Assembly (NCBI GenBank): GCA_034520885.1
Contig: JAXHNE010000009.1
Coordinates: 2,431 to 66,430 of the forward strand
Length of the DNA stretch: 64,000 nt
Direction of reading: 5' to 3'
Origin: Candidatus Saccharimonadota bacterium
Lineage (GTDB): Bacteria; Patescibacteriota; Saccharimonadia; Saccharimonadales; JAXHNE01
In this document: piece by piece, positions 1 through 64,000 of the stretch
Position numbering within the stretch: position 1 is the first letter of the stretch
Layout of the letters: each line of letters begins with the position of its first letter
Made by a program: the position numbers and the translations under genes
The notes under the pieces: generated by a model
The model's database searches: none
Told to the model about the DNA's origin: nothing
The model's input: only the letters and a program-made list of their open reading frames with translations

Positions 1-444
1 TGAGCGCCGCACGCCTTCGGATAAAAATTTCGCGTTGCGGTCTTCGGCATATTCTTTGTGGCTTTCGTACGAAAGGTCGTAAACGACAATCGAAGACTTA
101 CTGAAAGCAAGTCGCATATCGACAAAACGCGTAAAAACATAAAATCCACGACCCATGAGCAGATCGATTGGCGGTAACAGGTTGTAGCGCCAAAGTCGTG
201 ACATCGTGACGAAGTTAAGTGGGAATTTTTTAAGCCGAATGTGTTTAAAACCAAAGTTTATGAATTGTGGTATGCGGTCACGGGGGATAATGACGTAGAT
301 TTCCGGAGTCTGCTTGCCGGCTAGGTAGTCTCGTTCAAGTATGGCGTCCAAACCACGCAAAATACCAAGGTTATATTGGCCGACACCACTAAAGTGTCCG
401 TCAACCAAAGGTAAGCCATCAAAAAAGATTTTTTTATTCGCCAT
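1..444 (-). CDS. glycosyltransferase (GT-B, family 1/4-like), N-terminal part only; continues past window start
   Basis: Not in the ORF track because no stop lies inside the window. ATG at 444..442 and the frame stays open for 148 codons to position 1: MANKKIFFDGLPLVDGHFSGVGQYNLGILRGLD...IVVYDLSYESHKEYAEDRNAKF. The N-terminal layout is typical of group-1 glycosyltransferases. Confidence 0.45.
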   Translation of the reverse strand, partial: MANKKIFFDGLPLVDGHFSGVGQYNLGILRGLDAILERDYLAGKQTPEIYVIIPRDRIPQFINFGFKHIRLKKFPLNFVTMSRLWRYNLLPPIDLLMGRGFYVFTRFVDMRLAFSKSSIVVYDLSYESHKEYAEDRNAKFLSEGVRRS

Positions 445-494
445 CAATCCTTACATTTTAACAAAACCAATTAATAATCAATAGTAGCCCCAAG

Positions 495-2471
495 CTAGTT
501 TTGGCCTTGTGTACCGGTGTTCCAGGTATCTTCATCATGCTTGTCGTAGATTACAAGATTTCCGTCTTGTTGGACGACTAGGCGGGAGTAGCCTTTATCT
601 GCAGTGCGGCTTTTCCAAAGAGCATTGCCTTGGCCATCGTAGAGCACTAAATTCCCGTCATGCTGCATGTCTAACCGATAGGACGGCTTACCGTACGTCT
701 TAGTGTGCCATAGCGCATTACCTGAATCAGTAGCATAAAGCACCAAATTGCCATCATCCTGCAGTACAAGTCTATATTTGCCATCAGGTGTTTCGAGTTG
801 CTGGCCGGTATGCAGAAAAGCACGGTCGTATAGAGCTGGGCCTACATAATTAAGCATGTCAGGATTCTCGACTGTCCGGCTATCCCATAAATCGTTACCA
901 GAAGAGTCGTAAACGACCATATTCCCATCTGTTTGCATGACAAAGTAGGCTCCAGGATTACCGTAGGTAGCAGTATGCCAAATGGCGTTTCCATTTTTGT
1001 CATAAAGCACCAAATTGCCATCTGGCTGCATAGTAAGACGTTCGCTATTCCTACCTACAGATGATGTGTACCACTTGGCAAAGTGAGTGCCATAAAGCAC
1101 CAAATTGCCATCATGTTGCAGCACAAGCGTATTATGCAAGTCAGGTGACACAAGATTTTCACCGACCCGTATCTCCTCGTCAGCATTCAGTCTGAAATCC
1201 GTTTCCTGGGCAATGCTAGGGTCAGCTACATTTATTGTGTAGTCAAATTCTACATTTAGCCAGATCTTTCCCTCAATTAGCATTTGGAAATATTCTTGGT
1301 ATGTGCCTTTTTTGCTTGGTGCCGTAAGCTCAAACTCAAGTGTGCCGACATCACCAGGGACAACCGTATCTTCAATCAGCTTTGTGGGACGGTTAGGCTT
1401 GAACCACGTCGCACGAAAGGGACTATAATCGTTGCCATGCCGGCCAATTCGAGTGAACGACCTGTCCCAATTTTTCCAGCCAGTGTTTCTGACCTTGACC
1501 TGTATATATGCTTTGTCACCGGGTGCCAAGCTGATGTCTCTCTGTGTATACTTTTTGGTCATAGCTGAGTCAGTAAAGATACCGACGCTCTCTACAGCGG
1601 TATTGTAGGCAATATTAGTAAGCGTCGACCCAAACCAGTCGTTATACATCCGCCAGAAGTTACGGTTCCCGTAAGCACTACAGTCATCGCCGGTGCCATA
1701 AAGATTGTTCAAGGCAGCAGCATTGGGCTGGTAAGGGGTGTAATTGTAAAGGCCGGCGGTTGCTTGTGAGCGCAGGAATAAGTCGGTGCCGCCGCAACCA
1801 GTGTTAGGGTGATATTGGACATAATTGACAAACCCGACGCGATAGTTCGGCCCGTTAACTTTATCGTAATATTTATAAACCCGGCCTGCGTAGTACACCT
1901 GGTTGAAAAATCCTTCGTACTGGTCGTAACAACCGTTCTGATTACTATCAACGCTGGTAGACAGATTAGAATCTGGGCAACCATAGCCGGTAGCCTTTGT
2001 ATACTGGATGTCCCATGGCCATGTGTCAGTAATCAAGCTTTGTTCCTTTTGCAGCAGTACAAGCAACACTCTGGTGCTAACTCCGCAAGCTTTGGAGACA
2101 TCATGGATTATTTGAGCAGCAGACTGCTTGCTTTTGGAGCTGATAGCTTTACATAATTCTGACTCGGCAGGCTTTGATGGTGTGTTTATCTTGTAATCTT
2201 TGAGGCAAGTATAAGGCGGTCCTGAGTCATTTGACGAACCGCTATAAGCATGGTTAGTATCGCAAACCGGTACCTTACTATTCAAAAATCTCTGGATTTG
2301 TGAAGCGGTCAAATCACCGGCCCTGAAAAACACCGAGTCGTCCATGATTCTTTCAGGATTGAATTGGCTGCCGGATAGGGCGCTTGTTGGTGTAATTTGT
2401 AAGGCAAATAAGCTGGATAGGACGAGGGCTACCAAAAGTGTTATTGATAGGCGTTTACGCAAGCTTTTCAT
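495..2471 (-). CDS. secreted multidomain protein with two tandem bulb-type (MMBL/GNA-like) mannose-binding lectin domains
   Basis: 658-aa ORF with an N-terminal signal peptide (MKSLRKRLSITLLVALVLSSLFALQ). The C-terminal ~230 aa carry six intact QxDxNxVxY motifs (LQHDGNLVLY, MQPDGNLVLY, MQTDGNMVVY, LQDDGNLVLY, MQHDGNLVLY, VQQDGNLVIY). The N-terminal Cys-containing domain (..VLLVLLQKEQSLITD..) and a middle beta-rich domain are of uncertain function. Confidence 0.85.
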   Translation of the reverse strand: MKSLRKRLSITLLVALVLSSLFALQITPTSALSGSQFNPERIMDDSVFFRAGDLTASQIQRFLNSKVPVCDTNHAYSGSSNDSGPPYTCLKDYKINTPSKPAESELCKAISSKSKQSAAQIIHDVSKACGVSTRVLLVLLQKEQSLITDTWPWDIQYTKATGYGCPDSNLSTSVDSNQNGCYDQYEGFFNQVYYAGRVYKYYDKVNGPNYRVGFVNYVQYHPNTGCGGTDLFLRSQATAGLYNYTPYQPNAAALNNLYGTGDDCSAYGNRNFWRMYNDWFGSTLTNIAYNTAVESVGIFTDSAMTKKYTQRDISLAPGDKAYIQVKVRNTGWKNWDRSFTRIGRHGNDYSPFRATWFKPNRPTKLIEDTVVPGDVGTLEFELTAPSKKGTYQEYFQMLIEGKIWLNVEFDYTINVADPSIAQETDFRLNADEEIRVGENLVSPDLHNTLVLQHDGNLVLYGTHFAKWYTSSVGRNSERLTMQPDGNLVLYDKNGNAIWHTATYGNPGAYFVMQTDGNMVVYDSSGNDLWDSRTVENPDMLNYVGPALYDRAFLHTGQQLETPDGKYRLVLQDDGNLVLYATDSGNALWHTKTYGKPSYRLDMQHDGNLVLYDGQGNALWKSRTADKGYSRLVVQQDGNLVIYDKHDEDTWNTGTQGQN

Positions 2472-2475
2472 ACTA

Positions 2476-3012
2476 TTATTTTACTGTAACCTCCTTGGTA
2501 TCGGAGATGCCTGAGGCAGTTTCTGATGAATATTCTACAGTTGCTGCCCACTTGCCGGGTGTAAGTTTTGACAGAGGAATTTTTATAAAACCACAGGAAA
2601 CATCGGAAACGTTACGCGCTGCCGTACTTGTTGCTTTAACTTCTCTGGATCCACTCTTTAGAGTTAGTTCACAAGTGCCGCCGTCCTCAAATATGCCTGG
2701 GACGCGTGCCGCAAGCTCAAAGTTTGCATCAGATTGGCCCCAAGAAGTAACCTGTGGCTTTACTTGCTTATTGTCGCTTGGTGTAGTTTCGGTTTCTTCG
2801 CTTGGTTTTGGTTGATCAGCTAATTTTTCCTTGTGTTCTTCAGTCTCTTGTAGGTCGGTTTTAGTTGGCGGGTCCAAATCAATACTCTCATCATTAGCCG
2901 TTGTACGATTTTGGTTGGTGTAATGCCAATAAGCAAGGCCGCCGACAAGTACAAGCGGCAGTAAAATGGTAAGTAAACCTATTTTTAGATAATTTTTTTT
3001 TGTTTTCTTCAT
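2476..3012 (-). CDS. small membrane-anchored/secreted hypothetical protein
   Basis: I trimmed the 239-aa track ORF to the internal ATG at 3012 (MKKTKKNYLKIGLLTILLPLVLVGGLAYW = N-terminal anchor). The longer form would overlap the divergent gene starting at 3112. An acidic linker is followed by a beta-rich C-terminus. Confidence 0.6.
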   Translation of the reverse strand: MKKTKKNYLKIGLLTILLPLVLVGGLAYWHYTNQNRTTANDESIDLDPPTKTDLQETEEHKEKLADQPKPSEETETTPSDNKQVKPQVTSWGQSDANFELAARVPGIFEDGGTCELTLKSGSREVKATSTAARNVSDVSCGFIKIPLSKLTPGKWAATVEYSSETASGISDTKEVTVK

Positions 3013-3111
3013 ACGCCTAAATACTAACATAAAATTATCTAAAATGCAAGAGCATTTTAGATAATTTAACCACTGCGGTAAGCAATGTTTATTCATGCTA
3101 TAATTTGCTAA

Positions 3112-4299
3112 ATGCTCAGAGCTGTAAATATTTTCGGCAGTAGAGTCTTTGCCTACCTGAAAAAGACATTTACGGCCAAAAAAATCCGACAACACGCACC
3201 ATTGTTTATTGTACTGGTGGCAGTGTTTACCTCATTTATTTATGGCTGGTACTTTGACGGCTCAAAACCAATGTCAGGCAAAGGTTGGGCCGACCAAACA
3301 TCTTATTATACAGCCGCCGCCAGGTTTTCAGATTTTGAGCTGCCAAGAGCTGGTGAACTACACTATGCGATCGGCTATCCTTTGCTTGGCACAGTAGGTG
3401 GTATTTTTGACAGTGACGACCCGTTCATGGTTGTTAGTCTGGTATTGTTGCTGGCGAGTGTTACGCTTTGTTTTTTGGCAGTCACAAAACTTTTTGGCAA
3501 GAATTGGGCAGTTCTATTCATACTTTTTCTATTTTACTGGGATTTAGTAGGCAGGTCTTTTAGTTTTGCTTCCGAATTATTCGTAGTGCCCTGGAATATC
3601 CAGGTTCTCTTTCTGGCCATGGCTTTTTACTTATGGCTCTTTGCAACTAAAGCGCACCAAAAACCCTCTTGGCGCCTTGTGTTGATAGCTTGCGTACTTT
3701 CAGGATTTGCCATTTTAACGCGGGAAGAAGCGGCACTTTTTGTGTTGCCGGCTATAGCCCTTTTTATACTTATAACAAAAGCCGGAATCAAAAAATTACT
3801 AATTGCAGGCATTATCACTGTCTCGTTTTTCATCCCGCAATTTTTGGTTAAGCTCAATGCTTACGGCTCGATAACGAATTCCGGCCGCAGCGACAGCTAC
3901 TCTGACATAAGATCGCACTACTTACAGCCAGACTTGTTCGAGCGAAACCTGAAAGAAGTTGTTATAAATAGCAGCTACACTACGGGCGCCGAAGCGAGTA
4001 GGCCAGCATTACTTGAAGCTGCCCCGTGGTTGTGGCTTAGCCCGATTGGCTTGGGGCTTATACTCGTACTTAAAAAATATCCGGTAGCTCTAAAAACTTA
4101 CGTCTTGGTAAGCTTGGCACTTGTGGTATTTTACTTAAGCGGTGCCAATATGTCAGCTCAAAAGCTGCGCTTCCATTGCCTGCGTTATATTGCGCCTGGC
4201 ATGATAGTGCTGAACCTAGGGACTCTTGTCGCTGCCAAAGAAACATTTACTTTTACTGCAGAAAAAGTAAAGTCTAAAAACGGTAAATTTCATGCCTAA
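3112..4299 (+). CDS. polytopic membrane protein, GT-C-like glycosyltransferase candidate (PMT/ArnT-like)
   Basis: 395 aa with ~10 predicted hydrophobic helices. It lies in a glycan locus and its stop overlaps the start of the next polytopic protein (ATGCCTAA). Confidence 0.4.
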   Translation: MLRAVNIFGSRVFAYLKKTFTAKKIRQHAPLFIVLVAVFTSFIYGWYFDGSKPMSGKGWADQTSYYTAAARFSDFELPRAGELHYAIGYPLLGTVGGIFDSDDPFMVVSLVLLLASVTLCFLAVTKLFGKNWAVLFILFLFYWDLVGRSFSFASELFVVPWNIQVLFLAMAFYLWLFATKAHQKPSWRLVLIACVLSGFAILTREEAALFVLPAIALFILITKAGIKKLLIAGIITVSFFIPQFLVKLNAYGSITNSGRSDSYSDIRSHYLQPDLFERNLKEVVINSSYTTGAEASRPALLEAAPWLWLSPIGLGLILVLKKYPVALKTYVLVSLALVVFYLSGANMSAQKLRFHCLRYIAPGMIVLNLGTLVAAKETFTFTAEKVKSKNGKFHA

Positions 4300-6352
4300 A
4301 ATCAGTAAAAAAACCAGATTACTTGAGCGCATACTGCAGAATCTTCCAGTTATCGTGCCAGTTTTTGTAGCGGTCTTCGGTGCTGCTATGATGCTCTTAC
4401 TTGTATTAGGTAAATTTTACACATGGCCTGTTATTGTAATTTCCGGTACTTTAGCGGCGTACGTAACCTTTCGAACACACACACGGCTCGACAATAAATT
4501 CTTGCCGGGAGGTAACAGGGAAAAATTACTGGGCAGCCTTGTTGTTATTGTTTTTGTATTTTTATGGATGGGCTTTAACGCGGGGCTAACGGCACAGCAT
4601 CTATTTACCAACAGAGACCCAGGTGTATATGCGGTTACTGGTAGTTGGCTCGTAGAGGACAATGACTTGGATATAGAGAAACAGGAAGTATTTGGTAGTA
4701 CGGAGGGGGTCAAGTACAACAGCGGGGGCTTTATGCCTAACCCAGACAATCCGAGTGAGATACACGCGCAAGGTGTACATCTGTTGCCATCATTTGCAGG
4801 CCTGGGTGGCCGGTTGTTTGGTTTGCAGACCATGTTTCGCATAAACGTGCTCTTTGGGGGAATCGCGCTTTTAGCCATTTATGCCTTTGCAAGAACAATA
4901 ATGAAACCCAGATGGGCTGCATTCGCCCCAGTGATAATGGGCGCAAGCTTGCCGATGATTTACTTCTCCAGGGATATGTACACCGAACCGTTGTTGGCTG
5001 GATTTACTTTTACAATGCTTGCAATAATATTTATGGCCGTTAAAACAAGCAGTCGCGCTCTCTGGTTTGTTGGTGGCTTCCTCGGCGGTGCGGGCGCTCT
5101 TGTGAGGATAGATGGTTATCTAACTATAGCTATGGCGCTTGCTTTTGTTAGTATTTATGCAGCAGTAAATGCCCGCAGAAAACATGCAATTATAAGTTCA
5201 TTGCTTTTCATACTCGGCTTGAGCCTTCCGGCAATTGTAGGTTGGGCTGATTTGTCACAATTTTCCAGGTCATATTTCATAAGCGAATGGCCAAATATTA
5301 AGCTGGAAATCGCCTTAATCGCTGCGATTATAGTAGTCGGTACTGCACTATTTGTACTTGCTAGAAAAACCGCAGTTATGAATAAATTGGACAAGGTAAC
5401 TGCAGGTTGGCGCGGCCCGGCCGTGTTTATTCTTGTATTATTAGTCTTTGGCTTTCTGGCGAGCCGTTCGCTTTGGCAAGTGAGTTATGCCGAGAAAACC
5501 GTATTAACAGAGAGCGGACAGAGCCAAATAGTAAGGCAGAGAGATTATTACGAACGTTCATTTATATGGGTTGCTTGGTATATTGGTCCGGTTATAGCAT
5601 CATTCGGTGCCCTCGGATTAGCTTTCTTTTCTGGGCTAATGGTAAAACGCAAAGATTTATATCTGTTAGCACCGCTACTTGTGATAGTGAGCACTTCCAT
5701 TTTCTATATATATAATCCAAATATTCACCCAGACCACATATGGGCAGCTCGGCGGTTCCTGCCAGTTATTTTCCCGGGCTTTGTCGTCTTTGGCCTCGGC
5801 TTTTTGGCTTATATTTATAATAAAACAATAAAAAAGTTCAGCAGACAAAAGGGATTTATTACTGTTGTAACGGTGTCTTTGGTATTACTGGCTATTGGAG
5901 GCCCCCTTTATGCGGGAAAGAGACTTATTTTTGTGCGAGAAGCAACGTGGTATTCGGCTGTTCAGGAGACATGTAATGTTACCCACGACAACAATGCAGT
6001 TTTATGGGTAGGGTCTGCCAGGACACAGTTGATAGAGGCAAGCAAGTCAATATGCGATATCCCGACAGCTGGCTACGGGACGCTCTTTAGCAACAATCAA
6101 ATGCCATCAAAATCCATTCTAGCTGAAGCATCACTTAGAGCCAGAGAAAAAGGCTATACCCCGTTAATTGGCTTATTCGGCAGAGAAAAAAGTTTACTGG
6201 AGCCTAATATGCAGGTCACAAAAATACATGAATTTTCTTATGAACGAATAGAAAAAACTGCTGATTTCCCTCGCCATAAGCAGGTTTTCACCAACAGTAT
6301 TTTATTGGGCGAGATACTAAAAGACGGAAGTATCGTTGGTTTGTCTCGTTGA
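4292..6352 (+). CDS. polytopic membrane protein with C-terminal soluble domain, GT-C-like glycosyltransferase candidate
   Basis: 686 aa. Many TM helices occupy the first ~520 aa and a soluble ~150-aa tail follows. This architecture is typical of ArnT/PMT-type lipid-linked sugar transferases. Overlaps the upstream gene by 8 nt. Confidence 0.45.
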   Translation: MPKISKKTRLLERILQNLPVIVPVFVAVFGAAMMLLLVLGKFYTWPVIVISGTLAAYVTFRTHTRLDNKFLPGGNREKLLGSLVVIVFVFLWMGFNAGLTAQHLFTNRDPGVYAVTGSWLVEDNDLDIEKQEVFGSTEGVKYNSGGFMPNPDNPSEIHAQGVHLLPSFAGLGGRLFGLQTMFRINVLFGGIALLAIYAFARTIMKPRWAAFAPVIMGASLPMIYFSRDMYTEPLLAGFTFTMLAIIFMAVKTSSRALWFVGGFLGGAGALVRIDGYLTIAMALAFVSIYAAVNARRKHAIISSLLFILGLSLPAIVGWADLSQFSRSYFISEWPNIKLEIALIAAIIVVGTALFVLARKTAVMNKLDKVTAGWRGPAVFILVLLVFGFLASRSLWQVSYAEKTVLTESGQSQIVRQRDYYERSFIWVAWYIGPVIASFGALGLAFFSGLMVKRKDLYLLAPLLVIVSTSIFYIYNPNIHPDHIWAARRFLPVIFPGFVVFGLGFLAYIYNKTIKKFSRQKGFITVVTVSLVLLAIGGPLYAGKRLIFVREATWYSAVQETCNVTHDNNAVLWVGSARTQLIEASKSICDIPTAGYGTLFSNNQMPSKSILAEASLRAREKGYTPLIGLFGREKSLLEPNMQVTKIHEFSYERIEKTADFPRHKQVFTNSILLGEILKDGSIVGLSR

Positions 6353-6381
6353 TTTTTCAGATAGCCGCTTAATAAATTACA

Positions 6382-7482
6382 ATGGTAGAAATGAAAGTTT
6401 TATTTATAGCTAGACGGTTTCCGCCTTCGGTTGGCGGGATGGAGAGATTTGCTAAGGATCTTTCAGGAGCTATAGAGCACCAAATCGAGCTTAGCAAAAT
6501 AACCTGGGGTGGTTCGAACAAATTGTTGCCACTGGTACTGCCCTGGTTTTTTGTAAAAGGTTTTTGGCGCTTGCTAAGCAATCGGGACATAAAAGTCATA
6601 CATATGCAGGATGCAGTACAAGCACCGATTGGCTGGCTTTTACATGTTATTTTTCGCAAGCCTTACGTTGTGGTAGCCCACGGTTTAGACATAACCTACA
6701 ATTCAAAGATATACCAAATTCTTATTTTACCTTTTGTGGGGCGGGCTGATGCCGTTATTTCGATCAGTTCCGCAACTGGCGACGAAGCTATAAAGCGTGG
6801 TACTATGCCTGGAAAATCACATGTAATTACACTGGGTACTCATGATGACTACGGAAAAGTGGTGCCCGATCGCGAGCAACTATCTCAGGAAATTTCATAT
6901 GTGTTAGAAGACCGTACGTTACTACTCACAACCGGTAGGCTCGTAAAAAGAAAAGGAGTCGAGTGGTTTATAACTAATGTTTTGCCGCAATTGGTGAAAA
7001 AAGACCAAAATGTGCTCTACTTGGTAGCTGGCGATGGAGTTGAAAGAGATAAAATTAACGAAGCCGTTACAAGCAATAACATGACGGATAATGTTGTGTT
7101 ACTGGGGAGGGTTAGCGACAGTGTTCGTTCGCTGTTATACCAATCCTGCGATGTTTTTGTCATGCCTAATATAGTTGTTCCCGGCGATATGGAAGGTTTT
7201 GGAATTGTTGCTCATGAAGCGGCAACCGCAAAACTCCCGGTAGTTGCGAGCAATCTCGAAGGTATAGCTGATGCGATCAAAAATAATAAAAATGGTATAT
7301 TAGTAAAATCCGGCGACAAGGAGGCTTTTTTACGGGCTCTTGATAAACTTCTCAAGGATCGAACTTACCGTAAAAAGTTCGGAGAGAAAGCCAGGGAGTT
7401 TACCCTCAATGAATATAGTTGGGAAAACATAGCCAATCAATATATCAAAGTCTACCAAGAATTAGTATCCAAAGATGTCTAG
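6382..7482 (+). CDS. glycosyltransferase family 4 (GT-B)
   Basis: 366 aa. MKVLFIARRFPPSVGGMERF N-terminus and C-terminal ..PNIVVPGDMEGFGIVAHEAATAKLPVVASN.. (E-x7-E type motif). An alternative start lies at 6391. Confidence 0.85.
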   Translation: MVEMKVLFIARRFPPSVGGMERFAKDLSGAIEHQIELSKITWGGSNKLLPLVLPWFFVKGFWRLLSNRDIKVIHMQDAVQAPIGWLLHVIFRKPYVVVAHGLDITYNSKIYQILILPFVGRADAVISISSATGDEAIKRGTMPGKSHVITLGTHDDYGKVVPDREQLSQEISYVLEDRTLLLTTGRLVKRKGVEWFITNVLPQLVKKDQNVLYLVAGDGVERDKINEAVTSNNMTDNVVLLGRVSDSVRSLLYQSCDVFVMPNIVVPGDMEGFGIVAHEAATAKLPVVASNLEGIADAIKNNKNGILVKSGDKEAFLRALDKLLKDRTYRKKFGEKAREFTLNEYSWENIANQYIKVYQELVSKDV

Positions 7483-8206
7483 AAAACCATTTCAGCATAA
7501 AATCGAGCGCTCCAATTCTTCGCATGCGATTTTGGAAACAGCGTCCAGGAAGCGAAAAGCGGCCAAAATTCAGGCGCTCCTTGACGAAGCTACAGAATTC
7601 TCAAAGGCCACAGTTTTAGACATTGGTACCGGATCAGGCGATATAGCATACGAATTGGCAAAAAGTGCAGCCAAAGTAGTGTCGGTTGATATTGTTGATG
7701 AGCGTAAACAAAAAACGGGGTATAAGTTCAAATTAACAAAGGATGAAAACCTGCCGTTTGGGGATAATTTTTTCGACATTGTTATTACTAACCACGTTGT
7801 TGAACATACGCCGAACCAAAAAAAGCACTTGAGCGAAGTGATGCGGGTGCTAAAACCTGGAGGCTATGTTTATATTGCCACACCAAATAAATATTGGCTA
7901 ACCGATCCTCATTATAAGTTGCCCTTCATTTCGTGGCTTCCAAGAAAAGTAAGTAACTTTTATCTTAGATTGTTCCAAAAAACCGACTGGGATATTTATC
8001 CGTTATCGTCACGAAAACTAAAAAAACTCTTTGGATCGAAAGCCGAAGTTACCAATGCGCTTCCTATACTTCTAACTACCAAGGCAGTCCAAAAACTTGA
8101 TATGTGGAAAAGTGCTGCAGTAATTGCCCGTTTTGCACCAAAGAGTTTGCTTAATCTTTCCCAGTACATAAGCCCCACTCTCATTCATATTGTGCGCAAG
8201 CAATAG
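7475..8206 (+). CDS. class I SAM-dependent methyltransferase
   Basis: 243 aa. SAM motif I VLDIGTGSGDIA and post-I/II motifs (..LKPGGYVYIATPN..). The start overlaps the stop of the upstream GT4 gene. Confidence 0.8.
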   Translation: MSRKPFQHKIERSNSSHAILETASRKRKAAKIQALLDEATEFSKATVLDIGTGSGDIAYELAKSAAKVVSVDIVDERKQKTGYKFKLTKDENLPFGDNFFDIVITNHVVEHTPNQKKHLSEVMRVLKPGGYVYIATPNKYWLTDPHYKLPFISWLPRKVSNFYLRLFQKTDWDIYPLSSRKLKKLFGSKAEVTNALPILLTTKAVQKLDMWKSAAVIARFAPKSLLNLSQYISPTLIHIVRKQ

Positions 8207-8215
8207 GGTGTGTAG

Positions 8216-9115
8216 CTAATTGGCGGGTTCTGGTTGCTGCCGTTTAGCTGCGATAGCCAAAGGAACAAGTAATGCCAGAACTGCGAAGTAAGCTAACCTA
8301 TCAATAGTTGCAGCTAAAATAATGTCTTGTGAAGACAAGCCCATTTGGTTCTGTGCTACTAGCAACATTGCTTCTCTGATCCCGATAGCTCCAGGTGTTA
8401 GTGCAACAAGGATTGAAAACTGGGATATACCGGTGTACGTAAGCAGTCCGCCTATCGAGATCTTTGCCCCCACAGCGCTTAGCTCTACACCATATGCTAG
8501 CGTGGAACCGCTTAACTGGAGCAGTGCAATTAAGAACAGACTAATAATAGGTTTTGCTTGAAAAACCACACTAACATTTCTAAGTTTGAGGTATGCGTTT
8601 GCTATGACACGAGGCTTTAATAATCTGAACAAAAATAATGCAAAGGCTAAAGCTCCAACAATTGCTAATATGAACACCAGTACACCAGCGGTACCGCTAA
8701 CTATACCCAAGCCAGATATAATAAGTAGGCCAGCTATTCCAAAAACCATAGCATATTGCATAAAAGTTAGCGCGAAGTATCGCTTGTAAGATATATTGAA
8801 GTACTTTTTCAGGTAAACACCTCTGAAGCCGAGACCACCCTGCAGAAAGCCGAAAAAATTTATCATTGATGAGTAGGCACTAACTCGCACCGCATCTATA
8901 AAAGCTACTTTATTCTTAGTAAAGTTAATGAAAAGAATAAGAAACAGTATATTGGAAAGAAATATCAGTGCCTGCCCAGCCACAACCAGAGATATCTGTG
9001 GTATGGATAAATCTGCAAGTTTTTCAAATTGCTGCTGGTTGTCAAAAAAATAGTAAAAAAAAGCAACCAGAGAGAGAACGAGCAGCAGTATTCGTATTAA
9101 CTTTTTATTTTTCAC
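8216..9115 (-). CDS. flippase-like polytopic membrane protein (LPG-synthase-TM/UPF0104-like)
   Basis: 299 aa with ~8 TM helices. Overlaps the upstream GT2 gene by 11 nt, a common GT2 + flippase-like pairing. Confidence 0.5.
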   Translation of the reverse strand: MKNKKLIRILLLVLSLVAFFYYFFDNQQQFEKLADLSIPQISLVVAGQALIFLSNILFLILFINFTKNKVAFIDAVRVSAYSSMINFFGFLQGGLGFRGVYLKKYFNISYKRYFALTFMQYAMVFGIAGLLIISGLGIVSGTAGVLVFILAIVGALAFALFLFRLLKPRVIANAYLKLRNVSVVFQAKPIISLFLIALLQLSGSTLAYGVELSAVGAKISIGGLLTYTGISQFSILVALTPGAIGIREAMLLVAQNQMGLSSQDIILAATIDRLAYFAVLALLVPLAIAAKRQQPEPAN

Positions 9116-10064
9116 GTTGTGTGTTCTCGAACTGAAGGCGCTTGTTGCGCTCTAAGTTGTTTTCGTTAATGATACGGTTGGTTTTAATCAGATCCGCAAT
9201 GACGCCCAGTACGCAGAACAGTAATCCCGCCGTGAACATGGCGACACCAAGCAGTAGTGATTGAATGTGCTGGCCGGGGTCGGTAGCGCTCACAATCAGG
9301 ATTAAATAGCGTACAAAAGGAATGGCGCTTAAAACCAGCAAAGAAACACCGGGAATGACGAAGACTTTGAGCGGTTCGTGCATAAAGTAACTTTTTAGGA
9401 TGACCCGCATGGATTTATACATGTGCTGGAAGATATTTTTAAACAGGCGTGATTTACGGGTCGGCGGGTTGGTTTTGACCGGTACGGAGGCCAGGGCGAT
9501 ACGGTTCCGCCCGGCATGGATAATGCTTTCCGTGCAGTAGCTGAAGGAGTTTACGATGTTCATTTTGAACGCCGCGTTGCGCGAGTAAGCGCGGAAGCCG
9601 CTGACGGTGTCGGGCACGTTGGTTTTGGCGGCTTTGTTGACTACCCAGCTGCCAAAGCGCTGCATGAGTTTTTTAAACGTGCCGAAATGCTGGATGGCGC
9701 CGGTTTGGCGATCGCCGATGACGATCTCCGCCTCGCCATCAATGACGGGGGTGAGCAATTTAGGGATGTCCGCCTGCGGGTACTGATTGTCGCCATCGGT
9801 GTTGACGATGATGTCCGCGCCGTTGGCTAAGCAGTAGTCCAGGCCGTCCGAAAAGGAGCGGGCCAGGCCACGATTAGTGCGGTGACGTACGAAGTGCTTA
9901 ACCCCGTGTTTTTTGGCGACTTCAACGGTTTTATCGGTGCTGCCGTCGTCGATTATCAGGATTTCTACCGAATCAACGCCCTTGATTTTTTTGGGAATGG
10001 TTTTTAGGACGAGAGGGAGGGTTTCCTCCTCGTTTAGGCACGGAATTTGTACAAACACTTTCAT
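9105..10064 (-). CDS. glycosyltransferase family 2 (polyprenyl-phosphate sugar synthase-like)
   Basis: 319 aa. MKVFVQIPCLNEE..ILIIDDGSTDKT..NTDGDNQY.. (GT-A DxD-type motifs) plus C-terminal TM helices, as in dolichyl/undecaprenyl-phosphate glycosyltransferases. Confidence 0.85.
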   Translation of the reverse strand: MKVFVQIPCLNEEETLPLVLKTIPKKIKGVDSVEILIIDDGSTDKTVEVAKKHGVKHFVRHRTNRGLARSFSDGLDYCLANGADIIVNTDGDNQYPQADIPKLLTPVIDGEAEIVIGDRQTGAIQHFGTFKKLMQRFGSWVVNKAAKTNVPDTVSGFRAYSRNAAFKMNIVNSFSYCTESIIHAGRNRIALASVPVKTNPPTRKSRLFKNIFQHMYKSMRVILKSYFMHEPLKVFVIPGVSLLVLSAIPFVRYLILIVSATDPGQHIQSLLLGVAMFTAGLLFCVLGVIADLIKTNRIINENNLERNKRLQFENTQREK

Positions 10065-10088
10065 AGGCGGGTACCCCTGTGAAAGTCA

Positions 10089-10118
10089 GGAATATGGAAT
10101 ATGGAATATGGAATATGG
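10089..10118. repeat. heptanucleotide tandem array (GGAATAT)4
   Basis: Perfect 4 units at 10089-10116 followed by GG. Lies 25 nt upstream of the GT2 start codon, which is on the minus strand. Confidence 0.95.
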
Positions 10119-10243
10119 GTAAGAACTACCTGCCTAGCTTTGTTTTTTTGTACTGCGCTGCGTCCCGTAGCAGCCTCCGGCTTGCTATCGGGATCCATGT
10201 GCGGAACTCTTGCTTTCATAGGTGGGTACCCCTATGAAAGTCA

Positions 10244-10273
10244 GGAAGATGGAATATGGAATATGGAATATGG
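10244..10273. repeat. heptanucleotide tandem array GGAAGAT(GGAATAT)3
   Basis: Read directly from the sequence. This is the second copy of the duplicated module. Confidence 0.95.
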
Positions 10274-10333
10274 GTAAGAACTACCTGTCTAGCTTTGTTT
10301 TTTTGTGCCGTATTTACGTACATAACTTTATTG

Positions 10334-11680
10334 CTATCTTCCGACTCCGACATAGGTTAAATTATATGCTTCCACGTTTGTTTTATTATAGCAGTTCATG
10401 GCGTCTATGAAGAGATCTCCCTGCATGCGTTTTTTTAATGACGGTAAGTCAATCGTTTTAAGTTCGGGCCAGTCGGTGGTGATGAATACGGCATCGGCGT
10501 TTTCGGTGGCTTTTTCCAGCGAATCACAAATTGCGACTGATTTGCGAAGGTCTTCTTTGGCTTCGCCGTTCGCTCGCGGATCGTACACGCACACCTCCGC
10601 GCCGTCATGATCCAAAATGTTGGCCAGTTTTACGCCTGGAGAGCGCCGCGAGTCGCTGGTTCCCGACTTAAAAGCCAGGCCGAGTACGGCCAATTTTTTG
10701 CCTTGGAGAGTGTCGAGTCGTTCAAGTGCTTTGTTAGCGATGTAGCCGGGCATGGATTCGTTGACGTCGGCCGCGGCGGTCATTATCGGCAAGTCCACGC
10801 CGAATTCCGTCGCGCTGCTGATCAGCCCGCTGACGTCCTTGGGAAAGCACCCGCCACCATAGCCGCGCCCGGCGTTCAAAAACGCCCGGCCAATGCGTGG
10901 ATCGGCGCCGACGGCGTCCATGACTTCCGTGACGTTAGCGCCGGCTTGATCGGCCAGTTTGGCAATGGAATTAGCGAAGGAAATCTTCATCGCCAAAAAA
11001 GCATTGGCGGTAACTTTAATGAGTTCCGCGCTGTTGCGGTTAGTGGCAATGTAGTCCCCGGCTTTTGCCACGAAGGTTATTTTTGCCCGTTTGGCGATCT
11101 CATCCCGCTTGGACTCCAGGGTTTTATACAAGTTTATAACTTCCTCTGCCGCCGGTTTATCCGAACTGCCGGCCACGATGCGGTCAAAACCGAGCGTATC
11201 GGCAATGGCGGTTCCTTCGCGTAAAAATTCCGGGTTGGATACGTAGGATACGTTTTTGCCGGCTCGTTCGAATATCTTTTCCACTGCTTCACCCGTGCCC
11301 ACCGGTACGGTGCTTTTTTGTACGTAAATGGCGCCGTCTTTAATATACTTGGCGGCTTCTTCGGCGGCGGCGTAAACGAAGCTCAAGTTGGAGCTGCCGT
11401 CCGGATTATCCGGCGTGCCGACGCAGGAAAAAATAATATCGCTCCCCGGAATCGCTTGTTCGTAATGGCCAGTGGGGAGCAGTTTTTTGGATTTTATGGC
11501 GTGGGCAATGAGCGGGTCAATGCCGTCCTCGAAAAAGAACGACTTACCGGATTGGATAGTTTTTAAACGACCGGGATTGATTTCTATCAAATGCACGGTG
11601 TGCCCGGCTTCGGCAAAAAGCGTGGCCGTCGTAAGACCGACGTACCCGGCACCAATGACCGAGATGGTTTTAGGCTTCAT
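10334..11680 (-). CDS. ugd: UDP-glucose/GDP-mannose dehydrogenase family protein (probable UDP-glucose 6-dehydrogenase)
   Basis: I trimmed the track ORF to ATG 11680 (MKPKTISVIGAGYVGLTTA = Rossmann motif). Catalytic-Cys motif GGGCFPKDV. ~448 aa. Confidence 0.8.
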   Translation of the reverse strand: MKPKTISVIGAGYVGLTTATLFAEAGHTVHLIEINPGRLKTIQSGKSFFFEDGIDPLIAHAIKSKKLLPTGHYEQAIPGSDIIFSCVGTPDNPDGSSNLSFVYAAAEEAAKYIKDGAIYVQKSTVPVGTGEAVEKIFERAGKNVSYVSNPEFLREGTAIADTLGFDRIVAGSSDKPAAEEVINLYKTLESKRDEIAKRAKITFVAKAGDYIATNRNSAELIKVTANAFLAMKISFANSIAKLADQAGANVTEVMDAVGADPRIGRAFLNAGRGYGGGCFPKDVSGLISSATEFGVDLPIMTAAADVNESMPGYIANKALERLDTLQGKKLAVLGLAFKSGTSDSRRSPGVKLANILDHDGAEVCVYDPRANGEAKEDLRKSVAICDSLEKATENADAVFITTDWPELKTIDLPSLKKRMQGDLFIDAMNCYNKTNVEAYNLTYVGVGR

Positions 11681-11764
11681 CTTTCCCAGTATACAAGGTT
11701 GTTGATTTTGAGTAATGTGCTTTTTACAAGGTAAATATATACAAAACTTTGATACCATTTAGCT

Positions 11765-12811
11765 ATGATTACAGTCATTATTGCCGGGGGATCTGGTACA
11801 CGGCTGTGGCCGCTTTCCACTCCCGACTATCCAAAACACTTATTAAAACTAAATGGTGACGAACGTTCGCTTTTACAAAACACCTATGATCGCGCAAAGC
11901 GTATTAGTGAAAAAATCTACGTTATTACCGAAAAGAGTCACGCTGACCACGTTAAGGAGCAGTTAAGTGAGCTACCCGAAGAGCATTTTATTGTCGAGCC
12001 AGCTCGTAGAGGGACTGCCAGTTGTATCGTTGCCGCCCTGGCGCACGTTAGCAAAAGAGAAGATGAGAACGAAGCCATTGCGGTGCTCTCTGCCGATCAT
12101 TTTATTCGTGACAACGCGGGATTTGCTCAAAGCTTTAAAATAGCGGGTGAAGCATCAGAAAAAGAAGGCCGCATTGTGCTGGTCGGTGTTGAGCCGGACT
12201 ATCCTGCAACCGGGTTCGGGTACATCAAGAAAGATGAGCTGTTTGACGAAGAACGTTTTGTCTACAACGTGGATTCATTTAAAGAGAAGCCGCCTTTTGA
12301 AACAGCGAAAAGGTACCTAAAGAGTGGGGACTATCTCTGGAATTGTGGCTACTTTGTTGGGTCGCTTGCAACGTTTAAAGAAAAAATGAAGCTTCGCTCC
12401 CCAGAGTTACTCGAAAATTATCAAAAGTTACTTAATGCGAAGAGTGACGATGAGTATCACGAAACGTACCTTGGCTTTAAGAACGACACTATAGATTACG
12501 GATTGATTGAGCACGTGCAGGATTTGTTGGTGGTACCCGCAGCGTTCGACTGGATGGATCTCGGATCCTTTAACGACCTACATAAGGCTGTGGTGAGTGA
12601 CGAGCAATCGAATTACATAAGCGGACAGAAAGTCGAGCTTGAAGGGGTTGACAATGCTTACGTGCATAACGCCGAAGAAAAACCAGTAGCAGTCATTGGG
12701 CTAGATAACATTGCGGTCGTTAATACGAAGGACGGTCTTTTGATTGCTCGAAAAGACCTTGCACAAAAGGTGGGGGAAGTAAGTAAACGAATTAATGGGA
12801 AAGGTAAATAG
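11765..12811 (+). CDS. manC: mannose-1-phosphate guanylyltransferase (nucleotidyltransferase domain)
   Basis: 348 aa. MITVIIAGGSGTRLWPLS signature. Divergent from ugd and first gene of a GDP-mannose module. Confidence 0.8.
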   Translation: MITVIIAGGSGTRLWPLSTPDYPKHLLKLNGDERSLLQNTYDRAKRISEKIYVITEKSHADHVKEQLSELPEEHFIVEPARRGTASCIVAALAHVSKREDENEAIAVLSADHFIRDNAGFAQSFKIAGEASEKEGRIVLVGVEPDYPATGFGYIKKDELFDEERFVYNVDSFKEKPPFETAKRYLKSGDYLWNCGYFVGSLATFKEKMKLRSPELLENYQKLLNAKSDDEYHETYLGFKNDTIDYGLIEHVQDLLVVPAAFDWMDLGSFNDLHKAVVSDEQSNYISGQKVELEGVDNAYVHNAEEKPVAVIGLDNIAVVNTKDGLLIARKDLAQKVGEVSKRINGKGK

Positions 12812-13578
12812 TGAGGAAAGTAATAACTTTTGACCTCGACGATACGTTGGCGGTCACCAAATCGCCAATCACCGATAAGATGGCTCGCTTGCTGGAAGAA
12901 TTATTAGAACACCACCAGGTGTGTATTATTTCCGGTGGTCGGTTCGAGCAATTCCAAAAACAGGTTATTGATAACTTAAAAATCGAACACCACTTTTTGC
13001 TTAATTTACATATTATGCCAACTTGTGGGACGCGCTACTATCGATTTAACGATATTGATCAAGAATGGAAGCTCCTTTATGCGGAAGATATACCTCAAAA
13101 AGATAAACAGCGAATAATTGATGCGCTGACACGTGCCGCGAAAGAAACTGGTTTTTTGGAAAAAAATCCCCATGGAGAAATCGTTGAAGACAGGGGAAGT
13201 CAAATCACATTTTCCGCCTGTGGTCAGCAAGCCCCGCCGGAGGTAAAATACAAATGGGATCCCGATACTAAAAAAAGACAAAAAATTCGAGAAAAAGTGA
13301 TTCATGAAATCGATGATTACGAAATCAGGATTGGTGGAACGACGTCCATCGACGTTACCAAACCGGGCATTGACAAGGCTTACGGCATGGAAAAGCTTAT
13401 GAGTGTCCTGGAGATCGGCAAAGACGACATATTATTTATTGGCGACAAGCTCGAAGAAGGCGGAAATGACTATCCGGTAAAAGCAATGGGTATTGATACG
13501 ATCGCCGTCGAGGGGTGGGAGGATGCCGCACTTGTCATTGAAACCATCAATAAATTGGCTCGTAACTCCGATGAATAA
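12811..13578 (+). CDS. HAD-IIB phosphatase/phosphomannomutase-like protein
   Basis: 255 aa with a GTG start overlapping the manC stop (TAGTG). HAD motif I FDLDDTLA and later GDKLEEGGNDYP (motif IV). Resembles eukaryotic-type PMM. Confidence 0.7.
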   Translation: MRKVITFDLDDTLAVTKSPITDKMARLLEELLEHHQVCIISGGRFEQFQKQVIDNLKIEHHFLLNLHIMPTCGTRYYRFNDIDQEWKLLYAEDIPQKDKQRIIDALTRAAKETGFLEKNPHGEIVEDRGSQITFSACGQQAPPEVKYKWDPDTKKRQKIREKVIHEIDDYEIRIGGTTSIDVTKPGIDKAYGMEKLMSVLEIGKDDILFIGDKLEEGGNDYPVKAMGIDTIAVEGWEDAALVIETINKLARNSDE

Positions 13579-14074
13579 ACAAGAAAAATTAAAACAAGTA
13601 AAGCAAGATTTAATTCTGCCCAAGCAGTACACATTGGCAGATGTTGATGAGCATAAACCTTGGGGCGCGTACTATCGTCTGGCCGATGAACATGCGGAAG
13701 CATTCGTGGGAGAATACTTTCCGAAACGCTCAGTCGAAGAGCTTGGACGTGGAGGCAGTTTAAGCCCCAAATTTTTGGTTTTTGAGCCCGGCAAAAAGTT
13801 GAGCCTACAATATCATGTGTATAGAGCAGAGATATGGCGAGTCATATCGGGTACTTTGACCGCGACCGTTTCTGAATCGGACGAAGAAGGGGAATGGCAA
13901 AATTATACTGAAGGTGAAGAGTTGTCTTACGGTGCCTTGATGAGGCATCGTGCAGGTGCACCAAGCGATGGTGATTGGTGTATTGTTGCAGAAATTTGGC
14001 AACATACGGATGCAGATAACCCTACAAGCGAAGAAGATATTATTCGTCTAAAAGATGATTTTGGGCGCGCATAA
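13571..14074 (+). CDS. cupin-domain protein (type II phosphomannose isomerase C-terminal-like)
   Basis: I trimmed the track ORF to ATG 13571, which overlaps the upstream stop. Contains ..DEHKPWGAYYRLA.., a cupin core (LSLQYHVYRAEIWRV) and ..RHRAGAP... Confidence 0.6.
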   Translation: MNKQEKLKQVKQDLILPKQYTLADVDEHKPWGAYYRLADEHAEAFVGEYFPKRSVEELGRGGSLSPKFLVFEPGKKLSLQYHVYRAEIWRVISGTLTATVSESDEEGEWQNYTEGEELSYGALMRHRAGAPSDGDWCIVAEIWQHTDADNPTSEEDIIRLKDDFGRA

Positions 14075-14079
14075 TTTAA

Positions 14080-14589
14080 ATGAAAAAGACGGAAGAAAAT
14101 GAGCTGGTGGATCTCCTCAAAAGACTAAACCCTGGCTTTTTGCCCTACCCAATATTTGAACAAATTGCACGACTTACGGCCCTGTCGATTATTGAATTCG
14201 TCCCACTGCGCATAAATAAAAGCCAAAATATAGAGGTGTTGCTTTTGGACAGAGAAGGAGATGATCCCATCTGGCCGAATAAAGTGCATACTCCTGGTAC
14301 CGTTATCCGACCAGGCGATAATGAGGGCAATCAATACGTTGCTTTTGAACGAATAGTCAAAGACGAACTAAAAGATACTAAAATATCAGAGCCGCACTTT
14401 GTGGGCAGTCTATTGCATAAAAGCAAGCGTGGGACTGAGCATGCCCAAATTTACTGGGTAGAGGTTTTGGGAGAGCCAAAAAATGGAAGTTTTTTCGAAG
14501 CGAATAAATTACCAGAAACACTCATCTCCTCACAAAGAAAATTTATTAACCAAGCTGTCAAGTCCTTCCGTGACAACCGTCGACTCTGA
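14080..14589 (+). CDS. Nudix-fold-like protein (degenerate Nudix box)
   Basis: 169 aa. The ..VLLLDREGDDPIWPNKVHTPGTVIRPGD...AFERIVKDELKD.. layout resembles the Nudix fold, but the canonical GX5EX7REUXEEXGU box is not intact. Confidence 0.35.
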   Translation: MKKTEENELVDLLKRLNPGFLPYPIFEQIARLTALSIIEFVPLRINKSQNIEVLLLDREGDDPIWPNKVHTPGTVIRPGDNEGNQYVAFERIVKDELKDTKISEPHFVGSLLHKSKRGTEHAQIYWVEVLGEPKNGSFFEANKLPETLISSQRKFINQAVKSFRDNRRL

Positions 14590-14620
14590 TGCCTAAACTT
14601 ACATGCTAGTATAGGAATAT

Positions 14621-15514
14621 ATGCAGAAACGTATTATTAAAAAGGCGGTGATCGCCGCTGCAGGATTCGGGACGCGGTTTTTGCCGCAAACCAAGGCCAT
14701 GCCCAAGGAAATGCTGCCACTGGTGGACACGCCGATTATCCAATACATTGTGGAGGAGCTGGTGGGCTCCGGTGTGGAAGATATCGTGATTGTCACGGGA
14801 TACCACAAACGTTCCATTGAAGACCATTTTGATCATATGAGTACTGATCTTCGGCAAAATCTAAAACAGGGCGGCAAGCTTGAATTGCTTGAAGAAACAA
14901 AAAAGATTAGTGAGCTAGCTAACTTTGCCTACGTACGCCAGAAAGGCCCGTACGGCAACGCCACGCCACTGATGTGCGCCGAACACTTGCTGGGTGACGA
15001 ACCGTTTTATTACGCCTTTGCCGACGATTTCGTAAAAGCCGATCCCAGCCGGTTCAAACAACTTTTGGAGGTGCACTGGGAACACGGCGGCACGGTGCTA
15101 ACCTGCGTACGGGCGCAAAATGAGCAAGATTACAAACGCTACGGCTTCGTTGCCGGTGAGGAAGTTACTCCAAGCTTGATGCAAGCTAAAAACATCATCG
15201 AAAAACCCGGATCGCGCGAAAAGGCGGGATCTGACTTTGCCACGGTAAGCGGGTACATTATTGATCCGGCGATCTTTCCGTACTTGCACGAGAAAAAGAA
15301 GCACCTAAAAGAAGGTGAAGAGTTCATCATGCAAACCGCCATGCAAGACATGATTGAAGAAGGCCATAAGATCTTCGGTTGCGAAGTGCAAAATGGTACG
15401 TTTTACGATGCGGGTAATAAACTGGATTACATGAAAACCATCGTGGATTTCGCGCTCGCCCGCGAAGATATCGGCGAAGATTTTAAAAACTATCTTAAAG
15501 CCAAGCTACAGTAA
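14621..15514 (+). CDS. galU: UTP--glucose-1-phosphate uridylyltransferase
   Basis: 297 aa. AVIAAAGFGTRFLPQTKAMPKEMLPLVDTPIIQY signature. Confidence 0.9.
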   Translation: MQKRIIKKAVIAAAGFGTRFLPQTKAMPKEMLPLVDTPIIQYIVEELVGSGVEDIVIVTGYHKRSIEDHFDHMSTDLRQNLKQGGKLELLEETKKISELANFAYVRQKGPYGNATPLMCAEHLLGDEPFYYAFADDFVKADPSRFKQLLEVHWEHGGTVLTCVRAQNEQDYKRYGFVAGEEVTPSLMQAKNIIEKPGSREKAGSDFATVSGYIIDPAIFPYLHEKKKHLKEGEEFIMQTAMQDMIEEGHKIFGCEVQNGTFYDAGNKLDYMKTIVDFALAREDIGEDFKNYLKAKLQ

Positions 15515-15535
15515 AACGAACATTGCTGACCAAGC

Positions 15536-16891
15536 CTACAAGCAGCTTTGAACTTTGCGAATAAGTTGATCGAGTTCTTTTTTGGTCTTTGCCTCGGCGT
15601 TCAGGCGCATGACCGGTTCAGTGTTACTGGCGCGAAGATTAAACCACGTGGATTTATCGATCCACACAGTGAGGCCGTCTAATTCGTCGAAATCCGCGTC
15701 CTCGAAGATTTGTTTTAGTTTCGCAAAAACCTTCGTTTTATCAACATTGGTTTTAATATTTATTTCCTGAGGCATTTCGTAGCGCCTGTATTCATCAACG
15801 AGCTCAGAAAGTTTTTTGCCACTATCAGTGAGTGCTTGCATAGCAACAAGCGCAGTAATCAGCCCGGAATCGGCGTCATAGTTTTCCGTGAAAAACATGT
15901 GTCCCGTGGTTTCGCCACCAAACGGAGCACCGACTTTGCGCATGAGAGAGCCTATATTAACACGACCCGCCTTGGTGCGTACCGGTTCGCCGCCCCACTC
16001 CCTAATGAGTTCTTGTGTCGCTTTGCTAGTGCGTACGTCGTGCACGATCTTTGCGCCCGGATATTTTTGCAAATACCGCTTAGCGATAATCGACATTAAA
16101 TCAGTGCCCAAAACAGGCCGACCTTGATCGTCGACAAAAACCGCACGATCTCCGTCGCCGTCAAACGCAATACCGAAATCCAACTGGTTTTTAGTTATTT
16201 CACCAGTAAGGTCTCGTAAGTTTTCTACCTTTTGCGGGTTGGCTTCGTGATTCGGGAAGCTACCGTCAAGTTCAAAGTACATATTTTTCGAACGGATTGG
16301 CAGTTTCGATAAAATAGCGGGAAGGATTTCTCCGGCCATACCATTTCCGGCGTCAATAGCGACGTTGAAACCACTCAATTCGTCAATAAAACCAAGGCAA
16401 TGATCAACCCACTCTTCTGTAATTGACTTATGGGAAACAGAGCCTTGCTCTTTCGTGTCTTGAGGAACTTCATTGGCTATAAATTTGTCTCGAATTTCTG
16501 ACAATCCGGCATCCAGGCCAATGGCAATGACTTGATCACGGTATAGTTTAATTCCGTTATCTTTGCCGGGGTTATGACTGGCAGTAATAACCGCACCGCC
16601 GGCTAGATTCCATTTGCCGACGGCGAAGTAGATCATATCACTGGTTACCAAGCCGATATCCCACACATCGTAACCCTGCGATATAAGTCCGCTAATAAAT
16701 GATTGTGCCAAATCTTTTGAGTCGGCACGCATGTCATGCCCAACGGCCACTATACCTTTTTCAGGGAGCCAGTTCGCATAGCAACGGGCAATTTTTTCGA
16801 CGGTATCAGTCGTTAGTTGATCGCCGACTGTGCCACGGATATCGTATGATTTAAAAATTTCCGAAATGTCTTGCATGGTTCCATTGTACAC
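15536..16891 (-). CDS. phosphoglucomutase/phosphomannomutase (alpha-D-phosphohexomutase)
   Basis: 451 aa. Active-site loop TASHNPGKDNGIK and metal loop FDGDGDR. Confidence 0.9.
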   Translation of the reverse strand: MYNGTMQDISEIFKSYDIRGTVGDQLTTDTVEKIARCYANWLPEKGIVAVGHDMRADSKDLAQSFISGLISQGYDVWDIGLVTSDMIYFAVGKWNLAGGAVITASHNPGKDNGIKLYRDQVIAIGLDAGLSEIRDKFIANEVPQDTKEQGSVSHKSITEEWVDHCLGFIDELSGFNVAIDAGNGMAGEILPAILSKLPIRSKNMYFELDGSFPNHEANPQKVENLRDLTGEITKNQLDFGIAFDGDGDRAVFVDDQGRPVLGTDLMSIIAKRYLQKYPGAKIVHDVRTSKATQELIREWGGEPVRTKAGRVNIGSLMRKVGAPFGGETTGHMFFTENYDADSGLITALVAMQALTDSGKKLSELVDEYRRYEMPQEINIKTNVDKTKVFAKLKQIFEDADFDELDGLTVWIDKSTWFNLRASNTEPVMRLNAEAKTKKELDQLIRKVQSCL

Positions 16892-16900
16892 AAATCGGGT

Positions 16901-17908
16901 TTAAAGCGTTTTTTGCCAGCGCCAGGCGTCCGCCAGGGCATCATGAAGCGATTTTTCCGACTTCCAGCCCAGTAATTTTTTGGCCTTTTCGGAGCCGGCG
17001 TAGGTGGCGACGATGTCTCCTTCCCGCGGCGGCCCGATTTTGTAAGGAAGTTTTTTGCCGGTAGCTTGCCGGAAGGCCGTGATGACCTCCAGTACGCTGC
17101 TGCCTTTACCGGTGCCGATATTGCACGTTTCGTAAGTGGAACCTTTTTGGCCGTTGGCCCACTTAAGGGCGGCTACGTGGGCTTTGGCCAGGTCGACCAC
17201 ATGGATGTAGTCGCGTATACAGGTGCCGTCCGGGGTCGGGTAGGTGTCTCCGTGTACCGTAAGTTCCGGCCGTATGCCGGCCGCGGTTTGGGTAATGAAC
17301 GGGATTAGGTTCGCCGGCGTGCCAATCGGCAGCTCCCCGATAAGGGCACTGGGGTGGGCGCCAATGGGATTAAAGTATCGCAGGGCGATGGACGTGAGAC
17401 GTTTGCTGGCTTTGGTGGTGTCTTGAAGGATGGTTTCATCCATTTGTTTGGTGGCGCCGTATGGCGAGGTGGCGGGTTTGGTTGGCGCCTCTTCGGTGAC
17501 GGGCAGATCGTCCGGTTCGCCGTAAACCGTGCAGGAGGAAGAAAACACGAAGTTTTTTACGGAGGCTTCTTCCACGGCTTTAAGCAGGGTGATAAGCCCC
17601 GCGACGTTATTTTGGTAATAGTCCAGAGGTTTTTGCACTGATTCGCCGACCGCTTTATGCGCGGCGAAGTGAATAACTCCTTCTACCGCGTGATCTTTCA
17701 GGAGCTTTCTTAAAAACGACTCATCTTGGTAGTCGTTTTCATAGGAGGTAATATCTGAACCGGTAATTTCATTTAAGCGGTCAATGACCTGCCGATCGGA
17801 GTTTGAAAAGTTATCTACGATTATTGGCCGGTAGCCGGCGTTGACCAGTTCCACGACCGTATGCGAACCAATGAACCCGGCGCCTCCGGTAACCAAGATG
17901 TTCTTCAT
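16901..17908 (-). CDS. galE: UDP-glucose 4-epimerase
   Basis: 335 aa. VTGGAGFIGSH NAD motif and YGATK catalytic motif (SPYGATKQM). Confidence 0.9.
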   Translation of the reverse strand: MKNILVTGGAGFIGSHTVVELVNAGYRPIIVDNFSNSDRQVIDRLNEITGSDITSYENDYQDESFLRKLLKDHAVEGVIHFAAHKAVGESVQKPLDYYQNNVAGLITLLKAVEEASVKNFVFSSSCTVYGEPDDLPVTEEAPTKPATSPYGATKQMDETILQDTTKASKRLTSIALRYFNPIGAHPSALIGELPIGTPANLIPFITQTAAGIRPELTVHGDTYPTPDGTCIRDYIHVVDLAKAHVAALKWANGQKGSTYETCNIGTGKGSSVLEVITAFRQATGKKLPYKIGPPREGDIVATYAGSEKAKKLLGWKSEKSLHDALADAWRWQKTL

Positions 17909-19092
17909 TTTTTGCCCTTTGAACCAATTCGTTTTAGGTGGGCTTTTATGGCTTGGCGGAAATGTTTTTGGTCAAATTGCCGGGCGGTTTTGGATATGGC
18001 GCCCGGGTCAAAGGAGTGGTCGGGAAATTGTCGCAATACCCGTACGAGCGAGTCGACGGTTTGTTCCTTGAAAAACGTACCGGTTTTGCCCTCGATCACG
18101 TAATCCAGGGCGCCGCCGGCTTGGTAGGCGATTACCGGGGTGCCGGAGGCCATGGCTTCTACCGGCGCGATCCCGAAATCTTCCAGGCTGGCGAAAATAA
18201 AGGCTTTGGCGGACGCCAGAGATTCTTCAATTTCTTGGTTGGTGGCGTTGTCGTTAAAGGTGATCGTATCGCCGGCAATGCGTTTTAAGTTGCCCAGTTC
18301 CGGGCCGTAGCCAATGACGGTGAGGGGGAGTTTTAACTGATTACAGGCTTGGATGATGAGGTCGGTGCGTTTGTTGGGGACGAGACGCCCCACAGTCACG
18401 AAGCCACGCTTCTTGGAAGATGGAATATGGAAGGTGGAATTTGAGAAGCGGGAGGTGTCTACCGGGGGGTGGATGACGGTTGAGTCGCGACCGTAGTATT
18501 TTTTGATGTCACTTTGAATGTGCGTGGAGTTGGCGATAAAATAATCAACCTTTTGCGCCGCTTGGTAGTCACGTTCGCGCAATGGTTTTACCAGTAACTT
18601 GAGCCCGATCCGGACGAGCCATTTCGGCCGAAAGCCGGGATTTTTAAGGTAGTTGTCGTAGTGCCGCCAGTAGAAGTGGACCGGGGAATGGCAATAACAT
18701 ACATGCAACGGGCGTTGCATGTTGGAAGATGGAAGTTGGAAGTTGGAAGATGGCGAAACGAATTTGGCTTCTCCGTTACCGCTGGAGCTGATTATCAGAT
18801 CGTAGTCACTTAAATCCAGCTTTTTGAACCAACGTTGCCGGAGTAATGGTAAAAACTTCCGAAGCCGGGAGAACGGCCACTTTTGCAAGTATCCGGTTAC
18901 TACTTTGCCATCTAATTTATCGCGCCACTCATCACTGCAGTAAGAGGTGTAAATCGGCGCTTCCGGAAACATTTTATGGAGTTCCAAAACAACCTGTTCA
19001 GCACCGCCTCCCAAAAGCCAATCGTGGGCTATCGCAACCTTCAGGTTGCGCGTGGAAGGTGGAAGGTGGAAGGTGGAAGGTGGTTGTTTCAT
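17905..19092 (-). CDS. glycosyltransferase family 4 carrying three in-frame heptamer-array insertions
   Basis: 395 aa. Core ..KVAIAHDWLLGGGAEQV.., ..LHVCYCHSP.. and ..EDFGIAPVEAMASGTPVIA... Repeat-encoded segments are MKQPPSTFHLPPSTRN (N-terminus), SPSSNFQLPSSNMQ and NSTFHIPSSKK. The start overlaps the stop of the upstream gene (ATGA). Confidence 0.85.
   Translation of the reverse strand: MKQPPSTFHLPPSTRNLKVAIAHDWLLGGGAEQVVLELHKMFPEAPIYTSYCSDEWRDKLDGKVVTGYLQKWPFSRLRKFLPLLRQRWFKKLDLSDYDLIISSSGNGEAKFVSPSSNFQLPSSNMQRPLHVCYCHSPVHFYWRHYDNYLKNPGFRPKWLVRIGLKLLVKPLRERDYQAAQKVDYFIANSTHIQSDIKKYYGRDSTVIHPPVDTSRFSNSTFHIPSSKKRGFVTVGRLVPNKRTDLIIQACNQLKLPLTVIGYGPELGNLKRIAGDTITFNDNATNQEIEESLASAKAFIFASLEDFGIAPVEAMASGTPVIAYQAGGALDYVIEGKTGTFFKEQTVDSLVRVLRQFPDHSFDPGAISKTARQFDQKHFRQAIKAHLKRIGSKGKK
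18400..18448. repeat. hairpin (GAAGC-CAC-GCTTC) + degenerate heptamer array TGGAAGA TGGAATA TGGAAGG TGGAATT TGAGAAG
   Basis: Read directly from the sequence. Lies inside the GT4 CDS, in frame. Confidence 0.8.
18703..18753. repeat. hairpin (ATGCAACG-GG-CGTTGCAT) + heptamer array TGGAAGA TGGAAGT TGGAAGT TGGAAGA TGG
   Basis: Read directly from the sequence. Lies inside the GT4 CDS, in frame. Confidence 0.9.
19033..19083. repeat. hairpin (CGCAACCT-TC-AGGTTGCG) + perfect heptamer array (TGGAAGG)4 TGG
   Basis: Read directly from the sequence. The array occupies codons 4-13 of the GT4 gene, starting 9 nt after its ATG. Confidence 0.95.
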
Positions 19093-19448
19093 CGAAGTGG
19101 TCTCATGAATGCGTTTAGTAATTTTTGAACCGAAACACTTTCTTTAAGCAACTCACTCAATTCATCATCGTTGACGTAGTCAAGCCTATTAGCTAAATAC
19201 AAAAAGTTCTTTGTCTCAAGTGCTGAGCCGTACGCTATGACGAAAAAGTGTAGCTTGTCTTTCTTTGTTTGCCTTCCGAAGCCCTCCGAAATATTCGCGG
19301 AGATTGATGAAACTGAACGCCTGATCTGTGAAGTTAACCCGAAACGCTCCTCAGAAGGAAATTTTTTCGTTACTCTATAGACGCTTACGGCCCAATCCTG
19401 CGCTTTTCGCCAAACTTCAAGATCTTCGAATGATTCAATTCGTGCCAT
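19089..19448 (-). CDS. four-helix-bundle protein (23S rRNA intervening-sequence protein / Avd family)
   Basis: 119 aa. MARIESFEDLEVWRKAQDWAV...QIRRSVSSISANISEGFGR...ALETKNFLYLA matches the family known as PF05635/TIGR02436. Confidence 0.85.
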   Translation of the reverse strand: MARIESFEDLEVWRKAQDWAVSVYRVTKKFPSEERFGLTSQIRRSVSSISANISEGFGRQTKKDKLHFFVIAYGSALETKNFLYLANRLDYVNDDELSELLKESVSVQKLLNAFMRPLR

Positions 19449-19491
19449 ATTCCACCTTCCATATTCTACCCTCCGTGATGCTTCGCATCAC
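19447..19491. repeat. inverted-orientation heptamer array + hairpin (GTGATGC-TTC-GCATCAC)
   Basis: On the minus strand this reads GTGATGC GAA GCATCAC GGAGGGT AGAATAT GGAAGGT GGAATAT G. It contains the RBS-like GGAGG/AAGGTGG and the ATG of the four-helix-bundle gene. The outer hairpin arm contains the TGA stop of the upstream sugar transferase. Confidence 0.85.
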
Positions 19492-20912
19492 TTGGCTCCG
19501 GTTCCGAGGAGCACCACCCGGATGGTGCGCAGGAGGATGCTGATATCCAGTACGAAGCTCCAGTTTTGTACGTAGTAGACGTCCAGGCGACGGCGTTCTT
19601 CGAAGCTGATGTCCTCCCGACCGGAAATTTGCGCCAAACCGGTAATGCCGGCTTTTACGCTTAAAATGGCGTGTTTTCGTTTGTAAGTGTTAAGCTCCGC
19701 CGGTATGAGGGTGCGCGGCCCGACGAGGCTGAGATCGCCCAGGATAACGTTAAATAACTGGGGGAGTTCGTCCAGGCTGGTGCGGCGCAAGAAACGCCCG
19801 ACTTTACTGATGCGCGGGTCTTTGGCGAGCACGTAACCGTTGTTTTTGTAAGTTTCGTACAGCTTGGGTTTGCCGAGTTTTTTAAAGGCGGCTTTATCGG
19901 AGAGGCCGCTAATGTCCGCGCGGTGCGTTCGGAATTTAAATACTTTGAATTCACGATTAAAGCGCGTCAGGCGAACTTGGCGGAAGAACACCGGTCCGCG
20001 CGGGTCGCTGATTTTTAGAACGACGGCGATCACGGCAATTACCGGTGAAAGCACGATAAGAGCTAACGAAGTAAAGAAAAGATCGAACAGGCGTTTGGCG
20101 ATGCGCCCCCAGCCGATGAGCTTGGTTTGGTGCACGGCGATCATGGGCAGGCCGGCGAATAAATCCACCTCGATATTGCCCACGAACAAGTTGCTGTTGC
20201 CGGGCATGAACCGATAGGACACGTGGTTTTCTTGGGCGAAGCGCACGATCTCGTTGTTTTTTAGGTCGTCCTTATACAGTTCGGTATGAATAATTCCGTG
20301 CGGGTGGGAGGGCAGTTTTTTGATGGCATCCTCGAAACTGGCGAAGTATTTAAACCGCGGGCTTTTTTTGCCAACGATACCCATGACGCGAATACCGCTG
20401 GTTTTGGTATCCGAAATGATGCGGGCCAGGTCGATGCTGGCGTCCGTGTTGCCGATGATCAGTACGTCACTAATGCCGACCTTAAAGCGGAATAATAGAC
20501 GGCGCAGTATTCGCGTCGCGGTGCGAAACAGCAGCAAAAGGCCAAAACTTAAACCGAAGCCGTAGACGGGCACCAAACGGGCGGGAAACAACTCTCCGCC
20601 GATTACGAAATCGTAGCCGATGACCACCAAAATGCCAATGAACGCCCCGGTAATGAGCCGGCCGAGTTCCACGAAGCGTTTTTCGTAAATGTCTTTTCGG
20701 TATAAGCCGATAGCGGCGTGCACCAGCAGCCAAAACGGCAGTACGGCCAGGAAGGTATACAGGAATTCCAAGGCGGTTATTTGCTCGATAAGCGGTAGTT
20801 CGTCCTGGACTTTTACGCGGATGGTGTAAGCCACGCTGAAGGCGGCGGTGAGGGCGAGAGCGTCGCCGATAACTAAAATCAGTGAGTAGAAAACCGAGGC
20901 ATTATTGCGCAT
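19488..20912 (-). CDS. polyprenyl-phosphate hexose-1-phosphate transferase (WbaP/WcaJ-type priming sugar transferase)
   Basis: 474 aa. N-terminal TM helices plus the C-terminal bacterial sugar transferase domain (..RIAKRLFDLFFTSLALIVLSPV..DELPQLFNVILGDLSLVGPR..). RBS GAGGAGG lies upstream. Confidence 0.9.
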   Translation of the reverse strand: MRNNASVFYSLILVIGDALALTAAFSVAYTIRVKVQDELPLIEQITALEFLYTFLAVLPFWLLVHAAIGLYRKDIYEKRFVELGRLITGAFIGILVVIGYDFVIGGELFPARLVPVYGFGLSFGLLLLFRTATRILRRLLFRFKVGISDVLIIGNTDASIDLARIISDTKTSGIRVMGIVGKKSPRFKYFASFEDAIKKLPSHPHGIIHTELYKDDLKNNEIVRFAQENHVSYRFMPGNSNLFVGNIEVDLFAGLPMIAVHQTKLIGWGRIAKRLFDLFFTSLALIVLSPVIAVIAVVLKISDPRGPVFFRQVRLTRFNREFKVFKFRTHRADISGLSDKAAFKKLGKPKLYETYKNNGYVLAKDPRISKVGRFLRRTSLDELPQLFNVILGDLSLVGPRTLIPAELNTYKRKHAILSVKAGITGLAQISGREDISFEERRRLDVYYVQNWSFVLDISILLRTIRVVLLGTGAK

Positions 20913-21199
20913 GATACCTCCTCAGCAAGTCTTCCTGCCTGCACGCAAAGCGCGCAGCGCTGAAGGCTTTCTTGGCGCATATCACAATTTTTGACTGTGA
21001 GACTTCCCTCAACGTATCGTACATACGTCTCGGTTCGTTTCTCGTCAATAAATTGTAATATGCATCCAAGTGAGAAGCTATCATCATATGGTAGGTATTG
21101 TAGCACCGGTAAGCGATAGCTGGTATACTGGCTAGCAGTAAACAAAATACGAAAACCGCCGAAGAAGAAACAGGAAAAAAGCAAAACCAAACAAGAAAT

Positions 21200-21652
21200 A
21201 TGAAACTCAAGATCAAAAAGAAACAAAAACGGGGAATCAAGCGCTTTGGCGGGTACATGGTCGGCGGTGGCGCCCAGTTTTGGAGCGGCTACGCGGCTTT
21301 CGCCCTGTTCGACGCGGTGTTCGGCATTAATTTTTGGTGGGCCAAATCCCTGGCATACTTTATCGGCGTGTCCGTGAATTACGGGCTGGAGCGGTTTTGG
21401 GTGTTCAAGGTCAAAAACATTACCCGCAAACAAATTGAAACCAGCGCCGGTAAGTTTTACACGCTCATGTTCGTTAACTTCTTGCTGGACCTAGGTATCG
21501 TCGGCGGATTGCGGCAACTGGGGCTTACCCCGTACTTGGGCCAGTTCGTGAGTAGCGGCTTCTTTACGGTATGGAACTGGGTTTTGTTTAATTTGTGGGT
21601 GTTTTCCAAAAAACGCGTGCCTCGTAAAAAGAAAAAGCGACGTAAAAAATGA
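21200..21652 (+). CDS. GtrA-family membrane protein with Lys/Arg-rich tail
   Basis: 150 aa with 4 TM helices (GGAQFWSGYAAFALF.., ..NYGLERFWVF..) typical of GtrA-like proteins. C-terminus is VPRKKKKRRKK. Confidence 0.7.
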   Translation: MKLKIKKKQKRGIKRFGGYMVGGGAQFWSGYAAFALFDAVFGINFWWAKSLAYFIGVSVNYGLERFWVFKVKNITRKQIETSAGKFYTLMFVNFLLDLGIVGGLRQLGLTPYLGQFVSSGFFTVWNWVLFNLWVFSKKRVPRKKKKRRKK

Positions 21653-22104
21653 CGAGTGACGACAAACAAACCATCCGACCGACCAAAAAACAGCGTGAAA
21701 CGCTTACGTATATTGAAGAATTTATCAACGAACACGGTTACAGCCCCAGCTACCGCGAAATCATGCGAGCCTGCAACTACACCTCCGTGGCCACGGTGGC
21801 GCTGCACGTTAATAACCTGATAAAACGCGGGCATTTGATAAAACGTGATCATCGGGCTCGTTCGCTGGAAGTCGTGAGCCCCGGGGAGGCGCATAAAAAA
21901 CTTCCCACCAATGAGGTAAGCGAAGCCCAGGAAAAGTGGTTGGTCGAAAAAATCGACCATGTATTTTCCGAGGCCGAACATTCCGCCAATCCGGACGATT
22001 ACTTGGATAAACTGCACGTGTTAGTCGGTGCGCTGCACGTGCTCGGGCTGGAAGGCGCCGCGCAATCCTTCGTCGCGCGGCTTACGGATTTAAAATCTAA
22101 GTAG
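21649..22104 (+). CDS. LexA-N-terminal-type winged-helix DNA-binding protein (no S24 peptidase domain)
   Basis: 151 aa. ..RETLTYIEEFINEHGYSPSYREIMRACNYTSVATVALHVNNLIKRGHLIKR.. matches the LexA DNA-binding domain. The C-terminal half is helical and unrelated to S24. ATGA overlap with gtrA. Confidence 0.65.
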   Translation: MTSDDKQTIRPTKKQRETLTYIEEFINEHGYSPSYREIMRACNYTSVATVALHVNNLIKRGHLIKRDHRARSLEVVSPGEAHKKLPTNEVSEAQEKWLVEKIDHVFSEAEHSANPDDYLDKLHVLVGALHVLGLEGAAQSFVARLTDLKSK

Positions 22105-23734
22105 TATTGGTAAGATCCCGCCGCCAAAATCTGAGGAAACCGGCCATAGATAACCCGGCCGCAACGAGACAGAGCAGTAAAAAGGTTGCCAGGCCGATAC
22201 TTTGCGCCGGAACGGAAGGAATGTGCGTAAAAGGCGAAATATTTAGCACCCAATCGGGGAGACTCAAAAGAGCGGCGAGTTGTAAAATTAGAAAGCTCCC
22301 GATAAAAGCCGCCCAAGATACGCCGGTGGCCAAACGCGGCAAGACTCCCAAAAGGAAAATAACGCCACCACTGAACGCCAGTAGTGCCGGAAGGTAGTTG
22401 AATATGCCAACGGTCAGTCGCCAGACTTCCGTCCATTCCGCACCGGATACCGACACGAATATAACTCCTGACATTACCCCCGTAATGAGAAGCATCCACG
22501 CCTGGCCGATCAGCGTGACCAGGGCGTGCGAAGCGAGCCATTTCCCGCGGCTAAGCTTGGTGCTGAGCAACGCCTCCAGGTGGCCCGAAGCTTCTTCGGA
22601 GCGGACTTTGAGCAGGGACTGAATGATATAACCGGAAGCAATAATCGCGGCGAACCCGAACATCGCCCCGAAGAAAGTGTCGGTGATCGTGCCGTCGCTC
22701 CCGCCAATTTCGGCCAGTATTTCCGCGGTTTCCGGACTGGCTTTAATGATATCGGCGAATTCATGGGCCATACCCCCGATGACCAACCCGAAAACCAGCA
22801 TTCCGATACTCCACCCGATCAATACGCCCCGCTGCAAACGCCAGGTGAGGCCGAAGGTACTCAGTAAGCTTGGTTTGGCGCGGGCTCTACCGGCGCGAGT
22901 GGGGATGATACCCAATCCCACGTCGCGGTGGCGCAAAATAAGGAAGGATCCGATAACCGTCGTGAGCATAAAGCCAATCAACAAAATGAATAGCCACCAA
23001 TTTTGCTGGGCGAAAGGATGGATTTGAAATCCCCAACCGAAAGGTGATAGCCAGGTAGGCCAGGCGGGCGTGGCACGTAAACCGTCGGCACTGACCGTAG
23101 CGAATCCGTCGCCGATGGCCCGCAAAACGAAAGCTCCGCCAATAACGCCACCGGCGATGCTGTTGGCGCCGCGCCCGGTTTCTGATAACTGCGCGGCAAT
23201 GCCGGCAACTCCCGCGAAGGCGATGCCGATACAAGCCAAAGCGGCGCTGAATCCGAGTGCCCCGGTCGCGGACAAGCCGTCCACGTTAGAGAGAATCAAG
23301 AACATGAATAAACCGACCGTAACGTTCGCGGCAATGGCCACTATAATGGCGGCGGTAAGGCCGGCGTAGCGACCGACACGGCCCGATCCGATTAACTCCG
23401 CCGCGCCGGTTTCCTCCGGTTTTCGGGTATGGCGCACCACCAATAACGTACTCATAAAAGCCATCATCACGGCGGTAAACGCGAAGATTTCTACCATAGC
23501 GACCGATCCGAGCGACACGCCGTTTACGATTCCGCCGAAAGCGCGTGCCACGGTGCTGGTCGCGGCGGTACTAACATATTGCAGTTGCGCTTCGTAGGTA
23601 CCGTACAAATCGCCAAGCGCGGCGGCACTGGCTCCCACAAGGCCAACGATACCCACGATCCATACCGGCAGTTTAAAGCGGTCCAGCCGAAGTGCCAGTT
23701 TGACTAACTTCCACGTTCCGGCGAACGATTTCAT
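22097..23734 (-). CDS. ABC exporter permease (ABC-2 type, 12-TM fused)
   Basis: 545 aa polytopic protein immediately downstream of an ABC ATPase gene. Confidence 0.7.
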   Translation of the reverse strand: MKSFAGTWKLVKLALRLDRFKLPVWIVGIVGLVGASAAALGDLYGTYEAQLQYVSTAATSTVARAFGGIVNGVSLGSVAMVEIFAFTAVMMAFMSTLLVVRHTRKPEETGAAELIGSGRVGRYAGLTAAIIVAIAANVTVGLFMFLILSNVDGLSATGALGFSAALACIGIAFAGVAGIAAQLSETGRGANSIAGGVIGGAFVLRAIGDGFATVSADGLRATPAWPTWLSPFGWGFQIHPFAQQNWWLFILLIGFMLTTVIGSFLILRHRDVGLGIIPTRAGRARAKPSLLSTFGLTWRLQRGVLIGWSIGMLVFGLVIGGMAHEFADIIKASPETAEILAEIGGSDGTITDTFFGAMFGFAAIIASGYIIQSLLKVRSEEASGHLEALLSTKLSRGKWLASHALVTLIGQAWMLLITGVMSGVIFVSVSGAEWTEVWRLTVGIFNYLPALLAFSGGVIFLLGVLPRLATGVSWAAFIGSFLILQLAALLSLPDWVLNISPFTHIPSVPAQSIGLATFLLLCLVAAGLSMAGFLRFWRRDLTNTT

Positions 23735-24634
23735 CTATTTTTCCCCGTCGTCGTAGTGCTTAAGAAATAACTCTTCCAGGGTTGGCGGGTGGCTTCTTAA
23801 GGCTTTGATTTTTTGTTTGGCGAGCGTGTCCAGTACGGCGTCGATCCGGTCACTTTCTACCTCGAACTCGGCATGATTGCCTTTGGTTCGTAAGTTATGC
23901 ACGCCTTTTTGTTCGCTTAAGCCGGTAATTTTTGTAGTGGCTTCCACTTTGATAGTGGTGCGGTGCAGGTGCTGTAATTCGCCGAGCGTGCCGGTTTCCA
24001 CGGTTTTGCCTTCGCGGATAATGGTCACGCGGTCACACAGGGCTTCGACCTCCGCGAGGATATGGCTGGATAAAAGCACGGTTTTGCCTTGTTGTTTCAG
24101 TTCGTTTACGCAGGTCTGGAAGACCGCCTCCATGAGCGGATCCAGCCCGGCGGTCGGTTCGTCCATAATGAAAACGTCGGCGTCCGAAGAAAGCGCGGCA
24201 ACCAGAGCGACTTTTTGGCGGTTTCCTTTGGAGTAGGTGCGGAACTTCTTGCGCGGATCCAGCTGGAATCGTTTAATGTACTCATCTCGTTTTTTTCGGT
24301 TAATTCCACCGCGCAGGGCGCCGAGTACGTCTATGGCTTCGCCGCCGGACAGCGTCGGCCACAGGCTGGTGTCACCGGGAACGTAGGCGATATCTTCGTG
24401 GAGCTTTACCGCGTCCTCCCAAGGGTCTTTGCCGAGTAAACTTACTTCGCCGCCCGTCTTTTTCAACAACCCGAGTAGTACGCGGATGGTGGTGGATTTA
24501 CCGGAGCCGTTGGGGCCTAAGAATCCGTGTACCTCGCCTTGCTTTACGCTCAGATTCAGTCCGTCGAGAGCGGTGAAAGAGCCGAACTTTTTTACCAGGT
24601 TTTTAACTTCGATTATGGAGTTTGATCGTGTCAT
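23735..24634 (-). CDS. ABC transporter ATP-binding protein
   Basis: 299 aa. Walker A GPNGSGKST, signature LSGGE.., Walker B VFIMDEPTAGLD. Confidence 0.9.
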   Translation of the reverse strand: MTRSNSIIEVKNLVKKFGSFTALDGLNLSVKQGEVHGFLGPNGSGKSTTIRVLLGLLKKTGGEVSLLGKDPWEDAVKLHEDIAYVPGDTSLWPTLSGGEAIDVLGALRGGINRKKRDEYIKRFQLDPRKKFRTYSKGNRQKVALVAALSSDADVFIMDEPTAGLDPLMEAVFQTCVNELKQQGKTVLLSSHILAEVEALCDRVTIIREGKTVETGTLGELQHLHRTTIKVEATTKITGLSEQKGVHNLRTKGNHAEFEVESDRIDAVLDTLAKQKIKALRSHPPTLEELFLKHYDDGEK

Positions 24635-24701
24635 GGAACTATAATCTCAAAACTTTCTTTGGCGCGCAAAAGAAGCCAAAAAACCTGTATAATCGGCTGC
24701 A

Positions 24702-25499
24702 ATGATAGAAGCACTCATTTTAGGAATCGTACAAGGGTTGACCGAGTTCATTCCGGTATCCAGTTCCGGGCATTTGGTGTTATTTCATGAGCTGTTCGGG
24801 TTCCAAGAAGGCGGACTGGCGTTTGACGTAGCGCTGCATATGGGGACGCTCCTGGCGGTGGTTTTGTATTTTCGAAAGGACTTGATGGAGTTAGCCCGTG
24901 GGTTTTTTGCCGGCAACCAAAAACAGCGGAACATGGTGTGGCTGCTGGCCGTGGCGACCATACCGGCGGTTATCGTGGGATTGTCCTTACAATCCGTCGT
25001 GGAATCCGTGTTGCGTTCGCCGTGGGTGGTGGCCGCGATGTTAGTACTGTTCGGACTGTTCATGATAGTCGCGGAAATCAAAGCCGAATCAATTAAACAC
25101 AAACGTAAAACCGATAAGCTGACCGGCCGCCAAGCGGTGAGTATCGGGCTGTTGCAAGCCTGCGCGCTTATTCCGGGAGTTTCGCGCTCCGGGGCGACGA
25201 TTAGCGGCGGGCTGCTTTTGGGATTGGACCGAGTGGCGGCCACGCGGTTTTCGTTTTTGTTGGCCATTCCGATTATTTTCGGGGCGGGCGCCAAAGTGCT
25301 ATTGGAGGAGGCAGCCCGAAACGACGTGGCGGCTCACCTCACTATGTTTGCCAGCGGAACCACGGCGGCGTTTATAAGCGGCATGATCGCCATTCGTTTT
25401 TTACTGGCTTTCGTTGCCCGCTACAGTATTCGCAGTTTCGCGTATTATCGGTTCGTCGCGGCAGGGCTCATCATCCTGTTACTGGTGCTCCAGCGTTGA
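24702..25499 (+). CDS. uppP: undecaprenyl-diphosphate phosphatase
   Basis: 265 aa. ..GLTEFIPVSSSGHL.. and ..PGVSRSGATI.. BacA/UppP motifs. Confidence 0.9.
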   Translation: MIEALILGIVQGLTEFIPVSSSGHLVLFHELFGFQEGGLAFDVALHMGTLLAVVLYFRKDLMELARGFFAGNQKQRNMVWLLAVATIPAVIVGLSLQSVVESVLRSPWVVAAMLVLFGLFMIVAEIKAESIKHKRKTDKLTGRQAVSIGLLQACALIPGVSRSGATISGGLLLGLDRVAATRFSFLLAIPIIFGAGAKVLLEEAARNDVAAHLTMFASGTTAAFISGMIAIRFLLAFVARYSIRSFAYYRFVAAGLIILLLVLQR

Positions 25500-25627
25500 C
25501 GTAGTCAAAACTTTTACTCATGGCGGGGCAAGTACACCATCCCTGGTGATAAAAACTGCAAAAAATACTACATATAGCGCTGCACTAGTGCGTTATACTA
25601 CTACATACGGTAGCTTAATAATTAAAT

Positions 25628-25754
25628 GCTGGAAGTAGGGTGTAATTCCCTCACTGTGCCGCAACGGTTCCAGGAACATGGATTGGCAAGCCCGCTCCCG
25701 TGCAAAGCACGAGACGTACTCAAGTCCATGTTTCTGGTGAAAGTCCGATACAGC
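25628..25754 (+). promoter_or_regulatory. cobalamin-riboswitch-like aptamer (candidate)
   Basis: GGAAGTAGGGTGTAATTCCCTCACTGTGCCGCAACGGT resembles the conserved Cbl core (GGGAA..GGTG..AA.TCC...C.G..CCGCAAC.GT). GGTGAAAGTCCGATACAGC resembles the B12 box (AGYCMGGAGACCKGCC). The GCTG(25628)/CAGC(25751) closing helix and nested helices CATGGA/TCCATG and CGTGC-AAA-GCACG are present. Downstream, CCTCC (about 25840) can pair with either GAGCAGGAG or the SD GGAGG of the next gene. Confidence 0.55.
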
Positions 25755-25858
25755 AAAAAAAGTATACCCCGTAGAGATACTATCTTCTATCGGGGTCTCC
25801 CGAGCAGGAGCATTGGTAACGTATCGTCGCCTCCTTGCTCGTAGAGGACGGAGGAAAC

Positions 25859-27022
25859 GTGCGAGCCACACACGAAATACGAACCTACGACCCGGAAAAA
25901 CGGCGCGAAGAAGACTTTGTGACTTTGGCGGCCGAAATGTTGGAAGGCCAGATGCGTACGCCGACGGAGTACGAGTATGATCCCGGGACTGACGAGCTGA
26001 TCGCCGAGGACGGCTCACGGATCGGCAAGATATTCGACGATTCACTGGACGCCGCCAAGGAAATGGTAAGTGATGCGCCACAGCTTTCGTTCGAACTACG
26101 TCGCCGTAAAATTGAACGCGAAGAGTATGACGATATGCTGGCCATGATGCGCGGTGATCTCCCCAACACCATGGTCGTGGTGTCCGATTTTCCGCCGGAG
26201 TTGATGGACTATCCCGAAGACGTCGGTGGCTACAACGTGACACGCAAGCAAACCATGTTGCGGGTGATTACCAAGCAGGACAATAAGCTACACATGTATA
26301 CCCAGTCGTTAGACAGAAGTGATCGCGACGGCCTTGAAAGTATGTATCAGGCCTTGGGATTCGCGCCTGAGGAAGGCGAGTTACTGGGACAAAGAATGCA
26401 TGTCGACCTAGACGCAGAGTTCCAAGAAAAGCTCGTCGATGAGCTAACTAACGCTTATGATGCGACCCTCAGGGATAAACACGGCGGAAATGAATTCAAG
26501 GCCGGCCGGCGAGTCCGCCAGTGGGAAAATATCATAAATACCTATGATTTCGTGCGCGCCCAAACCGATATTCTACACTTTGCAATGCATAACGAAGTTA
26601 CGGCCGACTCGCGCCAGTATTACGACATAGTTGCCACGATTGCGCAGCGCTACGCCCAGGCCAAAGAAGGACCCCACAAGGCACCGCGAAATCTTTCGCT
26701 TACTGATCCGGCAACCCTCGTCGTCCAGTATTCCAGGTTAGAACAAGAGCTTAGCGAATTTGGACAGCAAGCTCGCGCAGAAGGTAAAAGCTTTAGTGCG
26801 TGTGGCGTAACCTTAGAAGTCAACGATTCATTAAGTGGGGAGTCGCAGCTCGATAACAACGGCTACGGCAACAAAACCAGCAAAGAAGAGAAATACAATT
26901 TTGATGCTTACCGGTACTGTGTATCCTGCCAGGCACCGCCGAAAGGTAAAGAAAAGAAGAAGATGTGCGGACCTTGTGGGTTGTGCCGGAGCTGTGATAA
27001 AAAAGCGGGCGGAAAAGGATAG
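25859..27022 (+). CDS. hypothetical acidic protein with C-terminal Cys cluster (CxxC-x12-CxxCxxCxxC)
   Basis: I placed the start at GTG 25859, preceded by GGAGGAAAC; the track ORF starts at 25835. No family recognised. The C-terminus is ..YRYCVSCQAPPKGKEKKKMCGPCGLCRSCDKKAGGKG. Confidence 0.7.
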   Translation: MRATHEIRTYDPEKRREEDFVTLAAEMLEGQMRTPTEYEYDPGTDELIAEDGSRIGKIFDDSLDAAKEMVSDAPQLSFELRRRKIEREEYDDMLAMMRGDLPNTMVVVSDFPPELMDYPEDVGGYNVTRKQTMLRVITKQDNKLHMYTQSLDRSDRDGLESMYQALGFAPEEGELLGQRMHVDLDAEFQEKLVDELTNAYDATLRDKHGGNEFKAGRRVRQWENIINTYDFVRAQTDILHFAMHNEVTADSRQYYDIVATIAQRYAQAKEGPHKAPRNLSLTDPATLVVQYSRLEQELSEFGQQARAEGKSFSACGVTLEVNDSLSGESQLDNNGYGNKTSKEEKYNFDAYRYCVSCQAPPKGKEKKKMCGPCGLCRSCDKKAGGKG

Positions 27023-27031
27023 AATGTACGT

Positions 27032-27661
27032 ATGAGCCGATCGACAAAGCAAAAAATTGGGATTTTCTCGGGGACTTTCGATCCGATTCATGACGGGCAT
27101 ATTCAATTTGCGCTGGATGCCATTGCCGATCAGGGCCTGGACAAAGTCTATTTTATGGTGGAGCGCCGCCCCCGGCGAAAACAAGGAGTCCGCGCCTTCG
27201 AACACCGCCAAACCATGGTACAGCTGGCCATAGAAGACGAACCCAAACTCGGGTCGATCATTACCGATCAACAGCAGTTTACCGCGCACCAAACCCTTCC
27301 CATTTTACGAAAACGTTTCGGCGATAGCGTCCGGCTGGTACTACTGGCCGGCGACGACATGCTGTCGCATATGAACGAGTGGCCGCACGTGAAAGAACTG
27401 ATTCAAAGCGTGGAGTTTATTTTTGGCGTGCGCGGGCAGCGTTCGCTCGCCCGGGAACGCATAGACACCATTCAAAATACGCGCAACATGACGTTTCGAT
27501 ATACGTTACTGAGTAGCGGTTTACACAACGTGAGTTCATCGCGCATTCGCTCGCAGATAAAAAATCATGAAAAACCGTCTTACGTCGATAAAGGCGTGGC
27601 GTCGTATATTCGGGAGCAGGGGCTTTACTCGTCTTCCTCGGCCGATTCGGCAAAAAACTGA
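27032..27661 (+). CDS. nadD: nicotinate-nucleotide adenylyltransferase
   Basis: 209 aa. GIFSGTFDPIHDGHI (HxGH nucleotidyltransferase motif) and ..SSSRIR... Confidence 0.85.
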   Translation: MSRSTKQKIGIFSGTFDPIHDGHIQFALDAIADQGLDKVYFMVERRPRRKQGVRAFEHRQTMVQLAIEDEPKLGSIITDQQQFTAHQTLPILRKRFGDSVRLVLLAGDDMLSHMNEWPHVKELIQSVEFIFGVRGQRSLARERIDTIQNTRNMTFRYTLLSSGLHNVSSSRIRSQIKNHEKPSYVDKGVASYIREQGLYSSSSADSAKN

Positions 27662-29325
27662 GATCGTATGGAAGAAAGGTGGCGCTCGCGGTACTTTTTA
27701 AACTCTGTCTTGTTCACGCCGTTTTTATTCAGGAAGGAGCTAATGCGTTCGCTGCCGATAAAGTGCGGCATCATCACGTAGCTGGCACCTTGTTCGTAGA
27801 GTTTTTCGGCGTCCTCGATATTTTCAGCCCGGCAAATGACCACAGTTTTGGGGCTTAGCTTTTCCAGCAGACTCACCACGAAGGAATTGGTTTCAAAGTC
27901 GCCGATGGTGCTTACCACCAGCTTGGCGTTATCGATTCCGGCCTCCTCCAGTAGCTCAATATCGGTGGTGTCGCCGTACAGATAGTTAATTTTACGTTTT
28001 TCGAGCATGTCGATAACGTCCGGGTCATAATCGATAACCACGAACTTCTTTTTTAATTTTTCGAATACTTTTATGAACTCGTGCCCGCCCTTTTTGTAGC
28101 CCAGCAGGATTAATTCGTAGGTGTTTTTGGATTCCTGATCCATCTTTACTTTGCGTTTTTCGAAAAGGGTCAGATACTTTTCGAAGGTGGCGTATAGGTT
28201 ATCGGAGTAGGTGATCATGTAGGAAGAGACGGCAATGGTAATGATCCCTACAATGGTTACCAAGGAAACTACCATGCCGTCGACCTGGCCGGTACGTTGT
28301 CCGAGCAGAATGAATATCAAAGAAAACTCACTGATTTGCGCCACCGCCAACCCGGCCTTAAAACTGGTCTTTTTGGTGTAGCCCAAAAGTCCCATAATGG
28401 TCATGACGATAATCGGGTTACCGACGAGCACGAAAATGGAAAGCCCGATGGCTTGCCAGGCGATGGCTCCAACATTGCCGATATCCAATCCCGCGCCCAG
28501 CGCAATAAAGAAAATCACGATAAAAAAGTCACGAAGAGGACGTAAGCGCGAACCGACCTCCTGGGCGTAAGTCATGGTAGACAGAGCGACACCGGCAACC
28601 AACGCGCCGATTTCCAGGCTGAACCCGAGCTTGAAAAACAGGGTGGCAATACCGAACCCCCACGCGATAGCGAACAAAAATAGCAATTCTTGCGAACGGG
28701 ACAAAAAGCCGGTAAGTGGCGTTAGCACGTATTTGGACACCAGCATAATGGCGATACCCAAACCGATGCCTTTTAGCGCCAGAGACCCCAAGCTTCCGAT
28801 ATTAAACCCGTCCGTTCCGGTGGCCGATGCGACCACCAAGGCAAAGGTGGCGATAATATCTTGCACCAATAAGAATCCGATGGAGATTTTGCCGTGCAGT
28901 TTGTTTTGTTCTTTTTTATCGCTCAACAGTTTAAGAATAATGATCGTGCTACTGAAGGTTAGCGCCACCGCAATGTAAAACGCGGCCACGTTGCTATATC
29001 CCAGTAACTTGACCAGTCCGAAACCGAACAGAGAGGTGAACAAAACCTGCCCCAGTCCGGTGAGCACAGCAACGCGTCCGACTTCTTTAATGACTCGGGG
29101 GTTTAACCCGAGCCCAACGATAAACAGAAGTAGCGCGATACCAAAACTGCCGAATTCCGTAATAGTTTCCGTGGACGTAATAAACCCGAAAATTGACGGG
29201 CCGAGCAGAATACCGGTCAAAATATGGCCGACAATCAAAGGCTGTTTGAGCGAGCGCATAATGAGCGAAATAGCCACGGCAATGGCCAGGAGTAAACTCA
29301 GTTGGGTAAAGATGTCGGCATGCAT
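27625..29325 (-). CDS. cation:proton antiporter (CPA2/Kef-type) with C-terminal RCK/TrkA-N domain
   Basis: 566 aa. ~12 TM helices, then ..FVVIDYDPDVIDMLEKRKINYLYGDTTDIELLEEAGI.. (Rossmann-like RCK). Confidence 0.85.
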   Translation of the reverse strand: MHADIFTQLSLLLAIAVAISLIMRSLKQPLIVGHILTGILLGPSIFGFITSTETITEFGSFGIALLLFIVGLGLNPRVIKEVGRVAVLTGLGQVLFTSLFGFGLVKLLGYSNVAAFYIAVALTFSSTIIILKLLSDKKEQNKLHGKISIGFLLVQDIIATFALVVASATGTDGFNIGSLGSLALKGIGLGIAIMLVSKYVLTPLTGFLSRSQELLFLFAIAWGFGIATLFFKLGFSLEIGALVAGVALSTMTYAQEVGSRLRPLRDFFIVIFFIALGAGLDIGNVGAIAWQAIGLSIFVLVGNPIIVMTIMGLLGYTKKTSFKAGLAVAQISEFSLIFILLGQRTGQVDGMVVSLVTIVGIITIAVSSYMITYSDNLYATFEKYLTLFEKRKVKMDQESKNTYELILLGYKKGGHEFIKVFEKLKKKFVVIDYDPDVIDMLEKRKINYLYGDTTDIELLEEAGIDNAKLVVSTIGDFETNSFVVSLLEKLSPKTVVICRAENIEDAEKLYEQGASYVMMPHFIGSERISSFLNKNGVNKTEFKKYRERHLSSIRSQFFAESAEEDE

Positions 29326-29395
29326 GTCGTATAAAGGTGTCTGTTTTTATTGTACTTGGATTTATTTTACAATAAGCGTAATCTAAATAAAAATC

Positions 29396-29875
29396 ATGAA
29401 TCATTTTTTTCGAATTGTCGCCAAACGAGTTTCACAAGTCGCCGGAAGCCCCTTCGCGTTCTTGATAGCATTAGTACTGGTCGCTATATGGGCGTTCAGC
29501 GGAACCTATTTTTCTTATTCCGACACCTGGCAACTGGTGATTAATACCGGCACGACCATCGTGACGTTCTTGATGGTGTTTTTGATCCAAAACACGCAAA
29601 ACCGGGACGGTAAAGCCATGCAGCTGAAGTTGGACGAACTCATCCGTGCCAGCAAGGCCCGGGATAGCTTTGTGGACTTGGAAAATTTGACCGACCAAGA
29701 GCTCCTGGAAATAGACGAACAGTTCAAAGAGCTGCATAAAAAACAAAAAACACCGGAAGCGCTACATAAATTACACAGTAAAATCCAGGCCGAACACCAG
29801 CGGCGACATAGTTTGCGTGGCGCGGGAAAGGCACTGCAGTCTTTCCTGCATAAGTCCGATAAAAATAGCAAATAG
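29396..29875 (+). CDS. low-affinity iron permease (Fet4-like) family protein
   Basis: 159 aa. ..SGTYFSYSDTWQLVINTGTTIVTFLMVFLIQNTQNRDGKAMQLKLDELI.. is characteristic of this family. Confidence 0.7.
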   Translation: MNHFFRIVAKRVSQVAGSPFAFLIALVLVAIWAFSGTYFSYSDTWQLVINTGTTIVTFLMVFLIQNTQNRDGKAMQLKLDELIRASKARDSFVDLENLTDQELLEIDEQFKELHKKQKTPEALHKLHSKIQAEHQRRHSLRGAGKALQSFLHKSDKNSK

Positions 29876-30170
29876 GACAAGCCTTATGGGCTTGTCCGTA
29901 CGGGAGCCCCCGAGTCTCCCTATTTGACACGTTAAAACGCTTATGCAACAATGTGGGTACTACGTTTTCGCCGTAAAAAACGGTGTAAGTAGAAACAAAC
30001 AATCAAACAAAAAACGAGACGGGGTGTCTCAAGTGGAGGTAGTAACGGTGATAAGGCCGATCAAAATAAAAACATTTCAAAAAAGGGGGACAAGCGTGGA
30101 AGTGCAAGTCCGACGCCCAAAGTGGCAGCAGTTCATTAATTATTAAACGGTGAACTCGTCACTGCGTAAG

Positions 30171-30200
30171 AATCCCGGGACAGACCCGGGATTTTGCTTT
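30171..30200. terminator. intrinsic terminator hairpin (canonical on + strand; also abuts stop of the minus-strand DsbA-like gene)
   Basis: AATCCCGGG-acaga-CCCGGGATT followed by TTGCTTTTT on the + strand. Confidence 0.65.
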
Positions 30201-30875
30201 TTATCCGGTGGTTTTTTCGGCGATCGCGTCTTCGATAATTCGTTCGAAATCTTCAATGGAGCGGGGGTTTTCAATCAACTGGCCATCAAGCACGAAGCCC
30301 GGCGTGCCCTGGACGTTTAAGTCTTCGCCCTGTTGCATGTCCTCCTGGATGGCGGCATTGACTTCCCGGCTGCTTACATCAGTGTCGTAGCGTTCCATAT
30401 CCAACTCCAGGCTTTCGGCGTAGCTCCGGAACGTTCCGGCCGGATTGCCCGCGTTACTCCAAGACTGCTGTTGCTGGTAAAGCATATCGTGCATTTCCCA
30501 AAATTTTCCCTGCAAGCCGGCGGCCTCGGCGGCCCGGTGGGCGGCCATGGCGTTAGGGTGGTTGGAGACTATGGGGAAGTTTTTAAACTCAAAGGCAATG
30601 TCATTTTTGTATTTTTCGGCGATTTGTTTAACGAGGGGGTAGTAAGACGCGCACGCCGGGCACTGGAAATCGCCGTATTCCGTAAGCGTTACCACGGAAT
30701 CGGGGTCTTCGGCTTCTTCGGGGTTAAGGCCGTAATAGTGGCTGGTGGGTTGCGCGCTGGCGCTGTTCGCGGGTTCGGACTCATCGCTCCTTTGCATAAA
30801 AAGTATTCCGGCGAAAACTGCGAAAAAGACGGCCAAGATAACAATAAACTGCTTGCTCATGTAAAATTCCCTCAA
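30201..30875 (-). CDS. DsbA-family thiol:disulfide oxidoreductase, membrane-anchored
   Basis: 224 aa. N-terminal anchor and CxxC active site (GDFQCPACASY). Alternative start at 30860 (MSKQFIV..). Confidence 0.85.
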   Translation of the reverse strand: MREFYMSKQFIVILAVFFAVFAGILFMQRSDESEPANSASAQPTSHYYGLNPEEAEDPDSVVTLTEYGDFQCPACASYYPLVKQIAEKYKNDIAFEFKNFPIVSNHPNAMAAHRAAEAAGLQGKFWEMHDMLYQQQQSWSNAGNPAGTFRSYAESLELDMERYDTDVSSREVNAAIQEDMQQGEDLNVQGTPGFVLDGQLIENPRSIEDFERIIEDAIAEKTTG

Positions 30876-30985
30876 TTTAGTAGTGATATTGTATCATCCC
30901 ACTTTCCGCCGCCATAGCATGAAACCGGTCGCACTTACCGGCTGCCCATCTGGCTAAAAGACGGGTTTTGTAATACGCTGATTGT

Positions 30986-32011
30986 ATGACACTTTTCATT
31001 GGGATTTTGCTCGGCCTCCTGGCCTTGGCGGCAATCGGATTAAAACGCGCCTATGAAAGTACTTCCGTAAAACAGTTAAAAAAACGGGCTCGCAGCGGTG
31101 ATAAAACCGCTGAGTTACTGCACAGATCCGTGGCTTACGGGCCGAGCCTGCACTTTATTTTATGGAGTTTGGTGTGCGTGACGAGCGCCGGATTTTTCGT
31201 TTTCGTATCGCGTTCTACCGAGGCATGGTTCGCGGCACTATTGTGTATAGCGGTACTGTGGCTTGGTTTTATTTGGTTACCGAAACGGCGGGCCAGCAGT
31301 TTGGGAATTTGGGTCGCGGCCAAACTCTCGCCGCTGATCGCCAAATTGGCCAGTTTTTTACATCCGGTGGTGCGCCGTGTAAGCCACGGAGTGCGCTCCT
31401 TGTTCCCGGTGCATGTGCATAGCGGACTGTACGACGAAGACGATCTAATTGCTCTCCTTGAAAAGCAAAAACAACAGGCCGACAACCAAATTCCCGACAG
31501 CGCCCTGGAAATCGCCGAGCACTCGCTTACGTACGCTTCCGTGGAGATCCGGGACGTACTGATACCGCGCCGCGCGGTAAAAATGGTTAGTGTCGACGAA
31601 ACGACCGGGCCGGTGTTCATGGACGAACTGCACCAAAGCGGCTTTTCGCGTTTTCCGGTACACGGCGAAAAAAAGGACGATATCGTGGGGATTTTGTTTT
31701 TGCGTGATTTGGTGCGTACCCGCCATTCCGGCAAAGTCAAATCCATTATGAGTACCGACGTACTGTACATTCATGAGGAGCAAACGCTGGAAGACGCGCT
31801 GAGCGCGATTTTAAAAACCCACCAACATTTGTTTATCGTGGTGAATAGTTTTGAGGAATATGTCGGGATTTTGACTATCGAGGACGTGTTCGAGCGAATC
31901 CTGGGCAAACAGATCGTCGATGAGTTCGACCAATACGAAAACATGCGCGCCGTGGCCACCCTGGCCGCCAAAAAAAATCACCAAGAAACCCAACACGCCG
32001 TTGACAGGTAA
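30986..32011 (+). CDS. CNNM/DUF21 + CBS-pair membrane protein (hemolysin/CorC-like)
   Basis: 341 aa. 3-4 N-terminal TM helices followed by a tandem CBS region (..VRDVLIPRRAVKMV.. / ..STDVLYIHEEQTLEDAL..). Confidence 0.7.
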   Translation: MTLFIGILLGLLALAAIGLKRAYESTSVKQLKKRARSGDKTAELLHRSVAYGPSLHFILWSLVCVTSAGFFVFVSRSTEAWFAALLCIAVLWLGFIWLPKRRASSLGIWVAAKLSPLIAKLASFLHPVVRRVSHGVRSLFPVHVHSGLYDEDDLIALLEKQKQQADNQIPDSALEIAEHSLTYASVEIRDVLIPRRAVKMVSVDETTGPVFMDELHQSGFSRFPVHGEKKDDIVGILFLRDLVRTRHSGKVKSIMSTDVLYIHEEQTLEDALSAILKTHQHLFIVVNSFEEYVGILTIEDVFERILGKQIVDEFDQYENMRAVATLAAKKNHQETQHAVDR

Positions 32012-32068
32012 CGTAACTGGGGCAGAATAATTGCAATTTAGTATTTCTTATGCTATAGTAGTGTTACA

Positions 32069-32770
32069 ATGCCAAACAATGAAATACAGACAACTCAGAT
32101 AGATAATATTACTGGCCTGCCAACGCGTGAGGCGTTGGACAGAATCTTGCCCGAATGCCTGGAACACAACCCGACAGAGACAGCAATAGTTTTCATGGAC
32201 GCCGATGGCTTGAAGGCGGCGAACGACACCATCGGCTATGAAGCTGGCGACCGGCTTCTAAGCAAGGTTGCCGAAATCGCAAGCGAATCAATTCGTACGC
32301 ACGATAACGATAGAGAGACGGACGTAGTTTTGCGAGGGCGCGACTCACGGCAAGACGGGCAAGAGCCAGGCCGCCCGGAACGCTTGGATGACATGCTCTC
32401 CACGGCAGTAAGATACGGGGGAGACGAGTTCGTGCTGGTACTTTCCGGCGTAAAGTCCGAAGATGCTTTGCATAATGTCATAAAACGTCTTTCGGATAAT
32501 TACGAAGAAGAAGGTATCGGGATGTCCATGGGCGCCGTTATGGGCAAAGAAGATATCGAACCTGAAGAATTGATTCATCTTGCCGACGTGGCCATGAAAG
32601 CGAACAAAGTAAGCCGCAAGCTTGAACTCTATTCAAAAGAGCAATTGGAGGCATTCATTAAAATTGGCGAAATCGCACTGAATAATGGGCTTAATACCAG
32701 AGACTTCGACACCATAAAGTACGGCCTTGCCGCGATTGAAACTTTTTCGCGCGAACAAGAAGAGGTATAA
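32069..32770 (+). CDS. GGDEF-domain protein (diguanylate cyclase-like) with an internal insertion
   Basis: 233 aa. ..ITGLPTREAL..VFMDADGLKAANDTIGYEAGDRLL.. and ..RYGGDEFVLVL... About 25 extra charged residues precede the GGDEF strand. Confidence 0.75.
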   Translation: MPNNEIQTTQIDNITGLPTREALDRILPECLEHNPTETAIVFMDADGLKAANDTIGYEAGDRLLSKVAEIASESIRTHDNDRETDVVLRGRDSRQDGQEPGRPERLDDMLSTAVRYGGDEFVLVLSGVKSEDALHNVIKRLSDNYEEEGIGMSMGAVMGKEDIEPEELIHLADVAMKANKVSRKLELYSKEQLEAFIKIGEIALNNGLNTRDFDTIKYGLAAIETFSREQEEV

Positions 32771-32896
32771 TCACCTCTGATGCGTGATTGGTTAATATCG
32801 AGCGTGAATTTCGGGCCGAGCAGCTACGTCGCGAATGTAGCGTGTAATGACTCCCTCGCGTAGCCACTCACCAACCGTAATAGAGGAACTTAGTAT

Positions 32897-34642
32897 ATGA
32901 AACGAACACTTGCTACGGATGTAACCGGCGCTAAAGATGAACAGGTAAAACTACAGGGATGGGTACACTCCCGCCGTGATCACGGCGGATTGATTTTTAT
33001 TGACCTGCGCGATCACACCGGTCTTACCCAGCTCACCATTCGGCCGGAAGAGGTCGATAAACAAGTCTTTGCGGCCGCCGAATCAATACGGGACGAATTC
33101 GTTATAGAAGCCACCGGCACCGTCCAGGAGCGGGACGAGGAGTTGAAGAATCCGCATATTGCTACCGGTGACGTGGAGGTGGTCGTGCAAAGTTTACGCG
33201 TACTGAACAAAGCCGAAACCCCACCGATCCATATTCACGGCGAGGATCAAAGCAGCGAAGAAAACCGGTTGAAGTATCGTTATCTGGATTTACGTCGCGA
33301 GAAAATGCAACTCATGCTCAAAAAACGCGCCGAAATGTACAAAATCATCCGTGAGTATATGGAAAAGAATGACTTTACTGAGATAGCAACGCCAGTTTTA
33401 GCGAACTCTAGCCCAGAAGGAGCTCGAGATTTTCTCATACCGTCACGACTTCATCAGGGAAAGTTTTACGCGCTTCCGCAGGCACCGCAGCAGTTTAAAC
33501 AACTTTTAATGGTTGGAGGCGTGCACCGCTATTATCAATTTGCGGCCTGTTTTCGTGACGAAGACCCACGAGCAGACCGACTGTACGGTGAATTCTATCA
33601 ATTAGATATGGAAATGTCCTTCGTTGAGGATGGCGAGGAAGTAAGAGAGATAATCGATCCGCTTATTTCCGGGCTTGTGAAGGATTTTGCCGGCAAAACG
33701 CTACAAAATGATAATATCCCCCGGATAACTTATGCCGAAGCTATGGAGAAGTACGGTTCGGACAAACCGGACACACGTTTTGGTATGGAGCTGGTTGATC
33801 TGACCGAAAAGCTAACCGATTGCGGGTTCGGTGTTTTCAAAAAGGCGATTGATGACGGTGGCGCGGTGAAAGCCATCGCGGTACCTAAACAGTTTTCCCG
33901 TTCGGAAATCGACAAACTCACCGATTTGGCCAAACAAGAAGGCGCCGGCGGATTGCCGTATATGATCGTGGAAAACGGAGTAGCGACTTCTTCCATTGCC
34001 AAGTTTTTTAGTGACGATGAGCTCGCGACTATCCTGGAAACGGTCGGCGCGAAAGACGGTGACACTATATTCTTTGGTTCAGACAAACGAGATAAAGTAA
34101 ACAAGGTCTTGGGGGGCATGCGAAGTCACCTTGGCAATGAACTCGGGTTGAAAGATCCTGACGTAGTGGCTGCTTTATGGGTCATTGATTTTCCATTTTA
34201 TGAGTGGGACGAAAAAGCCAACAAGTTGGATTTTGGGCACAACCCGTTTTCCATGCCCAAAGACGGCGTAGAAGCGCTGGAAAAGGAAGATAAATTAAGC
34301 ATTGTCGCCGATCAGTTCGATCTTGTGATGAACGGGTACGAGGCAAGCTCGGGTGCGGTCCGAAACCATAATCCGGAAATTATGTACCGGGCATTCGCGG
34401 CACTGGGGTATGACGCCGAGTACGTGGAGTCCAAGTTCGGCGCCATGCTGAACGCTTTTAAATACGGGGCACCACCGCATGCTGGGTGCGCACCGGGTAT
34501 GGATCGTATTTTCATGGTGTTGATGGGCGAAGACAATATTCGGGAAATCATCGCTTTTCCCAAAAACGGCTCCGGCGTTGACGTAATGATGAACTCGCCA
34601 AGCGAAATTGACCCCGAGCAGCTCAAAGAGCTCGGTTTATAA
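32897..34642 (+). CDS. aspS: aspartate--tRNA ligase
   Basis: 581 aa. OB-fold N-terminus (..LQGWVHSRRDHGGLIFIDLRD..) and class II motifs (..FRDEDPRADR.., ..GAPPHAGCAPGMDR..). Confidence 0.95.
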   Translation: MKRTLATDVTGAKDEQVKLQGWVHSRRDHGGLIFIDLRDHTGLTQLTIRPEEVDKQVFAAAESIRDEFVIEATGTVQERDEELKNPHIATGDVEVVVQSLRVLNKAETPPIHIHGEDQSSEENRLKYRYLDLRREKMQLMLKKRAEMYKIIREYMEKNDFTEIATPVLANSSPEGARDFLIPSRLHQGKFYALPQAPQQFKQLLMVGGVHRYYQFAACFRDEDPRADRLYGEFYQLDMEMSFVEDGEEVREIIDPLISGLVKDFAGKTLQNDNIPRITYAEAMEKYGSDKPDTRFGMELVDLTEKLTDCGFGVFKKAIDDGGAVKAIAVPKQFSRSEIDKLTDLAKQEGAGGLPYMIVENGVATSSIAKFFSDDELATILETVGAKDGDTIFFGSDKRDKVNKVLGGMRSHLGNELGLKDPDVVAALWVIDFPFYEWDEKANKLDFGHNPFSMPKDGVEALEKEDKLSIVADQFDLVMNGYEASSGAVRNHNPEIMYRAFAALGYDAEYVESKFGAMLNAFKYGAPPHAGCAPGMDRIFMVLMGEDNIREIIAFPKNGSGVDVMMNSPSEIDPEQLKELGL

Positions 34643-34842
34643 ATCACTAAAAATAAAGAAAAGAGCCCCCAAACCGGAGCCCTTCTCTTTTGATTTTTTG
34701 GTTTGCTGGTCACTTAGCAGCAAAGCAATAATGCTTAACCCTCCGAGACCATATCACCAGGCTACGCCTTTGTATATAATGCGTCAAGTTTCGTTCGGCA
34801 AGGCTTACCTAGCGGCTTAAGCGACGCAAAAATGTACGTGGT

Positions 34843-35364
34843 ATGATAGCTTTAGTGAGTTTTCGAATCCGTTATAAAATCATTGCCGGACTGAGTATCG
34901 CCGTGCTTTTCGCCCCGTCCGTGGGCGCACAACAAATGACGTCTTCTACCGAACCCGATACTCAAAATCCGCAAAACACGCGAAGCACACAAACGGACTT
35001 GGTAGAAACCGAAAGCGGATTACAGGATTCGTCCGACGCTTCGATATTACATACCGAGGGACGAATCACCGTAGAGGCCGGGGAGCCGCGTGTCGTTGAA
35101 ACGCCGGAACCCGCCGAAAATACCGTGTTTTGGCCCGCAATTATCGGCGCGGCGGGTGTAACGCTTATCGCGGCGGTATTGTTACTGCAAAAAAACAAGC
35201 ACGTCCCGAAAGCGCCGATCCCGAACGAACTACCCGAAGAAAAGCAAAAATCCACCCGCGCCTCGGAGACCAACGATACCCCGGAAAAAACAACCAAGCC
35301 CGAAAAAGTAAAGTCTTCCAAAAAGAAAAAGCGCCGCGCCAAAAAAAGATCCGGCAAAAAATAG
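34843..35364 (+). CDS. hypothetical secreted/anchored protein with Lys-rich tail
   Basis: 173 aa. Signal-like N-terminus, a TM helix near residue 100, and a basic tail ..SSKKKKRRAKKRSGKK. Confidence 0.55.
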   Translation: MIALVSFRIRYKIIAGLSIAVLFAPSVGAQQMTSSTEPDTQNPQNTRSTQTDLVETESGLQDSSDASILHTEGRITVEAGEPRVVETPEPAENTVFWPAIIGAAGVTLIAAVLLLQKNKHVPKAPIPNELPEEKQKSTRASETNDTPEKTTKPEKVKSSKKKKRRAKKRSGKK

Positions 35365-35369
35365 CCGCT

Positions 35370-35552
35370 TTACTCGGGGATGACGTTTTTACCGGCGGGT
35401 TGTGGATTTCGAGTTTCTACGTCGAGTTGATCAATGTATTGTTGCCGGGTTTGTTCGGAATCACCCCGGTACAAACTGACCGCCATGAAACCGATCAGTA
35501 AAAATCCCAAAACGAGAAAAAAGATTACTATTGGCCGTGGCAGTTCTTTCAT
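35370..35552 (-). CDS. small single-TM hypothetical protein
   Basis: 60 aa. MKELPRPIVIFFLVLGFLLIGFMAVSLY. No homology recognised. Confidence 0.4.
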   Translation of the reverse strand: MKELPRPIVIFFLVLGFLLIGFMAVSLYRGDSEQTRQQYIDQLDVETRNPQPAGKNVIPE

Positions 35553-35615
35553 GGGTTATTAAATATCTTTGCTTATTACTTTTTGCTACACTTAAGCATA
35601 AGTATAGAAGGTTTT

Positions 35616-37859
35616 ATGCCAAAGCAAAAGAATACACCCCCACCAGAGGAAGACAAGCGTAAAGAACTAGAAGAAAAGATCGACGAAATGCTCGATCCGC
35701 GCCGCCCTGACCGACCCGAGATCAAGGTCGTGGGTGACGACGCCAAAGAAAAAGCGACCGATGATAAACTCCCGACCAAAATCGAAATAAAAAATGACGG
35801 TAAAACCAAGAAAGCGGGTAAAAAAAGTAAAAAGAACCAAAAAGAAGACGGCGCGAAGAGCGAGGAGCCGAGCGGGGCACCGGAGGTTTCTTCCAAAAAG
35901 ACCGCGGTAACGGAGCGTCGGGAGGACGAACCCGAAAGCGACGAAACTCCCGATCCGGCCGAGGATGGCGATGATAGCCAAGAAACCGGGCAATCGGAAG
36001 AGGAGACGGAAAGCCCGGAAGAGGAAGCTGACGAGGAAGCGTCAACGGAGGACACCCCCGACGAAAAAGAGCCCGAAGAAAATCCGGACGAAGAACCCGA
36101 AACTCCCGCCACTGATTCGGAGGCTACCGAGTCCAAAGACGATAAGAACGATAAGCCGGCCGCCAATCCGGCGCTTGACGAAGCGGTGGACGACATCGCC
36201 AAAGAGGAAAGCGATAAGCTGCTGGAAAGCACCGATACGTCGGAGTCCAGCGAGTCCAAACCCGCCAAAACCCCTTTCCGTGCCCGCCTAAAAGCTTTTT
36301 TTAAGGCTTGGTGGCATAACAAATATGCTCGGTACGGGACGATTTGCGTACTGTTATTATTGCTGGCGGCCGGGGCGATCATTCCGACTTCACGCTATTT
36401 CGTGCTTAACACGCTGGGGGTGCGTAGCAGCGCATCGGTCAAGGTGTTCGACCAAAGCACCCTGCAGCCATTAAAAAACGTGACGGTGGAAATAAACGGC
36501 GTACGGGCCAAAACCGACATTGACGGCGTGGCCAACGTGGGACACATCAAACTCGGCAAAACTGATTTGTTAATTACGAAACGGGCTTTCAGTAGCATTG
36601 AACGGCCTCTTACCGTGGGGTGGGGAAGCAATCCGTTGCCGGACGAACGGCTCACCCCGGTGGGCGCGCAGTACGAGTTTTTGGTAACCGATTACGTATC
36701 TGGCGAGCCCGTGCAAGGCGTAGAGGCGGTAAGCGGCGAAGAAGCCAGTGCGCTTTCCAATGAAAACGGGGAAATAAAACTTACCCTGGATATGCCGGAC
36801 GAACAATTCGAAGTGCAAATTATCGGCGAAGAATTCCGGAACGAAACACTCACCATGAACGCCGAAGACGAAGACGTTCGAAAGCTAGAGCTGGTGCCCG
36901 ACAAAAAACACGCCTTCGTATCCCGCCGCGACGGCACATACGATATATATTCGGCCTACGCCAATGGCCAGGATGAACAATTACTTTTGAAAGGTAGCGG
37001 CGAAGAGCGCGAAGACATAACGCTCGTACCGCATCCGTCCCGTGACGTTGCCGCGTTGGTATCGACGCGCAGTGGGAAGCGAAACGATGACGGGTATCAA
37101 CTCAGTACACTGACCATTCTAAACGTTAAGGACTCCGGTGATCCGAAAACCGTGGTTGATTCCGAACGAATTCAAATTATCGGCTGGCAAAACGAACGCT
37201 TGGTCTTCGTGCAAATTCGATCCGGCACCAGTGCGGCGAACCCCAAGAGGCACCAACTAAAAACCTACAATCTTGAACAAGAAGTGGTCGCCGAGCTGGC
37301 CAGTGCGAATTATTTTAATGACGTCATGCTGGCCAATGACGTGCTGTTGTTCGCGCCTTCCAGTGCTTACGCCAAAGAACCGGCCGCCTTATACCGGATT
37401 AATCCCGATGGTTCCGATCAACGGATCGTGCACCCCAACGAGGTTTGGAGCATGTTCCGCAACACCTACGAAAATGTCATTTACACCACCGGAAGCCGCG
37501 ACTGGTTCGATCTGGACTTGAACAGTCTTTCTACCGGCCAACGCGAAGGGGAGCCGAACCAGTACGACTCACGAGTATACGTGGATAGTCCCGATGGCAC
37601 GAAAAGTTTGCGCGTGGAAAACCGCGACGGGAAAGGAAACTTACTGGTGTATAACAAGGAGAGTGGCGAAGAAAATTCCGTTGCCGAAATGGGCGGCCTT
37701 CGGCAGCCAGCGATGTGGTTGAATAATTCCACGGTGGTCTTTCGGGTAAAAACCGACGCGGAAACCGCGGATTATGTGGCGAGTTTGCGCGGGGGTGAGG
37801 CGAAGAAGTTGGTTGATGTGACTGACGCGGCCGGGTTAGAGCGCTGGTACTACTACTAG
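35616..37859 (+). CDS. membrane-anchored surface protein: disordered acidic/Lys-rich N-terminus, TM helix, CarboxypepD_reg-like and TolB/beta-propeller-like region
   Basis: I set the start at ATG 35616 (MPKQKNTPPPEE..). Low-complexity E/D/K/P region to about aa 215, TM helix (ICVLLLLLAAGAIIP), then repeated beta-rich segments (..DGTYDIYSAYANG.., ..SPDGTKSLRVENRDGKGNLLVY..). Confidence 0.7.
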   Translation: MPKQKNTPPPEEDKRKELEEKIDEMLDPRRPDRPEIKVVGDDAKEKATDDKLPTKIEIKNDGKTKKAGKKSKKNQKEDGAKSEEPSGAPEVSSKKTAVTERREDEPESDETPDPAEDGDDSQETGQSEEETESPEEEADEEASTEDTPDEKEPEENPDEEPETPATDSEATESKDDKNDKPAANPALDEAVDDIAKEESDKLLESTDTSESSESKPAKTPFRARLKAFFKAWWHNKYARYGTICVLLLLLAAGAIIPTSRYFVLNTLGVRSSASVKVFDQSTLQPLKNVTVEINGVRAKTDIDGVANVGHIKLGKTDLLITKRAFSSIERPLTVGWGSNPLPDERLTPVGAQYEFLVTDYVSGEPVQGVEAVSGEEASALSNENGEIKLTLDMPDEQFEVQIIGEEFRNETLTMNAEDEDVRKLELVPDKKHAFVSRRDGTYDIYSAYANGQDEQLLLKGSGEEREDITLVPHPSRDVAALVSTRSGKRNDDGYQLSTLTILNVKDSGDPKTVVDSERIQIIGWQNERLVFVQIRSGTSAANPKRHQLKTYNLEQEVVAELASANYFNDVMLANDVLLFAPSSAYAKEPAALYRINPDGSDQRIVHPNEVWSMFRNTYENVIYTTGSRDWFDLDLNSLSTGQREGEPNQYDSRVYVDSPDGTKSLRVENRDGKGNLLVYNKESGEENSVAEMGGLRQPAMWLNNSTVVFRVKTDAETADYVASLRGGEAKKLVDVTDAAGLERWYYY

Positions 37860-37870
37860 AAGCACACACC

Positions 37871-37917
37871 GCAGTGGCCTGCTTGACGAGCAAAGCTCGT
37901 AACCCGCCACTGCTTTT
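37871..37917 (+). terminator. intrinsic terminator (nested hairpin + T-tract)
   Basis: GCAGTGGC..ACGAGC-aaa-GCTCGT..GCCACTGC followed by TTTT, 12 nt after the stop of the 35616-37859 gene. Confidence 0.7.
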
Positions 37918-38073
37918 GGCGCCGGAGTACAATTTTTTGCTGAGTATACTCCCTCACCGTATCCATATACGGCTCAGTCCGTTTCTCGCAAAGAAATTGC
38001 ACCCGGCATCCAAATGTGTGCCTCTAGTGAGACTACAAGGTTTTTTGCTCGGGCTGCTCACCTCCCGATTGGT

Positions 38074-38108
38074 ATCCCTTAAAGTAAAATGAATTTACTT
38101 TAAGGGAT
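38074..38108. other. 15-bp-stem perfect hairpin
   Basis: ATCCCTTAAAGTAAA-atgaa-TTTACTTTAAGGGAT, inside a 425-bp non-coding spacer. Confidence 0.9.
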
Positions 38109-38248
38109 TATTAAGTAAAGATTATCGCGTCTATCGACTAAGCGACACTCCTGCCAAGGAAGACATTTTTCTTTGGCTGCTCCTTCCTGAATGCGGACAA
38201 AGTTTTTTTAAAGTGAATTTGAAAACTTTCGTACGCCGTGGTTTTGAT

Positions 38249-38290
38249 AATAATACTAGAATTAATACTAGTATTAATTCTAGTATTATT
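38249..38290. repeat. 42-bp perfect AT-rich palindrome
   Basis: AATAATACTAGAATTAATACTAGTATTAATTCTAGTATTATT is its own reverse complement, centred on ACTAGT. It overlaps the stop codon (38286-38288) of the minus-strand gene. Confidence 0.95.
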
Positions 38291-39125
38291 TGAGCCTAAT
38301 AATGGTTAATTTTCCGTCACTTCGTAGGTGGGAACGGAAGACCCGGTTACGTAATTTATACGCTTCGCCGACCATGATATTACGAACTCTTTTCACTAAA
38401 CCGGTTTTTTTGAGTGACTTGACGATAAGATTCCGTTCGGCATCGGTATCCGGGTGCACGCTGTGCGTGAACTGGGCGTTATGCCGTATGAACCCGATAC
38501 CGATATCCCGGGAGGCGGCGCCCAGCCATAGTTGATCCCGCGGGGCTTTTCGTTTTTTTCCGTGTACCAGTTCGTCCCAAAAATCCAGGTGAGCACGATG
38601 TTCTTTGCTGAGCGTTGGTCCGGCCAGCCAAAACCGAACGTGATGACGGGTGTGCGGGCTGTCCCCGACGGGGAGCTGAAACCCAATATCCTGTTTGCGG
38701 CCAAACAAATACAAGTAGCTGAAGGGAGCGGTAAGGTACTTTTTCCGGAAAATGACGGAGTAAACCAACCGGGCAATGCTTTTTACGGTTCTTCTGTCCG
38801 ATCCGTACCAGCCCGCCTTTTTCATGGCGCGCGTAACTTGTTCTTTACTTCCCACGAGTCCGATATTAATAGGGTCGGAGGCAAATCCGTCGCCCGTAAC
38901 GCAGTAATGGGGAATGTGCTTGGGGCGTACGAAAAAACGTACCAAACGCAACAAAGCCGGGATGAGCACATAAGCGGCCAGTACGTAAGCGAACAATATT
39001 GCCAAAACCGCGGGAAGGCGTTGGTCGAAAAACGGAAAAACGCCCGTGGTAGCGAAATAGGCGACGACTAACCCGGGTAACAAAACAATGAATCGTTTAA
39101 ATATGCGTACAAAACCGTGGATCAT
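38286..39125 (-). CDS. LssY-C-terminal-like membrane protein
   Basis: I trimmed the track ORF to ATG 39125 (MIHGFVRIF..) to avoid overlap with the divergent gene. Two N-terminal TM helices, then ..DPINIGLVGSKEQVTRAMKKAGW..FGRKQDIGFQ..RHHVRFW.. resembling the LssY_C family. Confidence 0.5.
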   Translation of the reverse strand: MIHGFVRIFKRFIVLLPGLVVAYFATTGVFPFFDQRLPAVLAILFAYVLAAYVLIPALLRLVRFFVRPKHIPHYCVTGDGFASDPINIGLVGSKEQVTRAMKKAGWYGSDRRTVKSIARLVYSVIFRKKYLTAPFSYLYLFGRKQDIGFQLPVGDSPHTRHHVRFWLAGPTLSKEHRAHLDFWDELVHGKKRKAPRDQLWLGAASRDIGIGFIRHNAQFTHSVHPDTDAERNLIVKSLKKTGLVKRVRNIMVGEAYKLRNRVFRSHLRSDGKLTIIRLK

Positions 39126-39140
39126 TGTTACTAGGATACA

Positions 39141-39965
39141 ATGAAACCCATGATTGTGAACAAAATTCAACGAGCGGCGTTACGTGAAAACATTACGCGT
39201 TGGCGAAAAGCCCCTCGCCGTATGCCGTGGCGCGAACCGGAGGCCGACGGGAAGCTCGACCCGTATAAAATTTTGGTGTCGGAACTCATGCTGCAGCAAA
39301 CGCGGGTCGGACGGGTCGCCACTAAGTTCGAGGTTTTTTTACGGCGTTTTCCGAACGTGACCGAGTTGGCGCGGGCGCCGCTGTCGGACGTTTTAAAGCT
39401 GTGGAGCGGATTGGGCTATAATCGGCGTGCCAAGTACCTACACGAGGCCGCAAAACGGCTCAAAGACCACCAACACCCGTGGACGAAGCAGCAGCTGACC
39501 GACTGCAAAGGAATTGGCGAGAACACCGCCAAAGCGATTCGCGTCTACGCCTATAACGCACCCGAAGTATTTATCGAAACCAACATTCGTAGCGTATTCA
39601 TCCACCACTTTTTCAAAGAGCAAGATGACATTGGCGACGAATCGGTCAAGCGGTTACTCGCGGAGGTGCTTGACAGGAAAGATCCGCGTTCTTTTTACTG
39701 GGCATTAATGGATTACGGAACGCACATAAAATCCACCTTCGGGAACAATATCGGGCGTAGTAAAACTCATAAAAAACAATCACCGTTCAAAGGCTCCCGC
39801 CGCCAGATTAGGGGGTTAGTGCTGCGTTCACTCGGAAAATCGCCCAAAACCCGGAACGGCTTGGCACGGGAAGCGGCCGATGACCGCACGAAAGGAGTAA
39901 TTGACGATTTGCTGCGCGAAGGCCTGATTTGCCGGTATGGGCGGAAATTAAAACTTGCAAAATGA
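39141..39965 (+). CDS. HhH-GPD DNA glycosylase (MutY/Nth-like; no Fe-S Cys cluster visible)
   Basis: 274 aa. ..YKILVSELMLQQTRVGRVATKFEVFLRRFPNVTELA..LWSGLGYNRRAKYLHEAA.. is MutY-like, but the C-x6-C-x2-C-x5-C loop is absent. Confidence 0.7.
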   Translation: MKPMIVNKIQRAALRENITRWRKAPRRMPWREPEADGKLDPYKILVSELMLQQTRVGRVATKFEVFLRRFPNVTELARAPLSDVLKLWSGLGYNRRAKYLHEAAKRLKDHQHPWTKQQLTDCKGIGENTAKAIRVYAYNAPEVFIETNIRSVFIHHFFKEQDDIGDESVKRLLAEVLDRKDPRSFYWALMDYGTHIKSTFGNNIGRSKTHKKQSPFKGSRRQIRGLVLRSLGKSPKTRNGLAREAADDRTKGVIDDLLREGLICRYGRKLKLAK

Positions 39966-39989
39966 TTATGCTAAAATCACGCATAGACT

Positions 39990-40502
39990 ATGCCGGAAAA
40001 CGACGATAACCAACAAGCCGATCAAGAGCCCATAGATGACGTGAAGCCACGAGCGCCGGACGCGGCTTCGAACGGCGCGGAATTTTCCGATGATCTTGGC
40101 TCCCAACCTTTTCCCCCGAAAGATTCCACCCAAAGTTCCCAAAACGCCCAAGAATCACAAAACCAAGAAGGCGTTGATCAACGACCGAAAGTTGCCAGGC
40201 AACCGGTAACACCGCCCCCGGACGGGTCGGCGGAAACCGAACGGGCCGCACCGCCGCCTTCCTCGGAGCCGCCCACGACCGATCCACTTCCAAAAGTCAC
40301 CAGCGACGTGCCGACTGGTACGTCGAGTGAAAAAGAGCCACCCGCGAAGGCCGGGAAAGACGCTCCCCAAAAATCACAAGATCACGGAACTCACCACTCA
40401 AGCACCAAAAGCACGCGGCACGTGGGTCTGGCCATTTTTATCGGGCTGGTCGGCGCGGCATTATGCGGGTTCGTGGTGTTTGTCTACATCACGACAAACT
40501 GA
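39990..40502 (+). CDS. tail-anchored, Pro/Ser/Gln-rich disordered hypothetical protein
   Basis: 170 aa low-complexity protein ending in a TM helix (GLAIFIGLVGAALCGFVVFVYI). Confidence 0.5.
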   Translation: MPENDDNQQADQEPIDDVKPRAPDAASNGAEFSDDLGSQPFPPKDSTQSSQNAQESQNQEGVDQRPKVARQPVTPPPDGSAETERAAPPPSSEPPTTDPLPKVTSDVPTGTSSEKEPPAKAGKDAPQKSQDHGTHHSSTKSTRHVGLAIFIGLVGAALCGFVVFVYITTN

Positions 40503-40745
40503 ACTTCGCTTAGAAAAACGCAAAGCTACCACTCGTATAACATCATTTATGCTATGTGCAGAAAAAATGTGCGATAAATAGTTAAATACCGAAAAATGAT
40601 GGTTTCAACGGAGTTCCCAGCTAATAACCCAAGCGCACTCTTTCGAGTATTTGCGAAAATTCCAACCGATTATGATACCCGTTGTTCATTCTTTAAACAA
40701 AAATTAGACAATTAAGAGTCGGTTTTTTTAGGTGTGTTTTCCTGG

Positions 40746-41342
40746 CTAGTTACCAGTCGGTACATTACCCAGTATCCAAGGAATTATTTTTTCATCCGCC
40801 TCACGATCGTCAGCAATATTAAAAACTTTTCCGAAATTATTAATAAAGCCAGAGTAACGTTCAATGTCATCAAGATCCCGCTTAACAAAAGGGAGTCTGT
40901 TTTTTATAATTTCAGTGGTATCTCTACGTTGAGTCATTCTTTGTTCTATCTTGGTTAAAAAATCTTGACTGCAAGATAGACCTACGAAAAGCGTGTTTGT
41001 CGTTGATAAGTTGCGAAGAAAGCAGGGTGAAACATCAACGAGAGTATTATAATTTTTGGACGTGAAATCTTGTTTGCGATAACCATAATTGTAGCCTGCA
41101 AAACTCTCATCAATGAAAAAGCTACCCTCGTTTTTTAACTTCTTGTATTCTTCGCTGCTTACAAAGATTCTATTAATCGCTACATGTTCCTCGTTAGTGC
41201 GCTTAGGCCGCGTCGTGACTATGTTAGCGTGCCTAAAGTCAGCGGGTTTGAGTTCGATAAGTTTTTTGGAAATATAGGTTTTACCAATACCGGATGGTCC
41301 GGCTAGCACGATCGTCTTGTAGTTTAATATATTGTGGGTCAT
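40746..41342 (-). CDS. P-loop kinase, guanylate-kinase-like
   Basis: 198 aa. Walker A LAGPSGIGKTY, ..VTTRPKRTNEEHVAINRIFVSSEEYKKL.. and ..GYNYGY.. resemble Gmk. The region is AT-richer. Confidence 0.55.
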   Translation of the reverse strand: MTHNILNYKTIVLAGPSGIGKTYISKKLIELKPADFRHANIVTTRPKRTNEEHVAINRIFVSSEEYKKLKNEGSFFIDESFAGYNYGYRKQDFTSKNYNTLVDVSPCFLRNLSTTNTLFVGLSCSQDFLTKIEQRMTQRRDTTEIIKNRLPFVKRDLDDIERYSGFINNFGKVFNIADDREADEKIIPWILGNVPTGN

Positions 41343-41439
41343 GTACCGTTCAGTATAGAGGATAATTAGTGGAATAGTAGTGTTGAATATTATATAATAG
41401 TAGGTATGGTATTAAAGCGTGACGTGCTAGAGTTTTTCT

Positions 41440-42711
41440 ATGTCCTACAAGAATGAAACACAACCCCAACCCTCTTTTATGCCAGAACTCGTTGAAGTCG
41501 TTGACCTAGATTCAGGCCACATTGCCGTAGAAAAGCCTGAGCATGATTTGCTTCATTCGGATTCAGAGCACGGAGTATTACCAACCGGGCAGGTGTCTGA
41601 AGTGCTCATCGCGCGCGAATCAGGACCATGTGGCGGTGTAAGGGCTTCGATTCTTGGAACCATGGGTGTTCATTCTGCTCACGGGGAAGAGACTCCCGTT
41701 AAAATTAATTCAAAGCCCACCAACGGTGCGGACTCTAATGCTCAATTTGCAAAATTAGGGATAGAATTCGATATAGATACCAACACACTACAGCCAGGGG
41801 ATACCTTTATGATTTCAGCCCATGGCAACCCCAAACAGCTCAAAGAAGCTAAAGACAGAGATAGTGTTACCGTATATGACTCAACCTGTATCTTTGTGGA
41901 AACTACTCACCGCGAGATTAGAACTGCTGCAGAGAGGGCTTGGCAAGAAAACAAGAAAACAGGAGTGATTTATTTGAGTATAGGGGGGCGTCCGGATCAT
42001 GCTGAATTTGTTGGAACAACTGAATTAATGGAGTCATTGGACGTGCCATATATAGCAATTCACGACCGTGATGAAATTGAAAACTTACGGGGCATTTCTG
42101 ATCTAGCAGACTGGGAAAGGGTCAGAATAGTAAGCCAGACTACGAATAATGCCGAAGAAGCCGTTAAGCTAGCTGAGAGCACCAGGCTTTTGCTTAGAGA
42201 TACTTATCCTGAGATTGACACCGAAACGTTTCCTTTTAATGAGCGTGATATTTGCCGCACCGTCACGGATAGACAGAATGCGGTCAGGGAGATGGTTGGC
42301 CTTGGTGTTGATTGTTTGGTTATAGTGGGATCAGTAAATTCAAAAAACACTAAATCACTTGTTGATGTTGGGATTGATGAAGCAAAAAAGAGAGTAGCTG
42401 CTGGTGAGGATGTTTCGCTATCGAGGGTCATTCTCGTAAACAGCTTTGGGCAACTTCCGCGAGATATTGTTGGTCGCGTCGGCATTGCTTCGGGCGCATC
42501 TACCCTAGATTTAAACGTACGAGGAGTTGCTGATTTTTTAAATGCATCGCAGCAACCAGAGGAAATAGGTGAAAGTGACAGAGATCGTAAAGCAACGGAT
42601 ATTTTCCCGCCAGTACACGCTAACCGAGATCCTCTGCAGGCCCGACTCGCACAGTTAATTCTTGAACAAGCTGCATTAAATAGAGAAAACTATAATGTCA
42701 CAAGAAGATAG
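41440..42711 (+). CDS. ispH: 4-hydroxy-3-methylbut-2-enyl diphosphate reductase (IspH/LytB) homologue with ~60-aa N-terminal and C-terminal extensions
   Basis: Three cluster Cys in family context (..SGPCGGVRASI.., ..YDSTCIFVETTH.., ..RDICRTVTDRQNAV..), plus SAHGN, HAEFVGT, VSQTTNN and VGSVNSKNTKSL. Confidence 0.75.
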   Translation: MSYKNETQPQPSFMPELVEVVDLDSGHIAVEKPEHDLLHSDSEHGVLPTGQVSEVLIARESGPCGGVRASILGTMGVHSAHGEETPVKINSKPTNGADSNAQFAKLGIEFDIDTNTLQPGDTFMISAHGNPKQLKEAKDRDSVTVYDSTCIFVETTHREIRTAAERAWQENKKTGVIYLSIGGRPDHAEFVGTTELMESLDVPYIAIHDRDEIENLRGISDLADWERVRIVSQTTNNAEEAVKLAESTRLLLRDTYPEIDTETFPFNERDICRTVTDRQNAVREMVGLGVDCLVIVGSVNSKNTKSLVDVGIDEAKKRVAAGEDVSLSRVILVNSFGQLPRDIVGRVGIASGASTLDLNVRGVADFLNASQQPEEIGESDRDRKATDIFPPVHANRDPLQARLAQLILEQAALNRENYNVTRR

Positions 42712-43699
42712 TATAGCTTCACGCAAGGGAGAGCATATAAAGTGGTGCTTAGATCCGCACTCTCAAGGGCTGGTTGAGCCGTTTTCTAACATAATCGTGC
42801 CTTATAAATCCTTGCCAGAAATCGACATGCACCAGGTAGACACCTCGGTAAAGCTTTTCGGGAAACAGCTTTCCCAGCCACTTATTATCTCTTCAATGAC
42901 CGGAGGTACAAAGCACGGGATAGACATTAATACGAATCTTGCAAAAGCGGCAGAGTCAGAAAAAATAGCGATAGGGGTTGGTTCACAGCGAATTGCTCTG
43001 GAAAAACCAGCCGCAGTAGAAACTTTCAAAGTAATACGAAAATATGCACCGACTGCTTTTGTGTTTGCGAACATGGGAGCCGTACAACTTAATTATGGCT
43101 ATACAGCAAAGGAGTATCAAAAAGTTATCGATATGATTCAAGCCGACGCGCTTTATTTACACATCAATCCACTTCAGGAGGCAGTACAACCTGAAGGCGA
43201 TACGGATTGGCGAGGGTTGATAGACAAAATAGCTGAAGTCGTAAAAAGGGTAGATGTCCCAGTTGTCGTCAAAGAGGTAGGTCATGGGATTGACACCGAG
43301 ACTGCAAAGGCTTTACTGCAGGTTGGCGTCAGTGGCTTGGATGTTGCGGGCGTAAGCGGGACTTCTTACGCCTGGGTAGAGGCAAAAAGGGCCCGTAATC
43401 AGGATTTTGCAAATTGGTTCAAGGATATTGGTATTAAAACGGAAGATGCAATAAATCAGCTTGCGTCCATTAAATCTGAGCGTACAATTTTAATTGCCTC
43501 GGGAGGCCTTAGATCGCCAGTACAGGGGTACAAAGCCAAGATGTGTGGAGCAGATTTCTATGCTTCAACACAACCATTTCTTGATGCGGCGCTCAAGAAC
43601 AGCGAAGAAGTCGTTAGAGAAATACAAAACTGGCAAAAAGGCTTGCAAATTACCCAATTTGTTTCAGGTAAAAAAACCTGGGAATCTATTTCTTCTTAG
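42695..43699 (+). CDS. fni: type 2 isopentenyl-diphosphate delta-isomerase (FMN-dependent)
   Basis: 334 aa. ..RKGEHIKWCL.., ..ISSMTGG.., ..VVVKEVGHGI.., ..ASGGLRSP... Overlaps ispH by 17 nt. Confidence 0.8.
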   Translation: MSQEDSIASRKGEHIKWCLDPHSQGLVEPFSNIIVPYKSLPEIDMHQVDTSVKLFGKQLSQPLIISSMTGGTKHGIDINTNLAKAAESEKIAIGVGSQRIALEKPAAVETFKVIRKYAPTAFVFANMGAVQLNYGYTAKEYQKVIDMIQADALYLHINPLQEAVQPEGDTDWRGLIDKIAEVVKRVDVPVVVKEVGHGIDTETAKALLQVGVSGLDVAGVSGTSYAWVEAKRARNQDFANWFKDIGIKTEDAINQLASIKSERTILIASGGLRSPVQGYKAKMCGADFYASTQPFLDAALKNSEEVVREIQNWQKGLQITQFVSGKKTWESISS

Positions 43700-44555
43700 C
43701 GGGTTTTGGTGCTTCGTGCATCACGCGCTGAGGGAATGGAATCTCGATACCGTTTTTATCGAAAGCTTTCTTGAGTCGTTTGCGTAGTTCGCCGGTGACC
43801 GCCCACTGTTGCATCGGCTTGGTCTTGCCGGTGATCTTGACGTCAATGGAGCTATCGCCGAAGTTATCCACGCGGAGCATGGCCGGGACCTCCATGATTT
43901 TTTGATCCCACGGCTCTTCCTTGGCCATTTTGGATCCGACCTCGTTGATTATGCGCTCCAGTTTGTCCAGATCGGTATCGTATCCCACGCCGACATTCAG
44001 GTTCACGTTAGCGAACTCCATGGTCATGTTGGTGGCCAGGGTGATTTCCCCGTTGGGGATATGGTGTTGCATGCCGTCAAGATCGCGCAAGACGGTCGTG
44101 CGCAGCGTTAACTCTTCGACGATGCCGGCCACGCCCTGGTTGATTTGTACCACGTCGCCCACGCGGTATTGGTTTTCCAAAATAATAAATATCCCCGAAA
44201 GAAAGTTGGCCACCATGGATTGCGCACCGAAACCAAGCGCCACACCGGCAATACCGGCACCGGCCAGAAGTGGTCCGATTTCCACGTTAAATTCGGATAA
44301 CAACAGTAGTCCGGCGACGACCCAAATTGCGACCCGCAAAGCGGTTCCCAAGATACCAATGAGCGTATCTTCCCGAAGTTTTTCATCGGTTATGGTTTTG
44401 TAATTTCCACGCTGGATCGCGTTACGAATGAGGCGGGTAACAAAAACCATTACGAACTTTCGCGCCACGTAAGCCGCGGCCAGAATGATAAGAATATTTA
44501 ATCCGTGATCTTTGCCGAATTCGATTAACGGATCCCAAAAAGTCGTTTCTTCCAT
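43686..44555 (-). CDS. small-conductance mechanosensitive channel (MscS family)
   Basis: I trimmed the track ORF to ATG 44555 (MEETTFWDPLIEF..). TM3/beta-domain signature ..LAGAGIAGVALGFGAQSMVANFLSGIFIILENQYRVGDVV... Confidence 0.85.
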   Translation of the reverse strand: MEETTFWDPLIEFGKDHGLNILIILAAAYVARKFVMVFVTRLIRNAIQRGNYKTITDEKLREDTLIGILGTALRVAIWVVAGLLLLSEFNVEIGPLLAGAGIAGVALGFGAQSMVANFLSGIFIILENQYRVGDVVQINQGVAGIVEELTLRTTVLRDLDGMQHHIPNGEITLATNMTMEFANVNLNVGVGYDTDLDKLERIINEVGSKMAKEEPWDQKIMEVPAMLRVDNFGDSSIDVKITGKTKPMQQWAVTGELRKRLKKAFDKNGIEIPFPQRVMHEAPKPAKKK

Positions 44556-44601
44556 ACGTAAAAGTGTACCATTTTCCGTGGCTACTGCTACACTTTTTAA
44601 G

Positions 44602-45186
44602 ATGATATATAAAAAATTGACCGACGTCATTGAGCTTTGCCGGGAGGGTAGTGTCGGCGTGATTCCAGCGGACACCATATACGGGTTAGTTGCTTCCGCC
44701 CACGACGCTGAAGCGGTCAAGCGCATCTATGAGCTAAAAAAACGAGACGGAAAACCCGGAACCATCATTGCCTCGTCAATCAGCCAACTCGAAGAGCTGG
44801 GGCTTAAAAAGCGTTATTTACGAGCCGTGGAACACTATTGGCCGGGACCAATCAGCGTAGTGATTCCGTGTTTTAAACTTAGGTACTTACACCACGGCGT
44901 GGGAAGTATTGCGGTGAGGATCCCCGCCGACGAAAATTTACGAACGTTTTTGGAAAAAACCGGGCCGCTGCAAACTTCCAGCGCCAACCTCACCGGCCGG
45001 CCGGGCGCGACCGATCTTGCCACGGCACAAAAATACTTTGGCGACCGAGTGGATTTTTACGTGGACGGCGGTGACTTAAGCGACCGCGAGCCGTCAACCG
45101 TGATTCGCGTAGTAGACGATACCGTGGAAGTAATCCGCCAAGGAGCTGTTAAAATAGATGAAAATACCGGGAGGGTAATTACATGA
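44602..45186 (+). CDS. tsaC: L-threonylcarbamoyladenylate synthase (YrdC/TsaC family)
   Basis: I trimmed the track ORF to ATG 44602 (MIYKKLTDVIE..). ..GVIPADTIYGLVA.. and ..SSANLTGRP.. motifs. Confidence 0.8.
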   Translation: MIYKKLTDVIELCREGSVGVIPADTIYGLVASAHDAEAVKRIYELKKRDGKPGTIIASSISQLEELGLKKRYLRAVEHYWPGPISVVIPCFKLRYLHHGVGSIAVRIPADENLRTFLEKTGPLQTSSANLTGRPGATDLATAQKYFGDRVDFYVDGGDLSDREPSTVIRVVDDTVEVIRQGAVKIDENTGRVIT

Positions 45187-45515
45187 CACTCGATGAATAT
45201 CAAAGAGAAGCGCTCGTAACTGCCGCTTTTACGGAAGATAACTTTAAGGATCTTGCGCATTGGGTGCTTGGCGTTACCGGTGAAGCCGGGGAAATCGCGG
45301 AAAAACTAAAAAAGATCGTTCGCGACAAGAATGGGGAAATCACTCTTGAAGATCGGGATGAAATAATAAAAGAAATCGGTGATGTGATGTGGTATTTGGC
45401 GGTACTGGCCGAGCATCTTGACGTGTCTTTTGAGGAGGCCGGAAGACGAAACATTTCAAAGCTGCGAGATCGGCAAAAACGCAATATGATCCGGGGCAGC
45501 GGAGATAATCGGTAA
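45183..45515 (+). CDS. MazG-like nucleotide pyrophosphohydrolase
   Basis: 110 aa. ..LGVTGEAGEIAEKLKK.. and ..EIGDVMWYLAVLAEHL.. (EExxE/D motifs). Confidence 0.8.
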   Translation: MTLDEYQREALVTAAFTEDNFKDLAHWVLGVTGEAGEIAEKLKKIVRDKNGEITLEDRDEIIKEIGDVMWYLAVLAEHLDVSFEEAGRRNISKLRDRQKRNMIRGSGDNR

Positions 45516-45952
45516 TGTTCGATACCGCTAAACCTTATATCGCGTGTTATTTAATCTTACGGGACGGCGACAAAATCGCTTTCGTATTGAGGGGCGAGGC
45601 AACGAAGTGGATGGCCGGCTATTATGGGTTGCCTTCCGGTAAAGTCGAAAAGAATGAAAGTTTTTCCCAGGGGGTAATCCGCGAAGGCCTGGAAGAAGTT
45701 GGCGTGAGTGTTTTACCGGAAAATATACATCACACGCACACCATGCATCGGCATGATGAGGTGGACTGGGTGGACGTATACTTTGAGGCTCCCAAGTGGA
45801 AGGGTGAAATAACCAATGCAGAACCGCACGTGCACGAAGAAGTTGCCTGGCTAAACGTTAATGATCTGCCCGAAAACGTTGTTCCTCCGGTGCGTGCCGC
45901 TCTTGAAGCTATCGAAAAAGGCGAGAAGTACAGCGAGTACGGCTGGAATTAA
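45515..45952 (+). CDS. Nudix hydrolase
   Basis: 145 aa. Nudix box GLPSGKVEKNESFSQGVIREGLEEVGV. Confidence 0.85.
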   Translation: MFDTAKPYIACYLILRDGDKIAFVLRGEATKWMAGYYGLPSGKVEKNESFSQGVIREGLEEVGVSVLPENIHHTHTMHRHDEVDWVDVYFEAPKWKGEITNAEPHVHEEVAWLNVNDLPENVVPPVRAALEAIEKGEKYSEYGWN

Positions 45953-47245
45953 CTAGTTGCTGTTTCCTGATTCCTGGTTACCGTGAACAAAGTTCACTCT
46001 TAGCCATTCGTCCAGACTGCCGCCGCCTCCGGCGGTGAGGCACAGGACGAGATTTCCGGTATCAACTTCCGATTTTATGTTTTCTTTTAACGTGTCGTTT
46101 AATTCGCTCGGAATGCGTTTATCGGGCTTTTCAATAGTTTCCGAGAGTTTTTGGGGCGTGAGCAGTTCCAGGCTTTCGTCCTCACGAGCCAGGCAACTGG
46201 GAACGATGTAGAGTTTTTTGGTGCCGTCGAATAAATCTTTTAGTTGCTTCTTAATAAAGTGTTGGCGGGTGTTGTGCAGGCCTTCGTAAACTACGACCAC
46301 GTCGTCTCCGGCGACTTCACGGGCCATTTGCAGCGCGCCCCTGATCTTTTCCGGCGTGTGGGCGTAATCGCTGTAAACGCCTTCCGTGATCTTTTCAAAG
46401 CGGCGCGACAAGCCGGGGAAGCCATTCACGATTTTTACGAGCTCGGTAAGGGGTGTACCGGTAAGCTTATGCACGGCGGTAATGACAAGTTGCGCGTTTT
46501 CGCGGTTGACTTCGCCGGGCATAGTTAGCTGCTTGGTAACGTCTTGATACGGGTCGGCCGACAGTTCAAGTTTTTCCAGATCTTTTTGGTGGGCAAGCAC
46601 ATGCTCGGATTGAAAAATAAAGTCACGAAACGCTTGGTCGTACTCCTCTTCGGTCGGGTAGATATCCGGGTGGTCATAGGCGATCCCGGGAATAATCGAC
46701 ACGTATGGTTTGAACCGCAAGAAGTTGCGGTCGTATTCGTCGGCTTCGTACACGAAGTATTCGCTCTTGGGGTCGAATTCGCCCATTTCCCCGAAGCTGA
46801 TTTTGGCGCCCACGGAGTAACTGACCGGAATCCCCAGTTGTTTGAGCAGCCATACCATCATGGCCGTAGTGGTGGTTTTGCCGTGCGTACCGGAAATTGC
46901 GATTAATTTTAAATTTCTTTCGGCGAGTAGGTGGTTTATCAACTCATCACGTTTACTCACTTTAATGTCGTGATCCCGGCAAAATTTCAGTTCCGGCGCA
47001 TTGGGATTTTCGATAGAAAGGGCGGAGGTGTGGACGAACCATTCAATCGGGTTTTTTTCGTGCATCGCTTGGATTTGATCGTACTCTTGCCCGATATGTA
47101 AGTCGCCGATATTTTTGGATCGTAAGTATCGATAGTATTCGGATTCTTGTTTGTCGGATCCCGACACCGTGTAGCCGGCTTGATGGGCGAGTAAGGCCAG
47201 CGGACCGATTCCGGTGCCGCCAATCCCTGAAAAATAGACGTGCAT
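45953..47245 (-). CDS. Mur ligase family protein (MurC-like UDP-N-acetylmuramate--L-alanine ligase)
   Basis: MHVYFSGIGGTGIGPLALLAHQAGYTVSGSD, ATP site ISGTHGKTTTTAMM, and ..DYAHTPEKI... Start taken at 47245; the track start is 47260. Confidence 0.65.
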   Translation of the reverse strand: MHVYFSGIGGTGIGPLALLAHQAGYTVSGSDKQESEYYRYLRSKNIGDLHIGQEYDQIQAMHEKNPIEWFVHTSALSIENPNAPELKFCRDHDIKVSKRDELINHLLAERNLKLIAISGTHGKTTTTAMMVWLLKQLGIPVSYSVGAKISFGEMGEFDPKSEYFVYEADEYDRNFLRFKPYVSIIPGIAYDHPDIYPTEEEYDQAFRDFIFQSEHVLAHQKDLEKLELSADPYQDVTKQLTMPGEVNRENAQLVITAVHKLTGTPLTELVKIVNGFPGLSRRFEKITEGVYSDYAHTPEKIRGALQMAREVAGDDVVVVYEGLHNTRQHFIKKQLKDLFDGTKKLYIVPSCLAREDESLELLTPQKLSETIEKPDKRIPSELNDTLKENIKSEVDTGNLVLCLTAGGGGSLDEWLRVNFVHGNQESGNSN

Positions 47246-47288
47246 ACGGTTATGATACACTGTTTAAGAAGTAAAAAAGAACAAAAAC

Positions 47289-48509
47289 ATGCTGAAAAAA
47301 CTAATCCATAAAGTCTTGCGCCACCGGCACTTCTGGCGTGACGCGACTTTTGACGAGTTAAGTGAAGTCTATATCGCCATGGCGTTTCGTAGTTTTGCGC
47401 TGGGAATGATCGGTATTTTCGTGCCGGTGTACATTTTGACGCTGGGATATGGAATCTCCACCGTAGCGCTGTTTTATGCCGTGTATTTTTTATGCCGGAT
47501 TTTCTTGGATTTTGCCGCGGCGTACGTTATCGCCCGGTTCGGCCCCAAGCACACGCTTTTTATCGGGTACGTGGTACAAATTTTGGCCGCGGGATCGTTT
47601 TCCTTGGTCGGAGCGATCGGCTTTCCGCTGTATCTTTCCGCACTCATATGGGGAGCCGCCTCCAGTTTGACGTTCACCTCTTTGCACGTGGATTTTTCCA
47701 AAATAAAACACAGTGACCACGGCGGAAAAGAAGTCGGGTACTTAAATATTTTACAGCGGGTCGGCGGGATGATCGGGCCGCTTATCGGCGGTGTCGTGGC
47801 CACGTTGTTTAATCCGGAGTTACTTTTCGCTACGGCCGTTTTGGTGTTACTGTTGGGTCTTCTACCCCTGTTCAAGACGGCGGAACCCGTTAAAACCCGC
47901 CAAAAACTGGCGTTTCGAGAACTGCGCGTGGATAAAATAAAACGCGATTTTTTGTCCGTTAGTTTTCTTTATGTGGAAAATAACTTGCGTGTCGTCCTGT
48001 GGCCGGCGTTTTTGACACTGTTCGTTTTCGCGGAAAACATATACGGCACCATCGGCATATTGGCTTCCCTCGGCTTTTTCACTTCTATCACCGCGGCGTA
48101 CTTTGCAGGCAAGTTGGTCGATTCGCAAAAAGGATGGTTACTGCTGAGGGTTACCTCAATCGCCAACGCGTTCGTTTACGGCTTGCGTCCTTTTGCTCAG
48201 AGCGTGGTAGGAGTTCTTGGCATAAACGTTATAAGCGATTCATTGACCGTTGCGTATCGAATTCCGTTCAAAAAAGGGTTTTACGACGCGGCCGACCAAC
48301 ATCCCGGTTTGCGAATCGTCTACATTACCAGCGTGGAAGCTTTTGGCTCGTTAATTAAGAGCGTTGTCTGGGTGCAGCTGTTTTTGCTCACCTATGTCTT
48401 GAGCACCTACCAGGTTATCGTTGCCGGGTTTATAATAGCCGGTGTATGTTCCATACTCATGAATACGCAGCGGTTTACCGCGCTAAAAAGGACTGACAAT
48501 GGCCGATAA
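47289..48509 (+). CDS. MFS transporter
   Basis: 406 aa with ~12 TM helices and an MFS-like loop (..ARFGPKHTLF..). Confidence 0.7.
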   Translation: MLKKLIHKVLRHRHFWRDATFDELSEVYIAMAFRSFALGMIGIFVPVYILTLGYGISTVALFYAVYFLCRIFLDFAAAYVIARFGPKHTLFIGYVVQILAAGSFSLVGAIGFPLYLSALIWGAASSLTFTSLHVDFSKIKHSDHGGKEVGYLNILQRVGGMIGPLIGGVVATLFNPELLFATAVLVLLLGLLPLFKTAEPVKTRQKLAFRELRVDKIKRDFLSVSFLYVENNLRVVLWPAFLTLFVFAENIYGTIGILASLGFFTSITAAYFAGKLVDSQKGWLLLRVTSIANAFVYGLRPFAQSVVGVLGINVISDSLTVAYRIPFKKGFYDAADQHPGLRIVYITSVEAFGSLIKSVVWVQLFLLTYVLSTYQVIVAGFIIAGVCSILMNTQRFTALKRTDNGR

Positions 48510-49104
48510 ACGAAAGCTACATCACTTTTATACCAAATTGCGTAAGTTAAATCCCAAAGTATTATTACTGCTATTTTTAGTGTGTGGAGTACTGTCCGCC
48601 GTTGGACTAAGAAGCAATAACGTGCGGATGCTGGAACTCCGCCAGGAAGTATTTGCCGCGGATAAAAAAGGGGAGGAAGTCGGCCGGGCACTGGATGAGC
48701 TTCGCCGTTACGTCCATGGACACATGAATACCGACTTAAATAGCGGAGGCCTCTCCATTAAGCCGCCCATCCAACTTAAACACACCTACGAGCGTTTGGT
48801 GAGCAAAGAACAGCAGCGAGTGAAAGAACATAACGATGAAGTTATTTCCACGGCGCAAACACGCTGTGAGCAGCGTTTCCCGGCGGGACAAATACGTGCA
48901 CGGGCCGCCTGCGTTGACGATTATATTGCCGAAAACACCGTTGAAGCCAAACCCGTGCCCAAGGAGTTATATCGGTTCGATTTTGCTTCGCCCACGTGGT
49001 CACCGGATTTTGCCGGCATCATGATTTTGGTGACGACACTACTGGGGGCTTTGTTGGCGATTCGCTTGTTACTCGGCGCATTTATTAAACATGAAATAAA
49101 ATAA
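48499..49104 (+). CDS. hypothetical bitopic membrane protein
   Basis: 201 aa with N- and C-terminal TM helices. No family recognised. Confidence 0.5.
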   Translation: MADKRKLHHFYTKLRKLNPKVLLLLFLVCGVLSAVGLRSNNVRMLELRQEVFAADKKGEEVGRALDELRRYVHGHMNTDLNSGGLSIKPPIQLKHTYERLVSKEQQRVKEHNDEVISTAQTRCEQRFPAGQIRARAACVDDYIAENTVEAKPVPKELYRFDFASPTWSPDFAGIMILVTTLLGALLAIRLLLGAFIKHEIK

Positions 49105-49154
49105 CTCCCTTTTACCATAGGGAGTTATTTATGTAAGCGCTTTCTCGTAAGGGC

Positions 49155-49862
49155 TTAGTTGGCGAGGTTGGTGCCGGATTGGCCGCTGCCCGCACCCGTA
49201 GCGGGGGCACTGTCACCATCTCCGCTTTCTTCACTGGCCGGCGCACTGCCGCCATTGCCACCGGTGTTATTGTTTTGTGATTGACATTCTTGCCCGTCGG
49301 GATAGTTGCTGTGGTAATTCTTAACCGCTCCCGGCACGGTATTTTCACCGGATTCGTCTTTCAGGTTTTCCCAGAAGATGACCTGGCTACGGTTTATGAG
49401 CATTTCGTTAGCCGGGCGGTGCAGCTCACACCCCAGTTTCACCAGTGATATGTCGTTTTGGCCGGTTTGTTGTTGTGGTTGGTTAGCGCCTTCTTGGTCG
49501 GGCTGTACGGTTTGATTGACCCGAAGATAGAAGATGTCGTTCATCCGTAAGTATTTATCGTTAAGGTCGGTAATATTCCCGAAGTACACCTGCCCGCCGT
49601 TCAAGAAAACGGCCTGTAGCTTATCCTTTTCGACGTAGCTTTTTTCACTTTTCGGTCCGAAAACGAACGAAGCGGCCAAAGCGACCAACAGAATGGTCAT
49701 AGAAAACAACAGGATGACCGTTGTAATGCGCATACCCTTGTCACTATCGCGCCCCAAGCGTTTTTCCTTTTTTTGTGGCGCGGGCGTACTCGCGTTGCCG
49801 TGTTGAGCGCCATTTTGATGTTGTGGTGCGGAAGGGGTGCTGCCCCTGTTCATAAATTCCAT
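49155..49862 (-). CDS. hypothetical membrane-anchored protein
   Basis: 235 aa. Gln/Gly-rich ends, one TM helix (ITTVILLFSMTILLVALAASFVF), and a conserved-looking core ..LQAVFLNGGQVYFGNITD... Confidence 0.5.
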   Translation of the reverse strand: MEFMNRGSTPSAPQHQNGAQHGNASTPAPQKKEKRLGRDSDKGMRITTVILLFSMTILLVALAASFVFGPKSEKSYVEKDKLQAVFLNGGQVYFGNITDLNDKYLRMNDIFYLRVNQTVQPDQEGANQPQQQTGQNDISLVKLGCELHRPANEMLINRSQVIFWENLKDESGENTVPGAVKNYHSNYPDGQECQSQNNNTGGNGGSAPASEESGDGDSAPATGAGSGQSGTNLAN

Positions 49863-50009
49863 ATATCATTTCCACCTTTGTTTACTGGTTTTGCTACAAG
49901 AGGTATTGTACTGCATAAGCGTAATGAATCGCAATAGTAAATTGTAATTTTTATTGCGGATTAACAGGGGTGATAAAAATTTACAGGGGTCAATCTGTGG
50001 GAAAATGAG

Positions 50010-50039
50010 TTGACAAGTGAAATGTCAGGGGCGTATGGT
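50010..50039 (+). promoter_or_regulatory. sigma70-like promoter candidate
   Basis: TTGACA (50010-15), an 18-nt spacer, then TATGGT (50034-39), about 35 nt upstream of the 50075 ATG. Confidence 0.4.
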
Positions 50040-50074
50040 AGAGTCACTACTAAGTAAGAGAGGGAAATGTAACA

Positions 50075-50269
50075 ATGGCTTACAAGCACACAAATTCCAA
50101 AGGTGTAACCTACTACCTAAACAGTAAAGACGTCACGCTTCGTGGTGGCAAGCAACAGACTATTTACTACTTCAGCAAGGATCAGCGCCCAGAAGCTGCT
50201 GACTTGCCTGATGGCTACACGGTAAACGAAAACCCACGCAACGGTTTCCTTACTGTAAAGCGCAAATAG
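50075..50269 (+). CDS. small basic hypothetical protein
   Basis: 64 aa (MAYKHTNSKGVTYYLNSKDVTLRGGKQQTIYYFSKD..). It has its own promoter candidate and is followed by a strong terminator. Confidence 0.55.
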   Translation: MAYKHTNSKGVTYYLNSKDVTLRGGKQQTIYYFSKDQRPEAADLPDGYTVNENPRNGFLTVKRK

Positions 50270-50288
50270 TTCTTTTACGGATCTTGAG

Positions 50289-50325
50289 AAAAATCGATCG
50301 GTACTATCCGATCGATTTTTTATTT
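50289..50325 (+). terminator. intrinsic terminator
   Basis: AAAATCGATCGG-tactat-CCGATCGATTTT followed by a T-tract. Confidence 0.8.
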
Positions 50326-50361
50326 ACGCCCCGCTAAAAGCTACGTATACTTATAACTCGA

Positions 50362-51123
50362 ATGAAGAAAAAAATAATCATTAAAGTCGATAAGCTCCGC
50401 AAGGAGTACGACAAGAAGCCGGTCGTTAAGGATATCTCTTTCGAAGTGAAAGAAGGGGAAATCTTCGGCATTTTGGGCCCGAACGGCGCCGGAAAAACGA
50501 CTACGCTGGAAATGCTCGAGGCGCAACGTGAAATTGACGGCGGAACCGCGTTACTGGACGGTATTGATGTCGCGAAAGACCCCGAAAAGATTAAGTCGCT
50601 GATTGGCGTGCAACCGCAAACTCCGGCTTTCGAGGAAAAAACCAAACTTACCGAGCTAATTCAGTTTTTCGCGGCGACGTACGGTGAAAAAGTCGACCCC
50701 CACGAATTTTTAAAAGACGTACAGCTGGACGAAAAAGCCGGCAGCTACCCGGAGCAACTTTCCGGTGGGCAGCGCCAACGGTTCAGTATTGCCGTATCTT
50801 TGGTGCACGGACCGCGGGTATTTTTTTTGGACGAGCCAACGACGGGACTCGACCCCCAAGCCAGAAGAAATCTCTGGGATTTGGTGCGTGAAGTGCGCGA
50901 TCGGGGCGTCACGGTCGTGATGACCACGCATTATATGGACGAAGCGGAACTGTTGTGTGACCGGGTCGCCGTCATGGACGAGGGCGAAATTATCGCGCTG
51001 GATACCCCGAAAAAGCTTATCAAAGACCTGTTAGCCCGTGGCTTTAAGAAACAACAACACGTGGAACAAGCCAACCTGGAAGACGTCTTCATTGATTTGA
51101 CCGGTAAGGAGTTACGGGAATAG
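50362..51123 (+). CDS. ABC transporter ATP-binding protein
   Basis: 253 aa. Walker A GPNGAGKTT, signature LSGGQRQR, Walker B FFLDEPTTGLD. Confidence 0.9.
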   Translation: MKKKIIIKVDKLRKEYDKKPVVKDISFEVKEGEIFGILGPNGAGKTTTLEMLEAQREIDGGTALLDGIDVAKDPEKIKSLIGVQPQTPAFEEKTKLTELIQFFAATYGEKVDPHEFLKDVQLDEKAGSYPEQLSGGQRQRFSIAVSLVHGPRVFFLDEPTTGLDPQARRNLWDLVREVRDRGVTVVMTTHYMDEAELLCDRVAVMDEGEIIALDTPKKLIKDLLARGFKKQQHVEQANLEDVFIDLTGKELRE

Positions 51124-51125
51124 CC

Positions 51126-52238
51126 ATGGAAAAGTTCAAAAAGACCATTCTACCCATTACCACCTTCGTGCCCATTGACGTAAAACGATTGTTTCGGGAT
51201 AAAGTCGGTATTTTCTTCGTGTTTATCTTCCCGTTGGTATTTTTGCTGATTTTCGGTAACATTTTCGGTGGCGGTGGAGACGTGTCGTTTTCCGTGGGGC
51301 TCATCAACCACTCGAACAGTGAAATAGCCAAAAACTTCGTGGAGCAATCCAAAGAAGGCGAACTACTGGAGGTCGACAAAGAAGTGACCGACATTACTAT
51401 CGCCCGGGAGAAGATGAGTCGTAGCGAAATCGAGGCCACGATTATTTTGCCGGAGGACTTCGGAGCGCAAAACGGCGAAGCTCCCAGCGGCCAAGCGACC
51501 GTTTTATACAACCAAAATAACGAGAACGCCGCGCAAACTTTGGGATCGATTCTGGAGGGGCAGTTCGAGCAACTCAATGCCCGGTTCGTAAATACCGAAA
51601 AACCCTTTACGGTGGCGGCGGAATCCACGGCTACCGAAGGCTTGACCCGCTTTGATTACACCTTTTCCGGACTACTCGGCTTTACGATTTTGTCCCTGGG
51701 GATTTTCGGGCCGACCAACATTTTCCCCAAACTCAAACAACGCGGTGTCTTGCGGCGCTATAAAACCACGACCATTCGGGTGTGGCAATATTTCGTGGGT
51801 AACGTCATTTCGCAGGCTATTATCGGTTTGCTGGCCGTTGGATTAATGTTTATCGTGGCTCTCATACTGTTTGATCTGGAAATGCGGGGTGATTATTTGA
51901 GCTTGGCGCTTATGACAACCCTCGGTGTTATTACGTTGTTCGGTATCGGTTTGGCGGTCGGCGGTTGGGCCAAAAATGAAAACCAGGCCGCACCGTTAGC
52001 GCAGCTAGTGACGTTTCCGATGTTGTTTTTGTCCGGAGTATTTTTCCCGACATTCTTAATGCCCGAACTTCTGCAAAAAATCACGCAATTCATTCCGCTG
52101 ACCCCTATAGTCGAGGCCATTCGGCTCATTGTGACCGAAGGCTACACCATCTTCGAACTCGGCCCGCAACTGGCAATTATCGGCAGCTGGATAGTAATTA
52201 TTTACGTAATCGCCTTCAAAGTCTTCCGCTGGGAATAA
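51126..52238 (+). CDS. ABC-2 type exporter permease
   Basis: 370 aa. One N-terminal TM helix, a large extracytoplasmic loop, and 5 C-terminal TM helices. Follows the ATPase gene. Confidence 0.75.
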   Translation: MEKFKKTILPITTFVPIDVKRLFRDKVGIFFVFIFPLVFLLIFGNIFGGGGDVSFSVGLINHSNSEIAKNFVEQSKEGELLEVDKEVTDITIAREKMSRSEIEATIILPEDFGAQNGEAPSGQATVLYNQNNENAAQTLGSILEGQFEQLNARFVNTEKPFTVAAESTATEGLTRFDYTFSGLLGFTILSLGIFGPTNIFPKLKQRGVLRRYKTTTIRVWQYFVGNVISQAIIGLLAVGLMFIVALILFDLEMRGDYLSLALMTTLGVITLFGIGLAVGGWAKNENQAAPLAQLVTFPMLFLSGVFFPTFLMPELLQKITQFIPLTPIVEAIRLIVTEGYTIFELGPQLAIIGSWIVIIYVIAFKVFRWE

Positions 52239-52246
52239 AACCGTAA

Positions 52247-53827
52247 TTACGGGTTAATTTGATCTTTGGTGAGTGGGCCGGCAGAGCTGTCACCAACGAG
52301 CCGTTTATACAGTAGCTCCGCGCTAATTAAGGTTATTGGCATGCCAATTCCCGGGTTAGTTCCAGCACCAACGTAGTAGAGGTTTTTTACTTTTTTACTA
52401 ATGTTGTTCGGCCGAAAAATTGCCGTTTGTTTTAAGGTGTGCGCCAAACCCAGGGCAGTACCTTCTTGGGCGTTATAACGAGCGGTAAAATCCTTAACGC
52501 TAAATAGTCGCTGAAAAACAATTTTGTCACGAAGGTGCGGCAGGTTCATTTCGGATTCCATGGTTCGTAGGGTTTTGTCGGCGTATTTTTCAAGCTCTTT
52601 TTGTGAATAGCTCAGACCCGGCGCAACCGGGACGAGTACAAAAAGATTTTCATGATCTTTTGGGGCGACGCTCGGGTCGGTTTTGCTAGGATTGCACACG
52701 TATAAACTGGGGTCGCTTGGCCACTGGGGTTTATCGAAAATTTCGGTAAAATTTTGTTTCCAATCTTGGCTAAATAAAAGATTATGATGCTTGAGTGAAG
52801 GGAGCTTGCCTTTCACGCCTAGGTACATAATTAATGCGCTCGGTGCCAGCGTACGTTTTTGCCAGTATTTTTTTGACTTTGTACGGTACTTTGGTTCAAG
52901 CAGTTTTTGTTCGGTGAACTTGGTATCAGCATTACTAATCACGATATCCGCGGAAAATACCGCTCCGTCTTGCAGCCGCACCCCTTTTGCGCTCCCTTTT
53001 TTTACTATGATTTTTTTAACGGGAGCATTCAACAGGAACTTTGTTCCATTTTTTTGTGCGATAGACCGCAGCTTCTCCACGATAGTGTAGATACCACCCT
53101 GGGGGTAGTAAACACCCATATTGAAGTCAATGTGGCTCATAATGTTGTAGATTGCTGGCGTGTTATAAGGGCTTGATCCAAGAAAAACCAGCGGATACTG
53201 CATGATTTTTCGCATTTCGTCAGTCTTAAAATATTTACTGACATACTTGTCCATCGTCCTAAGCACGCTAAGCTTACGGCCTTCGACGGCCATTTCACGC
53301 GTAAAGAAGTCTTTTATAGAATCGTAGTTTTTGTACATGAACCGATCTTTGGCGACTTCATACTGGTACTTGGATTGGTCAAGATAACGTTTCAGGGCTT
53401 CGCCGGCGCCCGCCTCTAGGGCTTCTACCGTAGGAAGATCCTTTTGCAAGTCAGAATAAATGTCAACTTGTTTGTTTTCGTCTTTGTAAAAGATACGGTA
53501 GCTCGGGCTAAGTTTTCGAAGGTCCAGTAGTTCGTTAACGTCTTCACCAAGAAGATTAAAAAAGTGCTCGAATACATCGGGCATAAGATACCAGCTTGGC
53601 CCCATATCAAATCGAAACTGGGGCGTGTTTTTTCGTGGCTTAGAGCCCGTAACTTTCCAGGTACCATATCGATTTTTTGTGACATGGAATAAGCTGGCGC
53701 GACCACCGACCATCTCGTTTTTTTCTACCACGGTTACGTTATAGCCGGCTTTCGAAAGCAGGCAAGCGGCCCCTAATCCACCAAAGCCCGCCCCTACGAT
53801 AAGAGCGGTCGGTTTATTCGTGCTCAT
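52247..53827 (-). CDS. phytoene desaturase-family FAD oxidoreductase (CrtI/CrtD-like)
   Basis: 526 aa. ALIVGAGFGGLGAACLLSKAGYNVTVVEKNEMVGGRAS (FAD motif), ..FDMGPSWYLMPDVFEHFF.., and C-terminal ..YYVGAGTNPGIGMPITLISAE... Confidence 0.8.
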   Translation of the reverse strand: MSTNKPTALIVGAGFGGLGAACLLSKAGYNVTVVEKNEMVGGRASLFHVTKNRYGTWKVTGSKPRKNTPQFRFDMGPSWYLMPDVFEHFFNLLGEDVNELLDLRKLSPSYRIFYKDENKQVDIYSDLQKDLPTVEALEAGAGEALKRYLDQSKYQYEVAKDRFMYKNYDSIKDFFTREMAVEGRKLSVLRTMDKYVSKYFKTDEMRKIMQYPLVFLGSSPYNTPAIYNIMSHIDFNMGVYYPQGGIYTIVEKLRSIAQKNGTKFLLNAPVKKIIVKKGSAKGVRLQDGAVFSADIVISNADTKFTEQKLLEPKYRTKSKKYWQKRTLAPSALIMYLGVKGKLPSLKHHNLLFSQDWKQNFTEIFDKPQWPSDPSLYVCNPSKTDPSVAPKDHENLFVLVPVAPGLSYSQKELEKYADKTLRTMESEMNLPHLRDKIVFQRLFSVKDFTARYNAQEGTALGLAHTLKQTAIFRPNNISKKVKNLYYVGAGTNPGIGMPITLISAELLYKRLVGDSSAGPLTKDQINP

Positions 53828-54497
53828 TTTTGAATTGCTGTTTCTCCAACAGGATAATACCTAAAATAATTAAGGAGTAAACCGCTCCGACCGCCAATGG
53901 AACCTTTTGGTCAATGCCGGCGTTTACTCCCGTCCAAAACAGTAAAACGCCAAAACCGCTGTAGGCTACCGGAGCTTTTACGCGCTCGGCTTTGCCCCAC
54001 AAAAAATGCAAAATAGTGGCGCCGATTATCCCGGTCAGTAGCCAACCGATAAAGTTTATCCAGGGGACGCCATAAAAACTACCGGCTTCGGCCCATGACC
54101 AAAACTCTAGCTTGACAGTAGCGGGGTCAAGCACGACATCCACGAGCGTGGCAAAAATAGCCGCAATGAAAACCCGTCTAAAGTTACGGGTGAACTTACT
54201 GGCCAACCAAAACCCCATAAGCAGAATTGGCGGATAAGCCAAAGCGACAGCGTAAGGAGTGGTATCTAGTAGCTTCGGTCCGAGTGTATTCGTGTAGGTG
54301 AATTCACCGTAGGGCAAACCGGTCTTAATGGCCACGGTTTCAATGGCCAAGGCGTAAATGCCCAACGCAACCAATATAATAATCCCCGTGAGTTTTCGTT
54401 GCCGAATTATGGCAAAGTAGCTCGGAGCGGCAAACAAGAGAATGCCGACCAAAGGCGCAAAAGTTATCACAACGTTGGGGACGTTTTCTACAATCAT
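53814..54497 (-). CDS. carotenoid biosynthesis membrane protein (CruF/DUF422-like)
   Basis: I trimmed the track ORF to ATG 54497 (MIVENVPNVVITF..). ~7 TM helices. ..LPYGEFTYT.. and ..WSWAEAGSFYGVPWINFIGW.. resemble the family that includes bisanhydrobacterioruberin hydratase. Overlaps the crtI-like gene by 14 nt. Confidence 0.6.
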   Translation of the reverse strand: MIVENVPNVVITFAPLVGILLFAAPSYFAIIRQRKLTGIIILVALGIYALAIETVAIKTGLPYGEFTYTNTLGPKLLDTTPYAVALAYPPILLMGFWLASKFTRNFRRVFIAAIFATLVDVVLDPATVKLEFWSWAEAGSFYGVPWINFIGWLLTGIIGATILHFLWGKAERVKAPVAYSGFGVLLFWTGVNAGIDQKVPLAVGAVYSLIILGIILLEKQQFKNEHE

Positions 54498-54514
54498 TGA
54501 TACAATTATCGCAC

Positions 54515-55354
54515 ATGAGCAGCCAGCAGCGAAGCTTAAGTTTACCAATGAGCCGCCCTCGTTTTTGGGGATATCTCTTCGGCCCGTTTTTGATCGGTGT
54601 TGCCGCCGCGCCACAGATAGACGTTTCCATTCGCCTCGTATTGCTTGGATTATTTTTTACCTTCCCCGCCAACTTGCTTATTTACGGCTTTAACGACATC
54701 TTTGACTACCAAACGGATAAGCTCAATAAAAAAAAGCGGTCGTATGAAAAGTTACTTAAACCCGAACAACGTAAATCGCTTACCAATGTCTTGACCGTGT
54801 TCGGTGCTTTGGGGATTTTGTTAGTGTTCCCCGAAAGCGTGCCAATGGAAGCCAAGTGGGCAATGACCGCTTTTTATTTTTTTGGCCTGGGTTACTCAGT
54901 GCCGCCGATTCGAGCCAAAACTAAGCCCATTTTGGATTCATATTTCAATGTGCTCTACGTTTTTCCGGGATTGGTCAGTTACGGGTTGTTGACCGGTGGA
55001 TTCCCGCCGCTGCAAGTTTTTGTTGCCGCCACGATGTGGTGCGCGGCCATGCATGCCTATTCGGCCATTCCGGATATCCGCGCCGATCAACGCGCCGGCT
55101 TGCGTACCGTCGCTACGACGTTGGGTAAACAAAGAACACTGCTGTTTTGTGCACTTCACTACACGGTAGCAGCATCGCTGTCCGCTCCGTGGCTCGGTTG
55201 GTTTAGCCTGGTGGGAGCCGCGGTTTATTTGTCAATGATGTATGTGTCTTTTCAGGCAACCACCAAGGAGCAGTTCTTTCGCTACTACACCTATTTTCCG
55301 TTCATAAATATGTTCGTTGGTGCCGCGCTGTTCCTCTGGATACTTTGGTTGTAA
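54515..55354 (+). CDS. UbiA-family prenyltransferase (lycopene-elongase-like)
   Basis: Start taken at ATG 54515 (the track uses an upstream TTG). Asp-rich motifs NDIFDYQTDKLN and ..YSAIPDIRADQRAGLRT... ~8 TM helices. Divergent from the cruF-like gene. Confidence 0.75.
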   Translation: MSSQQRSLSLPMSRPRFWGYLFGPFLIGVAAAPQIDVSIRLVLLGLFFTFPANLLIYGFNDIFDYQTDKLNKKKRSYEKLLKPEQRKSLTNVLTVFGALGILLVFPESVPMEAKWAMTAFYFFGLGYSVPPIRAKTKPILDSYFNVLYVFPGLVSYGLLTGGFPPLQVFVAATMWCAAMHAYSAIPDIRADQRAGLRTVATTLGKQRTLLFCALHYTVAASLSAPWLGWFSLVGAAVYLSMMYVSFQATTKEQFFRYYTYFPFINMFVGAALFLWILWL

Positions 55355-55383
55355 AATAACCATAAGTGTGATATAGTATTAAC

Positions 55384-55653
55384 ATGACAAGATCAATTGA
55401 AGTTGACTACAGTCCCGAAGGCGATTTTACCGTTGATGAAAACGGTGATGTTCAGCCAATGATAGAAGAAACGCAAGGGCCTCATCCGGTGCGACCGGAA
55501 GATATGCCACATGATCAGTTTGCAGTGGGTCTGAGGGGAAGATTGGCAGTCAAAGCATTTACTGAAGCTCACCGAAGTACCGAACCGACCACTGTGGATG
55601 TGCGGAGCGCTACTCCTGCTCATTTTAAAAACCGCAAAGATATATTGGGGTAG
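55384..55653 (+). CDS. hypothetical protein
   Basis: 89-aa acidic ORF. No family recognised. Confidence 0.4.
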   Translation: MTRSIEVDYSPEGDFTVDENGDVQPMIEETQGPHPVRPEDMPHDQFAVGLRGRLAVKAFTEAHRSTEPTTVDVRSATPAHFKNRKDILG

Positions 55654-55655
55654 GC

Positions 55656-56483
55656 GTGCCGGGAGAACAGCTTAAATTAGTGTCTTCGGAAGTTCAGCAG
55701 GAAGATACGGTAACTGCGGAGTTAGATAATCCCAACCGGCTCGTTGCATTCGGAGGCTATGTAAAAGAACATCAGTATGATCCAGAAGGAGAACTCGCAA
55801 AGATTGAACTCACCCAAGCTGAAAAAGACTGGTTTACGGCAGATAAATTAACTGAAATCCTTTTTCAGGATGAGCGTGGGCGAGGTCTGGATACCAACCC
55901 TGTTGGTTACGCGAAAGGCGTATTACTTCCACCGTCTGAGTACACTTGGGTTAAACGCCCTCCGGAATTGTTAGCGAGGTCCGCAGCGAGACGCACCCTT
56001 AATGCAACTACGGAAATCGATGATGAAGCGCAAGCACGCAGTCAACGATCTATGGTTCATGCGCTTGAAACGACTACTGAGTCAATTGAAGCACGCAAAG
56101 AGGGTTTAATTGAGCGGAGACAAGACATACTTACCCTGAGAAAAGAGGCGAGAACACCCGGATGGGCTCATAAACCTGCTCATGAAATGCAAAGACTTAT
56201 CGGTCAGGCATGGTCGGAAATGCTTAATATGCTTGATACCTTGAAGATCTATCGTGAATGGGACGATCAAACGAGATTAAGAGCAGAATCTGCAGCTGTT
56301 CGCTATCTTACGAGTGAAGGCCAGAATACTAGAGTCGGACATTGGCAAAGCTTATTAAGACTTGAAGACAATTATTTGCAGGCAAGAGTTGGTCTACTTG
56401 GGCAGTCCGAAAGAGATCATAGGCATGAGCTCGATGAAGCAATAAACCAAACTACTGACAGTACTAGTAAACTAGAAGAGTGA
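55656..56483 (+). CDS. hypothetical protein (helical, charged)
   Basis: 275 aa with a GTG start 2 nt after the upstream stop. No family recognised. Confidence 0.5.
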   Translation: MPGEQLKLVSSEVQQEDTVTAELDNPNRLVAFGGYVKEHQYDPEGELAKIELTQAEKDWFTADKLTEILFQDERGRGLDTNPVGYAKGVLLPPSEYTWVKRPPELLARSAARRTLNATTEIDDEAQARSQRSMVHALETTTESIEARKEGLIERRQDILTLRKEARTPGWAHKPAHEMQRLIGQAWSEMLNMLDTLKIYREWDDQTRLRAESAAVRYLTSEGQNTRVGHWQSLLRLEDNYLQARVGLLGQSERDHRHELDEAINQTTDSTSKLEE

Positions 56484-57424
56484 AAGGTTTACTGAGTAAG
56501 CTCCCAAAACCATTTTTCGTATTGGCGCCCATGGACGACGTGACGGATACCGCGTTTCGTCGTATCGTTCATTCCTGCGCACCGGCCGATCTGTATATGA
56601 CGGAATTTGCCAACGCTGACGGGTTGCAGTCGCCGGGCCGAAAAGCGGTCATGAAAAAGCTTAAATTTTACGAGCAAGAACATCCACTGATTGCCCAAAT
56701 ATGGGGTGCCAAACCGGAAAACTTTGAAAAAACGGCTCGCGAAGCCATGGATATGGGGTTTATTGGCGTGGATCTTAACATGGGATGTCCGGTGAAAAAC
56801 GTGGTTAAGCAAGGGCTTTGCTCGGGGTTAATCCAAAACCGTGATTTGGCCGATAAACTGATCCGCGCCACCCAAAAAGGTGCCGGCAAGCCGAACGTGA
56901 GTATCAAAACCCGACTCGGCGTTAAAAGTTATGACGAATCCTGGGTGCGGTTTTTGTTGGGCTACGAGCCCGTGATGTTGACTATGCATTTTCGGAGCAT
57001 AAAAGACATGTCCAAGGTACCGGCCAAGTGGGAGCTGGCCTCAGAATTAGTGCGGCTTCGTAACGAAATTTCCCCGGATACTTTGCTCGTAGGCAATGGC
57101 GACGTAGAGTCGCGCCAGCAGGGCGAGGAGCTTGCAAAAAAACATGGAATTGATGGCATCATGGTCGGCCGCGGTATTTTTAAAGATCCGTATTTGTTTG
57201 CCAAAAATACCCCGTGGGAATCCATTGGCGCCAAGGAGCGAAAACAGCTTTTCGCCAAGCATATAAAACTTTTTAAAAAAGAGTGGGAAGGGCAGAAAAA
57301 TCCCGCACTGCTTAAAAAATTCGCCAAAGTGTACATTAACGGCTTTGACGGCGCCAAAGACTTACGGGAGCAACTTATGCACACCGATTCAATAGATGAA
57401 TTGTTGGAAAAGTTGCTAGAATAA
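56480..57424 (+). CDS. tRNA-dihydrouridine synthase
   Basis: 314 aa. ..FFVLAPMDDVTDTAFRRIV.., ..GVDLNMGCPVKNV.. (catalytic Cys), ..MVGRG... Confidence 0.85.
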   Translation: MKGLLSKLPKPFFVLAPMDDVTDTAFRRIVHSCAPADLYMTEFANADGLQSPGRKAVMKKLKFYEQEHPLIAQIWGAKPENFEKTAREAMDMGFIGVDLNMGCPVKNVVKQGLCSGLIQNRDLADKLIRATQKGAGKPNVSIKTRLGVKSYDESWVRFLLGYEPVMLTMHFRSIKDMSKVPAKWELASELVRLRNEISPDTLLVGNGDVESRQQGEELAKKHGIDGIMVGRGIFKDPYLFAKNTPWESIGAKERKQLFAKHIKLFKKEWEGQKNPALLKKFAKVYINGFDGAKDLREQLMHTDSIDELLEKLLE

Positions 57425-57428
57425 GACT

Positions 57429-57962
57429 ATGGCAAAACACGAACATGATCAGCACGACGCCCATGTGCATTTAGGGCACGACACGGCGGAAAACGGGAGG
57501 GAATACCTGAAGTTTACCGGCGTTATAGCCGGTATCGTTTTGGTTACTATATTTTTGGCATGGGCCCGTGGGTTTGAAGTTCACCGGTTCATGGGCGATT
57601 TCATGGCGGTATTTTTCATCGTGTTCGCTACTTTCAAGTTCGTAAATTTAGAGATGTTTTCCGTGACGTACCAGTCCTACGACATTATTGCCAAGCGTTT
57701 TCCGCTGTGGGGATACGCCTTTCCGTTCATTGAAGGAGTTCTCGGGGTGGCTTATCTGCTGTTCGATCAAAACAATACGCTGAATATTATTACCATGCTA
57801 ATAACGGGAACGGCGGCAATCGGCGTATTTCAGGAGCTGCGCAACAAGTCCAATATTATGTGTGCTTGTCTGGGCAATGTAATCAAATTGCCACTTTCCA
57901 AAGTCAGTTTTATCGAAGACGCCGCCATGTTCTTAATGGCAGCCGCGATGATTATCGTGTAG
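57429..57962 (+). CDS. MauE/DoxX-like membrane protein with His-rich N-terminus
   Basis: 177 aa. MAKHEHDQHDAHVHLGHD.., 4 TM helices, and ..NIMCACLGNVIKLPLS.. typical of MauE-like proteins. Confidence 0.45.
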   Translation: MAKHEHDQHDAHVHLGHDTAENGREYLKFTGVIAGIVLVTIFLAWARGFEVHRFMGDFMAVFFIVFATFKFVNLEMFSVTYQSYDIIAKRFPLWGYAFPFIEGVLGVAYLLFDQNNTLNIITMLITGTAAIGVFQELRNKSNIMCACLGNVIKLPLSKVSFIEDAAMFLMAAAMIIV

Positions 57963-58038
57963 TGGTGGGGGTGGTTGGAATCGAACCAACTACCAAGACG
58001 TTATGAGCGTCCTGCTCTAACCGATGAGCTACACCCCC
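57963..58038 (-). tRNA. tRNA-Met (anticodon CAT; could alternatively be tRNA-Ile2 after lysidine modification)
   Basis: The reverse complement folds as a cloverleaf: GGGGGTG-TA-GCTC-ATCGGTTA-GAGC-A-GGACG-CTCATAA-CGTCT-TGGTA-GTTGG-TTCGATT-CCAAC-CACCCCC-A-CCA (76 nt, CCA encoded). Confidence 0.9.
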
Positions 58039-58126
58039 ATTGGTGGCTATCGTAACAGAGACGAGTATAGCAGATTCCTGGTAATTTAGCGGGATTTTTT
58101 GCCCGGTAGCGGCTCTAACTCGTGGA

Positions 58127-59521
58127 TTATTTTGATTTTAGCTTTTGACAGGCTTTACGAACGGCTTCTGACCACGTAGGGAAGGCGTGTACGGTTTCCG
58201 CGACCTGACGGGCAGTCAAGTGGTTTTGTACGGCAACGGTTAGTTCATGAATGACTTCACCGGCCTGAGGGCTCACTACGCTGGCGCCCAAAAGTGTCCC
58301 GTATTTGCCGGCCAACACCTTTACGAAACCGCTATCCACGCCGCTGGTGTTAGCCCGGCCAATAACGGTAATTGGCACGGCCGCCACCTGGTATTTAATT
58401 TTTTTATCTTGTAATTGCGATTCGGTATAACCAACGCAGGCAATTTCCGGATCGGTAAATACGCAGCGGGGAATGGCGTGATAGTCCGCTTTTCGTTTGT
58501 TTTTGCGATGGAACATATTGTGCGCCGCGATCCGGCTTTGATAAGAGGCCGTATGTGTAAACTTGTACGGGCCGACAACGTCACCCGCGGCATAAATGTG
58601 CTTATTGGAAGTTTGCATATAGCCGTTAACTTTTACGCCGCTACGGTCGTATTTTACGCCGGCGTTTTCCAAGCCGAGGTCGGTGTTGGGTACTTTTCCG
58701 GAGGCGAGCAGTATTTCGTCCACGGTGACCGAATGCGTTTTACCGTTTTGCTCGTAATAGACCGTTTTTTTGCTGCCTTTTTTACTGACCCGCGTTACTT
58801 TTACGCCGGTGTGAACGGAAACTCCGCGCCGTTCAAAAAGCGCTCCGAGTAGTTCGCCGACTTCCGGGTCTTCCTGGCTTACCAATCGTGGTGCCATGTC
58901 GGCGATATGTACTTTGGTATCAAACGACGAAAACAGTTCCGCGAACTCACTGCCGATTGCTCCGCCGCCGATAATGAATAAGGATTTTGGCGGGCTATCC
59001 AGGTCGATCGCTTCGCGGTAGGTGATGAAACCGGCTTCTTTCAGTCCGGCAATTGGCGGCACAAAGTTTTTGGTACCACTGGCAATCAAAAATTGCTTGG
59101 CGCTAAAACGCTTGCCGTCCACCGAAATCTGCCACGGATCAATAAAATGTCCGTGCCCATGCACGATATCTACGCCCTCGTGTTCGTAAAAAGCTTCGCC
59201 TTCTTCGGTTCCGGTATGCGTTACCGCCGCCGCCTTCCAGGCTTTGATTTTTTTGTAGTCAAAACTTACGTTACTGGCTTTTAAGCCGAATCGATCGCCT
59301 TCCTTGGCGGTTTTGTAGGTATCGGCGGCTTGCAGTAAAGCTTTGGTGGGGACGCAGCCAAAATTGGGGCACTCACCGCCAACTTTGTCGGCCTCGATAA
59401 GCGCCACTTTTTTACCGGCTTGTACGGCTTGGTGAGCGGCCACGCCACCACCGGCACCGCTGCCAAGAACAATAAGATCGTAATCAAAATACGTGGGTTT
59501 GGCGTGTTTTATCTTATGCAT
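58127..59521 (-). CDS. class I pyridine nucleotide-disulfide oxidoreductase (dihydrolipoyl dehydrogenase family)
   Basis: 464 aa. FAD motif LIVLGSGAGGGVAA, redox CxxxxC (GGECPNFGCVPTK), NAD motif IIGGGAIGSEFA, and a C-terminal dimerisation HAFPT-like motif (VHAFPTWSE). Confidence 0.8.
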   Translation of the reverse strand: MHKIKHAKPTYFDYDLIVLGSGAGGGVAAHQAVQAGKKVALIEADKVGGECPNFGCVPTKALLQAADTYKTAKEGDRFGLKASNVSFDYKKIKAWKAAAVTHTGTEEGEAFYEHEGVDIVHGHGHFIDPWQISVDGKRFSAKQFLIASGTKNFVPPIAGLKEAGFITYREAIDLDSPPKSLFIIGGGAIGSEFAELFSSFDTKVHIADMAPRLVSQEDPEVGELLGALFERRGVSVHTGVKVTRVSKKGSKKTVYYEQNGKTHSVTVDEILLASGKVPNTDLGLENAGVKYDRSGVKVNGYMQTSNKHIYAAGDVVGPYKFTHTASYQSRIAAHNMFHRKNKRKADYHAIPRCVFTDPEIACVGYTESQLQDKKIKYQVAAVPITVIGRANTSGVDSGFVKVLAGKYGTLLGASVVSPQAGEVIHELTVAVQNHLTARQVAETVHAFPTWSEAVRKACQKLKSK

Positions 59522-59558
59522 AATCTCACCCCTTCATTACAAGCTACACGCGCCATAA

Positions 59559-59828
59559 TTACCAAATGACCCGGTGGTGCAAATACATATGTGCCGCGTC
59601 GGGATTTATGGTTTGCAAGAAATCATGGGCCTTTTTTCGAATATCGTTACTGGTGACTTCGTGTTTTGGTTCCAACCACTTTTCGAAATTTTTTATAACG
59701 TCGTCGGCAATGACTTCTGCCGACCCGGGATGTTCACGTACCGACAAACAGGCCGCGTAAATACTGGCGTAGAGCTTTTTCGGGTCGTAGCTTTCCGTGT
59801 GTTTTCCGCGTTTTACGATATGTTTCAC
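59559..59828 (-). CDS. stand-alone ATP-cone domain protein
   Basis: I trimmed the track ORF to GTG 59828, preceded by GAGAGGAG. VKHIVKRGKHTESYDPKKLYASIYAAC.. matches the ATP-cone. The N-terminal extension in the track ORF is encoded by a repeat region. Confidence 0.65.
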   Translation of the reverse strand: MKHIVKRGKHTESYDPKKLYASIYAACLSVREHPGSAEVIADDVIKNFEKWLEPKHEVTSNDIRKKAHDFLQTINPDAAHMYLHHRVIW

Positions 59829-59845
59829 TGCGAAACTCCTCTCAC

Positions 59846-59975
59846 ATAAATCTGAAATCTGAATACAGAAACTAGAAACAAATCTGAAACCCAAAACCTA
59901 AAACTCAAAATGTTTCTAATTTGATGTTTGTAATTTCTAGTTTGTTTACTATTTCGTGCTTCGTATTTCATGTTT
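59846..59975. repeat. AT-rich region with 7-nt periodicity: A-rich heptamer run followed by its T-rich inverted counterpart
   Basis: AAATCTG AAATCTG AATACAG AAACTAG AAACAAA TCTGAAA CCCAAAA CCTAAAA CTCAAAA TG, then TTTCTAA TTTGATG TTTGTAA TTTCTAG TTTGTTT ACTATTT CGTGCTT CGTATTT CATGTTT. Confidence 0.75.
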
Positions 59976-59980
59976 ATAGC

Positions 59981-60685
59981 CTAGCCGAAGTTTATCGTTC
60001 CATTGGCAATTAATATCAGAATCCAGCCCAGCGCGGCAAGCAGTAGTCCCATAAAGAGACGCATAGTGCCTTTGCTGTCCTCTTTCCATTTGGATACCGC
60101 ACTGACCTTGGCGCCCCCGGCGACCATGATCAGAATCACGATAAGCGGAGCCACGAATATAAGGTTGTAGAGCACCATCATCAAAAAGGCGATAAAGTTA
60201 AAGTCGATCCGCAGGATAGTGATAATCGCTAAGTAGGGCGCTCCGGTGCAAGGGAGCTCCACGGCGGCCACGAACGCACCGAGGAACATCACGCCCATTA
60301 AGCTGGTTTTTTCGGTAGAGTACTTATGAATTTTGTTGGCAAAGTAGGTGGGGATTTGCAGGCTGAACCCTTTGCCGTACCAAAAGTAATCCTTGATTTC
60401 CAAAATTCCGCCCAGAATAACCAGGGAGGCAACGAACAAGGACAGATATTCGGCAATAACAATCGGGATAGCGGCAAAAAAGTACACCAAGCCGAGCCCG
60501 GCAATGAGGTAGGTCGCGAATATAGCGAATATGTAGGCGAATCCATTCAACAGTAATCGTTTCGTCCCGCCGCCTTGTCCGAGAATGACCGAAACCATCA
60601 AAATCAATACGCCGATAGCGCAAGGGTTGATAGAGTCAATCGCGGCGGAGGTAACGACCAGACCGAGTGTTGGCAAGTCGATCAT
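59981..60685 (-). CDS. CcdA/DsbD-type transmembrane thiol-disulfide electron transporter
   Basis: 234 aa with 6 TM helices. Conserved Cys in ..SINPCAIGVL.. and ..VELPCTGAPYL... Confidence 0.75.
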   Translation of the reverse strand: MIDLPTLGLVVTSAAIDSINPCAIGVLILMVSVILGQGGGTKRLLLNGFAYIFAIFATYLIAGLGLVYFFAAIPIVIAEYLSLFVASLVILGGILEIKDYFWYGKGFSLQIPTYFANKIHKYSTEKTSLMGVMFLGAFVAAVELPCTGAPYLAIITILRIDFNFIAFLMMVLYNLIFVAPLIVILIMVAGGAKVSAVSKWKEDSKGTMRLFMGLLLAALGWILILIANGTINFG

Positions 60686-61782
60686 AGCATTGCTCCTTCC
60701 TCGGGTATCCCGGTATCGGAGGGCGTTGCTTCTCCGTTTCGCGGCGTATCTTCACACGGTTCGTCGCTTTCCGGGTCTCGTAAGCACGCCTGTGAGGTGG
60801 GTTCCGCGGGTTGTTGGCTTTGATCATTCGCCGGCGGGTCTTGGGGTTCCGGTTCGCTCGATTGGTTGACTTCACGGAATTTACATAAGTCGGGGTTGAA
60901 TTCGCTTACGCCATAATCCCTACAGCGTTCTATGTGCTCGACGCCATGTTGTTCACACAGCTTGTCGGTTGCCGCCTTGGCGGGGCCGAACTCCACGATT
61001 ACACAATCACTTGGCGGGCCGAGCGTCGACTCGTCACGCATAATATAACTTCCCGGGTCTTCCAGTTTTTCCTGGGTGTAGGTTTCATCCTCTTCGTTGA
61101 CCCGGTAGACGAATACTTGTATCTCACCGGGAGTTCCATCCGGGCACGTATCACCGTTCTGTAGCTGCAAAACCGGCCTGTTGCCGTCCGCCGATTGACC
61201 GATCCGGTCCGCGGAGGCGACTCGTTCCAGTTGGCGTTTGTCTTCATCGCCGTCAAGTTGGTCGCCGGTAGTCGGCCATGCCGCCTCGTCCTCCGAAAGC
61301 GGAATACCGATTGACGACGGCGTAATATAACCACCGGTCACATCCATGAATTTCTCCAGCGAAGCGTCGTAACTTTTATTCACTACCACGCCTTCAAGGT
61401 GAATGTATTTGTCGTTGTGTTCATGGTACGTGGGACTTCCGACCTTGTTGGATAAAAGCCCGTCCGGATCACGAAGATTTACCTCGCTGCCGCACGCCCA
61501 AAATTCAATACCACTGTGCCAGTGCACCGGTCCGCCGGATTCGCTTTTGACGTTCAAATACACCGTGCTTCCGGTGAGGAGTAGAGTGCTTCCCGCCATA
61601 ATTCCCGCCATGCCGATAAAAAGGGGCAACTTGGCGTACTTCCGGATTTTTTCCGGGGCTTTGTTATTTAGCACCGCGGCAATAGTAAGCACGATCAAGG
61701 CGACCGCCGATATTCCTACCGTCCGCAAAGCCAGACCGCTTATTTGATGCTCAAGATCCGCGGATGCCAGAAGTTCTATCAA
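60682..61782 (-). CDS. hypothetical membrane-anchored extracytoplasmic protein, His- and Cys-containing
   Basis: 366 aa. Two N-terminal TM helices, ..VHWHSGIEFWACGSEV..YHEHNDKYIHLEG.. (possible metal site), and a C-terminal acidic Cys-containing tail. The 4-nt overlap with the ccdA-like gene suggests co-function. Confidence 0.5.
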   Translation of the reverse strand: MIELLASADLEHQISGLALRTVGISAVALIVLTIAAVLNNKAPEKIRKYAKLPLFIGMAGIMAGSTLLLTGSTVYLNVKSESGGPVHWHSGIEFWACGSEVNLRDPDGLLSNKVGSPTYHEHNDKYIHLEGVVVNKSYDASLEKFMDVTGGYITPSSIGIPLSEDEAAWPTTGDQLDGDEDKRQLERVASADRIGQSADGNRPVLQLQNGDTCPDGTPGEIQVFVYRVNEEDETYTQEKLEDPGSYIMRDESTLGPPSDCVIVEFGPAKAATDKLCEQHGVEHIERCRDYGVSEFNPDLCKFREVNQSSEPEPQDPPANDQSQQPAEPTSQACLRDPESDEPCEDTPRNGEATPSDTGIPEEGAML

Positions 61783-61882
61783 TTTTTCCCACTCTATTTG
61801 TTATTTTGCTTATGCTACAAAAACACTATACCATGTACCCAAGGATAAGCGTAAGCAGAAATAAACGTAAAGAGAAACAGCT

Positions 61883-64000
61883 ATGTCACGGTGGTACGAA
61901 CTTAGCCCAAAGGCCGTTTTAAAAAAACAGGACGTTTCCATTGACAAGGGGCTGTCACGTGAAGAAGCGGCAAAACGCCTAAAACAATACGGCCGCAACG
62001 AGCTGCATGGCCGAAAAAGAATAAATCCTCTCAAGCTTTTTATAAGCCAGTTCAAAGACGTGCTTATTATTATTTTGATTATCGCGGCGTTGGTTTCGTT
62101 CGGCGTTTCTTTTCTTGAAGAAGGCGGGAGCCAAAAAGAATCATTACTGATATTAGCAATCGTTTTGGCCATTGCGTTGGTCGGGTTTTTTAACGAATTC
62201 AAAGCAGAAAAAACGGTAGAAGCTTTAAGTAAATTGGTCGGATTCAAGGCCAGGGTACGCCGCCAAGGTGAAATTGCCGAAATTGACGCCACGGCGGTTG
62301 TCCCGGGAGATGTCGTGTTGCTGGAGGCGGGCCAAAAAATACCCGCCGACGTACGTATTTTAGAGGCCAACGAGTTACGAGCGAACGAAGCTTCACTTAC
62401 CGGCGAATCCGTACCGGTTGCCAAAAATGCCTCCGTACAAAAAGGTAATCTGCCGCTGGGCGATCAAAAATCCATGCTGTTCGCCGGCACGCTGCTGACC
62501 AGCGGGAGTGGCGTTGGCGTGGTGGTAGCGACCGCTCAGAATACCGAAATCGGCAAAATCGCGCAGCTGGTAAACGACGTGGAAGCCGAACCCACCCCAA
62601 TGCAGGAAAAGCTGGACAGGCTGGGTAAAAAGCTCGGGTATGTCATTGCCGCCATCTGCGCGTTGGTGTTTTTCATTATTTTCTTTTTCGTGAAGGAACC
62701 GGACGAGACTTTCCTGCACCATACGATTTTTGCCTTTACCGCGGCGGTCGCCCTGGCCGTGGCCGCGATACCTGAAGGGTTGGCGTTCGTGGTGCGTATT
62801 AGCTTGGCACTCGGTGCCCGGCGCATGGCGGGTAAAAAAGCTTTGGTGCGCAAACTCTCCGCCGTGGAAGCATTGGGGTCAACGGACGTGATTTGTTCCG
62901 ACAAAACCGGCACTCTCACCAAAGGGGAGATGACCGTACGTAAGCTGTGGGTCAATCAAACGGAGGTAGAAGTAAGCGGCTCGGGCTATGAAACCCAAGG
63001 GTCGTTCAGTAAAACGCCGAAATCCATGGAGCGTCTCCTGCGTATCGGGGTGCTTTGTAACAACGCCAATTTACGTAAATCGCGAGTGATCGGCGATCCT
63101 ACCGAAGGGTCGCTTATCGTTTCCGCCGCCAAAGCCAAGCTCGAGGCTTCCGAACTACATAAGGCAATGCCACGCGTAAAAGAAATCCCGTTCAGCTCGG
63201 AACGTAAAATGATGACCACAATCCATAAGTCCGGTAAAGACTACTTGGTGGCTACCAAAGGCGCCAAGGAGGCGGTACTGGCCAAGTGTACGCATTATCT
63301 CGGTAAGGACGGTAAAAGCCACAAACTGACCGCCAAAGCGCGTAAAACTATTACCGAACAGAACGCGGCGTACGCTTCCGAAGCTTTGCGAGTCCTGGCC
63401 TTCGCCTACAAGGAAACCAAAACCGAGCCGAAAGGCAACACGGCAGAGGCGGGGCTTACGTTTATCGGCCTGCAGGCCATGATGGATCCGCCCCGCAAAG
63501 AAGTTATCGAAGTCATTCACCGCGTACAGGCCGAAGCCGGCATGCGCGTGATTATGATTACCGGCGACTATATAGAAACCGCCAAAGCGATCGCCGACGA
63601 GATCGGGTTGAAAGGCCAAGCCATTTCCGGCCCGGAACTGGACAAACTCAACCAAAAAGATTTCGAAGCCCAGGTAGAGGATATCAGCGTGTACGCCCGG
63701 GTTAATCCGGAACACAAAATTCGTATCGTCAAAGCCCTTAAACGGCACGACCACCAAGTGGCGATGACCGGGGACGGGGTCAACGACGCTCCGGCAATCA
63801 AGGCCGCGGATATCGGCATTGCCATGGGAATTACCGGTACCGACGTTTCCAAAGAGGCCGCGGATCTTATTTTGCTGGACGATCAGTTCCTGACCATCGT
63901 TAACGCCATCGAGGAAGGCCGGGGCATTTTCGATAACGTTCGCAAGTTCGTTAACTTCCTTATTAGCTGTAATATCGCGGAGGTCATTGCCGTGGTCGTG
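61883..64000 (+). CDS. P-type cation-transporting ATPase (type II, Ca2+/Mg2+-like), 3'-truncated by window end
   Basis: Not in the ORF track because no stop lies inside the window. ATG 61883 and the frame stays open for 706 codons: MSRWYELSPKAVLKKQDVSIDKGLSREEAAKRLKQYGRNEL.., ..EASLTGESVPV.., phosphorylation site ICSDKTGTLT (about 62890), ..MITGD.., ..TGDGVNDAPA... Confidence 0.9.
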   Translation, partial: MSRWYELSPKAVLKKQDVSIDKGLSREEAAKRLKQYGRNELHGRKRINPLKLFISQFKDVLIIILIIAALVSFGVSFLEEGGSQKESLLILAIVLAIALVGFFNEFKAEKTVEALSKLVGFKARVRRQGEIAEIDATAVVPGDVVLLEAGQKIPADVRILEANELRANEASLTGESVPVAKNASVQKGNLPLGDQKSMLFAGTLLTSGSGVGVVVATAQNTEIGKIAQLVNDVEAEPTPMQEKLDRLGKKLGYVIAAICALVFFIIFFFVKEPDETFLHHTIFAFTAAVALAVAAIPEGLAFVVRISLALGARRMAGKKALVRKLSAVEALGSTDVICSDKTGTLTKGEMTVRKLWVNQTEVEVSGSGYETQGSFSKTPKSMERLLRIGVLCNNANLRKSRVIGDPTEGSLIVSAAKAKLEASELHKAMPRVKEIPFSSERKMMTTIHKSGKDYLVATKGAKEAVLAKCTHYLGKDGKSHKLTAKARKTITEQNAAYASEALRVLAFAYKETKTEPKGNTAEAGLTFIGLQAMMDPPRKEVIEVIHRVQAEAGMRVIMITGDYIETAKAIADEIGLKGQAISGPELDKLNQKDFEAQVEDISVYARVNPEHKIRIVKALKRHDHQVAMTGDGVNDAPAIKAADIGIAMGITGTDVSKEAADLILLDDQFLTIVNAIEEGRGIFDNVRKFVNFLISCNIAEVIAVVV

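Follow-up and report, generated by a model that had tools for sequence, protein, structure and literature searches.

A heptamer tract at the start of a saccharibacterial glycosyltransferase gene is probably the translated arm of an IVP/S23p cassette

Does a perfect 7-nt tandem repeat within the first codons of a glycosyltransferase gene act as an on/off switch for that gene, or does it belong to something else? The question is raised by a gene termed GT4, which lies in a 64,000-nucleotide stretch of DNA from a Candidatus Saccharimonadota bacterium; the whole of this stretch was analysed and is referred to as the window. A preliminary description of the same DNA read the repeat as a candidate contingency locus of the frameshift type.

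The heptamer tract and the GT4 reading frame

GT4 encodes a GT4-type enzyme by its Pfam matches (Glycos_transf_1, 5e-25; Glyco_transf_4, 1e-12) and belongs to a polysaccharide gene cluster. An identical protein bears the annotation 'MAG: Candidatus Saccharibacteria bacterium', which places the source among CPR organisms. In most relatives, it directly follows a gene for a Bac_transf sugar transferase.

17905-19092, minus strand: GT4 glycosyltransferase gene, 395 aa, the host gene downstream of the cassette described below
19488-20912, minus strand: Bac_transf priming sugar transferase gene, 474 aa, the host gene upstream of the cassette

Read along the minus strand, the 5ʹ end of GT4 reads ATG AAA CAA (CCACCTT)4 CC ACG CGC AAC CTG AAG GTT GCG ATA GCC CAC GAT TGG, which translates as MKQPPSTFHLPPSTRNLKVAIAHDW. 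The repeat finder TRF delimits a perfect period-7 tract at window positions 19052-19083 (GTGGAAG on the plus strand, 4.6 copies, score 64, 100% matches), and this result together with the translation confirms the earlier claim that a perfect heptamer tract occupies codons 4-13. The consequences claimed for a change in unit number also held: simulated loss of one unit (three units) gives MKQPPSTFHLPRAT followed by a stop, and simulated gain of one unit (five units) runs into a stop after GRRC. Across the simulated series, the ORF is intact only at 1, 4 or 7 units, as expected from the proposed ON state at n = 4 (mod 3). Initiation downstream of the tract was also considered, and no credible start was seen in GT4; codon 17 is a CTG without a Shine-Dalgarno sequence, and the next canonical start past the tract is the TTG at codon 27, beyond the conserved HDW motif. 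Because the tract lies inside the only usable frame and its unit is not a multiple of three, a slipped-strand change in unit number would turn GT4 off.

The tract is far beyond chance. Four period-7 runs are present in the window, compared with none of period 5, 6, 8 or 9, and arrays of the form (GGAANNN)nGG with n of at least 2 number six against 0.21 expected from shuffles. The GT4 tract is one of these six related arrays and has an inverted-repeat partner at 19445-19474, two features absent from the preliminary description.

The cassette around the tract and its relatives

Between the priming sugar transferase gene and GT4, the tract and its partner enclose a third gene, and the whole arrangement spans approximately 440 nt (about 19033-19491).

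19445-19474, minus strand: left arm, GGAGGGTAGAATATGGAAGGTGGAATATGG, holding a Shine-Dalgarno-like AAGGTGG and the IVP start codon ATG (19448-19446)
19089-19448, minus strand: IVP/S23p gene, 119 aa, encoding a four-helix-bundle protein (PF05635, Avd-like)
19054-19083, minus strand: right arm, (CCACCTT)4CC, encoding GT4 residues 4-13 (PPSTFHLPPS); inverted repeat with 19445-19474
19089-19092, minus strand: ATGA overlap of the IVP stop TGA (19091-19089) with the GT4 start ATG (19092-19090)
19033-19050, minus strand: right junction hairpin, CGCAACC-TGAA-GGTTGCG, present in both the MFE and centroid folds
19475-19491, minus strand: left junction hairpin, GTGATGC-GAA-GCATCAC, overlapping the sugar transferase stop codon (19488-19490)

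The arms were recovered by repeat search as a 30-nt inverted repeat that is 80% complementary across 361 nt, with 24 Watson-Crick pairs and one GU pair in the 30 positions. RNA duplex folding predicts an arm-arm duplex with a dG of -44.8 kcal/mol (z -4.5), and the long-range stem appears, with a small hairpin on either side, in both the MFE and the centroid fold of a 481-nt RNA (z -3.5). Tandem heptamers also precede the IVP start in the left arm (AGAATAT GGAAGGT GGAATAT G, with the ATG inside). In the right junction hairpin, the 3ʹ arm consists of the conserved host codons K-V-A and the 5ʹ arm lies in the inserted DNA; the left one contains a GCGAAGC mini-hairpin motif, and hairpins resembling it are found at three other loci (L005, L010 and L009).

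The enclosed ORF matches the Pfam family 23S_rRNA_IVP (E 2.1e-38) and, among PDB structures, 2gsc (XCC0516; E 3.5e-17), an entry with five chains, as well as 2rld. An identical protein in a Saccharibacteria MAG bears the annotation 'four helix bundle protein'. Six-frame HMM searches found only this one IVP-like ORF in the window, and an Rfam search returned no family matching the cassette, even at E <= 1, and no rRNA in the window. Judged by its sequence, the ATGA overlap appears to be a translational-coupling junction supplied by the cassette.

These features give good grounds for regarding the tract as the right terminal inverted repeat of an IVP/S23p cassette of about 440 nt, probably inserted at the Bac_transf-GT4 junction and having the anatomy of an rRNA intervening sequence (IVS) inside a protein-coding operon. 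In this cassette, the IVP stop TGA overlaps the ATG that now starts GT4, the right arm follows directly and is read as codons 4-13, and a short hairpin links that arm to the conserved KVAIAHDW codons of GT4. Translation of the arm means that GT4 stays in frame only at 1, 4, 7 and so on units, a constraint that accounts for the in-frame state of every relative and for arm differences in multiples of three units. By analogy with rRNA intervening sequences, the arms may pair in the polycistronic transcript as a stem of 27-30 bp enclosing the IVP ORF. This stem may hide the IVP start and, as shown for the rRNA elements, may be a substrate of RNase III, in which case GT4 would presumably be made by translational coupling from unprocessed RNA. 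The cassette was probably gained as a unit, given that both filled and empty sites exist.

Several points count against this model, some of them taken up below with the relatives. Cleavage within the stem would strip GT4 of its start codon, which is awkward if GT4 is needed. Moreover, solo arrays without an IVP gene occur at three places in the window and fall outside the model's account.

Cassettes of the same design are found in other Saccharibacteria. Of 80 GT4 loci taken from species representatives, 10 have an IVP gene immediately before GT4; a long, array-encoded N-terminal extension of GT4 is present in all 10, and a similar extension occurs in a few IVP-less loci (for example, L061). 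Inverted arrays flank the IVP ORF in all 11 GT4-junction cassettes, with a unit that is lineage-specific and covaries between the arms (GGAAGGT/CCACCTT, GGTAGTT/CCAACTA and ATACTTG/CAAGTAT, with a 14-mer in L071). The IVP itself remains 50-77% identical between lineages while the unit sequences differ widely. Exact-protein look-ups yielded five further cassette lineages, for a total of 16 distinct cassettes at two junctions; two of the five lie at a GtrA-IVP-LexA-like junction and have the same MKQ plus four-unit arm.

The layout is common: the left arm covers the IVP start, and a right arm of approximately four units, read in frame, is followed by the junction hairpin. In 16 of 16 cassettes, the IVP ORF is intact, and the downstream ORF, which begins -34 to +3 nt relative to the IVP stop, continues in frame across the arm; stop and start form an ATGA-type overlap in nine. 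Arm complementarity extends over at least 18 nt in 13 of the 16, and the arm duplexes are weak in L005, L016 and L023. Mismatches between the arms of the 16 cassettes comprise 14 G-U and 25 A-C, so that no G-U excess, and hence no specific signature of selection on the sense RNA, is evident; the RNA-stem model gains no specific support from them.

Junction hairpins of at least 6 bp are present in 6 of 10 IVP-positive compared with 1 of 60 IVP-negative GT loci. A pre-existing hairpin as the target of insertion was rejected because the hairpin is essentially absent from loci without IVP. Empty sites are known for both junctions. Most GT loci have GT4 right after Bac_transf, and the window itself holds an empty form of the second junction, where a GtrA gene (21200-21652) meets a LexA-like gene (21649-22104).

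21649-21652, plus strand: empty site of the second cassette context, a GtrA/LexA-like ATGA overlap without an IVP cassette

This GtrA/LexA-like junction is filled by a cassette in other Saccharibacteria (L083-85 and L106-113). IVP-positive loci are scattered across a poorly resolved GT tree, so a single ancient gain with losses and repeated gains fit alike.

The six window arrays all fall in one glycan cluster. Apart from the two cassette arms, they include solo arrays, several of them followed by a hairpin.

18724-18753, minus strand: solo array inside GT4 (site 2), CCATCTT CCAACTT CCAACTT CCATCTT CC
18701-18722, minus strand: hairpin after the site-2 array, ACATGCAAC-GCCC-GTTGCATGT, its 3ʹ arm being the host codons L-H-V
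18415-18437, minus strand: solo array inside GT4 (site 3), CCACCTT CCATATT CCATCTT CC
10089-10118, minus strand: solo array, (CCATATT)4CC, upstream of a GT2 gene (9105-10064)
10244-10273, minus strand: second (CCATATT)4CC array, with a hairpin at 10213-10241, within a duplicated segment

The site-2 array adds 10 aa to GT4 relative to insert-free homologues. At site 3, the array is accompanied by a hairpin, GAAGC-GTG-GCTTC, at 18400-18412, and array and hairpin together are 77% complementary over 44 nt to the left arm and left hairpin of the cassette. The hairpin following the array at 10089 (10057-10085) contains the ATG of GT2, and the segment that bears the arrays at 10089 and 10244 is duplicated 155 bp apart (94 nt aligned, 96% identical). 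No trace of a decayed IVP gene was found beside the GT2 arrays by six-frame HMM searches. The two 474-aa genes that adjoin arrays are unrelated, and paralogy between them was rejected. Logan contigs of the run SRR26473340, which are identical to the window, break inside the arrays at 10089 and 18724.

Beyond Saccharibacteria, plasmid-borne IVP genes of cyanobacteria, Riemerella and Gemmatirosa are flanked by arrays with a period of about 7 (8 in a few), mostly inverted, with z between -3 and -9. These arrays are 25 times denser near the IVP ORF than in the remaining DNA fetched; those of Pseudanabaena and Gemmatirosa are in direct orientation, not inverted. In two Nostoc plasmids, neighbouring junctions of the same syntenic operon are occupied by different IVP cassettes. 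The link is one-way, in that IVP genes have arrays and most arrays are solo: only 4 of 127 metagenome arrays of (CCACCTT)n with n of at least 3 have a detectable IVP gene within 900 nt, and none adjoins a GT4 homologue. Apart from that on the Coxiella IVS, no paper tying IVP genes to heptamer arrays was found in the literature.

It is conceivable, though rather unlikely, that IVP/S23p genes and heptamer arrays together make up a single, widespread class of very small cassettes, selfish or regulatory, that colonise operon gene junctions as well as rRNA helices in at least five phyla and donate a start codon and an N-terminal peptide to the gene downstream. Solo arrays, both of the STRR type and within GT4, would then be decayed or abortive copies, and junction palindromes copied from the host would be traces left by an insertion mechanism not yet described, which might be RNA- or retro-mediated in view of the kinship with Avd.

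Competing explanations

The tract might instead belong to an element that moves as DNA, a possibility that deserves attention but is on balance not expected to hold. In such an element, the arms would be terminal inverted repeats recognised as DNA by a recombinase from elsewhere or by IVP, the RNA stem would be incidental, and the modules of solo array and hairpin would be abortive or decayed insertions. Filled and empty sites at two junctions, the two Nostoc plasmids and the lack of a G-U over A-C bias in the arm mismatches are all consistent with this, as are arrays in both orientations in GT4 genes (L014 and L030). GT4 shows a 40-fold enrichment in solo arrays, and these go together with the presence of an IVP gene upstream (Fisher p 0.005). 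Furthermore, the junction hairpins are inverted copies of adjacent host codons, some of them perfect palindromes, and they come with the cassette (6/10 vs 1/60); they could therefore be a footprint of insertion chemistry. Against movement as DNA, no transposase or recombinase was found among 28 window proteins scanned against Pfam (a subset of the ORFs), and the ends of the arms show no target-site duplication. In addition, IVP is a small four-helix bundle without known catalytic activity (PMC4990558), and its divergence is similar to that of the GT, which fits long co-residence rather than recent movement.

A domesticated regulator is doubtful; in this reading, pentameric IVP would bind to the heptamer arrays, in RNA or in DNA, and thereby control the translation or stability of IVP, GT4 (at its three sites) and GT2. 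The IVP ORF is intact in all 16 cassettes, arrays cover start regions, and the confinement of the six window arrays to one glycan cluster would suit such a role. Each array has four to five units, which may be set beside the five chains of 2gsc, a homopentamer according to PMC4990558, and Avd relatives act with nucleic acid in diversity-generating retroelements (PMC10053308). On the other hand, the unit sequences vary widely by lineage while IVP stays conserved, most metagenome (CCACCTT)n arrays have no IVP nearby, and Coxiella S23p appears not to be expressed (PMC4990558).

The contingency-locus reading holds that the tract is kept perfect since slipped-strand mispairing toggles GT4 at high frequency and thereby varies a surface glycan. 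Of this reading, the frame-critical unit number stands, as is evident from the simulated series, whereas the switch design is not supported: the tract is an arm of an inverted repeat around the IVP gene, no OFF allele was found among the 16 cassettes, and unit number did not vary within the strain-level sets of relatives. Its remaining merits are the perfect repeat in the only usable frame, with a unit that leaves GT4 intact only at n = 1, 4 or 7, and the location of the gene in a polysaccharide cluster. A difference of three units also separates L002 (seven units) from L005 (four units). In the homologous element of Coxiella, heptamer number differs between strains, by one heptamer in an untranslated arm (PMC4990558). 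The breaks of the SRR26473340 Logan contigs inside the arrays at 10089 and 18724 could reflect heterogeneity or repeated k-mers.

Several observations argue against a switch. The same arm precedes a LexA-like gene, which is not a glycan gene, and in most lineages the arms have about four units and are mostly imperfect, rather than being kept as perfect repeats. All 16 distinct cassettes are in frame, with no OFF allele. In five strain-level sets (41 contigs with identical IVP protein), unit number is unchanged and only point substitutions occur, even though divergence in the adjacent gene reaches 9% over 300 nt. Moreover, the tract has only 4.6 units, fewer than classical contingency tracts. 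For this exact GT4 tract, scanning metagenomes for the junction of arm and hairpin gave no matches, and exact-protein look-ups of IVP and Bac_transf for strain variants returned no records; those of the epimerase and GT2 yielded nothing but Logan contigs from a single run, which are identical to the window. A contingency locus is improbable, although rare switching in this population is conceivable, and the evidence lends no support to a dedicated phase switch. GT4 would be inactivated if the tract slipped during replication, yet this looks like a liability of the element and not a selected switch. The locus serves as a caution that a repeat with an out-of-frame unit at the 5ʹ end of a glycan gene is not always a phase switch.

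That PPSTFHLPPS functions in GT4 as an N-terminal linker or signal, with the DNA periodicity secondary, is highly improbable. The peptide is translated, and similar peptides occur at three loop or terminal sites in homologues, but they differ completely by lineage (PSSTFHL, TTNYQLP, SNIKYQI and the reverse-strand GRWKVEG), whereas the periodicity of the DNA persists; many active-looking homologues have no such peptide, and the same peptide type precedes the unrelated LexA-like protein. An invertible DNA switch, in which a site-specific recombinase flips the segment between the arms, would suit 30-bp inverted repeats 361 bp apart beside a surface-glycan gene but is scarcely credible, and was rejected because IVP points the same way as its neighbours in every Saccharibacteria cassette examined and in nearly all plasmid ones and because no invertase was found among the scanned window proteins.

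With the tract read as the arm of an IVP cassette, the locus ties IVP proteins, heptamer arrays and operon expression together in a concrete and testable way. For annotation, the cassette would account for odd N-terminal extensions, internal low-complexity inserts and assembly breaks in such genomes.

Comparison with known systems

Diversity-generating retroelements (DGRs) have an Avd accessory protein and a target VR with a GC-rich hairpin behind it, in the geometry VR-IMH-hairpin, and the order of array and then short hairpin with GAA, GAAA or similar loops at this locus recalls it. IVP also belongs to the Avd-like four-helix-bundle family (PMC10053308), with a weak bAvd match in P0136. Unlike in DGRs, there is no reverse transcriptase among the scanned window proteins, no template/variable repeat pair (a repeat search of the window found no TR/VR-like long direct repeat) and no adenine-specific variation. 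A DGR was rejected on the first two counts and because the window has a single IVP-like ORF.

Small non-autonomous insertion elements, such as MITEs, share with the cassette their small size, terminal inverted repeats, and filled and empty sites. Unlike MITEs, the cassette has a conserved non-transposase ORF and internally periodic arms, and no target-site duplication was seen.

Contingency loci, such as the LOS/capsule genes of Haemophilus, Neisseria and Campylobacter, have in common with GT4 a repeat whose unit is not a multiple of three and whose unit number sets the frame in the 5ʹ coding region of a glycosyltransferase. Unlike in those loci, the GT4 tract belongs to an inverted repeat that encloses a different gene, it keeps its length across lineages, and its relatives are imperfect.

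Bacterial heptamer repeats, including the cyanobacterial STRR, are likewise short 7-nt arrays, many of them near start codons or at gene junctions, often paired in convergent (inverted) orientation and with lineage-specific units. Examples are GGGAATC of Xanthomonas and GGGGA(T/C)T of Nostoc (PMC4692102) and TAACTGA of Beggiatoaceae, cyanobacteria and Bacteroidetes (PMC4679880). This is also the type of array found on either side of cyanobacterial IVP genes. The searched passages of both papers contain no link between arrays and IVP genes. Unlike the arrays described in those passages, the arrays reported here bracket an IVP ORF and are translated.

The closest counterpart is the IVS of 23S rRNA genes, as in Coxiella burnetii and Leptospira, which holds a member of the same PF05635 family in its loop. 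The Coxiella IVS is 444 nt long, compared with about 440 nt here, and has an S23p ORF preceded by three to four tandem heptamers and enclosed by a 28-bp terminal stem that is cut by RNase III (PMC4990558). Terminal inverted repeats with a predicted stem of approximately 28-30 bp around the ORF are thus present in both (PMC4990558), as are tandem heptamers and a Shine-Dalgarno-like sequence just before the ORF start. The two differ in place, the rRNA elements lying in helix 25 or 45 and the cassette between two protein-coding genes; excision by RNase III, shown for the 23S rRNA IVS, would be a prediction by analogy for the cassette. The cassette also departs from the rRNA elements in that its IVP stop overlaps the ATG of the next gene, whose N-terminus the right arm encodes, and in having additional junction hairpins to which host codons contribute part of the sequence. 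In 23S rRNA genes, intervening sequences that carry an S23p/IVP ORF have been on record since the early 1990s; at this locus, the same design is seen inside a protein-coding operon, with one arm translated and the host start codon supplied by the element. This design is kept across many Saccharibacteria and is recognisable in cyanobacteria, Bacteroidota and Gemmatimonadota.

The tract and the cassette that carries it

The ORF at 17905..19092 (minus strand, 395 aa) encodes a GT4-type glycosyltransferase, for which an identical protein is annotated on a 203-kb contig of a Candidatus Saccharibacteria MAG. Its 5ʹ end reads ATG AAA CAA (CCACCTT)4 CC ACG CGC AAC CTG AAG GTT GCG ATA GCC CAC GAT TGG. 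The heptamer tract that the preliminary description placed at the start of this gene was recovered by tandem-repeat search at 19052-19083 as a perfect array with period 7 and 4.6 copies. The window contains four period-7 runs and none of period 5, 6, 8, or 9. It also holds six (CCANNTT)n arrays, compared with 0.21 in shuffled sequence, and the tract is not a product of chance. Exactly four units plus CC are present in four of these six arrays.

Heptamer arrays found by the array scan of the window
10089, CCANNTT on the minus strand, heptamer array
10244, CCANNTT on the minus strand, heptamer array
18415, CCANNTT on the minus strand, heptamer array within GT4 (site 3)
18724, CCANNTT on the minus strand, heptamer array within GT4 (site 2)
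19054, CCANNTT on the minus strand, heptamer array (the tract)
19445, orientation opposite to the other five, heptamer array (left arm)

The tract and the left arm form an inverted repeat (19445-19474 and 19054-19083; 30 nt, 80% complementary, 361 nt between) that encloses a 119-aa ORF (19089-19448) of the IVP family. The IVP protein is related to XCC0516 (PDB 2gsc), a pentameric four-helix-bundle protein. The left arm holds the IVP ATG together with a Shine-Dalgarno-like AAGGTGG; the TGA that ends IVP overlaps the ATG of GT4 (ATGA), and the right arm begins 9 nt later. When 19025-19505 of the minus strand is folded as RNA, the two arms are predicted to pair over a long range in both the MFE and centroid structures, and a small hairpin lies on either side of this stem (z -3.5). 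The best description of the tract is a right-hand inverted-repeat arm that is translated and belongs to an IVP cassette resembling an rRNA intervening sequence (IVS). In such a cassette, the arms may pair in the transcript, RNase III could process the resulting stem, translation of IVP and GT4 may be coupled, and the element itself may be mobile.

Elsewhere in the window (495-2471, minus strand), the gene for a 658-aa B_lectin and Ig-like domain protein contains a 33-nt motif in about six diverged copies at intervals of ~90-96 nt (one interval of 174), an internal repeat-domain structure.

IVP cassettes and junction hairpins in Saccharibacteria

GT4 homologues usually begin M-x(3-7)-[LP][KR]VAIVHDW or directly MKVAIVHDW. 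Because the window protein instead begins with MKQ, 10 further residues, and TRNL-KVAIAHDW, the array is an exact 30-nt in-frame addition. Among 80 GT4 loci from Saccharibacteria species representatives, 10 have an IVP gene immediately 5ʹ of GT4, and each of these encodes a long N-terminal extension of heptamer type; similar extensions also occur at a few IVP-less loci (e.g., L061). In most of the remaining loci the site is empty, GT4 directly following the priming sugar transferase.

Inverted arrays bracket the IVP ORF in 11 of 11 cassettes. The array unit is lineage-specific, yet both sides change in step (GGAAGGT/CCACCTT, GGTAGTT/CCAACTA, ATACTTG/CAAGTAT, and ATATTTG/CAAATAT, with a 14-mer in locus L071), and the predicted inter-arm RNA duplex is far stronger than in shuffles in seven of the 11 (z -3.8 to -7.3). 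Exact-protein look-ups with five IVP homologues added five further cassette lineages, three of which repeat the Bac_transf-IVP-GT4 synteny. The other two occupy a GtrA-IVP-LexA-like junction, where the left arm is translated as a C-terminal extension of GtrA and the downstream protein starts with MKQ plus a four-unit arm (MKQPTSNFDLPTS..). The ORF downstream of IVP begins -34 to +3 nt from the IVP stop and stays in frame through the arm in each of the 16 distinct cassettes. The same second junction is present in the window without a cassette:

GtrA 21200-21652 and LexA-like gene (LexA_DNA_bind) 21649-22104, joined by an ATGA overlap

Since other Saccharibacteria (L083-85, L106-113) have an IVP cassette at this junction, the window has one filled and one empty site for the same element family.

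A short hairpin lies within a few nucleotides 3ʹ of each array; a perfect stem of at least 6 bp follows 54% of 26 arrays, compared with 2.5% of random positions (p 2.5e-10). On its 3ʹ side the hairpin consists of conserved codons of the host gene (KVA, LHV, GFV); its 5ʹ side belongs to the added DNA and covaries with the 3ʹ side. At the GT4 N-terminus, the hairpin is found in 6/10 loci with IVP and 1/60 without, and so comes with the cassette. Some junction hairpins are perfect palindromes (L002/L005, L096). GCGAAGC, a heptamer that forms a very stable DNA mini-hairpin, occurs at the tips of array-adjacent hairpins at 19477-19489 in the window and in loci L005, L009, L003, L006, and L002.

Unit number and the proposed switch

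The preliminary description had proposed the tract as a candidate phase-variation switch that acts on GT4 by frameshift. The frame logic behind this proposal stands. In GT4 rebuilt in silico with 0-9 units, the ORF is intact at 1, 4, and 7 only, so that slippage would inactivate the gene; the stops at three units (..PRAT*) and five units (..GRRC*) equal those obtained by hand, and the ORF downstream of the tract contains no usable GT4 start. Selection for switching is nevertheless not supported. The presence and size of the tract are already accounted for by the cassette, arms are about four units long across lineages and mostly imperfect, and none of 16 cassettes has an OFF allele. In five strain-level sets of homologous cassettes (41 contigs from different samples, with identical IVP protein within each set and up to 27 SNPs across 300 nt of the neighbouring gene), unit number was constant and point substitutions alone were seen. 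Changes of three units are evident over evolutionary time (L002 with seven units and L005 with four; protein P0003 with seven).

For the exact window tract, a metagenome junction scan and exact-protein look-ups found no strain variant. The Logan contigs of SRR26473340 match the window exactly yet break off inside arrays, which fits either repeated k-mers or heterogeneity. Two of them, L001 and L082, have position 1 within heptamer arrays (window ~18748 and ~10108, respectively). As contigs begin within arrays and many IVP homologues lie on very short contigs, heptamer arrays seem to break short-read assemblies.

Solo arrays and IVP elements beyond Saccharibacteria

Arrays with hairpins but no IVP ORF (solo arrays) occur at two internal GT4 loop sites (18415-18437 and 18724-18753) in the window and several relatives (L002, L003, L008, L009, L014, L030, L037, L043, L062), in reverse orientation in L014 and L030. 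Their units differ from genome to genome, their density in GT4 is 40x that of 1.15 Mb of flanks, and they are more frequent where IVP lies upstream (5/11 versus 5/62, p 0.005). Over 44 nt, the site-3 array and hairpin show 77% complementarity to the left arm and its hairpin. In the GT2 leader (10058-10334, minus strand), a module consisting of an A-rich stretch, (CCATATT)4, and a 10-bp hairpin occurs twice, with a spacing of 155 bp and 96% identity over 94 aligned nt. These arrays are read through by two short ORFs, one of 35 codons (ATG at 10323) and one of 52 codons (ATG at 10219). ATGA overlaps link the two ORFs to one another and to GT2, whose ATG at 10064 is located in the 3ʹ arm of the second hairpin.

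Seen from the array side, the association with IVP is weak, an IVP gene being nearby in 4 of 127 metagenome arrays of at least three CCACCTT units. The contigs carrying such arrays (L139-L258) have up to 15 perfect copies. About half of these arrays are inside open frames of at least 150 codons, mostly no more than a few tens of codons from the frame's start or end, which suggests that gene boundaries are generally preferred.

In a tblastn search of plasmids, the array-flanked IVP design proved general. Arrays with a period of about 7, or 8 in a few cases, flank IVP genes in Nostocales, Pseudanabaena, Stanieria, Picosynechococcus, Leptolyngbya, Riemerella, and Gemmatirosa; the arrays are mostly inverted (z -3 to -9), and their density near IVP ORFs is 25x that of the remaining 71 kb fetched. 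Several of these genes are placed between cas genes, as noted earlier for the family (PMC3936711). In plasmids of Anabaena 90, Picosynechococcus, and Pseudanabaena (L125, L128, L130), IVP with flanking arrays lies inside CRISPR-Cas operons (cas6/cas4, cmr2/cmr3), and the Pseudanabaena cas region contains many AGCTAAA arrays in either orientation. Two Nostoc plasmids carry distinct IVP cassettes at neighbouring junctions of one syntenic operon, which is direct evidence for independent insertion. The homologous operons (L133, 3986-4351; L138, 3989-4366) have the WP_104899637.1 gene in common and differ in their cassettes, the TCAGGAG-armed one lying before this gene and the GGGAAAA-armed one after it. 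Heptamer arrays have been reported in Xanthomonas, Nostoc, Beggiatoaceae, other cyanobacteria, and Bacteroidetes (PMC4692102, PMC4679880), and a search of passages in the two papers found no link to IVP genes.

The 444-nt IVS in the 23S rRNA of Coxiella burnetii bears an S23p (PF05635) ORF and is bordered by inverted repeats that form a 28-bp stem cut by RNase III (PMC4990558). Directly 5ʹ of its S23p ATG are a Shine-Dalgarno-like sequence and three to four tandem heptamers (GACAGAT), whose number varies by one unit between strains (PMC4990558). The window cassette (about 19033-19491) shares this size and anatomy, but the Coxiella element sits in rRNA, whereas the cassette sits in mRNA. Because cassette size, anatomy, and RNA fold match, the tract is read as an arm of an IVS-type IVP element in mRNA rather than rRNA.

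Follow-up and report, generated by a model that had tools for sequence, protein, structure and literature searches.

Results

Organization of the locus

The window, as we call the whole 64-kb stretch of Saccharibacteria DNA that was analyzed, encodes on its + strand a 387-amino-acid protein preceded by a long structured leader. The start of P0001 (100% identity) is a GUG codon at 25859, with the Shine-Dalgarno (SD) sequence GGAGG 4 nt upstream. A 335-nt intergenic gap, as given in the original prediction, requires translation to start from TTG at 25835; the annotated 387-amino-acid product begins at the GUG instead. The features of the locus are as follows:

25560–25599, + strand: conserved locus-specific DNA block (AAAAAATACTACATATAGCG ... 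TATACT)
25613–25627, + strand: 5′ leader/J1-3 region (GCUUAAUAAUUAAAU), homologous in ortholog alignments to a conserved UUAACAA...A-rich segment
25628–25631, + strand: P3 5′ strand GCUG, pairing with CAGC at 25751–25754 (checked base by base)
25632–25636, + strand: J3/4 GAAGU, matching the conserved GGAA junction (high-posterior alignment to Rfam AdoCbl; conserved in orthologs)
25637–25651, + strand: P4 stem AGGG/CCCU with the 7-nt L4 loop UGUAAUU (GGUGnAAnUCC T-loop motif)
25655–25663, + strand: P5 UGU/GCA with L5 GCC (pairs checked base by base)
25665–25667, + strand: P6 base, 5′ strand CGG, partner CCG at 25745–25747 (pairs checked)
25670–25737, + strand: P6 extension, a lineage-variable 68-nt hairpin within the P6 loop (minimum free energy [MFE] −32.2 kcal/mol, z −5.36)
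25741–25754, + strand: B12 box AAGUCCGAUACAGC, consisting of the P6 3′ strand CCG (25745–25747), J6/3 AUA and the P3 3′ strand CAGC
25767–25795, + strand: optional hairpin CCCCGTAGAGATA-C-TATCTTCTATCGGGG between aptamer and P13 (MFE −14.6 kcal/mol, z −3.38)
25797–25810, + strand: P13-equivalent hairpin (CUCC 25797–25800, loop CGAGCA 25801–25806, GGAG 25807–25810)
25814–25868, + strand: SD/start-codon sequestering helix with core CCUCC/GGAGG (MFE fold; outer pairs cover the GUG start)
25830–25841, + strand: switching strand Y (CCUCCUUGCUCG), pairing either with 25802–25810, which frees the SD (anti-sequestor), or with GGAGG of the SD (sequestor)
25850–25861, + strand: SD GGAGG (25850–25854) and GUG start codon (25859–25861)
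25859–27022, + strand: regulated gene, encoding a 387-amino-acid soluble protein with a C-terminal Cys-rich (zinc-ribbon-like) tail
27032–27661, + strand: NadD-like cytidylyltransferase gene, 10 nt downstream of the regulated gene (PF01467; TIGR00482, 111.7 bits versus a cut-off of 112.45)

From these elements we predict that 25613–25861 very likely contains a cobalamin-riboswitch aptamer and an SD-sequestering expression platform. All sequence elements listed in the original prediction, which had called the region a cobalamin-riboswitch-like leader, are present in the window, and their pairs were checked base by base. The core stretch GGAAGTAGGGTGTAATTCCCTCACTGTGCCGCAACGGT is found at 25631–25668 and the B12-box-like AAGTCCGATACAGC at 25741–25754; this B12-box assignment was correct, as was the pairing of its CAGC (25751–25754) with GCTG at 25628–25631, which is extendable by a U25627–A25755 pair. 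The resulting layout is a canonical P3-P4-P5-P6 four-way junction with a T-loop L4, L5 GCC and a B12 box, lacking a P2 module, and all core pairs and conserved junction nucleotides are intact. When a degenerate 34-nt core pattern was allowed up to 3 mismatches, it had a single match in the window and none in 100 shuffles. The B12-box pattern alone (up to 1 mismatch) was not significant, with 4 matches versus 2 expected; the sole exact match to AAGYCNGANACNGC in the window sits where the B12 box is expected (25741–25754), and the box is kept in every ortholog.

Neither duplex folding nor inspection of the model-based alignment supported a P1 helix, which was left out of the model. The 5′ and 3′ flanks gave duplex energies no better than +2.2 to −2.7 kcal/mol, their register was inconsistent, and the candidates consist of 3–5 A-U pairs; P1 is at most marginal in this aptamer. 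For a P2 loop-stem-loop, no consensus structure was predicted over the 95 nt upstream of P3 in 33 leaders.

The block at 25560–25599, which ends ~28 nt before P3, has a single occurrence in the window and likewise one in every one of the 23 exactly matching loci, always just 5′ of the aptamer. It was considered as a P1/P2-like part of the RNA, a reading we rejected because RNAalifold yielded no pairs and no conserved RNA structure over it; for the same reason we treated it as a DNA-level signal. It is probably a promoter and/or operator. A −10-like TAnACT lies at 25594–25599, preceded by TG (extended −10 style) in most orthologs but not in the window, and would put the transcription start near 25606. 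A scan with the sigma-70 consensus does not call the block.

Conservation and covariation of the leader

A covariance model was built from 21 orthologs, with the window excluded, and searched over both strands of the 64 kb. It found a single site (37.3 bits, E = 2.6 × 10−6), with the P13 part recovered as a second match of 19.4 bits. The same model matches all 54 GTDB loci with enough upstream sequence and all four further loci, exactly once each (58/58). In the window Infernal wrongly placed the B12 box at AAGCCCGCUC, because the model was unable to span the P6 insertion; we rejected this placement, since 25741–25754 agrees with the orthologs.

The original prediction had named unconserved paired regions in orthologous leaders, together with a missing covariance-model match, as grounds for refuting it; on the contrary, the paired regions are conserved in these loci and covary. 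The 55 leaders show pairing in 97.6% of cells and changes on both sides of 13 of 19 pairs (162 such cells), a level reached in 0 of 500 shuffles; slid controls pair in 30–55%. Covariation supports P3, P4, P5, P6 and the post-aptamer hairpin equivalent to P13. All four P3 pairs have changed on both sides in the 55 leaders, and four of the five P4 pairs covary. The U-A pair of P5 becomes A-U in six leaders and G-C in one, around an invariant L5, and the middle pair of the P6 base changes from G-C to U-A in 17 of 54 leaders. In the P13 stem, 98.7–99% of cells are paired, with both-side changes in three of the four pairs and a nearly invariant loop sequence. The idea of a cobalamin-riboswitch-like leader is therefore supported by ortholog conservation, by covariation and by the ortholog-only model.

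Expression platform

Three strands compete downstream of the aptamer: X (CGAGCAGGAG, the loop and 3′ half of P13), Y (CCUCCUUGCUCG) and Z (the SD GGAGG with the sequence around it). Residues 25802–25810 belong to P13 and double as the anti-sequestor strand, in which GAGCAGGAG (25802–25810) pairs with CTCCTTGCTC (25831–25840) through 9 standard pairs and one bulge. Alternatively, CCTCC at 25830–25834 is complementary to, and pairs with, the SD GGAGG at 25850–25854. P13 and the sequestor are mutually compatible, whereas X-Y pairing excludes both. The MFE of 25796–25868 is −28.0 kcal/mol and corresponds to the OFF fold; in the anti-sequestor state (−21.1 kcal/mol), the SD is single-stranded, and any pairing of the GUG start is weak.

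Both of these mutually exclusive pairings are conserved. Anti-sequestor complementarity amounts to 82.6% paired in 39 leaders, versus 40–48% in slid controls, with modest covariation (6 cells). For P13 plus sequestor, likewise over 39 leaders, 85.9% is paired versus 46–57% when slid, and 9 of 12 pairs have changed on both sides. Compensated variants of the platform occur in loci L020, L034, L055, L037 and L030. The SD sequestration and translational control envisaged in the original prediction thus have the backing of conserved, partly covarying alternative pairings. The CUCC-CGAGCA-GGAG hairpin that is equivalent to P13 had been overlooked, as had the lineage-variable nature of both long hairpins and the identity of the regulated gene.

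How might ligand binding be communicated to the platform? One possibility is a kissing loop, as L5 GCCG (25658–25661) can form four pairs with L13 CG(A)GC (25801–25805), leaving the A bulged. Since both candidate strands are invariant, the contact does not lend itself to a covariation test; L030 alters only the putative bulge, and L020 breaks one of the four pairs. A GG[CU] in the variable spacer (e.g., AAGGC loops) was considered as an alternative and rejected as the general partner, since by eye some leaders have it and others do not.

We infer the ligand, the kissing loop, the direction of switching and the kinetic control in the following model from these pairings. With a corrinoid bound, L5 would kiss L13 and lock P13, so that Y could pair with Z; the SD and GUG start would be buried, and translation of the 387-amino-acid protein gene would be off. 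With no ligand, X and Y would pair co-transcriptionally, and the SD would be open and the gene on. Because the full-length MFE structure is already the OFF fold, the ligand-free ON state would need kinetic trapping. The platform thus predicts B12-dependent repression of translation.

It is also possible that regulation in the window is transcriptional, through intrinsic or Rho-dependent termination. Most orthologs carry a GC-rich sequestor hairpin followed by UAUUUUU immediately 5′ of the start codon, an arrangement that resembles an intrinsic terminator. In the window, however, there is no U-tract after the stem; GGAGGAAACGUG is found there instead (AAACGUG follows the hairpin), and a terminator scan of the + strand of the window returned nothing. 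The SD and the GUG start both lie within the helix, and L030 shares this U-less, SD-sequestering design. Although Rho may contribute in the window, we regard a transcriptional switch as unlikely and favor translational repression.

The regulated gene and its neighbors

The riboswitch precedes the same protein family in all 58 loci and, in metagenomes, also remote relatives of it. The family is conserved in Saccharibacteria and in related uncultured bacteria known from metagenomes; searches for the 387-amino-acid protein gave 441 homologs and 455 clusters. Pfam and NCBIfam contain no match to the protein, Pfam also returned nothing for 10 distant and 8 remote relatives, and neither Foldseek against the PDB nor a profile search of PDB sequences gave a hit, with an AF2 model of pLDDT 87.1 and pTM 0.78. 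The target belongs to a Pfam-less superfamily of proteins of ~390 to 575 amino acids with a putative C-terminal zinc ribbon and no fold match in the PDB.

The NadD-like gene is possibly co-transcribed with the regulated gene, and this order is kept in L030, L057, L058 and L112. In L030 and L112, a single operon runs from the same riboswitch through a DUF4430 gene and a DUF6580 membrane-protein gene to a member of the same protein family or superfamily. A DUF4430-type gene is first after the same riboswitch in L071 and L133. DUF4430 is the transcobalamin C-terminal domain (PMC4350170). We considered DUF6580 as CbrT but did not adopt this assignment, as it has no sequence match to any PDB chain and we found no paper mentioning DUF6580.

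We know of no link between the 387-amino-acid protein and B12, and no B12-dependent enzyme is among the ten largest ORFs of the window. In our literature search, we found no report of cobalamin riboswitches or B12 use in Saccharibacteria.

Discussion

Our analysis makes it very likely that a Saccharibacteria mRNA carries at ~25606–25861 (+ strand) a 5′ leader with a genuine cobalamin (corrinoid) riboswitch of the known class-II type. It appears to shut off translation of the gene that follows, which represents a conserved family with no assigned function.

The architecture of the aptamer is that of class II as set out in PMC7367189. It shares with Cbl-II riboswitches (RF01689, AdoCbl-II/AdoCbl-variant; env8HyCbl, PDB 4FRN/4FRG) the P3-P6 four-way junction, the T-loop L4, a short P5 with a C-rich L5, a B12 box that closes P6 and P3, the lack of a P2 module and a P6 that carries only a loop or simple stem-loop; many orthologs also pass the RF01689 gathering score. 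In contrast to Cbl-II, the window copy has a 68-nt P6 hairpin, a sub-threshold score and a marginal P1, and its 3-nt L5 GCC and J6/3 AUA replace aCCU and AGcG of the model. Since P6 may be anything between a bare loop and a long hairpin, the leaders are assignable to class II as a whole and not to IIa (HOCbl/MeCbl) or IIb (AdoCbl).

Likeness to Cbl-I riboswitches (RF00174/RF01482; T. tengcongensis 4GMA, E. coli btuB) lies in the conserved core and B12 box, in the orthologs that score above the RF00174 threshold, in RF01482 being the best Rfam match of the window copy and, for btuB, in sequestration of the ribosome-binding site. However, the window has no P2 loop-stem-loop, and its P6 extension is an apparently unconserved simple hairpin rather than a P7-P11 domain that folds back onto the ligand pocket. 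The atypical cobalamin riboswitch of B. subtilis yvrC (PMC7367189) shows that one RNA may combine peripheral elements of different classes; like the window copy with 25767–25795, it carries an additional hairpin between aptamer and P13, and it uses an L5 CCG in its kissing loop but differs in having a P2 arm and a P13-P14 platform and in acting on transcription.

A close parallel to the proposed platform is Priestia (Bacillus) megaterium metE, a repressing switch in which, according to PMC10327014, a kissing loop stabilizes P13 and the platform logic was shown by mutagenesis. As in the window, the 3′ strand of P13 and the 5′ strand of a downstream hairpin are complementary, P13 and that hairpin are compatible, and a structured spacer separates them. 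The outputs differ, in that metE ends in an intrinsic terminator, whereas in the window no U-tract follows the hairpin, which instead occludes the SD and start codon. The metE kissing loop (CCG × CGG) also lacks a bulge, its aptamer is of another class, and the window P13 has merely 4 bp and a 6-nt loop. Bulged kissing loops are nonetheless documented in PMC10327014, and the bulged L5-L13 kissing loop of env8 is known.

Could the RNA adopt a cobalamin-riboswitch fold and yet respond to an unusual ligand, such as cobinamide or another incomplete corrinoid, or activate instead of repress? Corrinoid riboswitches sense several corrinoids, and an activating example exists (PMC10327014, PMC9600662). 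An L5 of GCC rather than the common CCC, the weak P1 and the lack of a IIa or IIb assignment would be compatible with such behavior. Against it, the compatibility of P13 with the sequestor, and the exclusion of both by X-Y pairing, form a repressing topology, whereas in the activating type (PMC10327014) P13 and the terminator have sequence in common. In the core that contacts the ligand, J3/4, B12 box and J6/3 agree with the Rfam consensus, and the DUF4430 context points to cobalamin-like ligands. We therefore consider an unusual ligand or activation very unlikely and retain repression by a cobalamin-like corrinoid as the preferred model.

The most unusual aspects of the window copy are its two extra hairpins. 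CATGGA/TCCATG and CGTGC-AAA-GCACG, listed as separate internal helices in the original prediction, belong to one long unbranched hairpin at 25670–25737, which forms the entire P6 extension. Its flanks, UU and UGAAAGU, correspond to the 7-nt L6 loop UUAAAGU of minimal orthologs, and it would probably project away from the aptamer core. Core and B12 box are 75 nt apart in the window and 5–99 nt apart in orthologs, with insertions of 45–99 nt in six other species; by eye, no sequence similarity is evident among the ortholog P6 segments. Likewise, the B12-box-to-P13 distance is 56 nt in the window, 55 nt in L045 and 50 nt in L050, versus 19–28 nt in other leaders, and L045 and L050 carry a hairpin at the position of 25767–25795. 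As P6 insertions are found in six other species and a pre-P13 hairpin in two others, such insertions appear to be tolerated in this riboswitch family.

These hairpins probably also explain the scores. The original prediction had named a gathering-score match to Rfam as support; the window copy has none, as a scan of the window at gathering thresholds returned only a tRNA and no riboswitch. Its best match is RF01482 of clan CL00101 (RF00174, Cobalamin; RF01482, AdoCbl; RF01689), at 24.9 bits where the gathering score is 50; over the 421 nt searched, E was 0.016. The low value is probably due to the 68-nt hairpin in the P6 loop. In contrast, orthologous leaders at 25 of 49 loci are at or above the gathering score of RF01689 (36.7–46.2 bits versus a threshold of 36.5) or RF00174 (33–41.9 bits versus 31.5). 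At these thresholds, Rfam misses every scanned leader with a core-to-B12-box distance of at least 49 nt. Standard database thresholds probably miss the window riboswitch owing to its two extra hairpins.

A different reading of the same hairpins is that the window copy is a decaying relic, in which the 68-nt P6 and 29-nt pre-P13 hairpins have disabled sensing or coupling and left the gene constitutively expressed or repressed. The copy scores second lowest of 55 leaders with the ortholog model and lies below Rfam thresholds, its platform MFE is the OFF fold, and the insertion interrupts the L6 loop, which docks into L4 in solved class-II structures (PMC7367189). However, the core pairs, conserved junction nucleotides, P13, switching strand and SD pairing are all intact, and comparable insertions are found in the other species described above. 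The L6 residues UU...UGAAAGU border the insertion just as they do in other insertion-bearing orthologs, and the low ortholog-model score is an alignment artifact, as the insertions split the match. We find decay highly improbable and favor a functional riboswitch. Finally, chance resemblance or an unrelated structured RNA, which would fit the lack of a gathering match and the weak permissive matches to unrelated Rfam families, is effectively refuted by the core's absence from all 100 shuffles, the E value of the ortholog-only model, the element's presence in 58 of 58 loci with strong covariation, and the E values of at least 0.2, at scores far under threshold, of those remaining Rfam matches.

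Annotation by Rfam thresholds gives a clear false negative for the window copy, and an ortholog-derived model recovers leaders with a P6 segment of at least 49 nt. Since all such leaders were missed, B12 riboswitches in genomes of the candidate phyla radiation are probably under-counted.

What might the riboswitch regulate? Tentatively, and with less than even confidence, we propose that it marks an unrecognized B12 regulon in Saccharibacteria, the near-universal target of which could act with DUF4430 and DUF6580 proteins as a hitherto unrecognized part of the machinery for acquiring or processing corrinoids. Alternatively, within the same proposal, the target may be a B12-independent substitute for a B12-dependent function.

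Our findings suggest that these Saccharibacteria, despite their reduced genomes, sense corrinoids. Such sensing would imply both use and scavenging of B12, a trait relevant to how far these bacteria depend on hosts and neighbors. The family of the 387-amino-acid protein is a well-delimited candidate for a step that is still missing from the uptake or handling of B12.

Features of the leader

The leader of the 387-aa gene (window 25613-25861, forward strand) is very probably a cobalamin riboswitch of the class II kind, with an expression platform that occludes the Shine-Dalgarno (SD) sequence and the start codon; we infer both its ligand and the direction in which it switches. The elements concerned are as follows.

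24702-25499, uppP (BacA), flanking the leader
25560-25599, conserved block upstream of the aptamer: A-rich tract, TACTAyATnTAGCG, ~12 nt, (T)GCTAnACTACTA
25631-25668 (+), 38-nt core GGAAGUAGGGUGUAAUUCCCUCACUGUGCCGCAACGGU, as read in the sequence
25670-25737 (+), long hairpin holding CAUGGA/UCCAUG and CGUGC-AAA-GCACG (-32.2 kcal/mol, z -5.36)
25741-25754 (+), B12-box-like AAGUCCGAUACAGC, whose CAGC pairs with GCUG at 25628-25631 (checked pair by pair)
25767-25795 (+), CCCCG...CGGGG hairpin (z -3.38)
25802-25810 (+), GAGCAGGAG, paired with CUCCUUGCUC at 25831-25840 (base pairs checked directly)
25830-25834 (+), CCUCC, paired with the SD GGAGG at 25850-25854 (base pairs checked directly)
25859 (+), GUG start of the 387-aa ORF, whose product has an identical counterpart, annotated as hypothetical, in a Candidatus Saccharibacteria MAG

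All of the sequence elements listed in the original prediction were found where it had placed them, and each base pair that it proposed was checked directly. A degenerate form of the core, with three mismatches allowed, matched once in 64 kb and in 0 of 100 shuffles, and the leader region overall folds better than shuffled sequence (z -3.75).

Comparison with Rfam did not bear the prediction out. At gathering thresholds, the whole window gave no cobalamin-clan match; the sole report was a tRNA gene at 57966-58038 (reverse strand, 68.5 bits). The best permissive match in the 421 nt searched was to RF01482 (AdoCbl; 24.9 bits against a gathering threshold of 50, E 0.016), which aligned the core at high posterior probability, deleted P1 and misplaced the B12 box. 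Taken alone, this match is suggestive of a riboswitch, no more.

Conservation and covariation among orthologous leaders

Starting from A1, an alignment of 29 homologs of the 387-aa protein, we retrieved 56 loci of GTDB species representatives, each from Saccharibacteria or an unclassified MAG. Nearly all 56 have a GGUGnAAnUCC...CCGCAAC core, located 150-250 nt before the gene. A covariance model (R1) covering P3, P4, P5, P6 and a small 3' hairpin was built from 21 orthologs with a minimal P6, leaving the window out. Searched against both strands of the whole window, R1 matched a single locus, at 25607-25713 (37.3 bits, E 2.6e-6), with a second part at 25746-25814 (19.4 bits), the match being split by two insertions in the window. 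Upstream sequence is retained in 54 of the GTDB loci, and the model matched each of them exactly once (36-109 bits); it also matched once in each of four loci fetched via other family members, including two distant 494-503-aa relatives.

Covariation argues for the same structure. In an alignment of 55 leaders, standard pairs fill 97.6% of cells, versus 30-55% when the partners are slid, and 13 of 19 pairs have changed on both sides (162 cells), values reached by 0 of 500 shuffles. Examples are GCUG/CAGC to ACCG/CGGU in P3, U-A to A-U or G-C in P5, CGG/CCG to CUG/CAG in P6, and CUCC/GGAG to CUCU/AGAG, CUUC/GAAG or UUCC/GGAA in the small hairpin. A P1 helix, also sought in these leaders, lacked support, and no conserved structure was found upstream of P3. 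The single R1 match in the window, the one match per ortholog locus and the covariation all support the cobalamin-riboswitch interpretation.

Why, then, does Rfam miss the window? Gathering-level cobalamin-clan calls at the core position were obtained in 24 of 40 ortholog loci (RF01689, 36.7-46.2 bits against 36.5; RF00174, 33-41.9 bits against 31.5) and in one of nine further loci, mostly with long insertions. The distance from core to B12 box is 75 nt in the window and 5-99 nt in the family, and every Rfam-scanned leader in which it is at least 49 nt was missed (including L002, L006, L025, L047 and L048). P6 reads CGG-UUAAAGY-CCG in minimal orthologs and CGG-UU-(68-nt hairpin)-UGAAAGU-CCG in the window. 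The sub-threshold score is thus probably caused by this long P6 insertion, one of the lineage-variable insertions of the family, and the distance pattern across orthologs shows that the originally proposed B12 box, not the one placed by Infernal, is correct.

The block just 5' of the aptamer is strongly conserved and occurs once in the window and once per locus, with equivalents at corresponding positions in L001-L058 (for example, L021 2761-2800). No RNA structure is predicted within it. Its role may be that of an operator or of a promoter whose -35 region is unusual. In L058 a LexA_DNA_bind gene is its immediate upstream neighbour; in L057 such a gene lies one gene further upstream.

Expression platform

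Just 3' of the aptamer, all leaders carry a 4-bp hairpin with a nearly invariant CGAGCA loop (25797-25810 in the window), followed by a variable spacer and a second hairpin, in which the SD forms the 3' arm. In most orthologs this second hairpin is CCCUyGCUCG...CGAGGG followed by UAUUUUUAUG, and therefore looks like an intrinsic terminator that also hides the SD. The U-tract is absent in the window, where CCUCC pairs with the SD GGAGG, and in L030, where CUCCU pairs with the SD GGGAG; in the window the GUG start also falls within the SD helix. The 5' arm of the SD hairpin has its complement in CGAGCAGGAG, the loop and 3' arm of the small hairpin. In a trimmed alignment of 39 sequences, the small and SD hairpins are 85.9% paired, with changes on both sides in 9 of 12 pairs, which upholds the proposed SD sequestration. 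The mutually exclusive anti-sequestor is 82.6% paired, versus 40-48% in slid controls, with modest covariation (four pairs, six cells); compensated forms occur in L020 (CUAGCAAGAG/CUCUUGCUAG), L034 (CGAGCUAGGAG/CCUCUAGCUCG), L055 (CGAGCUAAGAG/CUUCUUAGCUC) and L030 (CGCGC/GUGCCG).

The minimum free energy structure of the window platform is the hairpin-plus-sequestor fold (-28.0 kcal/mol). The anti-sequestor fold (-21.1 kcal/mol) leaves the SD free and the GUG start weakly paired at most. Given this difference, a ligand-free ON state would need to be set co-transcriptionally.

Two orthologs appear to differ around the start. In L044 (around 2960-2990), no SD is obvious and 18 nt separate a terminator-like hairpin from the AUG, which points to control at the transcriptional level only. 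L036 (around 2990-3001) seems to have no in-frame ATG, GTG or TTG at the conserved N terminus, which hints at translation from a CTG or at an error in the assembly.

The P3-P6 junction is common to all cobalamin riboswitches, as is a kissing loop between L5 and L13; members of Cbl-I have a P2 module and a P7-P11 extension in addition, and those of Cbl-II are without P2 and bear only a loop or simple stem-loop on P6 (PMC7367189). The leader family fits Cbl-II. Its P6 can be as little as a bare loop or as much as a long hairpin, which precludes assigning a IIa/IIb subclass and hence a preferred corrinoid form. [quoted passage not shown] The leaders here have the same platform topology, and by analogy we infer a repressing switch. 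The metE work also defined the kissing-loop bases, CCG with CGG, and noted bulged kissing loops (PMC10327014). Pairing of this bulged sort is possible in the window between L5 GCCG (25658-25661) and L13 CG(A)GC (25801-25805), with the A as the bulge. Since both segments are invariant, the kissing loop is a putative one, resting on complementarity; L030 L13 differs only at the bulge position, a change compensated in the anti-sequestor partner, and L020 breaks one of the four putative pairs. Between P13 and the SD hairpin, eight leaders (L022, L028, L029, L033, L042, L045, L047 and L049) have a further hairpin whose loop, GCAACUCGUAAGGC, is conserved; the GGC/GGU in this loop is complementary to L5 GCC and might kiss L5 in place of L13 or as well as it.

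Regulated genes

A search with the 387-aa protein gave 441 homologs, roughly 42-52% identical to it; an exhaustive profile search found only 455 clusters among 1.84 billion representatives. Pfam searches detected no domain in the protein or in any sampled member of the family. A NadD-like gene follows the regulated gene in the window, L030, L057, L058 and the metagenome locus L112; the window copy (27032-27661) begins 10 nt past the regulated gene and scores 111.7 bits with TIGR00482, just below the 112.45 cut-off. In place of this order, the distant relatives L059 and L060 share the window's opposite-strand Na+/H+ exchanger gene. No B12-dependent enzyme was recognizable among the window's ten largest ORFs, which says little because 64 kb covers only part of the genome. 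For two large ORFs at 4292-6352 (686 aa) and 35583-37859 (758 aa), both on the forward strand, Pfam gave no match at E <=1e-5.

Metagenome sequences were scanned for an aptamer core joined to CGAGCAGGAG. There were over 120 matches, and downstream genes were counted at 80 of these loci. By HMM, the 387-aa family lies directly downstream in 22 of the 80. Most other loci with a complete ORF encode 460-575-aa proteins lacking Pfam domains, most ending in a Cys-rich zinc-ribbon-like tail (directly after the riboswitch in L072, L077, L084, L087, L100, L102, L105, L119, L121, L123, L127 and L135). Profile-profile comparison linked groups G1 and G2 to the 387-aa family (97% probability over 220 columns and 91.5% over 335 columns, respectively) and group G3 to G2 (96%), so that these proteins appear to be remote relatives; the acidic fourth group, G4, was unrelated by the same comparison. 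In L104 and L117, an unrelated, very acidic 536-546-aa protein follows the riboswitch instead.

In L030 and L112 a single operon has the order riboswitch, small membrane-anchored DUF4430 protein, DUF6580 membrane protein, family or superfamily member, and NadD-like gene (DUF4430-containing stretch at L030 388-1325 and L112 8297-9219). DUF4430 forms the C-terminal domain of B12 binders in the transcobalamin family (PMC4350170); it is also found in L071 and L133 and comes first after the riboswitch in L071, L112 and L133. For DUF6580, we found no sequence relative in the PDB and no literature; it may be an unrecognized component of B12 uptake. The riboswitch thus fronts a broad superfamily with no assigned function, sometimes with likely B12-binding and membrane components.

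As an RNA of a known kind, the leader would not surprise a riboswitch specialist. It exposes a blind spot in Rfam annotation. From the conserved position of the NadD-like gene, one may ask whether NaMN/NAD metabolism is regulated together with B12. The leader also suggests that Saccharibacteria sense corrinoids, and it points to an uncharacterized protein superfamily as what B12 chiefly regulates in this lineage.
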